Notes under the pieces: model-generated | The model's database searches: none | What the model saw: the letters and a program-made list of their open reading frames with translations, nothing else | What the model was told of the DNA's origin: nothing | Shown here: positions 1 to 64,000 of the stretch, one piece after another | Layout of the letters: each line of letters begins with the position of its first letter | Numbering within the stretch: position 1 is the first letter of the stretch | Assembly (NCBI GenBank): GCA_965206645.1 | Contig: CBDBKE010000004.1 | Location: 2,144,001 to 2,208,000 of the forward strand | Reading direction: 5' to 3' | Origin: Terriglobia bacterium | GTDB lineage: Bacteria; Acidobacteriota; Terriglobia; JAJPHL01; JAPKYU01 | DNA length: 64,000 nucleotides | Program-made: the position numbers and the translations under genes

Positions 1-154
1 AGACCACCGGGCAGCTCGACATGAGCGGCACGGGGAGTCCTGATTAGGAGAAATGCAGTCTCGAAGCAGATTTGCTTCGGGAGAATTGCCTTCATATTCC
101 AAGGGTTATTTTCTCCCAGGTTGTCGCCCTAGGGCTGGCCCACGGAAAAGCGTG

Positions 155-1624
155 ATGAAGCCCGAACGTTGGCAAAAAGTCGAGGAGATTTATCACGCAG
201 CGTTGGAGCGTGAAGAGGGCCAGCGCGCGGCGTTCCTGGAAGAAGCCTGCGCCAGCGACGAGTCCCTGCAGCGGGAAGTCGAGTCGCTGCTGGCGCAGGA
301 GGGGGCGACAGGGAGCTTCCTGGAAGCACCGGCGCTGGAGGTGGCTGCCAAAGTCATGGCCGAAGATGCAGGTCGCTCGCTGCTGGGCAGGCAGATCGCT
401 TCCTACCAGGTTCTTTCGCTGCTGGGCACCGGTGGCATGGGGGAGGTGTACCGGGCACGCGACCGCAAGCTGGGTCGCGAGGTCGCTGTCAAAGTTCTGC
501 CGGAGGAGTTCAGCCAGGACCCGGAGCGGCTGGGGCGCCTGGAGCGGGAGGCGCGGATGCTGGCCTCGCTGAACCACCCCCACATTGGAGCCATCTACAC
601 GCTGGAGGAGTCCGAGGGGGTGCGCTTCTTAGTGTTGGAGCTGGTGCCAGGGAAGACCCTGGCGGATCGGCTGAAGGCCGGTCCGCTGGAGGTGCCGGAG
701 GCGCTGCGGGTCTGTGCCCAGATTGCCGAGGCCCTGGAGGCCGCCCATGAGCGGGGAGTGATCCACCGGGACCTGAAGCCGGCCAACGTCAAGGTGACTC
801 CGGAGGGCCAGGTGAAGGTACTGGACTTTGGCCTGGCTAAGGTGCAGCCGGCGGGCGCCGAGCTTTCCAAGGCCGGAACGGTGAGCGCCGTCGGCCTGGA
901 GACGGGAGCGATTCTGGGCACTGTCGGCTACATGAGCCCGGATCAGGCCCGGGGCAAGGAAGTAGACAAGCGGGCTGACATCTGGGCATTCGGCTGCGTG
1001 CTTTATGAGCTGCTCACTGGCCAAAAGGCCTTCGCCGGCGCCACGGCGTCGGACACCATTGCCGCCATCCTGGAACGCGAGCCAGACTGGCAGGCGCTCC
1101 CTCAGACCACACCTGCGAGCATTCAAGCTCTACTGCGTAGATGCCTGCGCAAGGACGCCAACCGGCGTCACCGTGATATGGCGGACGCCCGCATCGAGAT
1201 CGAAGAGGCGCTCAGCGAACCTCCGAAAGCATTGGCGCCCGCCGAAATGGCGATCAGTGCAGCACAGCCCGCTCCGTGGCGGCGAGCAATTCCGTGGATG
1301 CTGGGCGGCTTGTTGGCGATCATGGCGGCGGTCACTGTTTGGAGTCTGTGGCGAGCTAGTCCACCCGCGCAGCGGCCCGTCAGCCGACTGGTCATTAACC
1401 TCCCGAAAGGTCAAACCTTTTGGGAGATCAATCCGGCGGTGGAGATTTCACTCGACGGCACCCAGATCGCCTACCTTGCCCTCACAGGAGACAGCCGGCA
1501 GCTCTACGTGCGTCGCTTAAACGAACTGAAGAGCAGGACGATTCCGGGCACTGCGGGAACGTACCATGGTGATTTTTTCCCGATGGGAAGTGGCTCGTCT
1601 TCGGCGGAGAGGACGGACTGCTAA
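155..1624 (+). CDS. Eukaryotic-like Ser/Thr protein kinase (N-terminal part of a frameshifted kinase-TM-PD40 propeller gene)
   Basis: GxGGMGEVY, VAVKVL, HRDLKPAN, DFGLA, GTVGYMSP and DIWAFG motifs, then a TM helix (WRRAIPWMLGGLLAIMAAVTVW). Start at MKPERW (155) is typical of this family. Confidence 0.9.
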   Translation: MKPERWQKVEEIYHAALEREEGQRAAFLEEACASDESLQREVESLLAQEGATGSFLEAPALEVAAKVMAEDAGRSLLGRQIASYQVLSLLGTGGMGEVYRARDRKLGREVAVKVLPEEFSQDPERLGRLEREARMLASLNHPHIGAIYTLEESEGVRFLVLELVPGKTLADRLKAGPLEVPEALRVCAQIAEALEAAHERGVIHRDLKPANVKVTPEGQVKVLDFGLAKVQPAGAELSKAGTVSAVGLETGAILGTVGYMSPDQARGKEVDKRADIWAFGCVLYELLTGQKAFAGATASDTIAAILEREPDWQALPQTTPASIQALLRRCLRKDANRRHRDMADARIEIEEALSEPPKALAPAEMAISAAQPAPWRRAIPWMLGGLLAIMAAVTVWSLWRASPPAQRPVSRLVINLPKGQTFWEINPAVEISLDGTQIAYLALTGDSRQLYVRRLNELKSRTIPGTAGTYHGDFFPMGSGSSSAERTDC

Positions 1625-1659
1625 AGAAGGTATCGCTTTCCGGGGGAGCCCTCCAGACC

Positions 1660-3054
1660 ATGTGCAACTACAGAGAAATAGCAGGCCAGGGGCCTCTCGG
1701 TCTAAGCTGGACTCCGAACGGGGACGCTCTCATTTTCGGAGGTTACTACGGTCTGTTCCGAGTTTCGGCCGACGGGGATACACCTGAGGTGGTCGCCAGT
1801 GCGGTCAAAGATGTGGAACACTATCATGCTTGGCCGCAGGTCCTCCCGGGAGGCAAGGCGGTGCTATTTACTGTCGGGCAAGAAAGCGGTACCTCAGTCG
1901 GTTTGCTTTCGCTGGAAACTGGCGAGCGGCGGACCCTGATCGAGCGCGGCGGGCGTGCTCGGTATGTACCAACCGGTCACCTGGTCTATGGATGGGAAGA
2001 CAAGCTGTTGGCGGCGCCCTTTGATCTCGACCAGCTCCAGTTAACAGGGCCGCCCGCCGTCGTTCTCGAGGGTATCGCGATATACATTAGAGAACTTGGA
2101 CAGACAGCGTTCAGCGTGTCTGAGAGCGGATCGCTCGTCTATATCCCGGGCGGTCTCAGCCAGCGAACGCTGGTCTGGGTAGATCGCCAAGGAGCGGTCG
2201 AGCCCCTGGCGGCACCTCCACGCGTCTATGACGACCCCCGCCTCTCACCCGACGGCCAGCGGCTGGCCGTCCAGATTGGGCCTGAAGGAAACTCTGACAT
2301 CTGGATTTACGACATCCCCCGGGGGACATTGACCCGGCTGACGTTTGAAGGGGGGAATATTCCCCGCTGGATGCCGGATGGAAAGCGAGTGGCGTTTGGT
2401 TCGCGCAGGGCTGGCGGACCTGAGAATCTGTTTTGGAAAGCTGCCGACGGCAGCGGCCCGGCCGAGCAGCTAACGGAAAGCGAACGTCGCCAGTTGCCTT
2501 CGTCCTGGTCACCGGACGGGCAAGTGCTGGCCTTTGATGAACTTCATCCCACCACGGGCTATGAAATCTGGGTTCTTCCGTTGCAGGGGGAGCGCAAGCC
2601 GCGCCCGTTCCTGCAAACCCAATTTTCTGAACGCGCGCCAGTGTTCTCCCCGGACGGGCACTGGCTGGCCTATACGTCCAATGAGTCCGGCCGTTCCGAA
2701 GTGTATGTGCAGCCGTATCCCGGCCCCGGCGGCAAGTGGCAGATCTCCAACGAAGGCGGCAATGAACCGCTCTGGGCGAAGAACGGGAGGGAACTGTTCT
2801 ACCGCGACGGCGACAAGATGATGGCCGTTCCGGTTACAACGCAGCCAACCTTTCGTGCGGGTACCCCCACCCTACTGTTTGAGGGGCAGCACCACAACGA
2901 CTTCAACTGGTCTCCCCCCAACTACGACGTCACGCCCGACGGCCAGCGGTTCCTGATGATCCAGCCAGGCGAACAAGAGGCAGCGACGCAAATCAACGTT
3001 GTGCTGAACTGGTTTGAAGAGCTGAAGCGCCTAGCCCCCACCGACCAAAACTGA
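1660..3054 (+). CDS. TolB-like/PD40 beta-propeller, the C-terminal continuation of the kinase in the -1 frame
   Basis: Repeated SPDG/WSPDG/FSPDG blades and a C-terminal VVLNWFEELKR typical of these kinases. The frame is open back to 1579 (PDGKWLVFGGEDGLLKKVSLSGG). Confidence 0.85.
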   Translation: MCNYREIAGQGPLGLSWTPNGDALIFGGYYGLFRVSADGDTPEVVASAVKDVEHYHAWPQVLPGGKAVLFTVGQESGTSVGLLSLETGERRTLIERGGRARYVPTGHLVYGWEDKLLAAPFDLDQLQLTGPPAVVLEGIAIYIRELGQTAFSVSESGSLVYIPGGLSQRTLVWVDRQGAVEPLAAPPRVYDDPRLSPDGQRLAVQIGPEGNSDIWIYDIPRGTLTRLTFEGGNIPRWMPDGKRVAFGSRRAGGPENLFWKAADGSGPAEQLTESERRQLPSSWSPDGQVLAFDELHPTTGYEIWVLPLQGERKPRPFLQTQFSERAPVFSPDGHWLAYTSNESGRSEVYVQPYPGPGGKWQISNEGGNEPLWAKNGRELFYRDGDKMMAVPVTTQPTFRAGTPTLLFEGQHHNDFNWSPPNYDVTPDGQRFLMIQPGEQEAATQINVVLNWFEELKRLAPTDQN

Positions 3055-3176
3055 TCTCGCGACTGATCTCACGTGTGGCCTCCGCCCTCCGCTTCCAATC
3101 CCTGCTGCGCCGCATGAATCTCCCTCCGTAAACAACACGGGGCAAGCGGAATAATCCACTACGGCAGCCGTAACGG

Positions 3177-3743
3177 TCACCCCCGATCCATATGGTCGGA
3201 GACTGGATGGTCGGAGAGTGGCGGACCGAAACGGTTGCTGAAATCCTCGGATTGCTTGCGCAAGGCGAGCCAGTCGAAGAACAGCTCCGGGGTCTGGAGC
3301 CAGATGGTGAACCACTGGGCGATCTCTTCTTTCTCCGCGCGCTTGTCCGCCGCTACCTTGCGGTTGCGGGCGATCAGGGTGGCGCGGCGGCGCACCCGAA
3401 TGGCGCCGCGCCGGCACTCCTCGGCGGGGGCGCGTTCATTTCGGCTGCGGCAGGTCCGGTAGCGCTCATCGAGCGCGCGCAAGGTGGTTTCGGCGGCTGC
3501 CAGCGTGTCGAAGTGAAGCAACTCTAGAACCTCTCGGGAGATCCCTCCCAGTTCAGCGTCCACGCTGGCACCCAGCTCGGCAAGCACGTCCAGCAGGTAT
3601 TCTTGGGAGATGCGCGCTTGCGGGCCCAGCACCCGCGCCAGCTCGCGCCGGATAGCCAAAGCTTCCTCCGTTCCGATGCGAGCCGGACGCGCTTGCTGCA
3701 GGTACTGGCGAATGACAGACTTCTTGGTGGGGCGGGCAGTCAC
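3177..3743 (-). CDS. Hypothetical protein
   Basis: 188-aa ORF with host-like codon bias, overlapping the upstream stop (GTGA); C-terminal EIAQWFTIWLQTPELFFDWL segment. Confidence 0.7.
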   Translation of the reverse strand: MTARPTKKSVIRQYLQQARPARIGTEEALAIRRELARVLGPQARISQEYLLDVLAELGASVDAELGGISREVLELLHFDTLAAAETTLRALDERYRTCRSRNERAPAEECRRGAIRVRRRATLIARNRKVAADKRAEKEEIAQWFTIWLQTPELFFDWLALRKQSEDFSNRFGPPLSDHPVSDHMDRG

Positions 3744-5029
3744 TGGGGTGACGCAGGCTTTTTCGGGGCTGGTTTGTTCAGCCCGCGCAATTCCGAAGCC
3801 AGGACAGGGTTGTCGGGGAGTTTTCGCAGCGCTTTCCGCAACACCTCCTGTGCGAGCTCACGTTCCCCGCGCGTTAGGTGCACCAGCACCAGGATGCGGA
3901 TCGACCCAACCGACTCCCAGTTGTCGAGCTCGACCGCGCGGCGAGCGTATTCGAGCGCCACGTCCGGCTCACGCTCGCGCAAATAGACGGCCATCCCGGC
4001 CAGGACAGCCGGGTTGTTGGGATCGCTAGCCAGCGCCAGCCGCCATTCCCTGGCCGCCTCTACGGTTCGCCCCACTCGGGCCAGCAGGTTGCCGCGCAGG
4101 GCCCGCGCGTCGCTCCGCCGCGAGTTGATCTCCACGGCGCGTGTCACCTCTTGCAGACCTTCCTGGAAGCGCCCGCGCTGCAGCAGGGCCTTGGCCAGTT
4201 GGAAGCGCGCCTCTTCCGAGTTCGGGCGCGCACGGAGCACGGCGCGCCACTGCTTCTCTGCCCGCGACCAGTCCTGATTGCTCATGTGCGCCTGAGCAAG
4301 CAGCTCGTGCAGGTCGGCGTTTTCCGGATCGGCCTTCAGGAGCCGGCTCGCACGGTTGATCGCTTTCTCGATCTCACCGGACTGCAGTTCGGCGGCCGCC
4401 AGGTAGGCTTGGGCGCGAGCGTTCCCAGGCTGTTCCTCCACAACGGCCTCCAGCAAAGTCCGAGCTTCGGCGATGCGGTTCTGGCGCAACAGCTCGACGG
4501 CGCGCTGCTCGACTTGGGGCCACGCCTCGGCAGGCCTTTCACTCGCACCGTGCGCGTTCGTAGGATCAGGCCTGCCGGGCTCCTGAGCGGGGGCGATCGA
4601 CTGCAGCACGACGGCCGCGGCCATAACGGTCACAAACCCCAGGTGTCGCATGCAAGAGGTGTCACAACGCGGCGGCGCGCCAGGCAGCGAATAGCGATTT
4701 CGGGCGATAAAGCGGTAGAAAGGCGGGCCTAGCCAGCGCAGCGGAGGCAGGGCCAGCACCCACCCCAGCCAGGCCAGGGCCGGCAGTCCGCGCATCACTG
4801 TGAGCCACGCGAAGAATCCTTTGCTCCAGGCGCCGTCCACGCCGCGCACGTGCATCTCGGCCGCCAGTTCCTCGGGCTGAAAGGGCAGCCCTGATTGGAT
4901 CGCCGTGTCGGTATAGTCGAGAAATTCCACGCGCCCGTGGCGGTCAAAGCGCTTCACTCGCTGCTCCATCCAGCGGCAGAACGCGCAATGTCCGTCCACA
5001 TAGACCTGAATCTTCGCAACAACCGGCAT
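3740..5029 (-). CDS. DCC1/DUF393-like thiol-disulfide oxidoreductase domain in frame with a signal/TM segment and TPR repeats
   Basis: YVDGHCAFC (DxxCxxC) and YRFIARNRY of the DCC family. From Met 4651: MRHLGFVTVMAAAVVLQSIAPA, then multiple TPRs. Start placed at MPVVAK (5029). Confidence 0.75.
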   Translation of the reverse strand: MPVVAKIQVYVDGHCAFCRWMEQRVKRFDRHGRVEFLDYTDTAIQSGLPFQPEELAAEMHVRGVDGAWSKGFFAWLTVMRGLPALAWLGWVLALPPLRWLGPPFYRFIARNRYSLPGAPPRCDTSCMRHLGFVTVMAAAVVLQSIAPAQEPGRPDPTNAHGASERPAEAWPQVEQRAVELLRQNRIAEARTLLEAVVEEQPGNARAQAYLAAAELQSGEIEKAINRASRLLKADPENADLHELLAQAHMSNQDWSRAEKQWRAVLRARPNSEEARFQLAKALLQRGRFQEGLQEVTRAVEINSRRSDARALRGNLLARVGRTVEAAREWRLALASDPNNPAVLAGMAVYLREREPDVALEYARRAVELDNWESVGSIRILVLVHLTRGERELAQEVLRKALRKLPDNPVLASELRGLNKPAPKKPASPQ

Positions 5030-5091
5030 ACGGGCCCCGCTTCTGGGGGATCGCTCTGGTCGCCTGGCGCGGGTAGCTTCTCCGGCCCGCA

Positions 5092-5352
5092 TCAGGCCTG
5101 GGCAAGGCAATTGTAGAGCAACGCGAAGATGGCCCCACCCACGGCCCCGTCCACCAGCCCATACAGCGTACCCACGATGACCTGACCAAAGCTGGCCGTG
5201 GCCTGGTAGCCGGGGTAGATCGAGGCCAGCAGGCGGAGAAACTCCTGACCATAGCTCGGCCAGATGAGGTTCACGCAACCGGTCAGAAACACTGCCAGAA
5301 CTCCCCACATGATTCCGACCGCAATCGCCATACCTTTCACGCTGAGTTTCAT
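5092..5352 (-). CDS. Small two-TM membrane protein
   Basis: GGAGGT RBS before ATG 5352; hydrophobic helices around SIYPGY and GLVDGAVGGAIFALLYN. Confidence 0.8.
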   Translation of the reverse strand: MKLSVKGMAIAVGIMWGVLAVFLTGCVNLIWPSYGQEFLRLLASIYPGYQATASFGQVIVGTLYGLVDGAVGGAIFALLYNCLAQA

Positions 5353-5487
5353 GGGCACCTCCAATGGTGCAAGCCCTTCTTCACCATTCTACTCCCGGGA
5401 AGATGATGTAGCGCCCGGCCTTGTGCCGGGTATTTGGGCGAGCCGCCCGCCAGGGGCGGCGCTTCATTCTAGCGTTGATGGAGTCGG

Positions 5488-6090
5488 CTAGCGTTGATAG
5501 AGCTGGATGGTGTGCCGGGTGCCGTGGCCGCGGTCCAACTTCTCGATGCGGGTTGCCCGCCAGAGGGGGATGCCGAAGTCGTGGGTGACCACGCGGGCGC
5601 CGGGACGCAGTTGCTGTTCGAGCATTGGCCGCAGGCGAACCAGGGCCTCCGGCAGCAGGTAGAGAGCTACCACATCGGCGCGGCGGAGATCGGTGTCAAA
5701 TAGGTTGCCGCGGACCAGCGTGATGCGGTCCTCCAGGCCGTGGCTGCGCACATTGGCGCGGGCCAGGGCGAACACCTCGGCGGTCAGTTCCACACCGTGG
5801 CCCCGCGCGCCGTACTTTTCGGCAGCCATCACCAGGATGCGGGCGTCGCCGCATCCCAGGTCATAGACGGTTTCCCCCGCCTGCACCTCCGCCAAGCGCA
5901 GCATGAGCTCGATCACCTCGGCCGAGGAGGACAAGAACGGCGATACCTGCTCCGGGTTTTCCGGGACGTGCAGCGTCAGCGGACCGGGCTCCGGCTGGTA
6001 GTGGCTCCTCACGCCAGGCAGCACCAGGTTGCTCAGCGCCACCAGCAGCACCAGCACGCCCACCGTTAACCAGAAGAGCTTGGAGCGCAT
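5488..6090 (-). CDS. Class I SAM-dependent methyltransferase with an N-terminal signal/anchor
   Basis: VYDLGCGDAR motif I, DVVALYL and VVTHDF; hydrophobic N-terminus. Confidence 0.85.
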   Translation of the reverse strand: MRSKLFWLTVGVLVLLVALSNLVLPGVRSHYQPEPGPLTLHVPENPEQVSPFLSSSAEVIELMLRLAEVQAGETVYDLGCGDARILVMAAEKYGARGHGVELTAEVFALARANVRSHGLEDRITLVRGNLFDTDLRRADVVALYLLPEALVRLRPMLEQQLRPGARVVTHDFGIPLWRATRIEKLDRGHGTRHTIQLYQR

Positions 6091-6189
6091 TGTTACATCT
6101 TGCGCGTTGTTACTACCTAAACACCAACGCAGAGAGGAGTCTTAAAGATCTTCCCGCGGCCTGAACCCCAGACCGGTGCTTACCGGCCT

Positions 6190-7128
6190 TTACGATAAGT
6201 CGCGGTGGACCATGTGGAGGACTTCAAGCGCTATTGTCGCCTCTTCCTTTCCGAACTTCAAACCACTTCGAATTTCGTTTCCTGGGTGGACAAGATTGCG
6301 ATATTCGCGGACCGGATCCGACAGCTTCTCTACTCCCAATGAAACCAACCCTAGCTCTACAGATACTTTGATCAAGTCAGAAAAGTCCCATTTACTTGGG
6401 TCGGACTTTCTGGGAGCCCTTGAAGCCGTACCGGCACGCGGATCGCGTTGAAGGATGTCGAGCAGAATTGCTTCAATGGCACCACCAGAAAGAATGATAA
6501 CTGACTTCCAACAGCCAGCAGCAAAAGCTGCTTGAATCTCGATGTAATCACGCTCGACAATTTGGCGCAATCTACTATCACTAACAAACGGAAATTCTCG
6601 ACTCTCAAGGGCCGCCGGCTGTCTTTGTACCGCAATGGTGGTTGCTTCTTTCTGCCCCCTCTGGCGGTCAAGCATCTGGCCATCCTTCTTGACATGTAGG
6701 CTGCGCCGAACCTCTGAAATCGCTCTTGAACTCCCTCGCTCAATTTGTCCCCTTATCGCGCCCTCAAGGTGCTTGTCTCCGTCCATCATGCGATTCGCAG
6801 GTGTAAATCTAAGATTCTCAATAATCCTCTTTGGCTGACAGCAGTTTTGTTCGACATCGGACATGATCTCGCTTATGACCTGATCGTCCAGGAGTGTTCC
6901 AGATTTCTCACAGGCACTGAGAAGAGAATCCGCCCGAGCCCTTGCAATCTCGGCAGCGCGTTGCACCGCTGCTTCAGCGATTGCAGTTACGTAACCACCT
7001 GATTGCAGCATATCGCGCTGTGCAAAATTCCTTGTGATTGCTTCCGTGCGCCCTTGCCGATTGATTCTCTCTATGGCTTCCGAAAACAGAAGATTCGCGT
7101 AACGTTCTGCGTTCTTATCCAGGGTCAT
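6190..7128 (-). CDS. Putative HEPN-superfamily (DUF4145-like) protein, probably horizontally acquired
   Basis: C-terminal helical domain with SVIILSGGAIEAIL ... FSDLI ... REYRNLVHP (R-N-x2-H HEPN-type motif). GC and codon usage visibly differ from the flanks. Start at MTLDK is uncertain. Confidence 0.65.
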   Translation of the reverse strand: MTLDKNAERYANLLFSEAIERINRQGRTEAITRNFAQRDMLQSGGYVTAIAEAAVQRAAEIARARADSLLSACEKSGTLLDDQVISEIMSDVEQNCCQPKRIIENLRFTPANRMMDGDKHLEGAIRGQIERGSSRAISEVRRSLHVKKDGQMLDRQRGQKEATTIAVQRQPAALESREFPFVSDSRLRQIVERDYIEIQAAFAAGCWKSVIILSGGAIEAILLDILQRDPRAGTASRAPRKSDPSKWDFSDLIKVSVELGLVSLGVEKLSDPVREYRNLVHPGNEIRSGLKFGKEEATIALEVLHMVHRDLS

Positions 7129-7220
7129 TATCCCATCCGCCTGTGGCTCTCTTCTCCAAGCCCTCCCCAGCATTACCAGGAAACTGAGCTGCGTTTGAGG
7201 GGGATGAGACCACACAGGTT

Positions 7221-8327
7221 TTAAGCCACGGTGGTCACTTCCTGTTTGAGTTTTTCGGCTTGGAAGTGAGTCGTTAGGGCCTCCACCAGCGGCGTTAGCT
7301 TGCCGTCCATCACCTGGTCCAGTTGGTGGAGGGTGAGGCCGATGCGGTGGTCGGTGACGCGGTTCTGGGGAAAGCTGTAGGTGCGGATCTTCTCGCTGCG
7401 ATCCCCCGAGCCGACCATGGCCCGGCGCTCCTGCGCCACCGCCCGCTGCTGCTTTTCGCGCTCCAACTCGTAGAGCCGCGCCCGCAACACGCGCATGGCC
7501 TTGGCCTTGTTCTTGATCTGCGACTTCTCGTCCTGGCAGGTCACCACCAGCCCCGTGGGCAGGTGGGTGAGGCGCACTGCGGAGTAGGTGGTGTTCACCG
7601 ACTGGCCGCCCGGGCCGGAAGAGCAGAAGGTGTCCACTCGCAGGTCCTTGGGGTCAATCGCCACCTCCACTTCCTCGGCCTCAGGCAGCACCGCCACCGT
7701 GACCGCCGAGGTGTGGACGCGGCCCTGCTGCTCGGTCTGCGGCACGCGCTGTACCCGGTGCACTCCGCTTTCGTACTTCAGACGGCTATACACGCGCCGC
7801 CCTTCGATGACCACGATGATTTCCTTCAGTCCGCCGATACTGGAGGCGCTGCTGGAGATGACATCCACCTTCCAGCTCTGGGTTTCGGCGAAGCGGGCGT
7901 ACAGCCGGAAGATTTCGGCGGCAAACAGGCTGGCCTCGTCGCCGCCGGTGCCGGCGCGGATTTCCACCACCACGTTCTTTTCGTCGTGGGGATCCGTGGG
8001 GATCAGCAAGGACTTCAACTGTTGCTCCGCCGCGCCGATGCGTTCCTCCAGGTGGCGCAGTTCCTGCTCGGCCAGGGCGCGCATCTCGGGGTCGGCGTCG
8101 TCTAGCATGGCGCGGGTACCGGCCACGCCCTGCCGCAGGCCCTTCCACTCGCGGTATTTCTCGACAACCTCGCCCAGCTCCGAGTGCAGGCGGGCCAGCT
8201 TCTGGTAGCGTGCCCCGTCGGCCAGCACCGCAGGGTCAGCTAGCTGCTGGCTGAGAACCTCGTAGCGGGCCTCGATCTGGTCCAGCTTGTCAATCACCGG
8301 CTTGTCAACCAATTGCTTCTCGCTCAT
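7221..8327 (-). CDS. prfA: Peptide chain release factor 1
   Basis: [21 protein letters not shown] (RF1 PxT), GPGGQSVN and EKIRTY motifs. Confidence 0.97.
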
Positions 8328-8342
8328 AAAATAACGCTACCC

Positions 8343-8370
8343 AAACAAAACCCTCCGCCGGGCGGAGGGT
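8343..8370 (-). terminator. Rho-independent terminator-like hairpin between the DUF1385 gene and prfA
   Basis: Minus strand reads ACCCTCCGC-CCG-GCGGAGGGT followed by TTTGTTT. Confidence 0.65.
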
Positions 8371-8389
8371 CAGTAGAACTCGGAGTCTG

Positions 8390-9427
8390 CTAGGCGATCA
8401 CCAGGTCGCCGCCGCGCTGCTGCTCTAGCGCCATGGCTTCCTCCAGCGCGTGGATGGCCACCTCCAGTTGGTCGTCGGCCGGCGGCTTGGTGGTGATTCG
8501 CTGGAGCCACAGCCCCGGAGCCACCATCGAGGCCCACAACGTCCCCTGCCGCCGCGCCGCGAAGCGGATCAGCTCAAAGCTGACCCCGGCAATCAGTGGC
8601 AGTAGCGCAACCCGCACCAGGAAGCGCATTCCGAACGACTCCACCGGAATCAGCGTGTAAATGCCCAGGCTGAGCAGCATCACCACCAGCAGGAAGCTGG
8701 TGCCGCAGCGCGGGTGCAGCGTCGTAAAGGCGCGGGCGTTCGCCACACTGACCGGCTGCCGCGACTCAAAGTTGAACACTACCTTGTGTTCGGCCCCGTG
8801 ATACTCGAACACCCGCCGGATCTCGCTCCAGCGGGAAACTAACAGCAGGAAGGTCAGAAACAGGGCAATCCGGATCAGCCCGTCCACCAGGTTGAACACG
8901 AAATGGTTCTCCAACGCCGCAACGTACTGCTGGAGCCGGGTGGTGAGGAACAGCGGCACAAACTTGTACAGAAAAATGAAAAAGCCCAGGCTGAAGGCCA
9001 GATTGGCGGCCATGACCCAGGAGCTGACCTCTCCCTTGCCTTTTGCCTTGCCGCGACCGCCTTCGGCGGTGTTTTCCGCTGCGTTTTTCGCGGCATTTTC
9101 GGCGACATTTTCAGACTCCAGGGCGCTGTTGGCGGAGAAGCGCAGCGAACGAATACCCAGCACCAACGCTTGCCCCATAGTTCCCAGCCCGCGCAGGACA
9201 GGGATCTTCCACAACCGCCGGCGTTCGGAAGGGCGCACCAACGGGCCGGTCTGTGTGGCCAATTCGCCGGAGGGTTTGCGCACCGCCACGCAGTAGGCGT
9301 GCGGTGCGCGCATCATCACGCCCTCGATCACCGCCTGGCCGCCCACCAGCACCTCTTCGCCGCCTTCCATGGCCGGAAGCAGTTGCAGGCTGGCCGCCAG
9401 ACGAAGGTTCCGTTTCAGTCGGCTCAT
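8390..9427 (-). CDS. DUF1385 family membrane protein
   Basis: GGQAVIEGVMM, YHGAEHK, HPRCGTSF and PGLWLQRITT motifs; this family is commonly found next to prfA. Confidence 0.9.
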   Translation of the reverse strand: MSRLKRNLRLAASLQLLPAMEGGEEVLVGGQAVIEGVMMRAPHAYCVAVRKPSGELATQTGPLVRPSERRRLWKIPVLRGLGTMGQALVLGIRSLRFSANSALESENVAENAAKNAAENTAEGGRGKAKGKGEVSSWVMAANLAFSLGFFIFLYKFVPLFLTTRLQQYVAALENHFVFNLVDGLIRIALFLTFLLLVSRWSEIRRVFEYHGAEHKVVFNFESRQPVSVANARAFTTLHPRCGTSFLLVVMLLSLGIYTLIPVESFGMRFLVRVALLPLIAGVSFELIRFAARRQGTLWASMVAPGLWLQRITTKPPADDQLEVAIHALEEAMALEQQRGGDLVIA

Positions 9428-9526
9428 CTTCTTGATTATACCTGAAAGCAGCACGGCGCTATAATACGCTCGCCGTTTACCCCAGGCGAAGCGCAAGCAA
9501 CCAGAACTCGCCCCAAGGAGCGCCCC

Positions 9527-9841
9527 ATGCCCGAGGATGTATTCTCTGGAGCACGCAGAGATCAAGAAAAGTACTTCTACGAGCGAGACCGAGAATTGGT
9601 TGAGAAGCTGCGCTCGAAAGCCGAAGCCGAGCGGCGCGAGTTGGAGCGTAAGCATCGAAAGGAAACCCACTGGATGAAGTGCCCCAAGTGCGGCCACGAC
9701 TTGGAAGAGACCGAGATGGGGCCGTTGTTGGTGGACAAGTGCAAAGACTGCGGTGGCGTCTTCTTCGATGCCGGCGAGCTGGACATGTTACTAGCCGCCG
9801 AGAAGGAAGGCTCCATTCTTCGCCGAATCTTCCGGCGCTAG
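9527..9841 (+). CDS. zf-TFIIB-type zinc-ribbon protein
   Basis: MKCPKC ... VDKCKDCGGVFFDAGEL; AAGGAG RBS. Confidence 0.85.
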   Translation: MPEDVFSGARRDQEKYFYERDRELVEKLRSKAEAERRELERKHRKETHWMKCPKCGHDLEETEMGPLLVDKCKDCGGVFFDAGELDMLLAAEKEGSILRRIFRR

Positions 9842-9844
9842 TAG

Positions 9845-9937
9845 CAGGTGTCAGGTTGCAGTTCTCCTGAGGTTTAAGTCTCCCTCACCGTGTCTCTTTG
9901 CGGCAATCCTGACACCTGAAACCTGACGCCTGAGACC
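9845..9937. repeat. Heptamer (CCTGANR) STRR/REP-like element
   Basis: CAGGTGTCAGG (9845-9855) is inverted with CCTGACACCTG (9908-9918); tandem CCTGACA CCTGAAA CCTGACG CCTGAGA. Confidence 0.65.
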
Positions 9938-9943
9938 TTGCTC

Positions 9944-11593
9944 ATGCCCACTCCTTGGACGCAGGTTTATTACCCCTGGGGGCCGGGGTTGTGGCCCCTG
10001 TCAACGTTGGCGGCCGTGCTGCCGGTGCTGGTGCTGTTCACCTTCCTGCTGAAACATGCCCGGCCGCACATCGCCGCCATCGCCGGCGCGCTGACGGCCC
10101 TGCTTTGCTCAATCGCGCTGTTTGGGATGCCGGCGCCGCTGGCGCTGGCATCCTTCAGCTTTGGCGGCGCCTTCGGTCTGCTGCGCATCTGCTGGATCGT
10201 GCTGAATGCCGTGTTCCTCTACGACATTACGGTGGCCAGCGGGCAGTTCGACGTCATGCGCGCTTCGGTGGGCTCCATCTCCGCCGACCGGCGGCTCCAG
10301 GCGCTGCTGATAGCCTTCAGCTTCGGGGCGTTCATCGAGGGCGCCGCTGGCTTCGGCGCTCCTGTAGCCATTTCGGCGGCGATGATGGCCGGTCTGGGGT
10401 TCAACCCGTTTAAGGCGGCGGCCCTGTGCCTGATCGCCAACACCGCGCCGGTGGCTTTCGGCGCCCTGGGCACCCCGGTCCACACGCTGGCGCTGGTGAG
10501 CGGGCTGAACGAGAGCGACCTGTCGGCCATGAACGCGCGCATTCTGCCGCTGGTTTCCCCCATCGTCGCCTTCTGGCTGGTGCGCGCTATGGTGCCCTGG
10601 AAGCAAACCTTCCAGGTGTTGCCCGGCATCCTGGTCACCGGCCTCAGCTTCGGGGTCGTGCAGTTCTACTGGGGTAACTATCAGGACAGCAACCTGGTGG
10701 ACATCATGGCCGGAATTGCGGCGCTGCTGGCCACCGTCGTCTTTCTCCGCTTCTGGCAGCCCAAGGAAATCTGGCGCTTCCCGGAGGAACGCGGAACGGC
10801 CGTGGTCGGCCACGACTACACCCGCAAGCAGGTGCTGAGGGCCTGGATGCCCTTCGCCATCCTGACTCTTTTCGTGCTTCTGTGGGGTTTCATCCAGCGC
10901 CCGCTGGACAGCTACACACGAATTGACTTTCAGTTTCCCGTGCTGCACAACGCCGTGTGGCGGGACGCGCCGGCGGTGCCGGAAAAAACGCCGGAGGCGG
11001 CCGTCTACCGGTTTGCCTGGCTGTCGGCCACCGGCACGGCGGCTTTCTTCTCGGCCGTTTTATCCGGGCTGCTGCTGGGGATGAGCCCGCGGCGCATCTT
11101 CCAAATTTTTGGGCACACGGTCTACCGCATGCGCTTTGCCCTCACGGCCATCTTCTTCATGCTGGGACTGGCCTACGTGACCCGTTACTCCGGCATGGAT
11201 GTCGTGCTGGGCCTGGCCTTCACCCGCACCGGCGCGGTCTACCCGTTCTTCGCTGCCTTCCTGGGGTGGCTGGGCGTGGCGCTGACAGGCAGCGACACCT
11301 CCTCCAATGCCTTGTTCGGCAGCCTGCAGCGGATCACCGCCGAGCAGCTCAGCTTGGACCCCATCCTGATTGCCTCAGCCAACAGCACCGGTGGAGTGAT
11401 GGGCAAGATGATTGACGCGCAGAGCATTGTGGTGGCGGCGGCGGCCACCAACATCGTCGGGCGGGAGGGAGAGCTGCTGCGCTACGTCTTCTGGACCAGC
11501 GTGGCGCTGGTCTCCGTGGTCGGCGTCATCATCCTGCTTTACGCATACGTGTTTCCGCAGTTCGTCCCCCACGGCCTCACCTTCATGCAGTAG
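9944..11593 (+). CDS. lctP: L-lactate permease (LctP/LldP family)
   Basis: FIEGAAGFGAPVA, NTAPVAFGALGTP, LTGSDTSSNALFG and GGVMGKMI motifs; many TM helices. Confidence 0.92.
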   Translation: MPTPWTQVYYPWGPGLWPLSTLAAVLPVLVLFTFLLKHARPHIAAIAGALTALLCSIALFGMPAPLALASFSFGGAFGLLRICWIVLNAVFLYDITVASGQFDVMRASVGSISADRRLQALLIAFSFGAFIEGAAGFGAPVAISAAMMAGLGFNPFKAAALCLIANTAPVAFGALGTPVHTLALVSGLNESDLSAMNARILPLVSPIVAFWLVRAMVPWKQTFQVLPGILVTGLSFGVVQFYWGNYQDSNLVDIMAGIAALLATVVFLRFWQPKEIWRFPEERGTAVVGHDYTRKQVLRAWMPFAILTLFVLLWGFIQRPLDSYTRIDFQFPVLHNAVWRDAPAVPEKTPEAAVYRFAWLSATGTAAFFSAVLSGLLLGMSPRRIFQIFGHTVYRMRFALTAIFFMLGLAYVTRYSGMDVVLGLAFTRTGAVYPFFAAFLGWLGVALTGSDTSSNALFGSLQRITAEQLSLDPILIASANSTGGVMGKMIDAQSIVVAAAATNIVGREGELLRYVFWTSVALVSVVGVIILLYAYVFPQFVPHGLTFMQ

Positions 11594-11744
11594 AGTCGGT
11601 GGAGAGCCTTCAGCGAAATCAGGCAGAGCACGCTGGTGCACAGCAGGCGTACCGCGCGGCTGTAGTTCTGTTCCAGGTAGCCGTAGTTGGTCACGGCAAT
11701 CTCGGATTGCGGATTTCGGAATGGCAGATCGCCGGCTGTTTCTC

Positions 11745-12851
11745 TCACAAATCGGAACAGGCTGGATAGCCTGGAATCCCCTTGGCATGCAGGATGGCGG
11801 AGACCACGGCAGCTGCGACTACCTCGGCGGCCAGCGGTCCAACGATGCCCTGCGGGCCGGCCCCGAGGAAACTGGGCGCGCGCCCCGCGGCCAGTTTCAG
11901 CTTTCCGGTGGCCACAGCAAACAAGGTGTCTCCATCGGCCCGCGTGTGCACCGGTTGGATCGCCCGCGCCAGCCCGTCGTGCGCCATCTGGGCTACCTTG
12001 TTGGCTTCAGCCTTGGTGAGCGCTGCATTCGTGGCCACCACGCCGATGGTAGTGTTCTGTTTCTGCTTCCGGGAGCTCGGTTTAAAGGAAGGCAGTTTTC
12101 CCTTGCGCAACAGGGCCATCACGTCGGCCAGTCGGTTGCCGCCGGCGGTCCGCGCACCCGCCAGCAGCTTGCCGCGCCGATAGTCGAAAATATCGCCGAC
12201 TGCGTTCACAGCCACCAGCGCCGCCACCACCAGGCCGCCCGGCAGTCGCAAGCTGGCGGTGCCCAGGCCGCCTTTCATGGCGCGCTCACGTCCCAGCAGC
12301 TTGCCGACGGTCGCCCCGGCGCCGGCACCCACATTTCCCTGCTCGAGCTTGGCCCGCGGGCCGCCTCGGGCAGCCTTGCAGGCTTTGTAGCCGGACTCGG
12401 CGGTAGGCCGAATGGCGCTGTCGCCTACCAGCAGGTCAAACAGAATCGCGGCCGGGACAATGGGCACCCGAACGCGCCCCACCCGATACCCGATGCCTTT
12501 CTCTTCCAAGTAGCGCATCACCCCGTCGGCCGCGGCCAGGCCGAAGGCGCTACCGCCGGAGAGTACCAGGGCATGTACCTGTGACACCGTATTGACGGAA
12601 TTCAGCAGGTCGGTCTCGCGCGTACCGGGCGCCCCTCCCCGAACGTCCACGCCGGCGACTGCTCCCTCTTCGCACAATACGACGGTGCAGCCGGTGGGAC
12701 GCCGGTTGTGAGTAAAGTGGCCCACCTTCATGCCTTGGACATCGGTGAGCGAGCCGTTGGGTTCCCAGCCCTCCAGGTCCTGCCCCGTCGCGCAATCACT
12801 GGAAACCGGCATGCCCAAGAGCGGCACCGCTAGGAATCCCCGTCGTTTCAC
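11745..12851 (-). CDS. P1/S58 (DmpA-like) peptidase with a putative Tat signal
   Basis: TDVxGxxVGH, GCTV, GGAPGTRETDLL, GGSAFGL, NTTIGVVATNA and DGDTLF motifs; N-terminal KRRGFL. Confidence 0.88.
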   Translation of the reverse strand: MKRRGFLAVPLLGMPVSSDCATGQDLEGWEPNGSLTDVQGMKVGHFTHNRRPTGCTVVLCEEGAVAGVDVRGGAPGTRETDLLNSVNTVSQVHALVLSGGSAFGLAAADGVMRYLEEKGIGYRVGRVRVPIVPAAILFDLLVGDSAIRPTAESGYKACKAARGGPRAKLEQGNVGAGAGATVGKLLGRERAMKGGLGTASLRLPGGLVVAALVAVNAVGDIFDYRRGKLLAGARTAGGNRLADVMALLRKGKLPSFKPSSRKQKQNTTIGVVATNAALTKAEANKVAQMAHDGLARAIQPVHTRADGDTLFAVATGKLKLAAGRAPSFLGAGPQGIVGPLAAEVVAAAVVSAILHAKGIPGYPACSDL

Positions 12852-13030
12852 CTCGTCTCCTGTTTTCCTCTCCTTCTTTTTGTCGCACGCTTACTCTCTC
12901 CCACTATCATAGCCCTCCGCTAAGGAGGATTTTGCTGCCGATCGGACAAGGTGGCCACCCAGCACAATCTAGGAAACTGCGGCGTCTCGTCGCTCCTGGT
13001 GGTGTATTATGAAATGAGGAAGTGGTATTG

Positions 13031-14026
13031 ATGCCTGATGAACAATTGAAGATCGCGGTATTTGTTGATTTCGACAACGTCCAGATTGGAGTGCGCGACA
13101 CCCTGAAGCAGGAGTTCGACGTTGCCGCCGTGCTGGAGGCCCTCAAGGAACGAGGCGAGGTGGTCAGCAAGATCGCCTACGGCGACTGGAAGCGCCACGG
13201 AAACGCCAGCCGCAAGATGAGCGAGCAGGCGGTGCAGATGGTACAGCGGGACCCCACGCCACGCGGCGACAAGAACGGGGCCGACATCAACCTGGCCCTG
13301 GACGCGCTGGAAATGGCTTTTACTCGGCCCCACATCAACGCCTACGCGATTGTCGGCGGCGACAGCGACTTCGTCGCCTTGGTGGAGAAGCTGAAGCAAT
13401 ATAACAAGGCGGTGTTCGTGGTTGGGGGGCGGGGTTTTACCAGCTCCATCCTGCAGAGAAACTGCCGGGAGTTCCTCAGCTTCGAGAACCTGGTGCATCA
13501 GCCCGCGCCGTCGCGCCGAGCTTCGGTTCCCCGGCAGCCAACGCGCCGCGGTGTGTCGCTCCCGCTCGAAAACGCGCGGCCGCTACTGGAGCGGGCCCTC
13601 AACGTGCTGGCTGAACGAGAGCACCGGCCGTTGCTGGGTCTGGTCAAGAGCACCATGTTGCAGCTCGATTCCACTTTCAGCGAGCGCGACTACGCGTCCG
13701 GCTCCTTCCTGGACCTCATGCAGAAGATGGCTCAGGCCGGTTTCGTGCAACTGGACCGGGTGGACTCAAATTACACGGTGAAGCTGCCAGAACGGATAAT
13801 CTCCCCACTGCCGGCGCCCTTGCTCCAACCGGAGCCGCCTGAAGCGGCAGCGCCCACTGACGGTGGAGCCACTTCCGCAGGCGATGCCCGCACAGCGGCA
13901 GCGGATCAAGAGCCCCCTGCCATCACCAAAGCAGCTCCTGCCCGAAGTGCGGGCGGCCGCCGCCGCCGACGTTCGTCGGGCGCGCGCCGGCGACCTTCTG
14001 CTGCCCCTAGCGACCAGCCCCAGTGA
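13031..14026 (+). CDS. NYN-domain (LabA/DUF88) protein with an OST-HTH/LOTUS-like C-terminal domain
   Basis: VFVDFDN, KNGADINLALD and GDSDF motifs; DSTFSERDY..SFLDL OST-HTH-like segment. Confidence 0.88.
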   Translation: MPDEQLKIAVFVDFDNVQIGVRDTLKQEFDVAAVLEALKERGEVVSKIAYGDWKRHGNASRKMSEQAVQMVQRDPTPRGDKNGADINLALDALEMAFTRPHINAYAIVGGDSDFVALVEKLKQYNKAVFVVGGRGFTSSILQRNCREFLSFENLVHQPAPSRRASVPRQPTRRGVSLPLENARPLLERALNVLAEREHRPLLGLVKSTMLQLDSTFSERDYASGSFLDLMQKMAQAGFVQLDRVDSNYTVKLPERIISPLPAPLLQPEPPEAAAPTDGGATSAGDARTAAADQEPPAITKAAPARSAGGRRRRRSSGARRRPSAAPSDQPQ

Positions 14027-14063
14027 GCCACGCCAAGCTCGGCTGAGCTATCGTGAGCGTTGC

Positions 14064-14618
14064 CTATTGCTGCGTCTCCGGCTTTACCGGAAATTGTTGG
14101 TTATAGACTGCAAGGATCTCGGTGGTGAGATCCACACCAGGCCCGGCATACATGGTTCCCGCGGTGGCGGCGTCAAAAATCGCGGTGTATTGCTTTTCCT
14201 TCCCGTACCTGTTCACGACCTCCAGCAACCGCCCTCGCAAGCGTCCCAGGCCCTCCTCGCGCGCCGCGTTCAGATCGTAGTTGAGGTCTTCATTGAGGCG
14301 CTCTGCCTCTTTCTGCTTCCGCTGGATTTCCAGGGCGCGCTGCTGCCGCTCCGCGCCGGAAACCGCGGGCTGCCTCTGCTGGAATTCCGATTGCAGTTTG
14401 TTCATCTCGGCGGCCAGATCTTGTATCTTCTTTTGCCGCGGCCCGAACTTGCGCTCCATCTCGGCCTGGAATGCTTTGCCTTCCTCACATTCAGCCATGA
14501 CGCGGGTGCTCTCAACCACGCCCAGCTTGCCACTCACCGCCGGTGCCGGAGCCGGGGCCTGACCCACCGCCAGCCAAGTCACCAGCAGCAACATCATCAT
14601 TAGCGGCACTGCTCTCAT
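14064..14618 (-). CDS. skp: OmpH/Skp periplasmic chaperone
   Basis: Signal peptide, KLGVV, long coiled coil and C-terminal AIFD...DLTTEI; GAGGAG RBS. Confidence 0.8.
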   Translation of the reverse strand: MRAVPLMMMLLLVTWLAVGQAPAPAPAVSGKLGVVESTRVMAECEEGKAFQAEMERKFGPRQKKIQDLAAEMNKLQSEFQQRQPAVSGAERQQRALEIQRKQKEAERLNEDLNYDLNAAREEGLGRLRGRLLEVVNRYGKEKQYTAIFDAATAGTMYAGPGVDLTTEILAVYNQQFPVKPETQQ

Positions 14619-14800
14619 CAGCCTCTCCTCCGGCGCCGGAGCGCCTTGTAGGTTTTCTGTCTCTTCTACCATATAAGAACACAGCGGCTTCGGCCAAGAG
14701 GAACTACGGCCAAGAGGAACTCCGGTCTGCTGTGCTCTGTCAGAAAAAGGCAAAGGAGCAGTAGCGCATCACCAGGCTCCTGGCTTACCCTGGAACCTCT

Positions 14801-15703
14801 ATGGCGCCCCCGAAAATTCGCAAGGCGGTCTTTCCGGTGGCCGGCCTCGGAACGCGATTCCTGCCAGCCACAAAAGCGCAGCCCAAAGAGATGTTGCCGC
14901 TGGTGGACAAACCCATCATTCAATATGTGGTCGAGGAAGCGTACCACTCGGGCCTGGACACCATGATCCTGGTGACCGGGCGTGGCAAGACTGCCATCGA
15001 GGACCACTTCGACGTCTCCTACGAACTGGAGAAAATTCTGGAGGAACGGGGAAAGCTCGACCTGCTGGCTCTGGTGCGCCAGATCTCCGACATGATCCAC
15101 ATCTCCTACGTGCGGCAGAAGGAGGCGCTGGGCCTGGGCCACGCCGTCCTGATGGCCCGCGAGCTGGTGGGCCAGGAGCCGTTCGCCGTGCTGCTGGGCG
15201 ACGACATCATCGACGCCTCGGTGCCCTGCCTGCGGCAGATGCTGGACGTCTACGACCGCTGCGGGGAATCCATTGTGGGGATTTACGAGGTGCCCGACGC
15301 GGCCATTTCCGCCTATGGGGTGATCGCAGGGGCCCCAGCGGCACAGGAAAGCAGCGACCGGCTTTATAACGACCGGCTTTATCAAGTCAGCGACCTGGTG
15401 GAAAAGCCGCTCCCAGACCGCACACCTTCCCATCTGGCCATCATCGGCCGCTACATCCTGACCCCGGAAATCTTCGACGAACTGGAGAGAACGCGGCCGG
15501 GCAGCGGAGGGGAAATCCAGTTGACTGACGGCTTGCGCGGCCTGCTCCGCCGAGGCCGGAAAATTTACGGCTACCGCTTCGAAGGCCGCCGGTACGACGC
15601 CGGCGACAAGCTTGGCTTCCTGGTCGCCACTGTCGAGTTTGCTCTAAAGCGAGAGGGGCTGGGAGATGAGTTCCGCGAGTACCTGAAGGGATTGCGTCTC
15701 TAG
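14801..15703 (+). CDS. galU: UTP-glucose-1-phosphate uridylyltransferase
   Basis: AVFPVAGLGTRFLPATK, PKEMLP, LGLGHAV, VEKP and GEIQLTD motifs. Confidence 0.96.
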   Translation: MAPPKIRKAVFPVAGLGTRFLPATKAQPKEMLPLVDKPIIQYVVEEAYHSGLDTMILVTGRGKTAIEDHFDVSYELEKILEERGKLDLLALVRQISDMIHISYVRQKEALGLGHAVLMARELVGQEPFAVLLGDDIIDASVPCLRQMLDVYDRCGESIVGIYEVPDAAISAYGVIAGAPAAQESSDRLYNDRLYQVSDLVEKPLPDRTPSHLAIIGRYILTPEIFDELERTRPGSGGEIQLTDGLRGLLRRGRKIYGYRFEGRRYDAGDKLGFLVATVEFALKREGLGDEFREYLKGLRL

Positions 15704-16185
15704 ACACCGCGTTGGCGCCACCAGGCGCGGATGCGCGCCAGGTGGTCCGCCTCGTGCGTCCAGGCGAACTCCGGCAGCCAGGCGGGCACCGGATAGCGGT
15801 GGGAGGGGTCATCGAGCGCGGCGGGCGGCACGCGGAGTAACGCCCGCACCAGGCTGGCGCGGACGCGCCCGACACGCCGCAAAAGCTCGGCCCAGGACCA
15901 GCGCCGGGCCCGCCGCACCACCCGGGCATTGAAGCGGTCGGCCTCCGCCATGTCGTCAAAGAAGTGGATGTGGTCGCCGCGGCCCCGCCGGATCAGTTCC
16001 AGCCGCCGGGCCCCTTCTTCCTCCCAAGCCACAATGTGCGCGAAGGTGTCCTTCACCGACCACTTCCCTTGAGTGCGTGGTTCCAGGATGGCGCGCTCTG
16101 GAAGGCGCTGGAAAAACCGCAGGCTGGCGGCTCGCGAGCGCTCCATGCGCCGGACTGCCTGCCGACGCCAAGCGACAAGCCGCAC
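15700..16185 (-). CDS. DinB/ClbS-DfsB-like four-helix bundle protein
   Basis: WSVKDTFAHIVAWE and HEADH motifs; coupled to the rnhB stop. Confidence 0.8.
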   Translation of the reverse strand: MRLVAWRRQAVRRMERSRAASLRFFQRLPERAILEPRTQGKWSVKDTFAHIVAWEEEGARRLELIRRGRGDHIHFFDDMAEADRFNARVVRRARRWSWAELLRRVGRVRASLVRALLRVPPAALDDPSHRYPVPAWLPEFAWTHEADHLARIRAWWRQRGV

Positions 16186-16853
16186 TACTCTTCCTCCGCG
16201 AACAGCGGCGGATTTCGCTTCTGTGGTGCTTGCCGGACGGGGAAGGGAGAAGCGGCTGCCACCGGAGCGTACGTTTTGCGATGCAGCGGAGTGGGGCCGA
16301 ATTGCGCCAACGACCGGAGGTGTTGCGGCGTGGTGTAGCCCTTATTGCGCCCCAAGTGGTACTGGGGATACACGGCATCCCATTCTTGCATCAACTGGTC
16401 GCGGTGCACCTTGGCCACAATGGAGGCAGCGGCGATGGAAACGCTTCGGGCATCGCCGTGAATGAGGGCGCGCTGGGACAGGTCCCAGGGAAGGTCGAGC
16501 CGCAGAGCATCCACTAACACCAAGGCGGGGCGAGGCTCAAGACCGAGCACCGCCTCACGCATAGCGAGCTGGGAGGCCCGGTAGATGTTGATGAGATCAA
16601 TGCGGGCTGCGTCCACGGCGGCCACCACCCAGGCGATGGCCTGCTGCCGGATGCTCGCCGCCAGCCGCTCGCGCACCTCAGGGTCCAGTTGCTTGCTGTC
16701 GTTGATACCGCGGATGCGGCGGGCGGGGTCTAAGATAACAGCCGCCGCCACCACCGGGCCGAACAAGGCGCCACGCCCCACTTCATCTACCCCGGCCACG
16801 TAGCGGTGGCCGGCGGCATAGGCCCGGTTCTCCAGGCGCCAAGTGCAACCCAT
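16185..16853 (-). CDS. rnhB: Ribonuclease HII
   Basis: GVDEVGRG, DSKQL, SIAAASIVAKV and NKGY motifs. Confidence 0.95.
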   Translation of the reverse strand: MGCTWRLENRAYAAGHRYVAGVDEVGRGALFGPVVAAAVILDPARRIRGINDSKQLDPEVRERLAASIRQQAIAWVVAAVDAARIDLINIYRASQLAMREAVLGLEPRPALVLVDALRLDLPWDLSQRALIHGDARSVSIAAASIVAKVHRDQLMQEWDAVYPQYHLGRNKGYTTPQHLRSLAQFGPTPLHRKTYAPVAAASPFPVRQAPQKRNPPLFAEEE

Positions 16854-16955
16854 GGAAGTGGGACCAAGGCCATGCTAGTGCCGTCCGAACAATTCCACAA
16901 GAAAATCTCTGTGGCGAGGTCACTGATCTGGTGGGACAGCACTGGACCGGCGATC

Positions 16956-17297
16956 TTATCCCCGTTCGCGGATGCGAGCGGCTTTGCCGCGCCGGCCGCG
17001 CAGGTAGTACAGCTTGGCCCGCCGCACCCGGCCACGGCGCAGCACTTCGATGCGGTCAATCACCTTGGAGTGCACCGGGAAGATACGCTCGACACCTTGG
17101 CCAAAGCTGATCTTGCGGACCGTGAAGGATTTCCCCATTCCCCGGTTCTTACGGGCAATCACGACGCCCTCGAATGCCTGCAGCCGCTCCTTGTCGCCTT
17201 CCTTGATCCTCACGTGCACCCGGACAGTGTCACCTGACCGAAACTCCGGCTGGTCGGCGCGGATGTACTGTTGCGCGATCTTGTCAACGGGATTCAT
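16956..17297 (-). CDS. rplS: 50S ribosomal protein L19
   Basis: [21 protein letters not shown] and RRAKLYYLR motifs. Confidence 0.97.
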
Positions 17298-18069
17298 GTT
17301 GCTTCCTCTCCTGCTGAATTTCCGACAGCAACTGGCGGTCCTCCCCGCTGAGGTTCACTAGCTCCAGGATTTCCGGGCGGTTGCGGACTGTCTTTTCCAG
17401 CGCCTTCTTGCGCCGCCACCGGCGCACTTGCTCGTGGTGCCCCGAGAGCAACGCCTCGGGCGCTCGCAGGCCGCGAAATTCGGCCGGCCTCGTATAGTGG
17501 GGCCAGTCGAGGATCCCGCCGACGGTTGCGGAGCCTTCGGCGAAGGCGAACGATTCGCGCACCGCTGAAAGCTCGTCTCCCAAGGCTCCGGGCAGCAACC
17601 GAGTGACGCAGTCCACCACGATGGCCGCTGGCAGCTCCCCACCGCTCAGCACGTAGTTGCCGATGCACAACTCTTCGTCGGCCAGATGCTCGGCCACCCG
17701 CTCATCCACGCCCTCATAGCGGCCGCAGATCAGCAGAAGGCGCTCGCAGGTGGCCAACTGCGCGGCCCGCCGCTGGGTCAGCAAGCGCCCCTGCGCCGAT
17801 AGCAGAATGATGCTCTGCTTCGGGTCAGAGCCGCGGTCGGCGCCCCACAGGGCTTCAACCGCAGCGAAGATGGGCTCCGGCTTCAGTACCATGCCCTCGC
17901 CCCCGCCAAACGGCCGGTCGTCCACCACCTGGTGGCGCTCGGTGGTAAAGTCGCGCAGGTTGTGCACTCGAACCTCAAGCAAGCCGGCTTCGCGGGCTCG
18001 GCGCAGAATGCCGTGTTCCAAAGGCCCGGCAAAGAATCCGGGAAAAATCGTCAAGATGTCGAAGATCAT
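17284..18069 (-). CDS. trmD: tRNA (guanine37-N1)-methyltransferase
   Basis: [26 protein letters not shown] and PHYTRP motifs. Confidence 0.97.
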
Positions 18070-18099
18070 CAGCTTATGATGGCTTCCTCGGTAGTTAAT

Positions 18100-18198
18100 T
18101 GATTGGTGATTGTTTCATTGACGATTGGTTGATTCGACGATCGAGTGATTCCAGCCAGCGCTTCAAATCGTCACTGTCCAATCTTCAATGATTCAATC
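18100..18198. repeat. AT-rich GATT/AATC 7-8-mer tandem and inverted repeat tract between rimM and trmD
   Basis: GATTGGT GATTGTTT CATTGAC GATTGGTT GATTCGAC GATCGAGT GATT, followed by inverted AATCGTCA...AATCTTC AATGATTC AATC. Confidence 0.55.
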
Positions 18199-18199
18199 C

Positions 18200-18757
18200 T
18201 TACTGATTCAGTCCCAACAATCCGTCGGGCAACTCCACCTCAATGACCCGGCCGGCCAGATCAATTCGCCTGCAAATTTCCTCGGCGAAGGGGACCAGCA
18301 ATTCCCCCTCAGGTGTATCCACCACCAGCACGGGGGTGCCTGGTGTGGGGTCCAGCCAGCGCACCACGCCTAGCTCGCGCCCGCCTTCCACCACCCGGCA
18401 CCCGGGCAGGTCCGACCAGTACACAGCAGAGCCTTCCAATGGGCGGCGGTGGGCGGCCGGGATGCAGACTTCGTAGCCGGCCAGCTTTTTGGCCGCCCCC
18501 AGATCGTCCACTCCTGCGAATTTCAGGATCACCGCGCCCTTGTGAAGCCAGAACCCCTCCAGACGCGCGGGACGGTGGCGGCCGTCGGAGCCCACCAGCC
18601 AAACCGGCTCGGCCCCGGCAAAGCGCTGGGGGAAATCGGTGAGCAGCTCGGCAGCCACTTCGCCCCGGCGTCCCTGTGACCGCCGAATGCAGGCAATCGT
18701 CACGAACGGCTCGGCAGCTTCCGGGCCGGGCGTGTCTGCGGCGCTTGCCTCGGCCAC
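18200..18757 (-). CDS. rimM: 16S rRNA processing protein RimM
   Basis: QGRRGEV, TDFPQRF, ELLVPF and LPDGLL motifs; lies between khpA and trmD. Start (GTG) is approximate. Confidence 0.92.
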   Translation of the reverse strand: MAEASAADTPGPEAAEPFVTIACIRRSQGRRGEVAAELLTDFPQRFAGAEPVWLVGSDGRHRPARLEGFWLHKGAVILKFAGVDDLGAAKKLAGYEVCIPAAHRRPLEGSAVYWSDLPGCRVVEGGRELGVVRWLDPTPGTPVLVVDTPEGELLVPFAEEICRRIDLAGRVIEVELPDGLLGLNQ

Positions 18758-18764
18758 GCTTGGC

Positions 18765-18995
18765 TCACTCCAGGATTTCCAGCGCAAAGCGCTTTTTCAA
18801 TTTCATCCCGGCAGCGCTCAGGATCGTGCGCATGCTCCGGGCCGTACGTCCCTGCCGGCCGATCACTTTGCCCAGATCACCAGGGGCCACTTGCAATTCC
18901 AGCACCGTCGTCCGTTCCCCTTCGATCGCCTGCACCTGCACCTCGTCCGGATGATCCACCAAGGCCCTCGCCATCTGCTCGACGAGTTCCTTCAT
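18765..18995 (-). CDS. khpA: KH-domain RNA-binding protein KhpA
   Basis: [13 protein letters not shown] GxxG loop; position after rpsP. Confidence 0.93.
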
Positions 18996-19182
18996 AACGT
19001 CTCCCGCTTCCCGTCCCGGCCAGCCGGGAACTCCCGGCCGCTGCTTTGAGCACCCGAAACCTGGGAATGCGAACCGGTGAAGAACCTTTGCGGCCCGGCT
19101 CTTGCCGGTCGGCCGAAAACGATTCGCTGTGTCTGGAAGCGGGCGGTCACCACGTTGAGCGGGTCCGCCGCGCGGGCCCAGT

Positions 19183-19449
19183 TCACGCGCCTAGCTCGGC
19201 GACCTGTTCCTCGGGCCCGGGCTGTTTCTCCAACAGATAACGCACCCGTTCGGAGGGTTGCGCACCCTTATCCATCCAGTAGCGAACGCGGTCGGCGTTG
19301 AGCGCGACCGTCGCCGGGTCCGTCAGCGGGTTGTACTGGCCGACGACTTCCACGAATCTCCCGTTCCGGGCGCGCTCACGCTCGATCACTACTACCCGAT
19401 AAATGGGCCTTTTCTTGGCGCCGAACCGGGCTAGGCGAATTCTCAGCAC
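19183..19449 (-). CDS. rpsP: 30S ribosomal protein S16
   Basis: [18 protein letters not shown] and GAQPSERV motifs. Confidence 0.96.
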
Positions 19450-19479
19450 CTGCTCACCTCCTTGCTTTGATTAGCCGCT

Positions 19480-20823
19480 TCACTGCAAGGCCGGGAGCTT
19501 CAGCCTCCCCAGCCGTTTTTGAAGCGGACCGCCGGAGAGCGACCGCATCATTTTGCGAGCCTCCGCGTACTGTTTCAACAGCCGGTTGACCTCCTGTACC
19601 GTAGTGCCGCTGCCCCGTGCGATGCGGCGGCGCCGGTGGCCGTTGATGATCTGATGGTTGGCACGCTCCCGGAGGGTCATGGAGTTGATGATGGCCTCCA
19701 GGCGCACCAGTTGTTTTTCTTCCACCTTCACCTGCTGCAACTGACGGAAGGGACCCACCTGCGGCAAATGCGACAGCACCTGCTCGAGCGGACCAAGCTT
19801 GCGCATCTGGCGGAGCTGCTCGCCGAAGTCCTCCAGTGTGAAGCTGGCCGTGCGCACTTTGCGCTCCAGCTCCAGGGCCTGCTTTTGGTCCAGCGTCTGC
19901 TCAACCTTCTCAATCAGCGACAGCACGTCGCCCATGCCTAGGATGCGCGACGCCACCCGTTCGGGCTGGAACAGCTCCAGTGCGTCGTACTTCTCGCCGA
20001 CCCCGACGAACTTCAGCGGCTGGCCGGTCACGGCTCGAATGGAAAGAGCCGCGCCGCCGCGGGCGTCCCCGTCCATTTTGGTCAGGATGACGCCGGTCAA
20101 GCCTAGCCGGCGGTGGAACTGGTCGGCGCTTGTGACCGCGTCCTGGCCGGTCATGGCGTCGGCAACGAACAGCACCTCGGCGGGCTCCAGACGCTGCCTG
20201 AGCTGCTGCATCTCCTGCATCAGTTCGTCGTCAATGTGCAGGCGCCCGGCGGTGTCCACGATCAGCACATCGCGGCCGCTGTGGGCGGCCTCGCGGCGTG
20301 CCAGGCGCGCCAGCTCCAGCGGCGATGCCTCCTCAGCCGGGCCATCGAACACCGGCAGCTCCACGGCCTCACCGATCACCCGTAACTGCTCGCGAGCCGC
20401 CGGCCGGTAGACGTCCACCGAGACCAGCAGGGGCCGGTGCCCGTGCTGGAACAACCACCGGGCCAGCTTGCCCGCGGTGGTCGTCTTGCCCGAGCCCTGC
20501 AAGCCGGCCAGCAAGATCACCGTGGGGGGCTGCGAGGCGAACCGCAGCGGGGCCGCCTGGCCTCCCAACGTCTCCACCAGCTCGTCGCGGACAATCTTGA
20601 CCACCTGCTGCGCTGGCGTCAGGCTGGTCAACACTTCCTGGCCGAGGGCTTTCTCCCGGATGCGATCAATGAGCTGCTTGGCCACCTTGTAGTGGACATC
20701 GGCCTCCAGTAGCGCCATCCGGATTTCCCGCAGCGCGTCCTGAATGTTGGCTTCGGTCAACTTCCCCTCGCCGCGCAGGGTCTTGAAGACGCGTTGCAGT
20801 TTTTCGGTCAGGTTCTCAAACAT
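19480..20823 (-). CDS. ffh: Signal recognition particle protein
   Basis: GLQGSGKTT, DTAGR, TKMDGDARGG, SRILGMGD and M-domain RIARGSG motifs. Confidence 0.97.
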   Translation of the reverse strand: MFENLTEKLQRVFKTLRGEGKLTEANIQDALREIRMALLEADVHYKVAKQLIDRIREKALGQEVLTSLTPAQQVVKIVRDELVETLGGQAAPLRFASQPPTVILLAGLQGSGKTTTAGKLARWLFQHGHRPLLVSVDVYRPAAREQLRVIGEAVELPVFDGPAEEASPLELARLARREAAHSGRDVLIVDTAGRLHIDDELMQEMQQLRQRLEPAEVLFVADAMTGQDAVTSADQFHRRLGLTGVILTKMDGDARGGAALSIRAVTGQPLKFVGVGEKYDALELFQPERVASRILGMGDVLSLIEKVEQTLDQKQALELERKVRTASFTLEDFGEQLRQMRKLGPLEQVLSHLPQVGPFRQLQQVKVEEKQLVRLEAIINSMTLRERANHQIINGHRRRRIARGSGTTVQEVNRLLKQYAEARKMMRSLSGGPLQKRLGRLKLPALQ

Positions 20824-21078
20824 GAATGCGAGTCCTTCGCCTGGTCAGGGGACTCAAGCCCTCGGGACACACCTCCCCTCGGCAGCCAAACGACCCATTC
20901 TATCATGCGATAGCAGAACCGGGCACGCGCAGCAGAACCGGGGAAACGCGAGGCCGGGGGGTTGTCATCTAACTCGCGTGGTTCGCGATAGAGGGCACTA
21001 CTGCACGCCGAGGGTGACGGTGTTGTCCGGCACAGCGTTGTTGCTGATTTCCGGGTCGCGGGTCAACCGGGGGACTAA

Positions 21079-22290
21079 CTAAGTCGGTGGGGACAAAAAC
21101 ACCGGGACCTCGACGGTGTTGCTCGGTACACCGTTGTTGATGATTTCTAGATTAGTCGGCGGGGTTACACCCTCCGGCTGCTCAGTCGGCGGGGTTATTC
21201 CCGGGGGTACCTCGACGTTCACTTGGTACAGGCCCACGAATCCTGGGGCCAAGCCGGAGAAGACTACCTCAGCGGGAATGCCGCCGATGTTCACCATCGG
21301 CAGGCTAACGGTTAGTGCCAGTCCCGCCGTAGGGTTGTCTACGGTAGGGTTGTCTACGCCGGGGGCAACATTGCCGGATGGCACTTCCGGCAGCACCGGA
21401 CCGAGCCCCGTGCAAAAGATCAGCAGGAACTCGCCCGGCTGTGCCGGGTTGCTCTCGGTGACGGGCTGGAAATCTGCCGCGTGGAGGATCGCCCCGAGGC
21501 CGGTGCCCTGCTGGTTCTGCGTAAAAATGCCCGACGATACGGCCGCAATCGCGACCGGCTGCGCCGTGCTGGTTTCACCGCCCCGCGTCACCTGCACCGT
21601 GATCAAACCCGCTCCGGCCACCAGCTCAAACGGGACCTGCGCATTGATCTGCGTGCCAGAGACGAAAAACAGCGGGGCCGCAATGCCGTTGAAGGTCACG
21701 CTGGCCTCTCCCAGCATGGTGGGTAGAGGCACCTCCGACGCTATCTGGGTGTCGCTGGCCAGGTCCGTCCCAAAGATGGCCACGATTGCACCGGGAGCGA
21801 TAAAGGATTTGGGCTCCGTCCCCGGCCGGAAGCTGGCACCGTTGACCACCGAGTCGGGCGGCAGGATCGGAGGAGTCGTCGACTCGCACAATGTAACCGC
21901 GACCGAAATAAAAAACGTCTCGCCGCTGTCGCCAGTGCCGATGACGCGTGCCTCACTGACCCCAGGCCCCGGCAAGAGCCCGTAAATAATTGTCACGGTG
22001 AAAAACGCCTCCCCCGGCAAAAACGTCGCTGAGGGGGGAACACTGAGCCAGCCTGTTCCGTTCATGAAATCGACCGAGAGAGTAAACAGGACGCTTCCCA
22101 GTCTTTCGCAGGCCTCGGTTGTCTCGTCCACCATCACAACATGCTGTGAGGGCGCAGCTCCCGAGCTGGCCGAAACAGCCAGGACCCGTGGAGACACGCA
22201 CATGCTAAGGTCTTGCCCGAACGCAGGTCTCGCAAAGATCAATGTCAGACAGCAGAACCCCCAAAATACCAACCGCCGAATGGACATCAT
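21079..22290 (-). CDS. Secreted protein with a Solibacter-type (TIGR03437-like) C-terminal domain
   Basis: Signal peptide; VVNGASF, APGAIVAIFG, PLFFVSGTQINAQVP, IFCTGLG and GLAPGFVGLYQVN motifs typical of Acidobacteria. Confidence 0.85.
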   Translation of the reverse strand: MMSIRRLVFWGFCCLTLIFARPAFGQDLSMCVSPRVLAVSASSGAAPSQHVVMVDETTEACERLGSVLFTLSVDFMNGTGWLSVPPSATFLPGEAFFTVTIIYGLLPGPGVSEARVIGTGDSGETFFISVAVTLCESTTPPILPPDSVVNGASFRPGTEPKSFIAPGAIVAIFGTDLASDTQIASEVPLPTMLGEASVTFNGIAAPLFFVSGTQINAQVPFELVAGAGLITVQVTRGGETSTAQPVAIAAVSSGIFTQNQQGTGLGAILHAADFQPVTESNPAQPGEFLLIFCTGLGPVLPEVPSGNVAPGVDNPTVDNPTAGLALTVSLPMVNIGGIPAEVVFSGLAPGFVGLYQVNVEVPPGITPPTEQPEGVTPPTNLEIINNGVPSNTVEVPVFLSPPT

Positions 22291-22455
22291 ATTCTCCGCC
22301 TGAGTCCCAACACGTTTCCCAGCACCCTTTCGCTTACCTTCTGCCGCTGGAAGAGTGTGCTTGCCGTGTCCGGGGTAGCCTTGGCGGGGCCGCCACGTCA
22401 GGATTTACCTCAACAGAAGAAGATGAAGGTGTGGGCGCAGCAGCGCTTGCGCCCT

Positions 22456-23961
22456 TTAACCACCGACATTGATCCACACGGACTTCACCTGGGTGTAAAG
22501 ATCCAGCGCGTGGACTCCTGATTCGCGGCCGTACCCGCTCATCTTGTACCCGCCGAACGGCATGGCGGCATCGAAAACATTGTAGCAATTCACCCAAACG
22601 ACTCCGGCTTGCAAGGCCTTGGCGATGCTGTGAGCCTTTTGTATATCCCGTGTCCAAACACCGCCGGCCAGTCCATAGAAGGTATTGTTGCTCAGCTTCA
22701 CTACCTCATCTAAGTCCTGGAACGGGATCGCAGTCAGGACAGGCCCGAAGATTTCCTCCTGAGCGATGCGCATGTCTGCCCGCACGCCGTCGAACACCGT
22801 GGGCTTAACGAAGTACCCTTTTGCCAGATCTCCCGTGGTCAAGCGCTCGCCGCCGACGACGGGCTTGGCTCCTTCCTCCTTCCCAATTCGGAGGTACCCG
22901 GTCACGCGGTCGAGCTGCTCCTGCGAGACGAGCGGCCCCATCTGGGTCTCGGGATCGAGGTTGTTTCCGACCTTGATCGTCGACGCAAATTGGGCCACCT
23001 GAGAGACGAATTTGTCGTAGATCTTCTTTTCGACGAAAAGCCTTGACCCCGCACAGCAAACCTGCCCCGAGAGTCGGAAGATGGCCCAGGCTGCTCCCGA
23101 AACCGCTTGCTCGAAGTCGGCGTCCGCGAAAACGATATCCGGAGACTTCCCACCCAATTCCAGAGAAACTCGCTTGAGGTTTCCTGCGGAGGCCTTGACA
23201 ATGCTTTGTCCGGTTAAGTACTCACCGGTGAAGGCGATCTTATTGACGTCGCGGTGCTCTGCCAGGGCAGCCCCGGCAGTTGGACCGAATCCCGGGCAGA
23301 TGTTCACCACACCGGGGGGAATCCCGGCTTCCAGGATCAGCTCACCCAGGCGAAGCGCGCTTAGAGGCGTCTGCTCGGCCGGTTTCAACACCAGCGTACA
23401 CCCGGTCGCCAGCGCCGGCGCCACCTTCCACATCGAGGTGACCAGCGGACCGTTCCAGGGAACAATCGCTCCCACCACGCCGACGGGCTCGCGCAGTGTG
23501 TAGGTGAAGTAATTACCAGGTGCCGAGTTTGGGATTGTTTCCCCATGAATCTTGGTCGCCCATCCCGCGTAGTAGCGGCACACCGCAGCGACCCGAGGGA
23601 TCATCCCCGTTCGGGCCATGGTGATCGGCATCCCGTTGTCCAATACCTCAAGGAAGGCCAGTTCGTCTCCGTTGGCTTCGATCAGGTCCGCCAGTCGTAG
23701 CAGGAGGCGCTGGCGCTCCACAGGTTTGACCTTCGCCCAGTCGCCTTCGAATGCCCTGCGCGCCGCTTTCACCGCCCGGTCAATATCTTCCCGGTCGGCT
23801 TCTGCCACTCGGGCGTGGACCTCTCCGGTGGTTGGGTTCAGCGTTTCGAAGGTTTTTCCAGAAGCGGCCTCAACCCATTTCCCGTCAATCAACATTCGCT
23901 TGGGTTGAGTCGCAAGGAAAGATTGCACTGCCGGATGAATTTGTTGCGTAACTGTTGCCAT
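22456..23961 (-). CDS. NAD(P)-dependent aldehyde dehydrogenase
   Basis: PWNGP, KPAEQTP, LELGGKSP, GQVCCAG, EEIFGPV and PFGGYKMSG motifs. Confidence 0.95.
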   Translation of the reverse strand: MATVTQQIHPAVQSFLATQPKRMLIDGKWVEAASGKTFETLNPTTGEVHARVAEADREDIDRAVKAARRAFEGDWAKVKPVERQRLLLRLADLIEANGDELAFLEVLDNGMPITMARTGMIPRVAAVCRYYAGWATKIHGETIPNSAPGNYFTYTLREPVGVVGAIVPWNGPLVTSMWKVAPALATGCTLVLKPAEQTPLSALRLGELILEAGIPPGVVNICPGFGPTAGAALAEHRDVNKIAFTGEYLTGQSIVKASAGNLKRVSLELGGKSPDIVFADADFEQAVSGAAWAIFRLSGQVCCAGSRLFVEKKIYDKFVSQVAQFASTIKVGNNLDPETQMGPLVSQEQLDRVTGYLRIGKEEGAKPVVGGERLTTGDLAKGYFVKPTVFDGVRADMRIAQEEIFGPVLTAIPFQDLDEVVKLSNNTFYGLAGGVWTRDIQKAHSIAKALQAGVVWVNCYNVFDAAMPFGGYKMSGYGRESGVHALDLYTQVKSVWINVGG

Positions 23962-24143
23962 GCTGTAGCTCCTTTCTATGGATGACAGGCGTTATCTCCG
24001 AATCTGCCGTCGGGGACTAGGCCAAATCATATTCCACCGGAGAAGACCTTGCGGCCAGCGTTTTGCTGCCCGGTCTGTCGGTGCCGGGACGTTGCAAACT
24101 GGTTTATCGACCCTGGGCCAGTTTATCGACTCTGGGGATGCTG

Positions 24144-24680
24144 CTACCCGGCCAGCTTCCCAGCCACGCCCAGCGCCGCTTCAAAATTCGGAAGCGTGCT
24201 GAGCTCCTTGACGTACTCGACGTGGCGCACCGTATCGTCCTTATCGAGGACGAAGATGGCGCGGGCATCGAGCCGCAGTTCCTTGACCAGGGTCCCGTAG
24301 GCATGGCCGAAGGAGGCGTCGTGGTGGTCCGACAGGGTGCGCAGGTTGCTGACGCCGGCGGCGCCGCACCAGCGCTTCTGGGCAAACGGCAGGTCCATGC
24401 TAATGGTCAGGATCTCCGCGTTCGGCAGCTTGGCTGCTTCTTCGTTGAACCGGCGCGTCTGCTGGTCGCACACCGGCGTGTCCAGCGAGGGCACCACGCT
24501 CAGGATGCGCACTTTGCCCGAGGTATCTTTCAGACTGACGGGCTTCAGGTCGTTGTCCAGCACGGTGAAACCCGGTGCGCGGTCGCCCACCCGGATTTCA
24601 GCCCCGACCAGAGTAAAGGGGTTGTTGAACAAGGTCACCGCGCCGGCTCGTTCCACCGGCGACGCCTTGGCTCCTGCCAT
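24144..24680 (-). CDS. tpx: Thiol peroxidase (atypical 2-Cys peroxiredoxin)
   Basis: VPSLDTPVC and SMDLPFAQKRWC motifs; GGAGG RBS. Confidence 0.93.
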   Translation of the reverse strand: MAGAKASPVERAGAVTLFNNPFTLVGAEIRVGDRAPGFTVLDNDLKPVSLKDTSGKVRILSVVPSLDTPVCDQQTRRFNEEAAKLPNAEILTISMDLPFAQKRWCGAAGVSNLRTLSDHHDASFGHAYGTLVKELRLDARAIFVLDKDDTVRHVEYVKELSTLPNFEAALGVAGKLAG

Positions 24681-24783
24681 GAATTTCACCTCCACCTGAA
24701 AATTTCCTGCTGCGAACCGAACGATTATACACGTGAACCCACAGTGGCCGGACTAGCTCCCGGGCGGAATTCGTGAGGCTTAC

Positions 24784-25920
24784 TCAACGATCTAGGCCTG
24801 GAGTCGGCTCCTCCGGTGGGCCAATCATGGGCGGCATCTCGCCGGTCAGCGATTCCAGAAACGCCACCAGATCGGCGCGTTCCCGGCCGCTGAGGAAGTC
24901 CAGCTCTCGAATTTCCTTGTCGAGGTGCGGGTTGGAGTTGCCACCTCCCACGTAGAGGTCCACGACTTCTTTCAGCGTCTTCAGGCTGCCGTCGTGCATG
25001 TAGGGAGCTGTCTGTGCGATGTTACGGAGCGAAGGGGTCTTAAAGGCGCCCCGGTCGGCTTCATTCTTGGTGACGTCGAAGCGCCCTTGGTCGGTCAACT
25101 CCGGGACTCCACCGAGTACCAGCTTCACGCCCACCCCGATGTTGTGAAACTCATTGTCCGTAAACAGGGCATGTTGCTCACCAATCGTGTGGCACTCAGC
25201 GCAGTCGCCTTTCTCGGAGTCGCGAAACACGTCCAGCCCACGCTGTGCGGCTTTGCTGAGTGCTGATTTGTCGCCGCCATAAAAGTGCCGGTCAAAAGGC
25301 GAATTGCCGCTGACGACCGTGCGCTCAAAGGAAGCGATGGCCTTCCCCACCTTCTCGTAGGTGATCGGCCCCGGGCCAAAGGCCTTTTCGAAGGCAGCCC
25401 CGTAGCTGGCGTCAGCCGTTAGCTTTTTCTCCACTCCCTCCAGAGTGTGGGCCATCTCGACCGAGTTCTCCACCGGACCAGCGGCCTGCTTCTCTAGACT
25501 CGGCGCGCGCCCATCCCAGAATTGCGTCGTGTAGTAGGCGGCGTTGAAGACGGTGGGCGCATTGCGCCCGCCCTTCTGGCCCCCTACCCCCTCGGAAAAC
25601 TGCTTCCCATCGGTGAAGCCAAAGTCGGGGTGATGGCAGGTAGCGCAAGCCACCGTGTTGTCCACCGAGAGGATGGGATCGTAGTAGAGCAGACGCCCCA
25701 ATGCGACGGTTTCCGCAGTGGGAGGATTGTCGGCCGGAATCGGGACCGGGGGTAGTCCCAGCGGGGCTTGCACCTCGATGGGAGTCCCGCGAGGCATCGC
25801 TGCTGGAGGTGCCTTGGCCGGCGTCGCTGGCCCCGGCTTCCGAGCGCGGTATAGCAACACTCCGACTACGATCAGCACAACACCAAGAACCATCAACATG
25901 AGCGTTCTTAGGGAACCCAT
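24784..25920 (-). CDS. Di-haem cytochrome c peroxidase (CCP/MauG family)
   Basis: Two CxxCH motifs (CATCH, CAECH); RNAPT, QFWDGRA and FKTPSLRN..APYMHDG; N-terminal TM helix. Confidence 0.92.
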   Translation of the reverse strand: MGSLRTLMLMVLGVVLIVVGVLLYRARKPGPATPAKAPPAAMPRGTPIEVQAPLGLPPVPIPADNPPTAETVALGRLLYYDPILSVDNTVACATCHHPDFGFTDGKQFSEGVGGQKGGRNAPTVFNAAYYTTQFWDGRAPSLEKQAAGPVENSVEMAHTLEGVEKKLTADASYGAAFEKAFGPGPITYEKVGKAIASFERTVVSGNSPFDRHFYGGDKSALSKAAQRGLDVFRDSEKGDCAECHTIGEQHALFTDNEFHNIGVGVKLVLGGVPELTDQGRFDVTKNEADRGAFKTPSLRNIAQTAPYMHDGSLKTLKEVVDLYVGGGNSNPHLDKEIRELDFLSGRERADLVAFLESLTGEMPPMIGPPEEPTPGLDR

Positions 25921-26044
25921 CACCGCCTCCTTCCACTAGTCTACCTCTGGTCTGCCTCCATTCCAGGGCTGAGTTCAGAGGCCTTGCCCGGTAGTCATCC
26001 CCGAGCTGAAAAATCGCTGCCAGGTGGAATAGACCGCATCCGGC

Positions 26045-26773
26045 CTAGCTGCGCAAGTGCTTTTCCCAACCGGGAACCTCAAGCGAGGTGAAGGCGTAGA
26101 GCGGGAACAGGCGCTGGAACGCCTGCTCGATCTGGCGCGCCAGGCTGGCGCTGCCCAGGCCCGGATGGGAAGGCTTGAAGACTTTGCGCACTACCCAACC
26201 ATCCAGGCGCAACCACTCGGCGCCGGAGCGGGGCAGGCCGCTGGTCTTGACCCGCTGCTTCTTTTCGCTGCGGTACCAGTAGCAGTCGTAACCATGGCGC
26301 ACAACGTGGCGGGCCAGCCACCGCTCCAGCCGCTGCTGGCGGGTTTCGAGGCGCGGGCGAAACACGCGGACCAGCGTGCCGGTTTTGCTCTGGGCATAAA
26401 TGGAGAAGACCAAGGTAAGGCTCTCGCCGCTGATCCCCACGTAGAGGCGGCCGTCGGAGGGGCGGTCGCGCCGCCGGTCGTAAAAGTACAGGTAGTAGTT
26501 GGTGTGGTAGGGGCTCCGGTCGGGCCAAAAGCGGATGTCGCGGTTGATGCGGGAGAAATTTCCGTTTGTCTTACCCGCCGTGTCAAAGTAAGGGTTTAGG
26601 CGAAGCACGGCGGGTTCCAGTCGGGCCAACAGCGCCCGAAAGGTGGCGACCAGCAACTCGTAGCGCTTCCGGCTCTGGTCAAACCATTCCTTCCGGTTGT
26701 GGCGGGCCAGCTCGCGAAAGAAAGCAAAGTGCTCGCGCGAGAAGCCACTGAAGGCAACCTGTTTCGCCTGCAT
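26045..26773 (-). CDS. DUF2461 family protein
   Basis: FSGF..FFRELARHNRKEWF and RINRDIRF..D.SPY motifs. Confidence 0.8.
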   Translation of the reverse strand: MQAKQVAFSGFSREHFAFFRELARHNRKEWFDQSRKRYELLVATFRALLARLEPAVLRLNPYFDTAGKTNGNFSRINRDIRFWPDRSPYHTNYYLYFYDRRRDRPSDGRLYVGISGESLTLVFSIYAQSKTGTLVRVFRPRLETRQQRLERWLARHVVRHGYDCYWYRSEKKQRVKTSGLPRSGAEWLRLDGWVVRKVFKPSHPGLGSASLARQIEQAFQRLFPLYAFTSLEVPGWEKHLRS

Positions 26774-26883
26774 GGGCCGATTCTAACATGCCGCGCACCG
26801 GCGGCGTTTCGACGGCAGGTCCGGACGAGGTGCTCTGGAGAAAAATGGCCCTGCTCCAGTGAAACAGCACTAGACTGGGAGTG

Positions 26884-27228
26884 ATGCCGGAGTGCCTATT
26901 CTGCCAGATTGTGCGCCGGGAGCGCCCCTCGCGCATTGTGTTTGAAGACGACAGTGTGGTGGCCTTCGAGGACGTTCGCCCGCAGGCCCCCACCCACCTG
27001 CTGGTAATCCCTCGCAAGCACATCGCTGGACTGGACGAGGCAGAGGCCGAAGACGAGTTGCTGCTGGGCCGGCTCCAGCGGGTCGCGGCCCAACTAGCGG
27101 TCGAGCGCAACATCCACCGCACCGGCTACCGCACCGTGCTCAACGTCGGCTCGAACGCCGGCCAGAGCGTTTTCCATCTGCACCTGCACCTGCTGGGCGG
27201 GCGCCCTATGCACTGGCCTCCAGGATAA
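26884..27228 (+). CDS. Histidine triad (HIT/HinT) nucleotide-binding protein
   Basis: CLFCQI, PQAPTHLLVIP, GQSVFHLHLHLLGG and WPPG motifs. Confidence 0.95.
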   Translation: MPECLFCQIVRRERPSRIVFEDDSVVAFEDVRPQAPTHLLVIPRKHIAGLDEAEAEDELLLGRLQRVAAQLAVERNIHRTGYRTVLNVGSNAGQSVFHLHLHLLGGRPMHWPPG

Positions 27229-27256
27229 CCTCGTAGGTGTTATCCTCTTCGAACTG

Positions 27257-27964
27257 ATGCCCGAATCCCATAACGCAAAAGAAGCAGAACCTGGGCGCAC
27301 CCGGCCCGAGGCCGGCAAACCCGAGGGCGCCCCAGCTCAGGCGCCGCAGCCCGAAGCCGCTGCGAAGTCGGAGAAGCCAAGACCGCAGGTACCAGCAGGC
27401 GCCGTGAGCCCTGCCCAGCCGGTCAAGCCTGCTGTTGGGAAAAAGCACGAAGCGAAATCGCTCAAGCCTCAGACCCCCACCCCCGGTGCGCTAGTGGTGG
27501 AGGAATCGGTGGAGATTGCCGCCCCTCCCGAAAAGGTGTGGAAAATCTTTACCGAGGAGCAGAACTGGCCGAAATGGAATCCAGTGACCAAGCGGGCCAG
27601 CCATCTGAGCGGCTCTCGGTGGAGGCTGGGATGGCAGTTTGAGTTGGTGTTGCGGAATCGGCCGTTCCCTTCCTTGAAAGTCCGACCGATCGTGTTGGAG
27701 GTAAACGTGCCACTGCTGGTGCGTTGGTTCGAGGCGGTGCCGGGCCTCAGCGCGATGCACTGGTTCCTGTTCGAGAAGACCGAGACGGGCACGCGCGTGA
27801 CCAGCTACGAGGAGTTCACCGGAACGCTGACACCGCTGCTGAGGCTGTTCAGTGGCTTGATCTTCCGCATGGTCCGCCTCTGGTTGCAAGCTTTGAAACA
27901 AGAGTGCGAGAAGACGGCCCCATCGGCTGCGGGCTCCCGGCTGCCGGTGCTAGGGGCAAAATAG
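27257..27964 (+). CDS. SRPBCC/START-like protein with a Pro/Ala/Lys-rich N-terminal extension
   Basis: VEIAAPPEKVW..WPKWNP and TRVTSYEEF motifs. Confidence 0.8.
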   Translation: MPESHNAKEAEPGRTRPEAGKPEGAPAQAPQPEAAAKSEKPRPQVPAGAVSPAQPVKPAVGKKHEAKSLKPQTPTPGALVVEESVEIAAPPEKVWKIFTEEQNWPKWNPVTKRASHLSGSRWRLGWQFELVLRNRPFPSLKVRPIVLEVNVPLLVRWFEAVPGLSAMHWFLFEKTETGTRVTSYEEFTGTLTPLLRLFSGLIFRMVRLWLQALKQECEKTAPSAAGSRLPVLGAK

Positions 27965-28026
27965 CCGCGCGCTGGGTGTACGAAGCCAGGCCCACTCTCT
28001 AAACCTGAGTTCTCAAAGAGCATACT

Positions 28027-28075
28027 CCTGTCATTCCGAGCCAGGCCCCCTGTCATTCCAAACGAAGCGAGGAAT
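28027..28075. repeat. GTCATTCC-type REP-like remnant
   Basis: CCTGTCATTCC at 28027 and 28049; the second copy continues AAACGAAGCGAGGAAT (short ATTCC...GGAAT palindrome). Lies between convergent genes. Confidence 0.55.
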
Positions 28076-28115
28076 GTGCTTTTCGCTTGCCATGCAGGTT
28101 CTCCCGCTGGTCGCC

Positions 28116-28835
28116 TCAACCGCCGTCGAGTATGCGACGCCGCGTCGGATGGGGCAGCTTTTCGCAGGCAATGCGAAGGAGGAGGCGCGGCGCCCGCTGC
28201 CGGACACGCTGCAAGTAGGACACCACGGGCTGGCGTCTCACCTGGCTAGCTTCCTTCAGCAGCCAGCCAACGGCCTTTTGCACCATGTCGTCGTCATCCT
28301 GCAGAAGTCGATCGGACAAGCGCAAAGTCTGCTTTGTATACATGCCCCGCCGGGCAGCGAGGACCAGGGAGACAGCCGCCGCACGACGGTGCCAACGATT
28401 CTTTGACTTTGCCCAGCGAAAGACGCTGCCGAGTCGCGCAGAGTCGGCCGCAATCATCCGACCTAGCAGCGCGGTGCAGAACACGTCACAGGCGGCCCAA
28501 TTGCGGATGTGCGGCAGCCAGCGCTCCAAGCGCCGAAACTCGGCCGAGCCAAATTGGTGCACCGACGGTTGCAGCAAAGCCACTCCCAGAACTGCCTCTT
28601 CCAGCGTGGGTCCGGCGAACAGTTTTCCATCTACGTCCAGCAGCAGGTCGGAATCGCCCGTGGCCAATATCTCCCGCCGCAGCCTCCCCGCCAGTTTTCT
28701 GACTTCAGCCGTGCGCCAGCCATGGGCCCGCACCGGCTCCTTGAAAAACCGCTGCATCTGTTGCGCAAAGGCCGGCGACGCCTTGCTCCGAAGCTCACGG
28801 CGCGTGGCGCGAACCAACTGTTCTGCCCGTTTCAT
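28116..28835 (-). CDS. DNA alkylation repair protein (AlkD-like HEAT repeat)
   Basis: NWAACD, WAKSKNRWHRRAA and DDDMVQKAVGWLLKE motifs. Start is 28835 or 28847. Confidence 0.88.
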   Translation of the reverse strand: MKRAEQLVRATRRELRSKASPAFAQQMQRFFKEPVRAHGWRTAEVRKLAGRLRREILATGDSDLLLDVDGKLFAGPTLEEAVLGVALLQPSVHQFGSAEFRRLERWLPHIRNWAACDVFCTALLGRMIAADSARLGSVFRWAKSKNRWHRRAAAVSLVLAARRGMYTKQTLRLSDRLLQDDDDMVQKAVGWLLKEASQVRRQPVVSYLQRVRQRAPRLLLRIACEKLPHPTRRRILDGG

Positions 28836-28937
28836 GAGCAATCTCATGGGCAACCTTATGCCATGGAGGCCCAGATCTGGCAAGCGAACATAATTCCGTT
28901 TCGGGACTCCTCCGGCTAGCCGCGTTACAATCAAACT

Positions 28938-29372
28938 GTGACGGCCCGGTACGAGATCCTGGAGCATCCAGCCGACGTTGGGCTGCTGGCCCGCGGGGCT
29001 TCGCTGGCTGAGATGTTCGAGAACGCAGCAGCAGGAATGATGGAGATTGCCGTCGAGCCGGCCGGCGTCGCTGAGCGCGAACAGAAGCGCATCGTGGCCG
29101 AAGCCCTGGACCGCGAGGCGCTGCTGGTAAATTTCCTCCAAGAGGTACTGTGGTTGGTGGATGGCGAAGGCTGGCTAGCCCGCCGCGTGGCGGTCACCCA
29201 AATCAGCGACACCCGCGTCTCGGCGACTGCCTTCGGCGAGCCGCGCAACGCGGCTCGCCACGCCATGCGGCTGATCATTAAGGCCGTCACCTATCACCAG
29301 CTTTCAGTGCGCCAGCAGTCCGAAGGCCAGCAGTCGGAAAGATGGAGGGTGGAGGTCTACTTCGACATATGA
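28938..29372 (+). CDS. Archease
   Basis: YEILEHPADVG, IKAVTYH and FDI motifs; overlaps the rtcB start (ATGA). Confidence 0.93.
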   Translation: MTARYEILEHPADVGLLARGASLAEMFENAAAGMMEIAVEPAGVAEREQKRIVAEALDREALLVNFLQEVLWLVDGEGWLARRVAVTQISDTRVSATAFGEPRNAARHAMRLIIKAVTYHQLSVRQQSEGQQSERWRVEVYFDI

Positions 29373-30817
29373 TCCCCCGCGAAAAAATTCAGAAACTGGA
29401 CGACTACCGCTACCTGATCCCGCGCGACACGCGGCCCGGGATGCGAACCGATGCGCTGGTCTACACCGACGCCGGCCTGCTGGAGCACATCGTGAAGGAC
29501 CTGTCGCTGGAGCAGGCGGTGAACGTGGCCACGCTGCCCGGCATTGTGGGCCGGTCGCTGGCTATGCCCGACATCCACCAGGGCTACGGCTTTCCCATCG
29601 GCGGGGTGGTTGCCACCGACTGGCACGAGGGCGTGGTCTCGCCCGGCGGCGTGGGCTTCGACATCAATTGTGGGGTGCGCCTGCTCGGCACCTCGCTGAG
29701 CCAGCAGGACGTGCGGCCCCGCCTGCGGGAGCTGGTGCTGCAACTGTTTCGCGACGTGCCCTGCGGTACGGGCGGCCAGGGCCACGTCAAGCTGTCGACG
29801 GCTGAGCTGGACCACCTGCTGGTCCGCGGCGCGCAGTGGATGGTGGAGCATGGGTACGGTCAGGGCGCCGACGCCGAGTTCACCGAGTCGGGCGGGGCGC
29901 TGGCGGCGGCCGACCCTGCCAAGGTCTCCGAACGCGCCCACCAACGCGGCCGCCCACAGGTGGGCACGCTGGGCAGCGGCAACCACTTCCTGGAGGTGCA
30001 GTTCGTCCAGCGCATCCTTGATCAGCAAGCGGCCGAGGCGCTGGGCCTGGTGCAAGACCAAGTGGTGGTGCTCATCCACAGCGGCTCGCGCGGCTTCGGT
30101 CACCAGGTCTGCACCGACTACGTAAAGCTGATGCACGGCGCCATGCAGAAGTACGACATCAAGCTGCCCGACCGGCAACTGGCTTGCGCGCCCATCCAGT
30201 CACCCGAAGGCCAGGACTACCTGGGGGCCATGGCGGCGGCGGCCAACTACGCCTGGGCCAACCGCCAGGGCATCACCCACTTCACGCGCAAGGCGATCCA
30301 GCGGCTGTTCGGCGAGCAGACCCCGGTGCGGGTGATCTATGACGTGGCCCACAACATCGCCAAGCGCGAACGCTACGTGGTGGAGGGTGAGCGCGAGCCG
30401 CGCGATGTGCTGGTGCACCGCAAGGGCGCCACCCGCGCCTTCCCGGCCGGCAACCCGGAAATCCCGGCGCGCTACCGCCACGTTGGCCAGCCGGTGCTGA
30501 TCCCCGGGAGCATGGGCACCGCCTCCTACGTGCTGGTGGGGGCGGAAGGGGCGATGCGCGAGACCTTCGGCAGCGTCTGCCACGGCGCCGGGCGCATGAT
30601 GAGCCGCACCGCCGCCAAGAAAGGCCGCAACGCAAGGGAAGTGCAGCAGGCTCTGGAGGAGCAGGGCATCCTGGTGAAGAGCGAGACGCGCGACGGCATC
30701 CTGGAGGAGATCCCGGAAGCTTACAAGGATATTGACGCCGTCGTCGACGTGGTGCACAACGCCGGCCTGGCCAAGAAAGTGGCGCGCCTGCGCCCGATGG
30801 GCGTCATCAAAGGCTGA
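29369..30817 (+). CDS. rtcB: RNA 2',3'-cyclic phosphate/3'-phosphate-5'-OH ligase RtcB
   Basis: MPDIHQGYGFPIGG, GFDINCG, GSGNHFLE, HSGSRG, HRKGAT, HGAGR and AYKD motifs. Confidence 0.97.
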   Translation: MIPREKIQKLDDYRYLIPRDTRPGMRTDALVYTDAGLLEHIVKDLSLEQAVNVATLPGIVGRSLAMPDIHQGYGFPIGGVVATDWHEGVVSPGGVGFDINCGVRLLGTSLSQQDVRPRLRELVLQLFRDVPCGTGGQGHVKLSTAELDHLLVRGAQWMVEHGYGQGADAEFTESGGALAAADPAKVSERAHQRGRPQVGTLGSGNHFLEVQFVQRILDQQAAEALGLVQDQVVVLIHSGSRGFGHQVCTDYVKLMHGAMQKYDIKLPDRQLACAPIQSPEGQDYLGAMAAAANYAWANRQGITHFTRKAIQRLFGEQTPVRVIYDVAHNIAKRERYVVEGEREPRDVLVHRKGATRAFPAGNPEIPARYRHVGQPVLIPGSMGTASYVLVGAEGAMRETFGSVCHGAGRMMSRTAAKKGRNAREVQQALEEQGILVKSETRDGILEEIPEAYKDIDAVVDVVHNAGLAKKVARLRPMGVIKG

Positions 30818-30857
30818 ATTGCGGAATTAGCAGGATAAACCGGCGCGGGAGGTCCGT

Positions 30858-31679
30858 ATGGGAAAGCTGGCACCGACCTGGCAACTGGCCAAGGTGAGCT
30901 GGGGGGTGCTGCGCGCCGACAAGGAGCTGCTCCTGCTGCCTGTGCTGTCGGCCATTTGCGCTGTACTCGTTTCGGCTACTTTCTTTATTCCACTCATCTG
31001 GATGCCGCAAGAGGCAACCGAAGGGGAACCGGGCTTCTGGGTCTATCTGGGCGTGTTCCTGTTTTACTTCGTCAACTACTTCGTGATGATCTTCTTTAAC
31101 ACTGCGCTGATCGGCGCCACCACCATTCGCCTGCAAGGCGGTGACCCAACCCTGGGTCAAGGCCTCAGCTTCGCCTGGCAAAACCTGGGCCGCATTGCCC
31201 AGTGGGCCGTGGTGGCTGCCACGGTGGGCATGATCCTGAAACTGATCGAGCGACGGGTAGCCGCGCTGGGCAGGCTGATCATCAACCTGATTGGTGTCGC
31301 CTGGACGCTGGCCACCTATTTCGTGGTGCCGGTGATGGTCTGCGAAAAGCTGGGGCCCATTGAGGGCGTCAAGCGCTCAGCCTTGATGTTCCGCCAGACC
31401 TGGGGTGAGCGCCTGGTCAGTGCGGTCAGCTTCGGGCTGCTGTTTTTCCTGCTTGCCATCCCGGCGTTCGTGGTCCCGGTGCTGGCTGGGTTGTTGCTGG
31501 GCGGCACCGCTTTTCTCGTGATGTTCAGCGTCGCGGTCCTCTACCTGATCCTGCTAGCGGTGGTCAGCGCGGCACTGAACGGTGTGTTCGTGGCGGCGCT
31601 CTACCAGTACGCCACCACCGGCCAGGCCTCGGGCCCGTTCACCCCACAATTGCTCAACTCCGCCTGGAGACCACGGTAG
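30858..31679 (+). CDS. Membrane protein (DUF6159-like)
   Basis: SWGVLRADKELL and SALMFRQTWGE motifs, about six TM helices; GGAGG RBS. Confidence 0.8.
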   Translation: MGKLAPTWQLAKVSWGVLRADKELLLLPVLSAICAVLVSATFFIPLIWMPQEATEGEPGFWVYLGVFLFYFVNYFVMIFFNTALIGATTIRLQGGDPTLGQGLSFAWQNLGRIAQWAVVAATVGMILKLIERRVAALGRLIINLIGVAWTLATYFVVPVMVCEKLGPIEGVKRSALMFRQTWGERLVSAVSFGLLFFLLAIPAFVVPVLAGLLLGGTAFLVMFSVAVLYLILLAVVSAALNGVFVAALYQYATTGQASGPFTPQLLNSAWRPR

Positions 31680-31932
31680 CAGCATGAGGCCAAGATCCTG
31701 CTCGCCCTGACGCTGGTGATCGGCGCAGTGGTTGCGTTGGTGGTGGGTGGCTTCATCCTGGTAACGAGCAACCCAGGGCCGCGCGCACGGAATTCTGCGG
31801 GCCGTCGAGCGTCGTGGACGAACCTTTGGCCCGCGTGCTTGCGCGCCTGGAGCAGCGATGACGCGACTGGTCCTGCGTTGATCGGGAAAATGGTATAAGA
31901 GTAGCGTAAGGATTTCGCTCGGGAGAAATAGC

Positions 31933-32841
31933 ATGCGGGCACTCGTGACCGGGGGTACCGGGTTCATCGGACGGCGGTTGGTGAAGAACCTTACGCGCCC
32001 CGTGGTGCTCAGTCGCGATCCGGAGCGCGCCAGAAAACTGTTGGGCGAGGTTGAAGTCCACCGCTGGGAGCATCCGGGCGCCCTGCCTCCGGAAGCTGCC
32101 TTCGAACAGATAGAGGTCGTTTTCCACCTGGCTGGCGAGCCGATCGCCGCAGGCCGTTGGACCGAGGCCCGCAAAGAGCGCATCCGCGAGAGCCGCGTCC
32201 GCGGCACCCGCAGCCTCGTCACCGCCATCGAGTTGCTGCACCTGCGGCCCCGGGTGCTGGTTTCGGGCTCGGCCGTCGGTTACTACGGCAACCGCGGCGA
32301 GGACGTGCTGGAGGAGCCTGCAAACCCTGGCAGCGATTTTCTGGCCCAGGTGTGCAGCGCCTGGGAGAGTGAAGCCAACCGCGCCGCTCCCCTGGGACTG
32401 CGCGTGGTCACGCCACGCACCGGGATCGTGCTGGGCCAGGGAGGCGGTGCCCTGGCTCAGATGCTGACGCCCTTCAAGCTGGGCCTCGGTGGCCGACTGA
32501 GCAGCGGGCGGCAGTGGATGCCCTGGATTCACATGGACGACTTGGTCGGGTTGCTGTTGCACGCTGCCGAGAAGAGCGAGATTTCCGGGGGCATGAACGC
32601 GGTGAGCCCGACGCCGGTGACCAACCGCGAGTTTACCCGGACGCTCGCCTCCGTGCTCTGGCGGCCGGCCATCTTCCCGGTTCCGGCATTGGCGCTGCGA
32701 CTGATCTTTGGAGAAATGGCTTCGATCCTGCTCAGCTCGCAGCGCGTGGTGCCACGGGTCGCCGAGCGGACCGGCTATCGCTTCCGCTACTCAGCGCTGT
32801 CTGAGGCTCTGCGCGCCATTCTCAGAGGTGCGCGGTCATAA
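31933..32841 (+). CDS. TIGR01777-type NAD-dependent epimerase/oxidoreductase
   Basis: TGGTGFIG, HLAGEPI..RWT, SAVGYYG, GRQWMPWIH and SQRVVP motifs. Confidence 0.92.
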   Translation: MRALVTGGTGFIGRRLVKNLTRPVVLSRDPERARKLLGEVEVHRWEHPGALPPEAAFEQIEVVFHLAGEPIAAGRWTEARKERIRESRVRGTRSLVTAIELLHLRPRVLVSGSAVGYYGNRGEDVLEEPANPGSDFLAQVCSAWESEANRAAPLGLRVVTPRTGIVLGQGGGALAQMLTPFKLGLGGRLSSGRQWMPWIHMDDLVGLLLHAAEKSEISGGMNAVSPTPVTNREFTRTLASVLWRPAIFPVPALALRLIFGEMASILLSSQRVVPRVAERTGYRFRYSALSEALRAILRGARS

Positions 32842-32887
32842 TTTCCCCTCGAGGGCACACAGCGGCAACTATAATCAAAGCAAGGTG

Positions 32888-33523
32888 ATGAAGTGCGTCC
32901 TGTGCAATCAGAGGAGCGGCAAACGGTACTGCCCGGGAGTCCGAGGATACATCTGCGGGCCCTGCTGCGGCACGGAGCGCGAAGTTTCCATCGAATGCCC
33001 CTTTGACTGCGTGTATCTGCAGGAAGCGCACCGCCGTGAGCTCGAGCGTGCCGAACCTCCAACCGAGGTGCCTTATGCCGGTCACGAAGTTCCCCGCGAC
33101 TTCGTGCACGAAAAGGAGCCATTCATCGGCGGCTTGTCGCACTCGTTGCTGCGCTACGCAATGAACAACCCAGGGATGGTGGACGCCGACGCGCAAGCCA
33201 CGCTCGACGCGTTGGTCCGCACCTACGAGACGCTCTCCAGCGGCCTGGTCTATGAAACGCTGCCCGAAGGGTCGCTGCGGGTCAACTTGTACCGGGAGTT
33301 GCAGAAGTTTTTCGAGGACTGGAGGAAACAGGAGTCGCAACGTGCCGGCATGGAGGTGATCCGCGACGGGGACGTGTTGCGCTCCCTGGTCTTCCTGGGA
33401 CGGCTGGCGCTGGTCCACGACAACCGCCGGCCTCGCGGCAAGGCTTTCGTTTCCTTCCTCCGTCGCGTCTTTCCCGAGCCCACGACTCAGCAGTCCCAGC
33501 GCCTGATCATCCCGGGAGCCTGA
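32888..33523 (+). CDS. Hypothetical protein with an N-terminal Cys-rich Zn-binding motif
   Basis: MKCVLC..KRYCP..ICGPCCG..ECPFDCVYL; TATAAT upstream. Confidence 0.8.
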   Translation: MKCVLCNQRSGKRYCPGVRGYICGPCCGTEREVSIECPFDCVYLQEAHRRELERAEPPTEVPYAGHEVPRDFVHEKEPFIGGLSHSLLRYAMNNPGMVDADAQATLDALVRTYETLSSGLVYETLPEGSLRVNLYRELQKFFEDWRKQESQRAGMEVIRDGDVLRSLVFLGRLALVHDNRRPRGKAFVSFLRRVFPEPTTQQSQRLIIPGA

Positions 33524-33568
33524 GCGGTCGCTGCCTGCGGAACTCGGCGGTTCCCCGCCTGCGCCAGC

Positions 33569-34417
33569 TCACCTCCGGGCGCGCGGGTAGCTGCCCAATA
33601 CGCGCAGGAACTGGGTGAGTTCGGCCAGGTGACGCAGGGCGTTGCGGCAGCGCGGTTGTTTTGGTTGACCCAGAAAATCCAGGTAGAAGAAGTATTCCCA
33701 GGGGCGACCACGCACCGGGCGCGACTCGATCTTGTTCAGGTTGATGTCGCGCAGGGAAAACGCGCCCAGACACTTGAACAGGGCGCCGGAGACGTTCTGA
33801 GTAGCAAAGACAATGGAAGTCTTGTCGGGCGAGCCCAGGCGGCGCAGCCCGGGCAGAGCCCGCCCGCGGCGCGCCAGCAAGAAGAAGCGCGTGTAATTTT
33901 CCTTGTCATCTTCAATGCTCCGCCGCAGGATGCGCGCGCCGTAGATGGAGGAGGAGGCGGCGCTGGCAATGGCGGCCGCGTCCGGCTCCCGCTGCTCCAT
34001 GATCATCTTGACGCTGCCGGCGGTGTCGTAAAACGGGACTGACTGGAGCTTTCGGTGGCGGCGGAAAAGGCTGCGGCATTGGCCAAGTGCCACCGGGTGC
34101 GAGAACACCCGGCGCACCTTCCCAAATTGCACCCCCGGCGGGGCAATCAGGTTGTGCACAATGCGCACCTGGGTCTCACCGACAATGGGGAGGCGGTACT
34201 GTAGCAACAAATCGTAGATTTCGTGCACCGAGCCCGCCAGAGTGTTCTCGATCGGCAGGAGGCCGCAGTCCACTTGGCCGCGCGCCAGGCGCCGGAACGC
34301 TTCTTCAAAGCTGGCCGAGGGCACCAGTTCGATCCGCTGGCCCAGCAGTTTTCGGGCAGCTTCCTCGCTGAAGGCGCCTCGTTCTCCCTGAATGGCCACC
34401 CGCATGGCGCGCATCAT
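33569..34417 (-). CDS. pheA: Prephenate dehydratase
   Basis: QGERGAFSE, PIENT..GSV, SHPVAL, NYTRF and the ACT-domain KIESRP motif. Confidence 0.93.
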   Translation of the reverse strand: MMRAMRVAIQGERGAFSEEAARKLLGQRIELVPSASFEEAFRRLARGQVDCGLLPIENTLAGSVHEIYDLLLQYRLPIVGETQVRIVHNLIAPPGVQFGKVRRVFSHPVALGQCRSLFRRHRKLQSVPFYDTAGSVKMIMEQREPDAAAIASAASSSIYGARILRRSIEDDKENYTRFFLLARRGRALPGLRRLGSPDKTSIVFATQNVSGALFKCLGAFSLRDINLNKIESRPVRGRPWEYFFYLDFLGQPKQPRCRNALRHLAELTQFLRVLGSYPRARR

Positions 34418-35121
34418 ATACCATCCATGGCATCATCCGTGGGGCTACCCGTGGGACCATCGGTCGCGCGCAGGCGGCGCTTCATCCGCGGACCCAGGTA
34501 GAAGCCGGCCCACAGGTCAATCGCAAAATGCGCCCCAATGGCCGGCCACAGGCTTCCTGTGACGGCGAAGCCCCCCAGCAGCAGCGCGCCCAGCACCGTG
34601 GCGCGGAACACGCCATACCAACCTTGGTAGAGGTGGGTCAGTGCGAACGCCAGCGTGGCCAGTCCTGCGGCACTCCAGGCGGGCAACCATACTGCTGCCC
34701 GCCCGTAGGCAAAGCCGCGGTAGAGCACCTCTTCGCAGAAGCCCGCGGTCAGCGCCAGACCAACGAAGGCTACCTTCTCCGCAGCCGATTCCGGGATTAA
34801 CCACAGCACCAGCGGGTCTTCCCGTCCCGGCGCGCGCGCCAACAGGCGCGCCACTGCGGCCACCGCCGCCAGTGCCAGTAAGGTAGCCAGCGCCGCCCCT
34901 TCGATACCCCAGTGCCCGGCAGTGCCCAAGCCCAGTATAAAACCTTCCCGGTGCGATGCCCACAGGACCAGCACTGTCGCGCCCCACTGGATGACTATGC
35001 TTTGACCGTAGAGCCAGAGGCGCGGCCAATCCAATAGCTCCAGACGATGCTGGTGCAGGCGGATGGCCATCAGCGGAAAACCAGCGTAAACCAACAGCAG
35101 CAACGCCACAGCTGGCAGCAC
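34414..35121 (-). CDS. CPBP (CAAX/Abi) intramembrane metalloprotease
   Basis: GFCEEVLYRG, FALTHLYQG and AIGAH motifs. Start is uncertain (GTG 35121). Confidence 0.85.
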   Translation of the reverse strand: MLPAVALLLLVYAGFPLMAIRLHQHRLELLDWPRLWLYGQSIVIQWGATVLVLWASHREGFILGLGTAGHWGIEGAALATLLALAAVAAVARLLARAPGREDPLVLWLIPESAAEKVAFVGLALTAGFCEEVLYRGFAYGRAAVWLPAWSAAGLATLAFALTHLYQGWYGVFRATVLGALLLGGFAVTGSLWPAIGAHFAIDLWAGFYLGPRMKRRLRATDGPTGSPTDDAMDGI

Positions 35122-35222
35122 GCTTGTCAGCTTAGCAGGGATTTTTACTCTCGGGCGTCGGGGCTCGGTGGTGGGCTGGAGCGAGAGAGCGGCAACGCAG
35201 CCGGGGGCGCTATACTCGTGCG

Positions 35223-35885
35223 GTGAAAATACTAGAGGAAATTGTCCCGGGACCGGCAGGCGACCTGGAAGGGTTGCTAACAGTGCCCGAGCAGGCGGCG
35301 GCGAGCCAGCCGTTGTGGGTAGCGGTTGTCTGCCACCCGCACCCGCTCTACGGAGGCACCCTGCACAACAAGGTAGTGTTCCACCTGACGCGGTCACTCG
35401 CTGGGCTGGGCTGGCCGGTGCTGCGCTTCAATTACCGAGGCGTGGGCCGCAGTGCCGGGAAATTGGAGGAGGAGGCAGGCGCCGCGGCCCTTCTCCAGGC
35501 CGCAAGCGGGGATTTGCAGGCTGCGCTGGACTGGCTGCTCGCTCGCTTTCCCGGAGCACAGCTCTGCGGCGCCGGATTTTCCTTCGGCGCGAAAGCGGTG
35601 CTCCAGGTGGCGCAATCAGACGCGCGCCTGGCTCGGCTGCTGGTCGTCGGGACACCGGTGGCAATGGGTGGCGACCTCGACCTGTTTCCCCTCGTTGCCC
35701 GCCTAACCCAGCCCAAGCTGTTCATCCAGGGCGAGGCCGACCCCTACGGTCCACCTGAGCTGATTCGCCGGCTGTTCGAAGCAGCCGCCAACCCCAAGCG
35801 TCTGGTCATGATCCCTGGGGCGGGACACTTCTTCGAAGACCACCTGAACGAATTGCGCGCGGCAGCCGCTTCGGTCGCCGACTGA
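35223..35885 (+). CDS. Alpha/beta hydrolase
   Basis: CHPHPLYGGT, RFNYRGVG, GFSFG nucleophile elbow and GHFF motifs. Confidence 0.9.
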   Translation: MKILEEIVPGPAGDLEGLLTVPEQAAASQPLWVAVVCHPHPLYGGTLHNKVVFHLTRSLAGLGWPVLRFNYRGVGRSAGKLEEEAGAAALLQAASGDLQAALDWLLARFPGAQLCGAGFSFGAKAVLQVAQSDARLARLLVVGTPVAMGGDLDLFPLVARLTQPKLFIQGEADPYGPPELIRRLFEAAANPKRLVMIPGAGHFFEDHLNELRAAAASVAD

Positions 35886-35899
35886 CGGTCCGCGCGGCT

Positions 35900-36313
35900 T
35901 CATTCCAGTTCCAGGCGGGTGATTTCCAGGTCGGGTGACACCCGGTTCCAGGTATCGGGAATCTCTTCAAAACCCATGCGAAACTGGCGTGACTCGCCGG
36001 GACCCAGCGGCACATGCCCGGGGCTGATCACCCTAGTGCGCTCGCGCAACACCACATGGCTGAGGTCATCGCGGAAGCTTACGTTCACTTCCAGCAGCGT
36101 GATGGTCCGATCACCGCCGTTGCTCACCTCCCCCGCCACGTAATACACGGTTTGCCCGACCATGTTCTCCCGAGCGCTCAAGCGGAAGTTCGAGAACGAG
36201 ATTCGGGTGGCGTAATTCGCAATGTCGCGCGGGGAAAGCTCCGGACTAGGACGGCAGCCCCAAAAAAGAAATGCCGCCAAACAGAGTAAAAGCAATAAGG
36301 AGGTTCTGCTCAT
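35900..36313 (-). CDS. Putative lipoprotein (FxLYD/DUF3426-like Ig fold)
   Basis: Lipobox-like LFWGC; GEVSNGGDR and PLGPGESRQF motifs. Confidence 0.7.
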   Translation of the reverse strand: MSRTSLLLLLCLAAFLFWGCRPSPELSPRDIANYATRISFSNFRLSARENMVGQTVYYVAGEVSNGGDRTITLLEVNVSFRDDLSHVVLRERTRVISPGHVPLGPGESRQFRMGFEEIPDTWNRVSPDLEITRLELE

Positions 36314-36365
36314 CGGGGTGAAATTAATTCCCGCTGGAACAGAGAGGCACACCTACAAAGAGAAT

Positions 36366-36425
36366 AATCCGCAAATTTCGCGGATTTCACAGAAAGCTCG
36401 GGGCAGTCTGCAGAATCTGTGGATT
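36366..36425. repeat. Nonamer (CRCRRATTT) tandem and inverted REP-like element
   Basis: AATCCGCAAATTT CGCGGATTT CACAGA ... TCTGCAGAATCTGTGGATT. Confidence 0.6.
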
Positions 36426-36450
36426 CCTTCCGTTACTGCTCACTTTAGCT

Positions 36451-37800
36451 TCAGAGCCCGGCGACGGTCATCTCGGCAATCTTGATGGTGGGAGCCGCCA
36501 CCGCGCCGCGAAATTCCAGGTCGTTGCCCACCATCTCCACGCTGCGCAGCATATCGAGGAGGTTGCCCGCGATGGTGACTTCCTCCACCGGATAAGCCAG
36601 CTCCCCGTCTTCAATCCACATCCCTGCAGCGCCTCGGGAATAGTCGCCGGTCACCAGGTTCACTCCGAAGCCGATGCATTCGGTCACGTAGAAGCCGCGC
36701 GTCACCGACCGAAGAATCTCTTCAGGAGAATTTTCTCCAGCCAGCAGATAGAAGTTACCTGGGCTGATGCCAGGATTACCTGCCAGCCCGCGCGCGGCGT
36801 TGCCAGTGGTAGGCATGCCGAGCTTCCGTCCGGCGTAGCAATTCAGCAGGAAATTGCGGAGCACGCCCTGCTCAACCATTGGAGTGCGCCGGGTGGGCAC
36901 TCCCTCGTCATCGAAGGGCGAGGTGCCAAAGCCCCTCGGCATGGTGCCGTCGTCCACTAGGTTGACCAGCGGAGAAGCCACCAGCTCGCCCAGCCGCCCC
37001 GCCAGGAAGCTGGCTTCGCGATAGACAGCTTCACCATTGAGCGCTTCGCCCAGGTTCCCCAGCAGGCCCTTGGCCGTGCGCGGCTCAAACACCACTGGCA
37101 CGCGGCAGGTATCCACCTTGCGGGCTCCCAGGCGTCGGACGGTACGCTCGGCGGCGATGCGGCCCACCTGTTCCGGATTCTCCAAGCCGGCCAGATTGCG
37201 GGAGATCGCATACCAGTAGCCACACTGCATGGCCCCTCCGTTGGAAACGGCGATGGGCACAGCGCTCAGCAGGCAGTAGGAGCGGTTGTATTCGCCCAAA
37301 AAGCCGCTGGAATTGGCCAGGATCTGGCGGCCGCTGACGGCGTCAAACGAGGCCCCCTCAGAGTTCTGGATGCGCGGGTCATAAGCCAACGCGACGCGCT
37401 CGGCCGTACGAGCCAGCTCAATCCGCGCCGGCACCGGCAGGGCATCCATGTCGTCAAAGCAGAGTTCGAGGTCGCCGCTGAGCTGCCCCAGCAGTTCCGG
37501 CTCGGGCAGCCGATGCAGCGCATCCTCGGACGTGAAGTGCGCCATGGCCAGGGCGTCGCGGACAGCGCGCTCTACTCCTTCGCGGGAAAAGTCCGAGGTG
37601 TAGCAACTGGCGGCGCGTTGCTCCACCAGTACGCGCACGCCCAGGGCCTTCGACGCCGCCTCCTTCACCGCCTCCACTTCGCCCAGGCGCACCGTGGTGG
37701 AAAACTCGCGGCCGTCGCGGATGATGCACTCGGCAGCGGAGGCGCCGCCGCGACGGGCACGCTCGACGACGTCGGCAGCCAGGTTTTTCAGCTGGTCCAT
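36451..37800 (-). CDS. pmbA: TldE/PmbA family protein
   Basis: SPFDDEGVPT, TGNAARG, GVNLVTGDYSRG and TIAGNL motifs; no HExxxH. Confidence 0.92.
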   Translation of the reverse strand: MDQLKNLAADVVERARRGGASAAECIIRDGREFSTTVRLGEVEAVKEAASKALGVRVLVEQRAASCYTSDFSREGVERAVRDALAMAHFTSEDALHRLPEPELLGQLSGDLELCFDDMDALPVPARIELARTAERVALAYDPRIQNSEGASFDAVSGRQILANSSGFLGEYNRSYCLLSAVPIAVSNGGAMQCGYWYAISRNLAGLENPEQVGRIAAERTVRRLGARKVDTCRVPVVFEPRTAKGLLGNLGEALNGEAVYREASFLAGRLGELVASPLVNLVDDGTMPRGFGTSPFDDEGVPTRRTPMVEQGVLRNFLLNCYAGRKLGMPTTGNAARGLAGNPGISPGNFYLLAGENSPEEILRSVTRGFYVTECIGFGVNLVTGDYSRGAAGMWIEDGELAYPVEEVTIAGNLLDMLRSVEMVGNDLEFRGAVAAPTIKIAEMTVAGL

Positions 37801-37802
37801 GT

Positions 37803-39278
37803 TCAAAGCAGGGTTGATGGGGGCGTTGACTGCGCCCTTCGCGGGCCAGTGCCGCCTACTGTCAGACGGTCCACTCGAAGGGTGGGCAGGCCCACGCCCA
37901 CCGGCACCGACTGCCCGTCCTTGCCACAGGTGCCGATGCCTTCGTCCAATTGCAGATCGCCGCCAACCATTGAGACCTGCGTCAACACCTCCGGGCCGCT
38001 ACCGATCAGTGTGGCGTTGCGCACCGGGCGGGTGATGGCGCCGTTTTCGATCAGGTACGCTTCCGAGGCGGAGAAGACGAACTTGCCGCTGGTGATGTCC
38101 ACCTGCCCGCCGCCAAAGCTGACGGCGTACAGGCCCCGGTCCACGGAGCGGATGATTTCCTGCGGGTCGCTCTCCCCGGCCAGCATGTAGGTGTTGGTCA
38201 TGCGGGGCATGGGCATGTGCTCATAGCTTTCGCGGCGGCCGTTGCCGGTGAGCGGTGCGCGCAGCAACTGCGCGTTCAGCTTGTCCTGCAGGTAGCCCTT
38301 CAGCACTCCCTTTTCGATCAGTACCGTGCAATTGGTCGGCGTACCCTCGTCGTCCATGTTCAATGAGCCCCGGCGGGCAGGGATGGTCCCGTCGTCCACC
38401 ACCGTACACAGCTCGCTGGCCACTCGCTGGCCGAGACGCCCGCTGAAGGCGGAAGTTTTCTTGCGGTTGAAGTCCGCCTCCAGGCCGTGGCCCACCGCTT
38501 CATGCAGCAGGATGCCCGGCCAGCCCGGACCGAGCACCACCGCCATCTCGCCGGCGGGGGCGTCGGTGGCTTCCAGTTGCACAACAGCCTGGCGCGCTGC
38601 TTCGGTGGCGAAGTGCTCGGGGGTTTTCTCTCGCTCGAAGAATTCCAGCTCGACTCGGCCGCCGCCGCCGCTTGTGCCGCGCTGAGTGATCTGGCCCTGT
38701 CGGGCCAGGCAGACCAAGCTGAGGCGGGCCAGGGGTTGGAAGTCGCCCACCAGCCGCCCGTCGGAGCCGGCCACCATCACGTAGCGGACCTCGTCGGCAT
38801 AGCCGACGCGCACCTGGAAGATGCGGTGGTCGTGGCGACGGGCGGCCCGGTCGGCGCGGAACACCAGTTCCATCTTGCGCGCCAGCTCCACGTCGGTGGG
38901 CGCGGTGAGAACCGGGTACAGGTTGCGCTCCACGGTAGCACCCGCCAGCCCCACCGTGCTCACACGGGCCGGGCCGCTGGCGATTTGGGCGGCGATGCGC
39001 GCCGCCTGCAGGATTTTCTCCGCGGCCAGATCGTCGGTGTAGGCGTAGCCGGTCTTCTCGCCCGAAATGACCCGCACGCCGCAGCCCACCGACACTCCCT
39101 GTGTCGCTCCCTTCACGATGGATTCATCCAGACTGATGGAAGTGGTGGCCTGGTACTCGAAATACAGGTCGGCGTAGTCACCGCCGGCCGACAGCGCTTC
39201 CCCGAGATAGCGCTCCAGATCGCGCTCGGTCACGCCGTACCGTTCGTCGAAGAACTTGTGTTCGGGCTTGGTCGTCAT
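37803..39278 (-). CDS. tldD: TldD metalloprotease
   Basis: ADLYFE, GILLHEAVGHGLEADFN, PRMTNTY and CGKDGQ motifs. The true start is MTTKPEH; the longer 1080-aa ORF is an antisense extension over valS. Confidence 0.95.
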   Translation of the reverse strand: MTTKPEHKFFDERYGVTERDLERYLGEALSAGGDYADLYFEYQATTSISLDESIVKGATQGVSVGCGVRVISGEKTGYAYTDDLAAEKILQAARIAAQIASGPARVSTVGLAGATVERNLYPVLTAPTDVELARKMELVFRADRAARRHDHRIFQVRVGYADEVRYVMVAGSDGRLVGDFQPLARLSLVCLARQGQITQRGTSGGGGRVELEFFEREKTPEHFATEAARQAVVQLEATDAPAGEMAVVLGPGWPGILLHEAVGHGLEADFNRKKTSAFSGRLGQRVASELCTVVDDGTIPARRGSLNMDDEGTPTNCTVLIEKGVLKGYLQDKLNAQLLRAPLTGNGRRESYEHMPMPRMTNTYMLAGESDPQEIIRSVDRGLYAVSFGGGQVDITSGKFVFSASEAYLIENGAITRPVRNATLIGSGPEVLTQVSMVGGDLQLDEGIGTCGKDGQSVPVGVGLPTLRVDRLTVGGTGPRRAQSTPPSTLL

Positions 39279-39343
39279 CGTCGTTCCTATTCTATTCCAG
39301 GAACGCCTGCCAGGGTATACACCTGCACCCCAGTCTACCAGGA

Positions 39344-39412
39344 ACCGCTCCTTGAAGGTCGCGGCTAGGTCCGGCGTGCGAACCGGCAGAGCTGCGCGCG
39401 TCAGCAAGCGGT
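39344..39412. repeat. REP doublet, copy 1
   Basis: ACCGCTCCTTGAAGGTCGCGGCT-spacer-AGAGCTGCGCGCGTCAGCAAGCGGT; similar to 62731-62795. Confidence 0.7.
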
Positions 39413-39503
39413 CGGCTTGTGCTGGTGGGCGCCGCTCGCCGCGGATCGCAGATCCCGGCCCTACCCGCTTCGCAACTTTGCGGCATGCTATATTTAGTTG
39501 TTT

Positions 39504-42134
39504 ATGCGGCAGGAGTTGGCCAAAACTTACGATCCGCACGCGATTGAGGAGCGGTGGGGCGACTGGTGGGTCGGGCGCAACCTGTTCCGCGCTGACCCGG
39601 CCAGCCAAAGGCCCATGTTCTCGCTGGTGATCCCGCCGCCCAACGTGACCGGCTCGCTCCACATGGGTCACATGCTGGAGCACACCGAGATTGACATCCT
39701 GATCCGCTGGAAGCGCATGAACGGCTTCAACACGCTCTGGCTGCCGGGCACCGACCACGCCGGCATTGCCACCCAGGTGATGGTGGAGCGGCGACTGGCC
39801 GAGGAGGGCCTGGACCGCAAGCAGCTGGGCCGAGAGGAATTCGAGCGCCGAGTGTGGCAGTGGAAGGAAGAGCACGGCGACACCATCAACCGCCAGATGC
39901 GCCGCCTGGGGGCGTCCTGCGACTGGTCGCGCGAGCGCTTCACCCTGGACCCAGGGTTGTCGCGGGCCGTGCGGGAAGTTTTCGTGCGGCTCTACGAAAA
40001 GAAGCTGATCTACCGCAACCGCTACACGATCAACTGGTGCCCGCGCTGCCAGACGGCGCTGTCCGACCTGGAGGTCATTCACGACGAGCAGCGCGGCAGC
40101 CTGTGGCACATCCGCTATCCGGTCCTGGGCACCGAAGAGCACGTGGTGGTGGCCACCACGCGTCCCGAGACCATGCTGGGCGACACCGCTGTCGCCGTGC
40201 ATCCCGACGACGCGCGCTACCGGAAGTTCTACGGCAAGACCATCTTGCTGCCGCTGATGGAGCGAGAAATTCCGCTGATCACCGACACCTTCGCCAACCC
40301 GGAGTTCGGCTCGGGAGCCGTCAAGGTGACCCCGGCGCACGATCCCAACGACTTCGAGGTCGGCCAGCGGCACCGCCTGGCAGAGGTGGAGGTGATCGAC
40401 GAGCAGGGCCGAATGAACCACAACGCCGGGCGCTACGCCGGCGTGGACCGAATGGAAGCTCGTCACCGCGTCGTGGCGGACCTGGAGGGGCTGGGGCTGC
40501 TCGAAAAGGTGGAACCTTACACGGTGCCCCTGGGCAAATGCCAGCGCTGCCGCACGGTCCTGGAGCCACGCGTCTCCCTGCAGTGGTTCGTCCGCGTCGG
40601 CCCGCTGGCCGGGCCGGCCATCGAGGCCGTTCGCGATGGACGCATTCGCATCGTTCCCGACTACTACGCCCGGGATTACTTCAACTGGATGGAGAACCTC
40701 CACGACTGGTGCATCTCGCGCCAGCTCTGGTGGGGCCACCGCATCCCGGCGTGGTACTGCCACGCCTGCGGCCAAACCCTGGTTAGCCGTGAGGACCCGC
40801 GTGGTTGCCCATGCGGCAGCCACGACCTGGAACAGGACCCCGACGTCCTGGACACCTGGTTCAGCTCCGCCCTGTGGCCCTTCTCCACTATGGGCTGGCC
40901 AGAGGAGACCGAGGACCTGCGCGTCTTCCATCCCACTTCTCTGCTCATCACCGGCTTCGACATCCTGTTCTTCTGGGTGGCGCGGATGATCATGATGGGC
41001 CTGGAATTCGCCGGCGACGTCCCCTTCCGCGAGGTGTACATCCATGCCCTGATCCGCGACGCCGAGCGCCAGAAGATGTCCAAGACGCGGGGCAACGTGG
41101 TGGACCCGCTGGAGGTCACCGAGCGCTACGGGACCGACGCGGTGCGCTTTACGCTGGCAATCATGGCCGCCCCGGGCACCGACATTGCGCTTTCCGAAGA
41201 CCGCATCCGCAGCTACCGGGCCTTTGCCAACAAGATCTGGAACGCGGCCCGCTTCATTTCTCTGAAAGGCGTGCCCTACACCGGCGCGGCTCCGGTGATC
41301 TCTTCATTGGAAGACCGCTGGATGTTCTCGCGGCTGGACCACGTGGCCGGCGACGTGGATGCTGCGCTTTCCGCTTACCGCTTCCACGAGGCCGCCCACC
41401 TGCTCTACCACTTCTTCTGGCACGAGTTCTGCGACTGGTACATCGAGCTGAAGAAGCTGGATACCTCGGAGCAGTCCTCGAAGGAATCCTGGCAGAACCT
41501 GCTGTGGGTGTTCGAGCACGCATTGCGGCTGCTGCATCCGTTCATGCCCTTCATCACTGAGGAGCTGTGGCAGCAACTGACCCGAGCAGGGCAGCCCCCC
41601 GCCGATTCCATCGCCCTTCAACCCTTTCCGCGCCCGGAGGGGGTCTGGCGCGACGAGGACGCAGAGCGTCTGATGCGTGCGTTGCAGGAAGCCATGGTGA
41701 GCATCCGCAATATCCGCGCCGAGCTGAAAATCGAGCCAAAGCGGCGGGTCCCAGCTGAAGTCTATTTCCCGGATACGGGCCTGCGGGTGCTGGCAGAGGA
41801 GGCCCGTCCCGCGTTTGAAAGCCTGGCCCGTGTCTCGCGGCTGACGCTGCTGGAACAGCCGCCTCCCAAGCAGGGAGGCGTGCTGCGCCATAGCCCCGAG
41901 TTTGACCTGCGCGTCCCGCTGGCCGACGCCGTGGATCAGGACGCCGAGCGCCGTCGCCTGGAAAAGGAACGTGAGCAGCTCCGGCGGCAGCACGAATCGC
42001 TCCACCGGCAACTGGAAAACCCCGGCTTCCGACAGCGAGCCCCGCAGCAGGTGGTCGCCGGCGCCGAACAGCGACTAAAAGAGAACCTCCTGCAGCAGAA
42101 GAAGATCGAAGATACGCTTGCCAGCCTGGCCTGA
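39504..42134 (+). CDS. valS: Valine-tRNA ligase
   Basis: PPPNVTG.LHMGH, GTDHAG, WCISRQLWWGH and KMSKT motifs; C-terminal coiled coil. Confidence 0.97.
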   Translation: MRQELAKTYDPHAIEERWGDWWVGRNLFRADPASQRPMFSLVIPPPNVTGSLHMGHMLEHTEIDILIRWKRMNGFNTLWLPGTDHAGIATQVMVERRLAEEGLDRKQLGREEFERRVWQWKEEHGDTINRQMRRLGASCDWSRERFTLDPGLSRAVREVFVRLYEKKLIYRNRYTINWCPRCQTALSDLEVIHDEQRGSLWHIRYPVLGTEEHVVVATTRPETMLGDTAVAVHPDDARYRKFYGKTILLPLMEREIPLITDTFANPEFGSGAVKVTPAHDPNDFEVGQRHRLAEVEVIDEQGRMNHNAGRYAGVDRMEARHRVVADLEGLGLLEKVEPYTVPLGKCQRCRTVLEPRVSLQWFVRVGPLAGPAIEAVRDGRIRIVPDYYARDYFNWMENLHDWCISRQLWWGHRIPAWYCHACGQTLVSREDPRGCPCGSHDLEQDPDVLDTWFSSALWPFSTMGWPEETEDLRVFHPTSLLITGFDILFFWVARMIMMGLEFAGDVPFREVYIHALIRDAERQKMSKTRGNVVDPLEVTERYGTDAVRFTLAIMAAPGTDIALSEDRIRSYRAFANKIWNAARFISLKGVPYTGAAPVISSLEDRWMFSRLDHVAGDVDAALSAYRFHEAAHLLYHFFWHEFCDWYIELKKLDTSEQSSKESWQNLLWVFEHALRLLHPFMPFITEELWQQLTRAGQPPADSIALQPFPRPEGVWRDEDAERLMRALQEAMVSIRNIRAELKIEPKRRVPAEVYFPDTGLRVLAEEARPAFESLARVSRLTLLEQPPPKQGGVLRHSPEFDLRVPLADAVDQDAERRRLEKEREQLRRQHESLHRQLENPGFRQRAPQQVVAGAEQRLKENLLQQKKIEDTLASLA

Positions 42135-43017
42135 GCGCGACGTTCGGGAGCTGATTGCCCGCGCCCTGGAAGAAGACCTGGGGGCCGGCGACATGACCAC
42201 CGCCGCCTGCGTTCCCGCCGATGCCTGGGCCCGTGGGCGCTTCCTGGCCCGACAGGAATTGGTTCTGGCCGGCATCGAGCTGCTGCCGCTGGTCTACGAG
42301 CAGGAGCTGGAGACGTGCCAGGCGAGCGGCACCCGCATCGCTGCCGGGGAAGTGATTGCCAGCATTGCCGGGCCGGCCCATCGGCTACTGGAGCGGGAGC
42401 GGGTGGCCCTGAACTTCCTACAGCACCTGAGCGGCATCGCCACCTACACCCGCCGGTTCGTGGACAGCGTGGTAGGGACCGGGGCTACAATTCGAGATAC
42501 GCGGAAGACGACTCCGGGACTGCGGCACCTGGAGAAACGGGCGGTCCTCGCCGGAGGCGGGTGCAACCATCGCGCAGGCCTCTACGACGCCGTGCTGATC
42601 AAGGAGAACCACATCGCGGCTGCGGGCGGAGTTCGCGCCGCAGTGGAGGCGATGCGGCACGTCTCCCAAAGTGTCGAAGTGGAAGTGCGGAACCGCGAGG
42701 AACTGGAGCAGGCGCTGGAGGCTGGCGCCGACTGTGTCCTGCTGGACAACATGACGCCCGAGCTGGTGCGTGACAGCAGCACGCTGGTGAAGCATAAGAC
42801 CGTCGGAACCGAGGACAGGACAGCAGACCTGCCTCCGCGGCGGGTGCGGGTGGAAATTTCTGGCGGAGTGACGCTGGCCAACGTGCGCGACTACGCGCTG
42901 GCCGGCCCCGACTACATTGCCGTCGGCGCGCTGACCCACTCGGCTCCGGCCGTCGACATCACCTTCCTGCTGGAATCCCCGCTGGAGTCTCTGCTGGAGT
43001 CAGGCAGCCGTGGATAA
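42118..43017 (+). CDS. nadC: Nicotinate-nucleotide diphosphorylase (carboxylating)
   Basis: ERVALNFLQHLSGIAT, DTRKTTPG, LIKENH, LLDN, SGG and GALTHS motifs. Confidence 0.95.
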   Translation: MPAWPERDVRELIARALEEDLGAGDMTTAACVPADAWARGRFLARQELVLAGIELLPLVYEQELETCQASGTRIAAGEVIASIAGPAHRLLERERVALNFLQHLSGIATYTRRFVDSVVGTGATIRDTRKTTPGLRHLEKRAVLAGGGCNHRAGLYDAVLIKENHIAAAGGVRAAVEAMRHVSQSVEVEVRNREELEQALEAGADCVLLDNMTPELVRDSSTLVKHKTVGTEDRTADLPPRRVRVEISGGVTLANVRDYALAGPDYIAVGALTHSAPAVDITFLLESPLESLLESGSRG

Positions 43018-43987
43018 GGAACTGGACCGGCTGGTGGACCTGCTCGTGGATCACGCCATGGTCGTGGTCTCCGGCACCAAGGCGGCTGCGGAGATCGGCG
43101 TGCCCCACTCAACCCTCCAGGACTGGATCGATCGGTTGCGCGCGCATGGCGCTGACATTGCCGGGGCGCGCGGACGGGGCTTCGTTCTAAAAGCCCTTCC
43201 CGACATCCTGACCCAGCGGGTCATCAAGCAGGCGGCGCGCGGAACACAGTTCGGAGCGCAGGTGCACCACTACTACTCGATCGGCTCGACAATGGATGTC
43301 GCCTCGGAGCTGGCCCACCACGGCGCGCCTCATGGCACAATTGTTTTGGCAGAAGAACAGACAGCCGGACGAGGGCGCCTCGGCCACAGCTGGTATTCGG
43401 AGCGCTCCACGGGAATTTACTGCTCGCTGATTCTCCGCCCAAAAATGCCCGCGGCTCTAGGACCGGTCCTAACTCTGGCAGCCGGCCTGGCGTTGGCCGA
43501 TACGGTTTCGGAACTCGCCCACCAGCCCGCGGACCTGCGCTGGCCCAACGACGTGCTCCTGGGCGAGCTTAAGTGCGGCGGCGTTCTGCTGGAGATGACG
43601 GCTGAGGCCGAACTCGTCAAGCACCTGGGGCTGGGCATCGGGGTCAACGTGAACCAGCAGGCCTTCCCGCAGGAGCTGGCCGGGGAAGCCACCTCGCTGG
43701 CGCTAGTGGCCGGGCGATGCTTGTCGCGTGCCGAGGTGCTGGAAACCCTGTTGCATGCACTGGACGGGCGCTGCCGCCAGTTCCTCGACGCGGGTAGCGC
43801 CTCGGTGATCGCAGATTTTCAGTCGCGTTCCAGTTTCGCCTGGGGTCGCCGGGTGGTCGTGGAGAACCAATCGGGTAGCTTTACCGGCGCTACCCAGGGC
43901 CTGGACTCCACTGGCTTTCTGCTGGTGCTCCGTGACGACACCGCGAGCGTCGAACCCGTGCTGGCGGGCACACTCCGGCCGGCCTGA
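43010..43987 (+). CDS. birA: Bifunctional biotin ligase/repressor
   Basis: N-terminal HTH; QTAGRGR, WPND, KCGGVL and GIGVNV motifs. Confidence 0.92.
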   Translation: MDKELDRLVDLLVDHAMVVVSGTKAAAEIGVPHSTLQDWIDRLRAHGADIAGARGRGFVLKALPDILTQRVIKQAARGTQFGAQVHHYYSIGSTMDVASELAHHGAPHGTIVLAEEQTAGRGRLGHSWYSERSTGIYCSLILRPKMPAALGPVLTLAAGLALADTVSELAHQPADLRWPNDVLLGELKCGGVLLEMTAEAELVKHLGLGIGVNVNQQAFPQELAGEATSLALVAGRCLSRAEVLETLLHALDGRCRQFLDAGSASVIADFQSRSSFAWGRRVVVENQSGSFTGATQGLDSTGFLLVLRDDTASVEPVLAGTLRPA

Positions 43988-43995
43988 GAGGGCGT

Positions 43996-44766
43996 ATGCT
44001 TCTGGCTATTGATATCGGCAACACCAACGCTGTGCTGGGGCTGTTTGACGGCCAGCGACTGGTGGCCCACTGGCGGCTGACCACGCTGCACGAGCAGACC
44101 GTGGATGAGTATGGCATCCTGATCCGTAACCTGTTTGCAGTGGACCAGATTGACCCGGACAGCATCCACGGCATCATCATCTCCAGCGTGGTGCCGCAGC
44201 TCGACTCGACCCTGGAGGAGGTGGCGCTGCGCTATTTCGGGCGCGCCCCGCTGTTTGTCCGGCCAGAGACGCTGACCGGCATTCCGCTACTGTACGACAA
44301 CCCCCAGGAGGTCGGAGCGGATCGCATGGTGAATGCGGTCGCCGCCCATGCGAAGTACGGTGGACCCTGCGTGGTGGTGGACTTCGGCACGGCTATTACC
44401 TTCGACGCCATCTCCCGGCAGAGCGAGTACCTGGGCGGGATCATTGCGCCCGGATTAGGCATCTCGGCCGAAGCCCTGTTCAGCCGCGCCGCTCGACTCA
44501 CCCGGGTGGACTTGCGCGAACCGGCCCAGGTGATCGGCACCAACACTACCGCCAGCATCCAGTCCGGGCTCTACTACGGCTTCATCGGCTTGGTGGACGG
44601 CATCCTGGAACGAATTTTGGCGGCGCTGGGGTCCGGGGCGGCGGTGGTGGCCACCGGAGGCCAGGCGGAGCTGCTGGCTCGCGGCTCGCGCTTCATCCGC
44701 GAAGTGGACCAGAAATTGACCTTGGAAGGCCTGCGGATCATCTGGGAGCGGAACCGCCCTATCTAG
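43996..44766 (+). CDS. coaX: Type III pantothenate kinase
   Basis: DIGNTN, GADR, DFGTA, GGIIAPG and TGG motifs. Confidence 0.95.
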   Translation: MLLAIDIGNTNAVLGLFDGQRLVAHWRLTTLHEQTVDEYGILIRNLFAVDQIDPDSIHGIIISSVVPQLDSTLEEVALRYFGRAPLFVRPETLTGIPLLYDNPQEVGADRMVNAVAAHAKYGGPCVVVDFGTAITFDAISRQSEYLGGIIAPGLGISAEALFSRAARLTRVDLREPAQVIGTNTTASIQSGLYYGFIGLVDGILERILAALGSGAAVVATGGQAELLARGSRFIREVDQKLTLEGLRIIWERNRPI

Positions 44767-44840
44767 CCGCTGTCTCTCACTCTGGCGGGTCATCGTCGCA
44801 GCGTTGAAAACGCAACGGCGGAATAAAGTTGGCGTCCGGG

Positions 44841-45494
44841 ATGGAAAACTACTTCAATTATTTCACTGAAATTGAGGAGCATTTTCAGAGGGCGCGCGGG
44901 TCCGGGACATTTCGGCTTTCCACCCTGGACTGGGCACTGATTGAGAGCTGGAAGGAATCGCAGATTCCCCTGGAGGCGGCGCTGCGCGGGATTGATCGCG
45001 CCTTTGAAAAATGGCACGCGCGGGCGCGCCGGAGCCGAATGGTGAACAGCTTGGCTTACTGCGCTCAGGAGGTGATGGCGGCAGCGCATGAGGAGGCCCC
45101 AACAGCCGACAGCCGTCCGTCCGTCGCCGCTCCCTTCACTGCGGAGGAACTGGCGACTCTGTTTGGCCGACACGCGACGGCGCTGCAACCTCGCTTGCCG
45201 GAGCTCGCCCAGAGCCTGGACGAGCTCCGGCAAGCCGCCGAATCTGGCATCCCGCTGGACCTGGAAGAGGTGGAGCGACGCCTCACCGTGCTGGAAGAGA
45301 AAATGTTCTCGGCCCTGCTCGCCAGCGCCAGCGAGCAACGCCTGCTGGCACTCCACCGCGAACTGGAATCGGCTCTGCGACCCTATCGGAGGAAGCTGTC
45401 GGCCGAGCAGATGACGCTTCTGGAAAAACAATTTCTCCGTCGGGAACTTGTGGAGGCGGCCGGGCTGCCGCGTCTCAGCCTGTTCCACTGGTGA
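44841..45494 (+). CDS. Hypothetical protein
   Basis: MENYFNYFTEIEEHF...LPRLSLF ORF with host-like codon bias, coupled to rlmD. Confidence 0.8.
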   Translation: MENYFNYFTEIEEHFQRARGSGTFRLSTLDWALIESWKESQIPLEAALRGIDRAFEKWHARARRSRMVNSLAYCAQEVMAAAHEEAPTADSRPSVAAPFTAEELATLFGRHATALQPRLPELAQSLDELRQAAESGIPLDLEEVERRLTVLEEKMFSALLASASEQRLLALHRELESALRPYRRKLSAEQMTLLEKQFLRRELVEAAGLPRLSLFHW

Positions 45495-46813
45495 AGCCGG
45501 CAATGGAGCTGCGCATTGAAAAGCTGGTGTATGGAGGCGAGGGCCTGGGACGGCTGGAAGGCCGCGCCGTGCTGCTGCCTCTGGTGCTGGCCGGTGAGCG
45601 CGTCGAAGCCCATCCCGTGAAGGAGGAGCCCCGGCTGGTTCGGGCCCGGCTCGCCCAGGTACTGGAGCCTTCGCCGGCACGAATCGCCCCCCACTGCACC
45701 TACTTCACGCGGTGCGGCGGTTGCCACTATCAGCATATGGGCTACGAAGAGCAGCTCCTCTATAAAGCAGCCATCCTCCAGGAGACGCTGCAGCGGGTGG
45801 GCAAGATCACCGCTCCAGCGCCAGAGCTGCTGGCTTCCCCGCCCTGGCACTACCGCAACCGCGCGCAGTTCAAAACCCACAAGCACGGCGACACATTCCA
45901 GTTGGGGTATTTTGAGCTGGGCTCGCATCGGCTGCTGCCCGTGGAGCGCTGTCCCATCAGCTCGCCGCGCATCAACGAGATTCTTCCCGAACTGTGGCAA
46001 TTGGGCCGGCGCTCCGATTTCCCCGCTGGAAGCGGCGAAATCGAGGTGTTTGTGACGCACGACGACTCCGGCGTGCTGGTAAATGTGGCCAGCCAGGGCC
46101 GCTGGCCGGAAACATTGGTCAGCGCGCTGCATGAGCACATTGCGGATGTTGCCTCGCTGGCCGTGGCGGAAGGCGCGGCCCGGCTTGCCGCCCTCCCCCG
46201 GTCCGCAACGAGCCGCGTTTTCGGACGCGGCTACCTCGTTTACCGGGCAGGGAATATGGAGCATCGTGTCAGCCACGGTTCGTTTTTCCAGACCAATCGC
46301 TTCCTGGCGGATACTCTGGCAGCCGTTGCCACCGAAAATCTGGAGGGAGACACGGCAGTGGACCTGTTCGCCGGCGTCGGCTACTTTGCTCTGCACCTAG
46401 CGGGCAAGTTCCGCCGCGTGGTGGCCGTCGAATCCAACAACGCCAGTATCCGAGACCTGGAGTCCAACCGGCAGAGAGCCGGGCTGGCGCATGTGGAGGC
46501 GGTGCCCGCTACTGCGGAGCAATTTCTGCCCCAACCGAACACTCCGCCGCGCCGCGGCTCCGGCCGACTCGCCTTGCACCCCGACGCCGTGTTGCTGGAC
46601 CCGCCGCGCGCCGGCCTGAGCAAAGCCGCTGCCGGGCACTTGGCCGACCTGGGTGCGCCCACAATTATCTATGTCTCCTGCGATCCCTCCACGCTGGCGC
46701 GCGACTTGGCCCGGCTGACGGCTCGCGACTATCGCCTGGCGCGCCTGCGGCTGGTGGACCTGTTCCCGCAGGCGTTTCACATCGAGACGATTGCCACATT
46801 GGAAAAGAACTGA
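45491..46813 (+). CDS. rlmD: 23S rRNA m5U methyltransferase (RlmD/TrmA family)
   Basis: TRAM domain, CGGC cluster, SFFQTN, DLFAGVG, DPPR, YVSCD and DLFP motifs. Confidence 0.9.
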   Translation: MKPAMELRIEKLVYGGEGLGRLEGRAVLLPLVLAGERVEAHPVKEEPRLVRARLAQVLEPSPARIAPHCTYFTRCGGCHYQHMGYEEQLLYKAAILQETLQRVGKITAPAPELLASPPWHYRNRAQFKTHKHGDTFQLGYFELGSHRLLPVERCPISSPRINEILPELWQLGRRSDFPAGSGEIEVFVTHDDSGVLVNVASQGRWPETLVSALHEHIADVASLAVAEGAARLAALPRSATSRVFGRGYLVYRAGNMEHRVSHGSFFQTNRFLADTLAAVATENLEGDTAVDLFAGVGYFALHLAGKFRRVVAVESNNASIRDLESNRQRAGLAHVEAVPATAEQFLPQPNTPPRRGSGRLALHPDAVLLDPPRAGLSKAAAGHLADLGAPTIIYVSCDPSTLARDLARLTARDYRLARLRLVDLFPQAFHIETIATLEKN

Positions 46814-46920
46814 GATTTTGTTCGAAGAACCAGGATGACCACCAGGCTGGCAACTGGGTACTACGATCACAGCCGGAGCCCGTCGGCGCTTCGGCTGCAT
46901 CAGTGATACTGAAATAGGCC

Positions 46921-49494
46921 GTGCGGAATCCACTATTGCCGGTGGCCGCCGCTCTGGCCGGCGGCATTTACGCTGAACGGTGGCTGCGCCTTCACGAGCA
47001 GGAGTACCTGCTTTGGATCAGCATCCTGTTGTGTGCCGCGGCGATCGCTTTGCGGCTGCGGCACCATGCCGGCGCCCTCGCCCTCGCGCTGCTGGGCACG
47101 ACGTTGGTCGGCTCCTTCTTCCTGTTCCACTGGCGGCACGCTCGGCCGCCTGAGGATATCGCCAACCTCGTGGACGCCGGTCGCGTGGACCTCAGCGAAC
47201 CCGTCCGGCTGACCGGCTGGATTGCCCAGGCAACACTGCATCGTGGCCGTGACGAAACCTACCTGTTGCGTCTGGAAGAAGTCGAGAGCCTGCAGCGAAT
47301 CTGGCCTGCCTCTGGCACTATCCGCTTGCAATACTTCATCCTTGACTCGTTCGAACCACGGTTGAGCCTGCGCTATGGCGAGCAAGTGAGCGTGCGGACG
47401 CGCCTGCGGCCCGTCCGCGGCTTTCTCAATCCTGGCAGCTTCGACCGGCAAGGACGAGCCCGCCGCCAGGGTATGCTCTTCTACGCGAGCATCAAGGCGG
47501 CGGAATTGGTCGAGCGGCTCTCGGGCCAGCGCGGGTCTCGATCGATGGCCGTTCTCGACGGCCTGCGCCGTGCACTGCTCGACCGCCTCGACGCTCTGTT
47601 TCCGATGCCGTCGCAGGCGAACGGGTTGCTCCGCGCTCTGCTGTTTGGAGACCGCTCGGGTCTGGATCGCCGAGTCTTGGAAAACTTTCGGAAGAGCGGT
47701 GCCTACCACGCTCTGGTTGTCTCCGGGCTCCACACTGCGGCGGTGGCCGGTTTCTTGCTGTTGCTGCTGCGCCTCTTCCGCCTGCCCCCACTTCCCGCCA
47801 CGCTGCTGGCGCTGGCCGGCCTGGCCTGTTATGTCGCGCTGGTCGGGAGGAGCGTGCCCACCCAGCGGGCTGCGGTCATGATTGGCCTGTACCTGCTGGC
47901 ACGCCTGATCTACCGCGAACGCGCCCTGCTGAATACGATTGCGGCCGCCGCCTTGCTGCTGCTGATTCTCCATCCGGCCGACCTGAACGATGCGGGCTTC
48001 CAGCTTTCCTTTTTTGCCGTGCTGCTGATCGCCGCAATTGCCGTGCCCTGGATAGAGCAAACCTCGGCGCCTTACCGCAGGGCCGTGGAGGACCTGGAGA
48101 ATCGCGACCGCGATCTTACTCTGGCTCCCCCGCAGGCGCAGTTTCGTATTGAATTGCGAATGCTCGACGACGCACTCCGCGAAAAAGTGCCAGCATGGCT
48201 TTTCCTGCCAGCCGTGCGCGCCGCCTTCCGCATCTACGAACTGCTCGTGGTCTCGCTGGTGATTCAGGTGGGATTTCTGTTGCCGCTATCGATCTATTTC
48301 TACCGTGCCAGTTGGGTTGGCGTGTCGGCCAATCTTTTCCTTGTGCCGCTTCTGGGGCTGGTGGTGCCGTTGGGAATGGCGACTCTGCTGCTGGCGCTCG
48401 TCTCCGAGACGCTGGCTGGACTGCTGGCCATTCCCCTGGCCGCGCTGCTGGAAATGATGCTGGCCGCGGCGCGCTGGCACGCTGGGCTGGCCCTGGCCTC
48501 CCTGCGCGTGCCGCCGCCTCCGCCGTGGGTCTCGGCAATGTTCCTGCTGGCGACGGCCCTGCTGGCCGGTAGCCTGCTGGCCCGCCGGGCCCGTCCGGCC
48601 GCAGCAGGCGCGCTAGCGCTGGCGGCCGCCGCGGTGCTCATCACCTGGCACCCTTTCCCGCCTCAATTGCCGGAGGGCGAAGTCGAGATTACGACCCTCG
48701 ATGTAGGTCAAGGCGATGCGTTGGTGGTGCTGGCTCCTCCAGGGCGGGTGATGGTGGTGGATGTGGGCGGCTTGCCCGGGAGGCAGGTCGCCACCGACAC
48801 CGGCGAGATTGTCTCGGCCTACCTGTGGTCGCGTGGCATTCGCCGCATTGACGTGCTGGCTCTCACCCACGCCCATCACGATCATGTGGCCGGCCTGGAA
48901 ACGGTGATGGCGAATTTCCAGGTTGCCGAGCTGTGGCTGCCGTCGATCCCCCACCTGGAAGCCTACGAGCGGCTCCAGCAAAGGGCCCGGCAACGCGCTA
49001 TCCCGGTGCACACCTACAGCCGGGGAGACACGGCCCGCCTGGGCGAGGCCACCGTGGCCTTTCTCTCCCCAGGCTCGAACTACCAACCGGCGTGGCGCCC
49101 GCACAATGACGATTCTCTAGTGATGCGACTCAGCTACGGCAGGCGCGCGGCATTGCTGGCCGGCGATGTGCAACAGACCATGGAAATGGAGCTATTGCGC
49201 GATAGCCGTCCGCTGCAGGCCGACTGGCTGAAGGTGCCGCACCACGGGAGTAAGAGCTCGAACTCGCTGGAGTTCCTGTCTGAGGTGGGCGCCCCATACG
49301 GAGTGATTTCGGTAGCGGCCAACAGTCGCTTCGGTCACCCGCACCCGGAGGCTCTGGAGCGATTGCGCGATGCCCGTGTTCGCCTCTTCCGCACCGACCG
49401 GGACGGCGCGGTCACCTGGGCAACCGATGGGAACCGCGGGCGCCTCAGCACCTTCCAGTGGGAACGCCGCCGCGCCGCCATCGACCTGTGGTGA
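46921..49494 (+). CDS. comEC: DNA uptake protein ComEC/Rec2
   Basis: HALVVSGLH, GFQLSF, DVGQGD, THAHHDH and KVPHHGS (MBL domain) motifs. Confidence 0.93.
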   Translation: MRNPLLPVAAALAGGIYAERWLRLHEQEYLLWISILLCAAAIALRLRHHAGALALALLGTTLVGSFFLFHWRHARPPEDIANLVDAGRVDLSEPVRLTGWIAQATLHRGRDETYLLRLEEVESLQRIWPASGTIRLQYFILDSFEPRLSLRYGEQVSVRTRLRPVRGFLNPGSFDRQGRARRQGMLFYASIKAAELVERLSGQRGSRSMAVLDGLRRALLDRLDALFPMPSQANGLLRALLFGDRSGLDRRVLENFRKSGAYHALVVSGLHTAAVAGFLLLLLRLFRLPPLPATLLALAGLACYVALVGRSVPTQRAAVMIGLYLLARLIYRERALLNTIAAAALLLLILHPADLNDAGFQLSFFAVLLIAAIAVPWIEQTSAPYRRAVEDLENRDRDLTLAPPQAQFRIELRMLDDALREKVPAWLFLPAVRAAFRIYELLVVSLVIQVGFLLPLSIYFYRASWVGVSANLFLVPLLGLVVPLGMATLLLALVSETLAGLLAIPLAALLEMMLAAARWHAGLALASLRVPPPPPWVSAMFLLATALLAGSLLARRARPAAAGALALAAAAVLITWHPFPPQLPEGEVEITTLDVGQGDALVVLAPPGRVMVVDVGGLPGRQVATDTGEIVSAYLWSRGIRRIDVLALTHAHHDHVAGLETVMANFQVAELWLPSIPHLEAYERLQQRARQRAIPVHTYSRGDTARLGEATVAFLSPGSNYQPAWRPHNDDSLVMRLSYGRRAALLAGDVQQTMEMELLRDSRPLQADWLKVPHHGSKSSNSLEFLSEVGAPYGVISVAANSRFGHPHPEALERLRDARVRLFRTDRDGAVTWATDGNRGRLSTFQWERRRAAIDLW

Positions 49495-49640
49495 ATCTCA
49501 CTGGGGGGCTCGGCAGAATCTTCCACAAGACCTCAGCTGTAAGGACTCAACCTGGCGAACGCTGGCACGTGGACGCTTGCTGGACTAAGGAGCGAAAACA
49601 TATAATCGAACCGCACTGAGGCGCCCGTCCAGGATGGACC

Positions 49641-49916
49641 ATGAGTTCCACAAGCGGGAGTCGACTTCCGCGCAAACCCACCGAAGCTGAGATTCGAGAA
49701 GAAAGCCGGAAAACACGGCGGCTCCAGTTCCTGGTGCACCTGGTGATGAGCGTGATCAGCCAGAGCCAGCACATGCCCATCGAGGAGGCTTCGTCGATGG
49801 TGGCGGCCACCAAGCGGGCGGCCCTGACCATGTTTCCGGACAAGGAATTTGCTTTCGACCTGATTTACAAGCCCCGCCTTCAAAGACTGCTCACCGAAAA
49901 ATACAGGATTCAATAA
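49641..49916 (+). CDS. Hypothetical protein
   Basis: 91-aa ORF with host codon bias; TATAAT upstream at 49601. Confidence 0.7.
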   Translation: MSSTSGSRLPRKPTEAEIREESRKTRRLQFLVHLVMSVISQSQHMPIEEASSMVAATKRAALTMFPDKEFAFDLIYKPRLQRLLTEKYRIQ

Positions 49917-49969
49917 CACTGCGGTTTGGCATCCGGTAAGGATGTCAGCGGAGCGAGATCGCCTTTAGG

Positions 49970-49997
49970 TGGCGGAGAGGGAGGGATTCGAACCCTC
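49970..49997 (-). mobile_element. tRNA-Ser 3'-end fragment (att-site-like island boundary), not a complete tRNA
   Basis: Minus strand GAGGGTTCGAATCCCTCCCTCTCCGCCA is a T-arm plus 3' acceptor strand plus GCCA; no D-arm or anticodon arm upstream. Confidence 0.75.
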
Positions 49998-50200
49998 ACT
50001 GTTTTCTGGAGCTACCTAAGTTACTGCTTTTCCCATGGGGCGAACGAGGCAAAGGGAGCGAAAAGCGGTATCTGGGGCATACAAAAGCGAACCTCATCAC
50101 TTGCGTCATCACCGAGACAACCGACGCCGTCCGGCCTTGCCAAGCGGGCTATCATTAAACTGGTGCGGTCCTACTTCCTGGGGCGTTCCTCCTGATAAGC

Positions 50201-50234
50201 ATAGGTAAACACTGACCGACTAGTGGGGACCTAT
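50201..50234 (+). repeat. 34-bp inverted-arm site, copy A
   Basis: ATAGGTAAACACTG-ACCGAC-TAGTGGGGACCTAT. Confidence 0.85.
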
Positions 50235-50369
50235 CTGCCAAGTCTGAACTAACTCTTTCCGTTTCAGAGAATTACTGCAGCCCGAGAAAGTATCAAGAGC
50301 GCGGGAGATAGACCAGACCGGTCATAGGAGTGGTCGTATGTGGCTATAATCACTGCCTTGAGGAGTTCC

Positions 50370-51006
50370 ATGCGGTCCCTCTTGAACGAGCTGCTTTTAG
50401 CGGCCGTGTTTTCCCTCATGTGTCTTCCGGCTTTGGGCCAGTTTGCCCAACCTGCTTACTCGCGGTTGGACGCGCAGGGCACCCTTCCTGCGGGGTGCGT
50501 TGACGCACCCATTGTGTACGACACACCGGGCCGCCGGTTATTTGATGTTCGGCGGGCAGGATGCCGCCAGCCCGCGCAATGACCTTTGGGAGTATTCCTT
50601 CGATCGTCGAGAGTGGACCGAGTTGAATCCATCGGGGACCTTGCCTCCAGCTCGTTTTGGACATACCACAGTCTTTGATCCTGTTCGCCGTCGCCTGGTC
50701 TTATTTGGGGGCCAGGCCGCGGGGTTTTTCAGCGACGTTTGGGCATACGATATCGCTCAGAACACGTGGCAACAGCTTAGCCCCGACGAGGCCGGTCCGA
50801 ACCGCCGGTATGGTCATTCGGCGATTTACGATGCTGCGAGAGATCGCCTTATCATCTCGCACGGGTTTACGACCGCCGGCCGATTCGATGACACTTGGGC
50901 CTATGAGCTGGGGACAAACACTTGGCGGGAGATCTCGTCTTCCGGCATCAGGCCACTCCCTCGCTGCTTACACCACTCGGTTTACGACGAAGGAAACGGA
51001 CAAATG
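50370..51006 (+). pseudogene. Secreted Kelch-repeat protein, frameshifted and 3'-truncated
   Basis: Signal peptide MRSLLNELLLAAVFSL; frameshift near 50540-50545; Kelch blades (MFGG..NDLW, PARFGH, LFGG..SDVW, RYGH); the sequence breaks after EGNGQM. Confidence 0.7.
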
Positions 51007-51349
51007 TTGGATGGCGTCCAATTTGGCGACCGATTCACAGGACTTCCAAAACAACCGTGAAAGACTCATCGAGATCGGCTACCACGGAGGCCCAGGCAAC
51101 GAACGGCGGCTCCTGTTTCTGTCCTACAGCCTAGACGTGTTGAATTGGTTTCCGGCCGGATGCATCGCCATGTGGCCCAGTCCTCTGCAGGCATTCATGT
51201 ATCCATGCGTAGCGGTGGATGGGGACGACCTCGTGCTTATTTCTCGCACGTCGAAGGACGCTCAGAATCAGCACGACGCCGACCTGGTCACGTTCCACCG
51301 GATTCAGGACTTCCGGTCTTTGGCTCTGAACCTCCGTCCGGAGATCTAA
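51007..51349 (+). pseudogene. C-terminal fragment of an unrelated (sialidase/propeller-like) gene joined to the Kelch remnant
   Basis: In a different frame: NERRLLFLSYSLDVLNWFPAG...DGDDLVLISRTS..NQHDADLVTFHRIQDFR; has no start of its own. Confidence 0.5.
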
Positions 51350-51610
51350 GCACAGAGCGCAACTCAAGGCTGCACCCCACCAGCACACGAGGGCAAGGGT
51401 GGTCAGGGCGGGCGGATTGCCGATACGGTGATTTGGAGTAAGCCGCCCTGCCGATTTGGCAGGGCTAACCCTGTCGCCTGCCGCCGACAGAGCTACGCCA
51501 ACCAGATCGCTGCTCAACCTGCCAGTCAAGCCACAGCGCCTCGCCGAGCTCGCCATGCTGTTCACGACTTTCGGGCTGGCGAGATTGAGCCTCCTCACCA
51601 GCAATGCCGG

Positions 51611-51644
51611 ATAGGTCTACACTAACGGACTAGTGGTTACCTAT
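51611..51644 (+). repeat. 34-bp inverted-arm site, copy B
   Basis: ATAGGTCTACACTA-ACGGAC-TAGTGGTTACCTAT. Confidence 0.85.
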
Positions 51645-51766
51645 GATCCACAGTGAATGGCGGTCGTAGCATGGTGATTTCGGGCGAAACCATCGCAGAG
51701 CGTTGCTCGGCCAAATTTACGCGGCCCTGCGGGTACGTAGAGGGCGGTACAGCAGGAGGGTAGGAA

Positions 51767-51922
51767 TCCACCGCCGACGACCACCACGTCGAACTCGTGT
51801 GTCTCTTTCCTCGGTCTTACGCATGCCACCGTCGCGACCGCCGGACGCGATTCAACTGGCACGGCGGGCACTGCCGCGGAAACAGCTAGCCCTCCGAGGA
51901 ACCTACGACGGGAAACGCTCAC
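51767..51922 (-). pseudogene. N-terminal remnant of a Tat-exported FAD-dependent oxidoreductase
   Basis: AAAGGAG RBS, GTG start, SRRRFL Tat motif, then the Rossmann start FDVVVVGGG, after which similarity stops. Confidence 0.6.
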
Positions 51923-51968
51923 GGCATACTCCTTTGCCCACGGATTCCGATCATTGTGTCTGGAGAGC

Positions 51969-52733
51969 TTACTGAGCCGTGTACCCGCCATCCACCATGA
52001 GCGGCGTGGCGGTAATAAAGGAAGCCTCCTCAGAGGCGAGGAAGAGAATGGCATTCGCCACTTCGCGAGGATCGCCCATGCGCTTGATCAAATGTAGCGG
52101 TTTATTCAGTTCCACCACCTGTTCCTTGGTCAGTCCCTTACTGGCGGCATCGAGCATTATGGCGGGGGTATCTATAGCTCCCGGGCAGACGCAATTCACG
52201 CGAATGTTATCCGGCGCGAGATCGAAGGCCAGGCATCGTGTCATCTGCAGCACCGCCCCTTTGCTGGTATTGTAGGGGACAAAAGCAGGCTGGGCGATGA
52301 ATGAGCTAATGGAGCCCAAGTTTACGATGGACCCGCCTCCGCGCTTTCGCATGTGGGGGACAGCGTACTTGGAACAGAACGCGTACCCTTTGACGTTCAC
52401 GTTCAGGACCCGGTCCCAATCCTGCTCGCTGGCCTCTTCCACTGTTCCGAAAACAAAGGCCGCAGCGTTGTTCACCAGGATATCCGGGCCACCCAGTTCG
52501 CGGGCTGCGGTGTTCATCAGCTCCCGCACTTCGGACTCGATGGAGATATCGGTCTTGTGAAAAAAGGTCCTACCGCCGGCAGCTTTGATCTGGGCCACAG
52601 TCTCCTCGCCGCCGCGGACGTCCAGGTCCGCTACACAAACAGCAGCGCCCTCCTCGGCAAAACGAATTGCCGTAGCCCGGCCAATTCCCGAACTCGAACC
52701 GGTAACCACCGCCACTTTGTTCGCTAGACGCAT
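51969..52733 (-). CDS. Short-chain dehydrogenase/reductase
   Basis: TGSSSGIG, NNAA, YNTSK and PGAIDT motifs; GGAGGAG RBS. Confidence 0.93.
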   Translation of the reverse strand: MRLANKVAVVTGSSSGIGRATAIRFAEEGAAVCVADLDVRGGEETVAQIKAAGGRTFFHKTDISIESEVRELMNTAARELGGPDILVNNAAAFVFGTVEEASEQDWDRVLNVNVKGYAFCSKYAVPHMRKRGGGSIVNLGSISSFIAQPAFVPYNTSKGAVLQMTRCLAFDLAPDNIRVNCVCPGAIDTPAIMLDAASKGLTKEQVVELNKPLHLIKRMGDPREVANAILFLASEEASFITATPLMVDGGYTAQ

Positions 52734-52787
52734 GTTCTCCTCCTTAGCTCATTTCACCTGCAGCTTTCAGAACTTCTGCCTCAAAAC

Positions 52788-52821
52788 ATGAGTAAACACT
52801 AACGGGCTAGCGTTTACCAAT
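52788..52821 (+). repeat. 34-bp inverted-arm site, copy C (more degenerate)
   Basis: ATGAGTAAACACTA-ACGGGC-TAGCGTTTACCAAT. Confidence 0.75.
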
Positions 52822-52857
52822 GTTCTGCCTGGATGGTATGGCGTTCCTTAGTTAAGG

Positions 52858-52891
52858 ATAGGTAAACACTAACCGACAAGTGGAAACCTAT
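52858..52891 (+). repeat. 34-bp inverted-arm site, copy D
   Basis: ATAGGTAAACACTA-ACCGAC-AAGTGGAAACCTAT; its flanks are homologous to those of copy A. Confidence 0.85.
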
Positions 52892-52998
52892 CTGCCAAGT
52901 CGGAGCCAACTCTTGCCGTATTAGGAAGGCCGCCGCTGATCACCGAGGGACAGATCGTGGCTGAAACCGCGTTCTGAGTGTGAGGGGAAAGAGAACTC

Positions 52999-53832
52999 TC
53001 ACGGGTCACGGCGTTTCGGTGGGGCAGCTGACACGCCTTCTAAGCCTCCACTGACTCTGAGCACCTCGCCCGTGATCCAAGAGGCTGCCGGACTGCACAG
53101 AAAAGCAACGCTCCGTGCGATATCGGCTGGCTCTCCCCATCGCCCCAGCGGGATAGCGCTGCGAATGCGCTCAATCATCTGATCCTCGGTGAGATTCAGG
53201 GTTTGGCAGCGCTGCGCCATGATGGTCTTGTTAAATTCCGTACAGACAGGACCCGGACTCACGGCGTTTACCCGCACGCCGTAGGCGGCAAGCTCCAGTG
53301 CCAGCGTCTTGGTCAGACTGATCACACCGGCCTTGGCCACGTTGTAGGCCGCGACCAGCGCTGCTGGATTCTGGCCGTTGATGGAGACAATATTGACGAT
53401 ACACCCGGATCCCTGCCGCTCCATGATTCGTGCTGCGGCGCGGCAACAATAGAACGTTCCGGTCAAGGTGACACCTGGGACGCGTGCCCATTCCTGGTCT
53501 GTCAGATGGACGACCGGGGCGACGTCTTGTCCAACACCGGCATTGTTGACCAGAATGTCCAACCGACCGTATTCAGCAACTGTCCTGTCGAAGAACTCGG
53601 TCACCCCACTACTAGCGGAGATATCCAAACGGGCTGGCTGCACATTCAGACCTTGCTCCCGCAACTTTTGGGCCGATGCCTGTGCATTTTCCAGTCTGAT
53701 GTCACCCATGATCACCCCGGCGCCGTCGCAGGCAAGCTGCTCAGCGATCCCCAAGCCCAGCCCCTGGGCCGCTCCGGTCACCACCGCAACTAAGCCATCC
53801 AGCCTATGCAAAGAAGTCGTACCTTCACTCAT
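52999..53832 (-). CDS. Short-chain dehydrogenase/reductase (FabG-like)
   Basis: TGAAQGLG, NNAG, YNVAK and PLGRWGEP motifs. Confidence 0.92.
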   Translation of the reverse strand: MSEGTTSLHRLDGLVAVVTGAAQGLGLGIAEQLACDGAGVIMGDIRLENAQASAQKLREQGLNVQPARLDISASSGVTEFFDRTVAEYGRLDILVNNAGVGQDVAPVVHLTDQEWARVPGVTLTGTFYCCRAAARIMERQGSGCIVNIVSINGQNPAALVAAYNVAKAGVISLTKTLALELAAYGVRVNAVSPGPVCTEFNKTIMAQRCQTLNLTEDQMIERIRSAIPLGRWGEPADIARSVAFLCSPAASWITGEVLRVSGGLEGVSAAPPKRRDP

Positions 53833-53941
53833 GAACGAACTCCCTTGATGACTTATCCCCGTCCAGCAAAACTACAGAGTCGGCCACAGTTACCACATGA
53901 CCGATCCGGCCAATGGGCGTCAAGGTCTTACTCATTGGGTT

Positions 53942-54253
53942 TCATGGGCGGTCTCGGAGCGGCATTAACTCTCGGCATTTGGTAACGAAAGCATCAAGAT
54001 TATCAGGGACGAATCTAATGCGCGGTGGCCAACCTCGCCTCCGGACGTACACGTGTGGATGGAACGTGGCCCAATCGTTATTGTACGACCACCAAGTCTC
54101 AATCGGGCGACGGAAAGCATCGGCAGCCACCGGCTTGGGACGTACGCCGATCTCGATGATCTTGTCGAATGGAATCTTGATCGTGTGGAAAAGAATCCGT
54201 GCTTCCAGCTCAATTCGGTCGCGGTAGATACGATACTCTTGACGCCAACTGAG
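53942..54253 (-). pseudogene. Hypothetical gene 5'-truncated by IS1380
   Basis: Coding part LSWRQEYRIYRDRIEL...FVPDNLDAF; the ORF's N-terminal 40 codons run through the IS left end. Confidence 0.55.
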
Positions 54254-55911
54254 CCCGGATTTCCGTTTTGAAACTCCAAAGCTAACCTTATACTGACCTC
54301 CGACGCCAATATTTATGCCGGTTCCAGCGTCAATACAGCTTCCGGAGGTAGAAACCGAGTGGGTGAGAGGCAAAATCAGCCCTTTCAGTTCTCTTTCAAT
54401 GCTGCATTGAAGGTCGATTTCCAGGGGTCGCGGGTTACTTCCGACGGCGGCCTGATCCTCGTGCGCGAATCAGACGAACATTTGGGATTCGGAGAACTCA
54501 TCAAACAGCACTTGGCCGATCCTCGGAGAAAGAACACACGGTTGCCCTTTGCTGACCTCCTGCGCCAGTCCGTGTACAGCCGCTTGGCGGGTTACGAAGA
54601 TATGAATGACGCGGAACGGCTCTCTCAAGATCCGACGTTCCGGCTGATCGGTTCAGAAAAGATCTGGGAGCGAGGAGCCGCGTTGACTTCCCGGCTGCAA
54701 TCGTTCGAGACAGAACTACTGACGCAAGATGAGAACCTGGCTGGTTTGGCAGCGATCAACCGGGATTTAATCGCCAGGGCGGAAGCTATGGATTCCCCGC
54801 AACGGGTGGTGCTGGACATGGACTCGACCGAGATTCCGGTCTACGGCCAGCAGGAGCAGAGTGCCTACAACGGGCATTTCGAGTCGAGCTGCTATCACCC
54901 GTTGTTGCTGTTCAATCGCGAGGGTGACTGTCTGGCGGCCAAGCTGCGACCGGGCAACGTGCACAGCGCCGAGGACTGGAAAGAACTTCTCCTGCCGGAG
55001 ATCGAGCGGCAGCAGCAGCTGGGCAAGGAAGTGGTGTTTCGTGCCGACGCGGCCTTTGCCAAGCCGGAGATTTACGAGGCTCTGGAGGAGCGGGAGGTAA
55101 AGTACGCCATCCGCATCCCGGCTAACGACAGCCTACAGCGGGACATTGAGGAGTTGCTGACTCGGCCGGTGGGGAGACCCAGCAAGAAGCCGTTGGTGGA
55201 GTTCAAGGGCTTTCTATACCAAGCGGCCAGTTGGAAGACAGCCCGCAGGGTGGTGGCCAAGGTGGAGCATCATCCAGGGGAGCTGTTCCCGCGAGTAGGG
55301 TTTATCGTTACGAACTTGACTCTGCCAAGTCGGGCGGTGATGCGGTTTTACAACAAGCGGGGGACAGCGGAGCAGTGGATCAAAGAAGGAGAGCAAGCAG
55401 TGAAGATGACGCGGCTCAGTTGTCACCGGTTCCGGTCGAACGAGGTCCGGCTGTGGCTCACCATCATTGCCTATAATCTCGGCAACCTGTGGCGGCGACT
55501 GGTGCTGCCACAGAGAATCGGGAACTGGTCCCTGACGAGCTTGCAACAGCGGTTGGTGAAAACGGGAGGACGGCTGGTGAAACATGCGCGATATTACTGG
55601 CTTTTGCTGGCCGAAGGGCACTTGAGCCGGAGGCTGTTCAGCAGCATGCTGCGAACGATCTCGGCACTGCCGCTGCCAGACGGCTAGCGAACCGGGAGAG
55701 AGGGTAATTTTAGGTGCTCAGAAGTGGTCGGGCCGGATAAGTGTCAGCGGCGCGGCAGGCTGGGCAGGCGAACCCCGCACAGCGACTCCGAAGAACAGCC
55801 AAAATGTGCCGCACTACCACCTCAAAGAGGCCAGAGCTGTTTGCGGTTGACACGACAGGGTACGAGGCATAGCTTTTCGGGTGAAGAGGAAGCTCAAAAT
55901 GGAAATTCCGG
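54254..55911 (+). mobile_element. IS1380-family insertion sequence
   Basis: Terminal IRs CCCGGATTTCCGTTTTGA (54254-54271) and TCAAAATGGAAATTCCGG (55894-55911), 15/18 match, flanking a single transposase. Confidence 0.88.
54359..55687 (+). CDS. IS1380-family DDE transposase
   Basis: TSDGG, GYED.ND, LDMDST..YG.QE, LRPGN, RADAAF and YNKRGTAEQWIKE motifs. Confidence 0.93.
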   Translation: MGERQNQPFQFSFNAALKVDFQGSRVTSDGGLILVRESDEHLGFGELIKQHLADPRRKNTRLPFADLLRQSVYSRLAGYEDMNDAERLSQDPTFRLIGSEKIWERGAALTSRLQSFETELLTQDENLAGLAAINRDLIARAEAMDSPQRVVLDMDSTEIPVYGQQEQSAYNGHFESSCYHPLLLFNREGDCLAAKLRPGNVHSAEDWKELLLPEIERQQQLGKEVVFRADAAFAKPEIYEALEEREVKYAIRIPANDSLQRDIEELLTRPVGRPSKKPLVEFKGFLYQAASWKTARRVVAKVEHHPGELFPRVGFIVTNLTLPSRAVMRFYNKRGTAEQWIKEGEQAVKMTRLSCHRFRSNEVRLWLTIIAYNLGNLWRRLVLPQRIGNWSLTSLQQRLVKTGGRLVKHARYYWLLLAEGHLSRRLFSSMLRTISALPLPDG

Positions 55912-55998
55912 CTCAAACACTACCGGAACTTGGGCGAAGAGGTTCACAGGACTGACTACCAACAAACACAAGCAAGAAAAAACCGCTGCTCGAAGCAT
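55912..55998 (-). pseudogene. 5' end of a secreted-protein gene interrupted by IS1380
   Basis: ATG 55998 gives MLRAAVFSCLCLLVVSPVNLFAQVPVVFE (signal-peptide-like), running into the IS right IR. Confidence 0.5.
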
Positions 55999-56184
55999 TA
56001 TAGAGCTATCTCCCGGTTCAGAAAGAAATGCAGGGCGCCGATTATAGTTGGTTTCTTAAGCCTGGACAATGCCAGATGCGGAGTGGGAGCCTGGAGATGT
56101 TGGAGCTATTAGAGGTGTGATCCATCGCCTCATCACGAATGGGGGACGCGCCCGGAGGGGCGAGAGGTCGCCATAAACTTGCCT

Positions 56185-58644
56185 ATGGTCAGCGAACGGG
56201 AAATCCTGGAGTACATTGCGCGGCAGCCAGACCGCCAGGTCAGCCTCAAGCAACTGCTGCGGGAACTGCGCGCCAGTGGGACCGACCGGCGTGCTCTGAA
56301 GGATGGGCTTTCGCGTCTCGTGCGACAAAAGGCCTTGGTCAAATCGCGCGGACAGTACTTCTCGTTGGCTACCAGCCGCCCGGCAGGCTCGCGGCCTGAG
56401 AAAGAGACCCAATTTCTTTCCGGCCGGCTGGTTCGCCACCGCGATGGATACGGGTTCGTGATCCTGGATAAACTTGTGCCTGGCATGGTGGGCGATGTGT
56501 TCGTCGGCCAGCACAGCCTGGGCGACGCCATGCACGGGGACCGGGTACTGGTGCGGCTGGGCCGGCTGGACGAGCGCGGGCGCGCTGAAGGGCGCATTCA
56601 CCAAGTGCTGAAACGCGCCCACGAAACCGTGGTCGGGCAGTTCCGCTGCGAGCGGCGGGGCAATTTCGTCCTTCCCCACGACGAGCGCCTCCGCGAGGCA
56701 ATCCGGATTCCCCGCAGCGAGCCGCTGCCCGGCGACGCAAGACCCCAGGAGTTGGACAACGCCATTGTCAACGTGGAATTGACCCGCTTCCCCACGGCCA
56801 GTAATCCAGCGCAAGGCCGTGTGCTGGAAGTGCTGGGGCGGCCAGGCGACTTCGGCCTTGACGTCGAGATCATCATCCGCAAGCACCACTTGCCCCATCG
56901 ATTCCCGACCGAAGTCCTGGAGGAGGCCGAGGCAGTGCCCCAGTTTCTTTCCTCGGGCGAGCTGGAGGAACGGCTGGATTTCCGCGCTCTCCCCGTGGTG
57001 ACCATTGACGGGGAGACGGCGCGGGATTTCGATGACGCGGTCTACGTCGAGCGGTTGGCGAACGGCACCTACCTGCTCCAGGTGCACATCGCCGACGTCA
57101 GCCACTACGTGCGCCCCGCGCGCCCGCTGGACCGCGAGGCGCGGCTGCGCGGTACTTCCGTCTATTTTCCCGACCGGGCCCTCCCGATGCTGCCGGCCGA
57201 GCTTTCCAGCGGCATCTGCTCGCTGAATCCTCATGTGGACCGGCTGGTCGTCTCCTGCCTGATGGAGATTGACGGGCGGGGGGAAGTGGTTGGGCAACAA
57301 CTGCGGGAAGGGGTGATCCGCAGCGCTGAGCGCATGACCTACACCAACGTCAACCTGGTGTTGGAAGGCGACCCGGGCCTGAGCGCCCGCTACGCGCCCC
57401 TGATCCCCCCGTTTGAACGGATGAAGGAGCTGGCCTTGATCCTGAACGAAAAGCGCCGCCGGCGCGGCTCGATTGATTTCGACCTGCCGGAAGCGGAAAT
57501 CCAGTTCGACGAGTTCGGGCAGATGCGCGCCATTACCCGCTCAGAACGCAACGTCGCTCACCGGATGATTGAGGAGTTCATGCTGGTGGCCAACGAGACG
57601 GTGGCCAACCACCTGGCCGGGCTGGCGCTGGCTTCGCTTTACCGCATTCACGAGAAGCCGAACCCGAAGAAGGTGATGGAGTTTGAACAACTTGCCGGCA
57701 GCTTCGGCTACAGCCTGGGAGTGGCGGGCCTGTCGGTCGAACGCTTTCGAATCCGCTCGGGAGAGGGAGCCGGGCGGCGTAGCCGCTTTGGGCACCCACG
57801 CGGGCCACGGTTCGCGCAACAGTGGGAGCTGCCTGCCGAAATTCCTGTTACTCCGCGCCACTATCAACGGCTCACCGATGCCATTGCTGGCAAACCGGAA
57901 GAGCGAATCCTGTCCTACCTGATGCTACGCTCGCTCAAGCAGGCGCGGTATTCGGAGCAGAACAGCGGACACTTTGCACTCGCCTGCCCTGGCTACACCC
58001 ATTTCACTTCTCCCATCCGTCGCTACCCGGATTTGATCGTCCACCGCATCTTGAAAGCGGTGTTGCACGATTGGGAACCGACCGGTGCAGGCCCCCGGGG
58101 ACGCCGCAGGAAGCCGGCGGCGCGTCCCGGCCCCACATTCTCAGCCAGTGAAGGCCCAGCCAATGAGGGCTCAGCCAGTGAAGGCCCAGCCAATGCCAAG
58201 GGCTCAGCCAGTGAAGGCCCAGCCAATGAGGGCTCAGCCAGTGAAGGCCCAGCCAGTGAAGGGCCGATCCCGGAAGCAGAGCTGAAACTAGTGGCCGAGG
58301 AGACGTCCGATTCTGAACGACGCGCCCAAGACGCCGAGCGCGAGCTACTGGAATGGAAAAAAGTGGCCTTCCTGGCGGAGCGAATGGGCGAGGAATTCGA
58401 GGGGTTGGTGGTGAATGTGACCCGGTTCGGCTTCTTCGTCGAACTCACCGAGATGTTTGTGGAAGGCCTGGTACACGCCGACAGCCTCACCGACGACCGC
58501 TACGTTTTCCGCGAGTCCACTCACGAGTGGGCCGGAGAGCGAAGCAAGCGCCGCTTCCGGCTGGGCGACCAGGTTCGGGTTCTGGTGGATCGTGTAGATC
58601 CCGTGGCCCGGCAGATCTACTTTGCCCTGGCTCCTCAGGACTAG
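56185..58644 (+). CDS. rnr: Ribonuclease R
   Basis: HRDGYGF, TIDGETARDFDDA, MIEEFM and HFTSPIRRYPDL motifs; C-terminal S1 domain. Confidence 0.95.
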   Translation: MVSEREILEYIARQPDRQVSLKQLLRELRASGTDRRALKDGLSRLVRQKALVKSRGQYFSLATSRPAGSRPEKETQFLSGRLVRHRDGYGFVILDKLVPGMVGDVFVGQHSLGDAMHGDRVLVRLGRLDERGRAEGRIHQVLKRAHETVVGQFRCERRGNFVLPHDERLREAIRIPRSEPLPGDARPQELDNAIVNVELTRFPTASNPAQGRVLEVLGRPGDFGLDVEIIIRKHHLPHRFPTEVLEEAEAVPQFLSSGELEERLDFRALPVVTIDGETARDFDDAVYVERLANGTYLLQVHIADVSHYVRPARPLDREARLRGTSVYFPDRALPMLPAELSSGICSLNPHVDRLVVSCLMEIDGRGEVVGQQLREGVIRSAERMTYTNVNLVLEGDPGLSARYAPLIPPFERMKELALILNEKRRRRGSIDFDLPEAEIQFDEFGQMRAITRSERNVAHRMIEEFMLVANETVANHLAGLALASLYRIHEKPNPKKVMEFEQLAGSFGYSLGVAGLSVERFRIRSGEGAGRRSRFGHPRGPRFAQQWELPAEIPVTPRHYQRLTDAIAGKPEERILSYLMLRSLKQARYSEQNSGHFALACPGYTHFTSPIRRYPDLIVHRILKAVLHDWEPTGAGPRGRRRKPAARPGPTFSASEGPANEGSASEGPANAKGSASEGPANEGSASEGPASEGPIPEAELKLVAEETSDSERRAQDAERELLEWKKVAFLAERMGEEFEGLVVNVTRFGFFVELTEMFVEGLVHADSLTDDRYVFRESTHEWAGERSKRRFRLGDQVRVLVDRVDPVARQIYFALAPQD
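58141..58266 (+). repeat. In-frame VNTR in rnr (30-bp unit made of two 15-bp halves)
   Basis: About four copies of TCAGCCAGTGAAGGCCCAGCCAATGAGGGC, encoding SASEGPANEG. Confidence 0.9.
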
Positions 58645-58755
58645 CCGGAAACCTCGTGTCCAGGCAGCTTGAAGTCTGGCAGCTACGAAGCGGTCAGCGC
58701 CGGAGCATTTCCAGGGACAGAGCCTCAGCACCTGGTGAGTCGGCTGACGCGCTCA

Positions 58756-59178
58756 CTACTCCACTTCGACCATCAGGTCATCCCAATGCCGCTCTGTGAT
58801 TTCTCATCGACGCTGCTCATTTTTGCGCAATTCCTCCTGGTTAGGGAAAAGGCGCCGCAAGATTTTCTGGTTGTGTTCTTCGTCGCCCAGCACGGCAAAA
58901 CTGGAAAAGCGCAGCAGGACCCTGAAGTGTCATTCAGGTCCGCCCTGGTGCATGTGCGGCCGGAAAATCGCAATGGACAGCAGTCGCTCCTCCTTTTGCA
59001 ATTCCTCGAGCAGCGGGAGGTGCCATTTCTTGTAGAGCGCCAACCACTCCTCACTTTTGCCCGGCGCGATCTTGTAATGGTTCTCAATGACGGGCTGGGA
59101 GGGTTGGGCCACCGACGCGACCGCAAACAGCCCGGTGAGGGTCAGGGCCAGGGCGCAATGGGCTACCGTTCGGCGCAT
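58756..59178 (-). pseudogene. Secreted hypothetical protein interrupted by two in-frame TGA codons
   Basis: GGAGGAG RBS and signal peptide; the frame continues through TGA at 58930-58932 and 58804-58806 to TAG at 58756. Confidence 0.65.
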
Positions 59179-59272
59179 CTTCTCCTCCGAAAAAAATCCC
59201 TGCCCGATGGCCGGGCAGGGCGGATACATCCCTGGTGGATACATCCTGGTAGATACGTCCCGGGGGTTGAGC

Positions 59273-59785
59273 CTACTCCAGTTCGGGCAGCTTTAGGTTC
59301 GCTTTGGAGAGAGCTCGCTCCACGAGCGCCTCAGCCTGCCGATCTTGCAAGCGTTTCACAACGGCCAGCTCGCTGATCACCAGGTGGCGCGCTCGGTCGA
59401 GCATCTTCTTTTCCCGGAAGGAAAGCGGTTTGGAACGGCCCAGCATCAGAAGGCTTTTCATCACCTCGGCTACATGCGACAGGGACCCGTCGCGCATTTT
59501 TTCCGAGTTCTCCTTGAACCGCCACTTCCAGTCGGAATGGCTCCGGCAATTGCCGTTGGACAGATAGGCGAGGACGAGCCCCACTTCGGCCTCTTTCACG
59601 ATCCTGCGAAGGCCGACGGTCACGACACCGGCAACGGGGACCATAACAGTCAGACTGCTGGAATTGATCCGCAAAAGGTAGAACTTTTCGCTTTCTCCGG
59701 AGATGTTGCGGTTGCTGATTTGTTCGATGGTTCCAACCCCATGATTGGGATAGACAACTTTATCTCCAACACGGAAATTCACCAT
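59273..59785 (-). CDS. carD: CarD family transcriptional regulator
   Basis: FRVGDKVVYPNHGVG, WKWRFKEN and LSFREKKML motifs. Confidence 0.92.
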   Translation of the reverse strand: MVNFRVGDKVVYPNHGVGTIEQISNRNISGESEKFYLLRINSSSLTVMVPVAGVVTVGLRRIVKEAEVGLVLAYLSNGNCRSHSDWKWRFKENSEKMRDGSLSHVAEVMKSLLMLGRSKPLSFREKKMLDRARHLVISELAVVKRLQDRQAEALVERALSKANLKLPELE

Positions 59786-60084
59786 AATGAGTTATACCCC
59801 GCTGCAGACCCGTCTCGGGGAAACTAGGTCTGTCTTCCTGGGCTGGATTTAACAACTAATTTTACTCATGAAAGCATACAAATGTCAATGGAAAGAAAAA
59901 TGAAACCCACGCCTGGCGCGGCTTTCCGGCAACATTGGCCGCTGCCGGTCTCTCGAACAGTCCCGCTGGCGCAAGGTCGTGGTGATCTCCGCGCTCACTG
60001 GAACACTGCCAGTCTAGTTGAGAATTTCGGCTGGGTTTGACTCGGCTGGATTTGACAGGGATGAAAACCGAGCCCGCTATTTGT

Positions 60085-61581
<1,497 letters not shown>

Positions 61582-61802
61582 AAGGGGTGTGAGCCCCCAT
61601 TATAGCCTGTCCCGCCGCGAGTCCGACTGGCCGGTCTCCTGGATCACGCTAAGAAGCTGTTGCCAGACTACTGGGGCGGGATCCTGGTATAATCCGCAGC
61701 GAAATTGAGCGGCTCGTGGGTTAACCGGCGCGTAATTGTGTCGGCCGGGCGGACATCAAACGGAAGGCATCCAAACGGAAGAAACCGGGAAAAGAGGAGA
61801 AT

Positions 61803-62606
61803 ATGGCTTTGTACCCTGCCAAGCAGAAGCTCTCCGCTGGGAAGATAGTTTGCGGAACGATGCTGACCGAGTGCTTGCGGCCGGAAATGGTGACCGCGCT
61901 GGCCGCCTCCGGCGTCGACTTCTTCATCATCGACACCGAGCACTCGCCAGGCGACCTGCACGAGATCGAAGCGCTGGTGCGGGCGAGCCGTCAGTTCGGC
62001 ATCGCCCCGTTGGTGCGCATCACCGACAACGTGTCGTACTTGATTACCCGCGTGTTGGACTGCGGAGCGGCCGGCGTAGTTGCGCCACGCGTTGACTCGG
62101 CCGAAGAAGCACGACGCATCGTCGATGCAGTGAAGTATCCGCCGCAGGGGCGCCGCGGCTTCGGCATGCGCGGCATCATTACCGATTTCCGAGGCGCGAG
62201 CACAGCTGAAAGTGTCGAGGCCAGCAATCGTGAAACCATTGTGGTGATCCAGGTGGAGAGCGGCGAGGCTCTGGAGAACCTGGACAAGATCGTGGCAGTG
62301 CCTGGCATTGACGCCACCATGATCGGGCCGCAGGACCTCTCCATCTCGCTGGGCGTGCCCGGCCAGTTGGCGCACGCCAAGCTGAAGGCAGCCTACCAGC
62401 GCGTGGTGGAGGTGTGCCAGCGCAGCCCCGTCGCCGCCGGCATCCACATGGGCGATGCGGCTCGCCTCAACGAGCTGCGCGGGGATGGCTATCGCTTGCT
62501 GGCCTACTCCACCGACTTGGCGCTGATGATGAAGTCGCTGAAAGAGGGGATCGAGGCCGTCCGTGGTGCGGGGGCGGCGTCGCCCACCAGTGCCGGAATG
62601 TACTGA
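61803..62606 (+). CDS. HpcH/HpaI aldolase family protein
   Basis: IDTEH, LDCGAAG, YPPQGRRG, QVES and IGPQDLS motifs; GAGGAG RBS. Confidence 0.9.
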   Translation: MALYPAKQKLSAGKIVCGTMLTECLRPEMVTALAASGVDFFIIDTEHSPGDLHEIEALVRASRQFGIAPLVRITDNVSYLITRVLDCGAAGVVAPRVDSAEEARRIVDAVKYPPQGRRGFGMRGIITDFRGASTAESVEASNRETIVVIQVESGEALENLDKIVAVPGIDATMIGPQDLSISLGVPGQLAHAKLKAAYQRVVEVCQRSPVAAGIHMGDAARLNELRGDGYRLLAYSTDLALMMKSLKEGIEAVRGAGAASPTSAGMY

Positions 62607-62730
62607 GGCAAGAAAGAGTGCTGCGCGGAAGAGAAGCTCGGCAAGATTGCGAGTTCCAGTCTCGTTCGATTTTTCCCCAAACTTAAGTGGTTCGTGAGAA
62701 GGATCCGGCTGCGTGCTGGCGCGCAGCCGA

Positions 62731-62795
62731 CGCTCTTCAGGGTCGCGGCTCAGTCCCTCGTCTGGGCGACAGAGCCGCTCGAGTCAGCAAGCGGT
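62731..62795. repeat. REP doublet, copy 2
   Basis: CGCTCTTCAGGGTCGCGGCT-spacer-AGAGCCGCTCGAGTCAGCAAGCGGT; preceded by the hairpin CGGCTGCGTG-CTGG-CGCGCAGCCG. Confidence 0.7.
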
Positions 62796-62869
62796 TCTGG
62801 GGAGACCAACCCTCGTCCTTAAGCACCCTGGCAGCCCCCTGGTCGGTGTGCCCTCCCTGCGGACTCCTT

Positions 62870-64000
62870 TCAGGTGGTCTTGCCGAGCCCGGAGACGCCG
62901 GAGGATTGTGGCGACGCGAGAGGAACGCGGAGCAGCAGGCGGGAGCCGTGTCCCGGGTGGGACTCGAGCCGCAGGGAAGCGCCAAGCTGGCGGGCGCGCT
63001 GCTTGATGCTGACCGGCCCGACGCGTAAGCGGTCCAGCTCTTCCAATGTGTAACTGCCGGAGAAATTGAAGCCCTGGCCGTCGTCGTCAATAGTGAGCTT
63101 CAGCTCCTCCGCCTGTGCGTCCACGGCGATCACGATGTGGCTGGCGCGAGCATGCTTCCGGGTATTGGCGACGGCCTCGCGCGCGATCTGGAAGACCTCG
63201 CGGGAAACCCGGCGAGGCACTTGGACCCGGTGGCTGTCGGCCAACAGCTGGACGCTGATGTCCCCGCTGCGTGCCATCTGCTCGACCAGGCCGCGCAGCA
63301 GGCTGAGCAGCGTAGTTCCTTCCATGTCCATCGGGCGCATCTGCTCGACCAGATCGCGCATTTCCTGGGCCTGGTTGCGCACCAGCAACTGGAGCTGCTC
63401 CAGTTGCTGGACGGCACCGGCCGGGTCGCGCTCCAGCAGCTTCCGGATGAACTCAAGATGGACGTCAATGCTGAGGAAGGTTTGAAGCGGCCCGTCGTGG
63501 AAATCGTGCGCGATTCGGCTGCGCTCTTCGTCGATGGCCAGTGCCCGAGCGCGGCGCAACAGGAAAAACTGCTGGATCAGCGGAGCCAATTCGACGGCGA
63601 GCGCCTGTAAGCCGCGCAGCGTGGCCGCGCTCATCTGCTTTGGATCCAGAACCAGTAGGCGGCCGCAGTGCGAACCGCGGGCAAAGCGGACGCTCAGAAT
63701 GCGCTGAGCTTCCAGACGCTGGCAAAGGGGCGACTCGGCAGGCAATGCTTCGGCCACTTCCCGGCGGTCCAGGGTGATCCAGAAATCCACCTCGTGCGGG
63801 GGCACCTCGAGCGGTGTGGGTTCGGCCTCGCCCTGCCGGTAATCCCAGCGGTAGAGCTGCTCTTCTTCGCTGTCGTAAAACAGCAGAATGGTGTGACGCA
63901 CGCGCAGGATTTCGCTAACGGCGCGCAGGACTCGGCCCAGCAACTGCCGGGGCTCCTCGCCCAGCCGCATGCGACGCAACTCCTGAACCAGGTCCCCTAA
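62870..64000 (-). CDS. NarX/UhpB-type (HisKA_3) sensor histidine kinase, 5' end outside the window
   Basis: ERSRIAHDFHDG H-box, EAVANTRKHA N-box and DDGQGF; the frame is open to the window edge. Confidence 0.9.
   Translation of the reverse strand, partial: LGDLVQELRRMRLGEEPRQLLGRVLRAVSEILRVRHTILLFYDSEEEQLYRWDYRQGEAEPTPLEVPPHEVDFWITLDRREVAEALPAESPLCQRLEAQRILSVRFARGSHCGRLLVLDPKQMSAATLRGLQALAVELAPLIQQFFLLRRARALAIDEERSRIAHDFHDGPLQTFLSIDVHLEFIRKLLERDPAGAVQQLEQLQLLVRNQAQEMRDLVEQMRPMDMEGTTLLSLLRGLVEQMARSGDISVQLLADSHRVQVPRRVSREVFQIAREAVANTRKHARASHIVIAVDAQAEELKLTIDDDGQGFNFSGSYTLEELDRLRVGPVSIKQRARQLGASLRLESHPGHGSRLLLRVPLASPQSSGVSGLGKTT

What the first reader, a model, noticed from the sequence alone, without database searches (positions are those of the whole stretch)
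50180..52925. Four direct-orientation 34-bp loxP/dif-like sites dividing an island into cassettes: candidate undescribed site-specific gene-capture system
Seen: four copies at 50201, 51611, 52788 and 52858. Each has 14-bp imperfect inverted arms (ATAGGTAAACACTA / TAGTGKTTACCTAT) around a 6-bp asymmetric spacer, all in the same orientation (A and D ACCGAC, B ACGGAC, C ACGGGC). A and D also share flanks: upstream GGCGTTCCT-n-TAAG and downstream CTGCCAAGTCnGAnCnAACTCTTnCCGT, giving ~90-bp extended sites with possible accessory-protein boxes. The intervals hold unrelated cargo: A-B Kelch/propeller remnants, B-C a Tat-oxidoreductase remnant plus an SDR, C-D only 36 bp, and another SDR after D. Established: inverted arms around a 6-8 bp asymmetric core is the geometry of tyrosine-recombinase sites (loxP 13-8-13, dif 11-6-11), but this sequence resembles neither XerC/D dif nor integron attC. 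Inference: an integron-like or pdif-like module array served in trans by a recombinase encoded elsewhere. Site B lies at convergent 3' ends, which argues against a simple transcription-factor operator.
Basis: partly seen in the sequence, partly recalled or inferred. Interest (0 to 1): 0.85.

Follow-up and report, generated by a model that had tools for sequence, protein, structure and literature searches.

The report
Cassette-end palindromes of IS1-type mobile cassettes
The four 34-base palindromes are copies of a repeat that marks the left and right ends of dozens of transposase-less gene cassettes in one uncultured Terriglobia genus; some cassettes demonstrably hop inside IS1-type transposon arms, but what acts on the palindrome itself is still unknown.

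Summary
In detail: four 34-bp sites (14-6-14) lie at 50201, 51611, 52788 and 52858. They are not local. This 4.4-Mb genome holds 77 copies, and the repeat was found only in the same genus.

The copies fall into two polar forms:
- T1, left end, spacer ACCGAC, 38 copies.
- T2, right end, arms swapped, spacer ACGGGC, 35 copies.

On one strand, 14 T1->T2 neighbour pairs enclose 0.6-13 kb of unrelated genes. Seven of the 10 T2->T1 pairs are 59-278-bp junctions.

About a third of the cassettes sit inside ~55-bp inverted arms. The arm tips (GGTAGTG) match IS1-family elements of the same genome. These cassettes have 8-10-bp target duplications, a precise empty site in a sister species and a changed locus in another. 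They are therefore mobile insertion cassettes.

The window's four sites lack such arms. The 34-mer is a sharp joint between interchangeable inner and outer modules, with no duplication next to it. Its grammar resembles Acinetobacter dif modules. No recombinase, circle or excision product was found.

I rate this a new variant of a known kind, interest about 0.6.

The parts
49970..49997 (-). 28-nt piece that looks like the 3' end of a tRNA (my reading), in the 265-bp stretch between the conserved flank and site A
   Evidence: Read. Identical 28-mers occur at two other genome places. ARAGORN calls no tRNA here. Homology to G002 and G003 stops at about 49918-49936.
50182..50200 (+). Short outer (context-side) motif that precedes left-end sites lacking IS1-type arms
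   Evidence: Shared by A and D and by other arm-less T1 sites.
50201..50234 (+). Site A: left-end form T1 (arm A, spacer ACCGAC, arm B')
   Evidence: Orthologous copy in G001 at L014:6209.
50235..50305 (+). Inner module that follows T1 in many cassettes
   Evidence: 37 of 40 bases identical to the module after the T1 at G000:C2:436151, while the upstream 40 bases drop to 14 of 40. Cluster 'a'.
50340..51349 (+). Cargo: deletion-fused remnants of a Kelch gene and a BNR-like gene
   Evidence: ORFs. G001 has the intact 585-aa Kelch and 439-aa BNR-like genes. The window lacks 2.2 kb at 51007-51009.
51611..51644 (+). Site B: intermediate 34-mer (spacer ACGGAC) with right-end (T2) flanks
   Evidence: The stretch 51422-51916, which holds it, is absent from G001.
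51641..52054 (-). N-terminal remnant of a possible Tat-exported oxidoreductase, cut at site B
   Evidence: TAT_signal scores 19.2 bits, below the 22.7 cut-off.
51969..52733 (-). Cargo: short-chain dehydrogenase
   Evidence: PF13561, 225 bits.
52788..52821 (+). Site C: unique chimera (arm A, spacer ACGGGC, arm A') with a left-end-type upstream flank and a right-end-type downstream flank
   Evidence: It is the only A/A' site in four genomes apart from its G001 ortholog.
52822..52857 (+). 36-bp junction block between a right-end site and the next left-end site
   Evidence: The same kind of 59-70-bp start-to-start junction occurs at four places in this genome.
52858..52891 (+). Site D: left-end form T1
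   Evidence: Ortholog in G001 at L014:12060.
52892..52924 (+). Inner module after D, the same kind as after A
   Evidence: repeat family D2. Cluster 'a'.
52999..53832 (-). Cargo of the next cassette: second short-chain dehydrogenase
   Evidence: PF13561, 209 bits.
54249..55913 (+). IS1380-like insertion sequence (transposase ORF 54359-55687) that cuts the cassette array in this genome
   Evidence: PF13701, 393 bits. Homology to G001 stops at 54253. The rest of the array lies inverted at G000:C4:1925941-1929780.

Best explanation
This is a two-layer mobile system.

Layer 1, shown as structure. The 34-mers are the end marks of transposase-less gene cassettes. A left form, T1 (arm A, spacer ACCGAC, arm B'), and a right form, T2 (arm B, spacer ACGGGC, arm A'), bracket unrelated cargo. 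Tandem cassettes are separated by short T2-junction-T1 blocks. In the window, A and D are T1. B is a right end by its flanks. C is a T1/T2 chimera that looks like an unoccupied site.

Layer 2, shown. In roughly a third of cases the cassette lies inside ~55-bp inverted arms whose tips (GGTAGTG, which fits GGnnnTG) are those of IS1-family elements in the same genome. These units insert with 8-10-bp target duplications. They are mobile insertion cassettes, presumably moved in trans by IS1-family DDE transposases.

Inferred. The 34-mer is not the transposase's end. IS1-type elements with the same tips exist without it, and it exists without the arms. I take it to be an independent joint at which inner (cargo) and outer (vehicle or context) modules are re-assorted. 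Most likely it is a recombination site for an enzyme encoded elsewhere, working like dif modules or heterospecific lox sites. The window's arm-less array would owe its make-up to that layer. An IS1380-like element later split the array.
For: Family and polarity
- 77 copies in this genome: 38 A-s1-B', 35 B-s2-A' and 4 odd ones.
- Neighbour statistics on one strand: 14 T1->T2 pairs spaced 611-13347 bp, and 10 T2->T1 pairs, 7 of them 59-278 bp.
- Cargo is ordinary and unrelated: Kelch, BNR, SDR, cupin, TPR, Ser/Thr kinase, HbpS-like, beta-propeller. The only transposases inside are nested ISs.

Transposition of arm-bearing cassettes
- Precise empty site in G003, with the 10-bp CCGCGCTTGG duplicated in this genome.
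- CGCCCGTCGG occurs three times in a row around an IS1-family element and the adjoining cassette.
- The same cassette lies at a different locus in G003, with homology starting at the arm tip.
- The tip lies 56-72 bp from 12 of 38 T1 sites and 50-81 bp from at least 9 of 35 T2 sites.
- IS1-family transposases score 35.3, 30.5 and 26.5 bits on PF03400 (cut-off 24.1), and IS1 is their best NCBIfam hit.
- IS1-family ends of GGnnnTG and direct repeats of 8-9 bp come from passages of PMC10425158 Table 8 and the PMC6807381 Discussion.

The 34-mer as an independent joint
- Four tip-bounded elements have no 34-mer, and the autonomous IS1-type loci have none.
- Upstream and downstream modules assort combinatorially.
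- In 5 of 6 pairs, similarity falls from 31-37 of 40 to 8-14 of 40 exactly at the edge of the 34-mer.
- 14 of 14 cassettes have a 0-1-nt duplication abutting the 34-mers.
- Each cargo block has inversely armed sites, as described for dif modules (PMC13141974 passages).
Against: - No recombinase is tied to the sites. Five of 36 integrase matches lie within 5 kb of a site, against about 6 expected by my arithmetic.
- The one complete serine recombinase is not found in G001 or G002.
- Only one A/A' site and no B/B' site exist in four genomes. If cassettes were excised or integrated at the 34-mer, such products should be commoner.
- T1 and T2 spacers differ at 2 of 6 positions. That would block a simple T1 x T2 exchange by a tyrosine recombinase (established knowledge, recalled).
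- Contigs of four public runs gave no circle or excision joint. The joints seen are cross-matches between repeat copies.
- Arm variants partly travel together: a distinct subgroup has both arms changed and linked to one inner module.
- Alternation is not strict. There are 4 T1->T1 neighbour pairs (after re-reading B as a right end) and 2 T2->T2 pairs.
- For the window's own array no target duplication, arm or clean empty site was found. G002 has 92 bp of other sequence there.
Confidence: 0.5

Rival explanations
1. One layer only. The 34-mers are simply a subterminal part of the ~100-bp inverted ends of an IS1-derived MITE/MIC family, for example extra transposase- or host-factor-binding sites. 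Arm-less copies such as the window's are decayed or rearranged elements. Module shuffling comes from homologous recombination and palindrome-provoked rearrangement among about 80 repeats.
For: - T2 is closer to the reverse complement of T1 (29 of 34) than to T1 itself (25 of 34). This is my count on the consensus sequences, and it is what terminal inverted repeats look like.
- In arm-bearing cassettes the sites sit at a fixed distance from the tips.
- Both arms of the 34-mer share a TAGTG core with the IS1-type tips (my comparison).
- All mobility actually shown is of this kind.
- Recombinant site forms are nearly absent.
- In G002 a remnant of an IS1-type tip abuts the right border of the window's array locus.
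Against: - Tip-bounded elements and autonomous IS1-type elements work without the 34-mer.
- The 34-mer occurs with at least four different outer contexts.
- Loss of both arms exactly at the outer edges of the 34-mers in many independent cassettes is unlikely.
- The spacers are conserved within each class but are not reverse complements of each other.
Confidence: 0.3
2. REP/BIME-like extragenic palindromes spread by a RAYT (Y1 transposase).
For: These are 34-bp imperfect palindromes. Inverted doublets are separated by short linkers. Two Y1_Tnp genes exist in the genome.
Against: - The Y1_Tnp genes are not flanked by the sites. The nearest copies are about 9 kb and 33 kb away.
- Gene-sized blocks lie between T1 and T2 in a fixed polarity.
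- Target duplications and inverted arms occur at complete members.
- Support for a hairpin under selection is weak: most arm changes are one-sided and break pairs.
Confidence: 0.03
3. Operator sites of a dimeric transcription factor.
For: The sequence is palindromic and conserved. Some copies lie upstream of genes.
Against: - Copies lie at both ends of blocks whose genes face either way.
- Site B lies between convergent 3' ends.
- The sites lie inside mobile-element ends.
- The half-sites are hetero-typed in 73 of 77 copies.
Confidence: 0.03
4. An integron-type array with attC sites.
For: Cassette arrays of promoter-poor genes are bounded by imperfect palindromes.
Against: - No integrase sits next to any array. 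The nearest is 3.2 kb from one cluster.
- Cargo faces both ways.
- Each cassette has two different end sites, not one.
- Copies are dispersed over the genome.
- Rfam gave no match. An attC model was not available to run.
Confidence: 0.02

Closest known systems
Mobile insertion cassettes (MICs) and transporter ISs, as defined by ISfinder/ISsaga
   Same: These are passenger genes without a transposase, lying between inverted ends related to an IS present in the genome, flanked by target duplications, presumably moved in trans. Definition from passages of PMC3129680. Structure here.
   Different: About 35 cassettes per genome carry mostly different cargo. There is an extra conserved hetero-armed 34-bp palindrome inside each end. 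Many members, including the window's, lack the IS-type arms. Tandem arrays also occur. MIC231 of Bacillus is recalled from memory, not read.
IS1 family insertion sequences
   Same: The transposases hit PF03400 above its cut-off. The ends fit GGnnnTG and the duplications are 8-10 bp, against ends of GGnnnTG and direct repeats of 8-9 bp in PMC10425158 Table 8.
   Different: The transposases are divergent, scoring 54-87 bits where the NCBIfam equivalog cut-off is 100. The elements are 3.3-3.5 kb and carry an XRE/M78 passenger gene. Duplications of up to 10 bp occur.
dif modules (pdif sites) of Acinetobacter plasmids
   Same: Sites are made of two different half-sites, which gives them polarity. 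Every module is surrounded by inversely oriented sites, and two module types alternate. Modules are shuffled between contexts. No enzyme is encoded within. From passages of PMC13141974; here.
   Different: The site is 34 bp (14-6-14), not 28 bp. Left and right sites carry different, conserved spacers. One module type is only a 25-117-bp junction. The setting is chromosomal. Similarity to the host dif was not tested. Xer involvement is wholly unshown.
Integron gene cassettes (attC)
   Same: Arrays of promoter-poor cassettes are bounded by imperfect palindromes and served in trans.
   Different: There are two distinct end sites per cassette. No adjacent integrase or attI is present, cargo faces both ways, and copies are dispersed. 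attC features are recalled from memory; no model was run.
Heterospecific lox/FRT pairs used for recombinase-mediated cassette exchange
   Same: Two sites with the same arms but incompatible spacers flank a cassette. That layout would allow exchange but not excision or inversion.
   Different: This is a laboratory design recalled from memory, not a natural family. No recombinase is known here.
REP/BIME/REPIN elements
   Same: Dispersed 20-40-bp palindromes, often in inverted doublets (start of the PMC3733652 abstract seen in the listing).
   Different: See the rival explanation: no RAYT association, and the sites bracket gene-sized polar blocks.

Membership tests
Mobile insertion cassette (IS-derived, non-autonomous) | Inverted ends related to those of an IS present in the genome | tested here: met
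   Met for 12 of 38 T1 and at least 9 of 35 T2 sites. Their tip equals that of the IS1-type element at G000:C2:14857-19500 over 15 of 15 bases. NOT met for the window's four sites: no tip in their flanks.
Mobile insertion cassette (IS-derived, non-autonomous) | Target-site duplication of the length made by that IS family | tested here: met
   A 10-bp duplication with an empty site in G003. The same 10-mer occurs three times around an IS1-type element plus a cassette. Of 5 arm-bearing cassettes, 3 are clear and 2 ambiguous (my reading). For the window array none was found.
Mobile insertion cassette (IS-derived, non-autonomous) | Passenger genes and no transposase of its own | tested here: met
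   The only transposases inside are separately bounded nested ISs.
Mobile insertion cassette (IS-derived, non-autonomous) | Mobilised in trans by the cognate transposase | not testable with these tools
   Needs a transposition assay. A changed locus between species is shown.
IS1 family (the transposases held to drive layer 2) | DDE_Tnp_IS1 domain | tested here: met
   PF03400 scores 35.3, 30.5 and 26.5 bits against a cut-off of 24.1.
IS1 family (the transposases held to drive layer 2) | NCBIfam equivalog score for an IS1 family transposase | tested here: not met
   NF033558 is the best hit, but at 73.2, 54.1 and 86.7 bits against a cut-off of 100. These are divergent relatives.
IS1 family (the transposases held to drive layer 2) | Ends GGnnnTG and direct repeats of 8-9 bp | tested here: met
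   Ends read GGTAGTG and GGTGCTG, with repeats of 8-10 bp. Reference values are from PMC10425158 Table 8 and the PMC6807381 Discussion.
Core site of a tyrosine recombinase (loxP/dif type) | Inverted binding arms around a 6-8-bp asymmetric spacer | tested here: met
   14-6-14 geometry in 77 copies.
Core site of a tyrosine recombinase (loxP/dif type) | Recombination products (hybrid sites, circles) exist | tested here: inconclusive
   One chimera, site C. No B/B' site. No circle joint in contigs, which cannot show rare forms.
Core site of a tyrosine recombinase (loxP/dif type) | A cognate recombinase | tested here: inconclusive
   36 integrase matches, none enriched near the sites (arithmetic mine). 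One clade was found in 3 of 3 congeners and 0 of 3 other genera, but at only 47-49% identity.
dif modules | Each module flanked by inversely oriented hetero-armed sites, with two module types alternating | tested here: met
   There are 6 exceptions: 4 T1->T1 and 2 T2->T2 neighbour pairs.
dif modules | Sites resemble the host's chromosomal dif and are bound by XerC/XerD | not tested
   The host dif site is unknown to me, and a dif consensus from memory may not be typed. XerC/D-like genes exist: the two best PF00589 hits.
Integron | intI with attI next to the array, and attC with R''/L''/L'/R' boxes | tested here: not met
   No integrase adjacent to any array. The attC boxes were judged by eye only; no model was run.
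REP/RAYT | RAYT gene flanked by the repeats | tested here: not met
   Two Y1_Tnp genes lie about 9 kb and 33 kb from the nearest copy.

The most novel reading that the evidence does not exclude
The 34-mers are the sites of an undescribed chromosomal cassette-exchange system. T1 and T2 would be heterospecific recombination sites: the same two half-site types in swapped order, with incompatible spacers. A recombinase encoded elsewhere (Xer-like or genus-specific) could then swap whole cassettes between any two sites without excising or inverting them. IS1-type arms serve as vehicles that spread loaded docking sites around the genome. This would be a natural counterpart of dif modules or recombinase-mediated cassette exchange coupled to a transposon, as integrons are coupled to Tn402.
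Probability: 0.25. Interest if true: 0.9.

Novelty: new variant of a known kind. Interest (0 to 1): 0.6.

Why it matters
Mobile insertion cassettes are usually curiosities with one or a few cargoes. Here a single repeat family brackets some 35 different gene sets per genome in an uncultured Terriglobia genus. Its DNA also turns up in sponge, vent and sediment metagenome runs.

It could therefore be a main route by which these bacteria shuffle accessory genes for secreted proteins, kinases and oxidoreductases.

It also offers a concrete, testable case for an open question: how transposase-less cassettes acquire and exchange cargo. The conserved hetero-armed palindrome is exactly the kind of joint a dedicated exchange mechanism would need.

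If the palindrome proves to be a recombination site, this would be a second natural system with the grammar of dif modules, in a distant phylum and on chromosomes.

Tried and rejected
Searches that found nothing or were uninformative
- Rfam at a permissive threshold over 49500-54500 gave only two chance-level hits. ARAGORN found no tRNA in 40000-64000.
- Hairpin covariation in the arms: mostly one-sided, pair-breaking changes. This gives no good support for a selected RNA or ssDNA hairpin.
- Public runs: only contigs were available. The joints between sites B and C, or C and A, have short sides (20-34 nt) and extra letters. I read them as other copies of the repeat, not excision products. There is no evidence either way on circles.
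- Metagenome scan with the T1 core: 5 stretches, of which only 1 (a 1-kb contig) holds a real site.
- Plasmid collection, two queries: no match.

Enzyme candidates that failed
- Ends of the three abundant ISs (1162-bp repeat, IS256-like, IS1380-like) do not resemble the 34-mer arms.
- An IS256-type transposase inside one tip-bounded element is a separate nested IS with 9 near-identical copies.
- The serine recombinase near an IS1-type element is not found in G001 or G002.
- The integrase beside tRNA-Pro near C2:532478 is an ordinary tRNA-adjacent integrase.

Other tests and limits
- Half-site search: only two extra truncated sites. Breakpoints at spacer edges are too few to count as evidence.
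- Several sister-genome comparisons gave rearranged, not clean, empty sites.
- The attL/attR reading (A/A' docking site plus B/B' circle) is weakened.
- Literature: 'ISMhu11' gave 0 papers. Searches for MIC and passenger genes, GGnnnTG, Acidobacteria plus MITE, and pdif showed nothing on this repeat. I did not search further, and supplements were not opened.
- Of the papers, I saw only search listings and the quoted passages, never whole texts.

Full report
CHECK OF THE OBSERVATION. A and D also share 72 nt of flanks at 85% identity. Chance is excluded. There were no matches in 100 shuffles, and a reversed control pattern found nothing in 41 genomes, while the true pattern hit 25 times in this genome. 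The cargo calls hold for the two SDRs. The 'Kelch/propeller remnants' are a deletion-fused Kelch gene and BNR-like gene that are intact in the sister genome G001. The Tat signal is below Pfam's cut-off.

THE SITES ARE A GENOME-WIDE, GENUS-RESTRICTED REPEAT. The window is G000:C4:2144001-2208000. A scan of the 4.4-Mb genome finds 77 copies at up to 10 mismatches to either of two consensus forms.
- The T2 core occurs in all three other genomes of the genus (20, 4 and 16 hits). It occurs once in one other genus of the family and in none of the remaining 36 of 41 genomes searched.
- The T1 core gives 19, 4 and 23 hits in the congeners.
- Across one genome per species of 185,579 species, the only 9 stretches come from two MAGs of this genus, labelled Terriglobia bacterium.
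- JGI metagenomes gave one real site in 5 stretches. Plasmids gave none.

TWO POLAR FORMS. The copies sort as follows:
- 38 have arm A (middle AAAC), spacer ACCGAC and arm B' (middle GGGG). I call these T1.
- 35 have arm B (CCCC), spacer ACGGGC and arm A' (GTTT). I call these T2.
- Only four are odd. Window site C is A-ACGGGC-A'. Window site B and two others carry ACGGAC.

In the window, A and D are T1. B has the conserved flanks of a T2. Among neighbours within 15 kb on one strand there are 14 T1->T2 pairs, spaced 611-13347 bp. There are 10 T2->T1 pairs, of which 7 are only 59-278 bp apart. So T1 opens and T2 closes a gene-sized block, and T2-junction-T1 links tandem blocks. The exceptions are 5 T1->T1 pairs (one is A->B, which I read as T1->T2) and 2 T2->T2 pairs.

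CARGO. The blocks share almost nothing but their ends. They carry ordinary genes facing either way: Kelch, BNR, two SDRs, cupin, TPR, a Ser/Thr kinase, HbpS-like, a beta-propeller and unknown secreted proteins. No recombinase or transposase belongs to them. The transposases seen inside are separately bounded nested ISs.

WHAT IS SHOWN TO MOVE. Upstream of 12 of 38 T1 sites and downstream of at least 9 of 35 T2 sites lies a ~55-bp arm. The two arms are inverted repeats of each other and end in a tip that begins GGTAGTG. Three lines show that these units transpose.
- The unit G000:C2:~192560-195446 (L018 6568-9445) is exactly absent from G003. G003 has a single 10-mer, CCGCGCTTGG, which is duplicated on either side of the unit here.
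- At G000:C3 the 10-mer CGCCCGTCGG occurs three times in a row: before an IS1-family element, between that element and an arm-bearing cassette, and after the cassette.
- The cassette at G000:C4:792230-793818 lies at another locus in G003 at 89% identity. Homology begins at the arm tip.

The same tips bound IS1-family elements. One is 3.45 kb with a 347-aa transposase and an 8-bp duplication. One is 3.3 kb with a 324-aa transposase. One has a 285-aa transposase. One, broken by nested ISs, has a tip identical to the cassette arms over 15 bases. The transposases pass Pfam's IS1 model. IS1 is their best NCBIfam family, though below the equivalog cut-off. IS1-family ends of GGnnnTG and repeats of 8-9 bp are as tabulated in PMC10425158 and noted in PMC6807381 (passages). 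Arm-bearing cassettes are therefore mobile insertion cassettes in the sense of ISfinder/ISsaga (passages of PMC3129680).

THE 34-MER IS SOMETHING ELSE. Four elements with the same tips have no 34-mer, and the autonomous IS1-type loci have none. Conversely, the 34-mer occurs with at least four kinds of outer flank, including the window's, which has no arm.
- De novo clustering of flanks shows that outer and inner modules assort combinatorially around both T1 and T2.
- In 5 of 6 pairs that share the cargo-side module at 31-37 of 40 bases, similarity drops to 8-14 of 40 exactly at the outer edge of the 34-mer. The sixth pair is out of register by one base.
- No target duplication abuts the 34-mers: 0-1 nt in 14 of 14 cassettes.

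The 34-mer is thus a sharp joint between interchangeable modules, not a transposon tip. Two features match the grammar described for Acinetobacter dif modules (passages of PMC13141974). Its two different half-sites give it polarity. Every cargo block is flanked by inversely armed sites that alternate with small junction blocks. The distinct, conserved spacers of T1 and T2 recall heterospecific lox pairs (recalled from memory). Such pairs would permit exchange but not excision.

WHAT SPEAKS AGAINST A RECOMBINASE SITE.
- No enzyme was found. Five of 36 integrase matches lie within 5 kb of a site, about the number expected by chance (my arithmetic).
- The two Y1 transposases are 9 kb and 33 kb from the nearest copy.
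- The one complete serine recombinase is missing from G001 and G002.
- One integrase clade is found in 3 of 3 congeners and 0 of 3 other genera, but only at 47-49% identity. That is a lead, no more.
- Product-like sites are almost absent: one A/A' site (site C and its G001 ortholog) and no B/B' site in four genomes.
- Contigs of four public runs show only cross-matches between repeat copies.
- Arm covariation is weak.
- Truncated sites are too few to place breakpoints. One T2 in G003 is cut in its spacer.

THE WINDOW LOCUS. G001 is 96-97% identical across this locus. Its array reads A - Kelch, BNR, an IS256-type insertion, SDR - C, 36 bp, D - SDR2 and small ORFs - T2, junction, T1 - cupin - T2.
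- This genome lacks 2.2 kb inside the Kelch/BNR genes. It has 494 bp more around site B.
- Here the array is cut at 54253 by an IS1380-like element. The remainder lies inverted at G000:C4:1925941-1929780.
- G002 and G003 lack the whole array. In G002, 92 bp of other sequence, including a remnant of an IS1-type tip, sits between the flanks. The right border is 7 bp beyond the last T2.
- The left border is 265 bp before A and includes a tRNA-like 28-mer.
- Site C has a left-end-type upstream flank, arm A, the T2 spacer, arm A' and a right-end-type downstream flank. It looks like an unoccupied docking site or an excision scar, but it is the only one.

VERDICT. The sites are trans-served boundaries of variable gene cassettes with a dif-module-like grammar. 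But the system is a dispersed repeat family whose demonstrated mobility is IS1-type transposition, not an island-specific integron.

I commit to a two-layer model at confidence 0.5: IS1-type vehicles (shown) plus an independent joint at the 34-mer (inferred, enzyme unknown). The main rival, at 0.3, is that the 34-mer is merely a subterminal part of the transposon ends. I file it as a new variant of a known kind, with interest 0.6. The boldest reading not excluded is a natural cassette-exchange system, at probability 0.25.

Noticed in passing
window 54249-55913: IS1380-like IS (442-aa transposase; PF13701, 393 bits). It has about 25 copies at ~85% identity in G003 and several here. It marks a synteny break: the right flank (RNase R) lies 750 kb from the left flank in G001 and 341 kb away in G003.
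   Followed up: partly
window 49970-49997: A 28-nt tRNA-like 3' fragment on the minus strand, just inside the variable region. It is identical to two other genome places. In public runs its depth is about 100-fold above its neighbours, so it is a widely shared sequence.
   Followed up: partly
G000:C1:267439-268600 and about 40 other places: A 1162-bp repeat at 99% identity in about 40 copies. Its ends are asymmetric, and one end is a GC-rich hairpin. It looks like an IS without inverted ends. I did not identify it.
   Followed up: no
G000, ten places, e.g. C2:496583-496634 and C4:2128440-2128491: Right arm tip, 10 bp, left arm tip, with nearly the same 10-bp spacer in about 10 copies, with or without 34-mers beside them. 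Independent tandem insertions would give different spacers, so this abutted-ends unit is itself copied. Unexplained.
   Followed up: partly
G000:C4:1596643-1600091 and G000:C3:191073-194347: Both complete IS1-family elements carry, next to the transposase, a passenger gene that fuses an XRE-type HTH to an M78 (ImmA/IrrE-like) peptidase.
   Followed up: partly
L057 (G003:C1:969401-971700), about 1770-1795: The right-end site of a cassette in G003 is cut within its spacer and joined to DNA from an unrelated locus. The same G003 insertion site is occupied in this genome (G000:C1:52448) by a cassette with different cargo.
   Followed up: partly
L014 (G001:C10:166001-186000) 9781-11221: An IS256-type IS (439-aa transposase, PF00872) is inserted in G001 at the 3' end of the SDR gene, with an 8-bp duplication corresponding to window 52019-52026. 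Nine near-identical copies exist in this genome.
   Followed up: partly
G000:C4:2131715-2132461: A tyrosine recombinase lies 3.2 kb from a cluster of sites. Relatives at 47-49% identity were found in 3 of 3 congeners and 0 of 3 other genera of the family, though those genomes are only 71-94% complete.
   Followed up: partly
G000:C1:261000-269000 and G000:C4:317-8314: An 8-kb stretch, including one cassette, is present twice at 100% identity at or near contig ends. This is either a real duplication or an assembly repeat.
   Followed up: no
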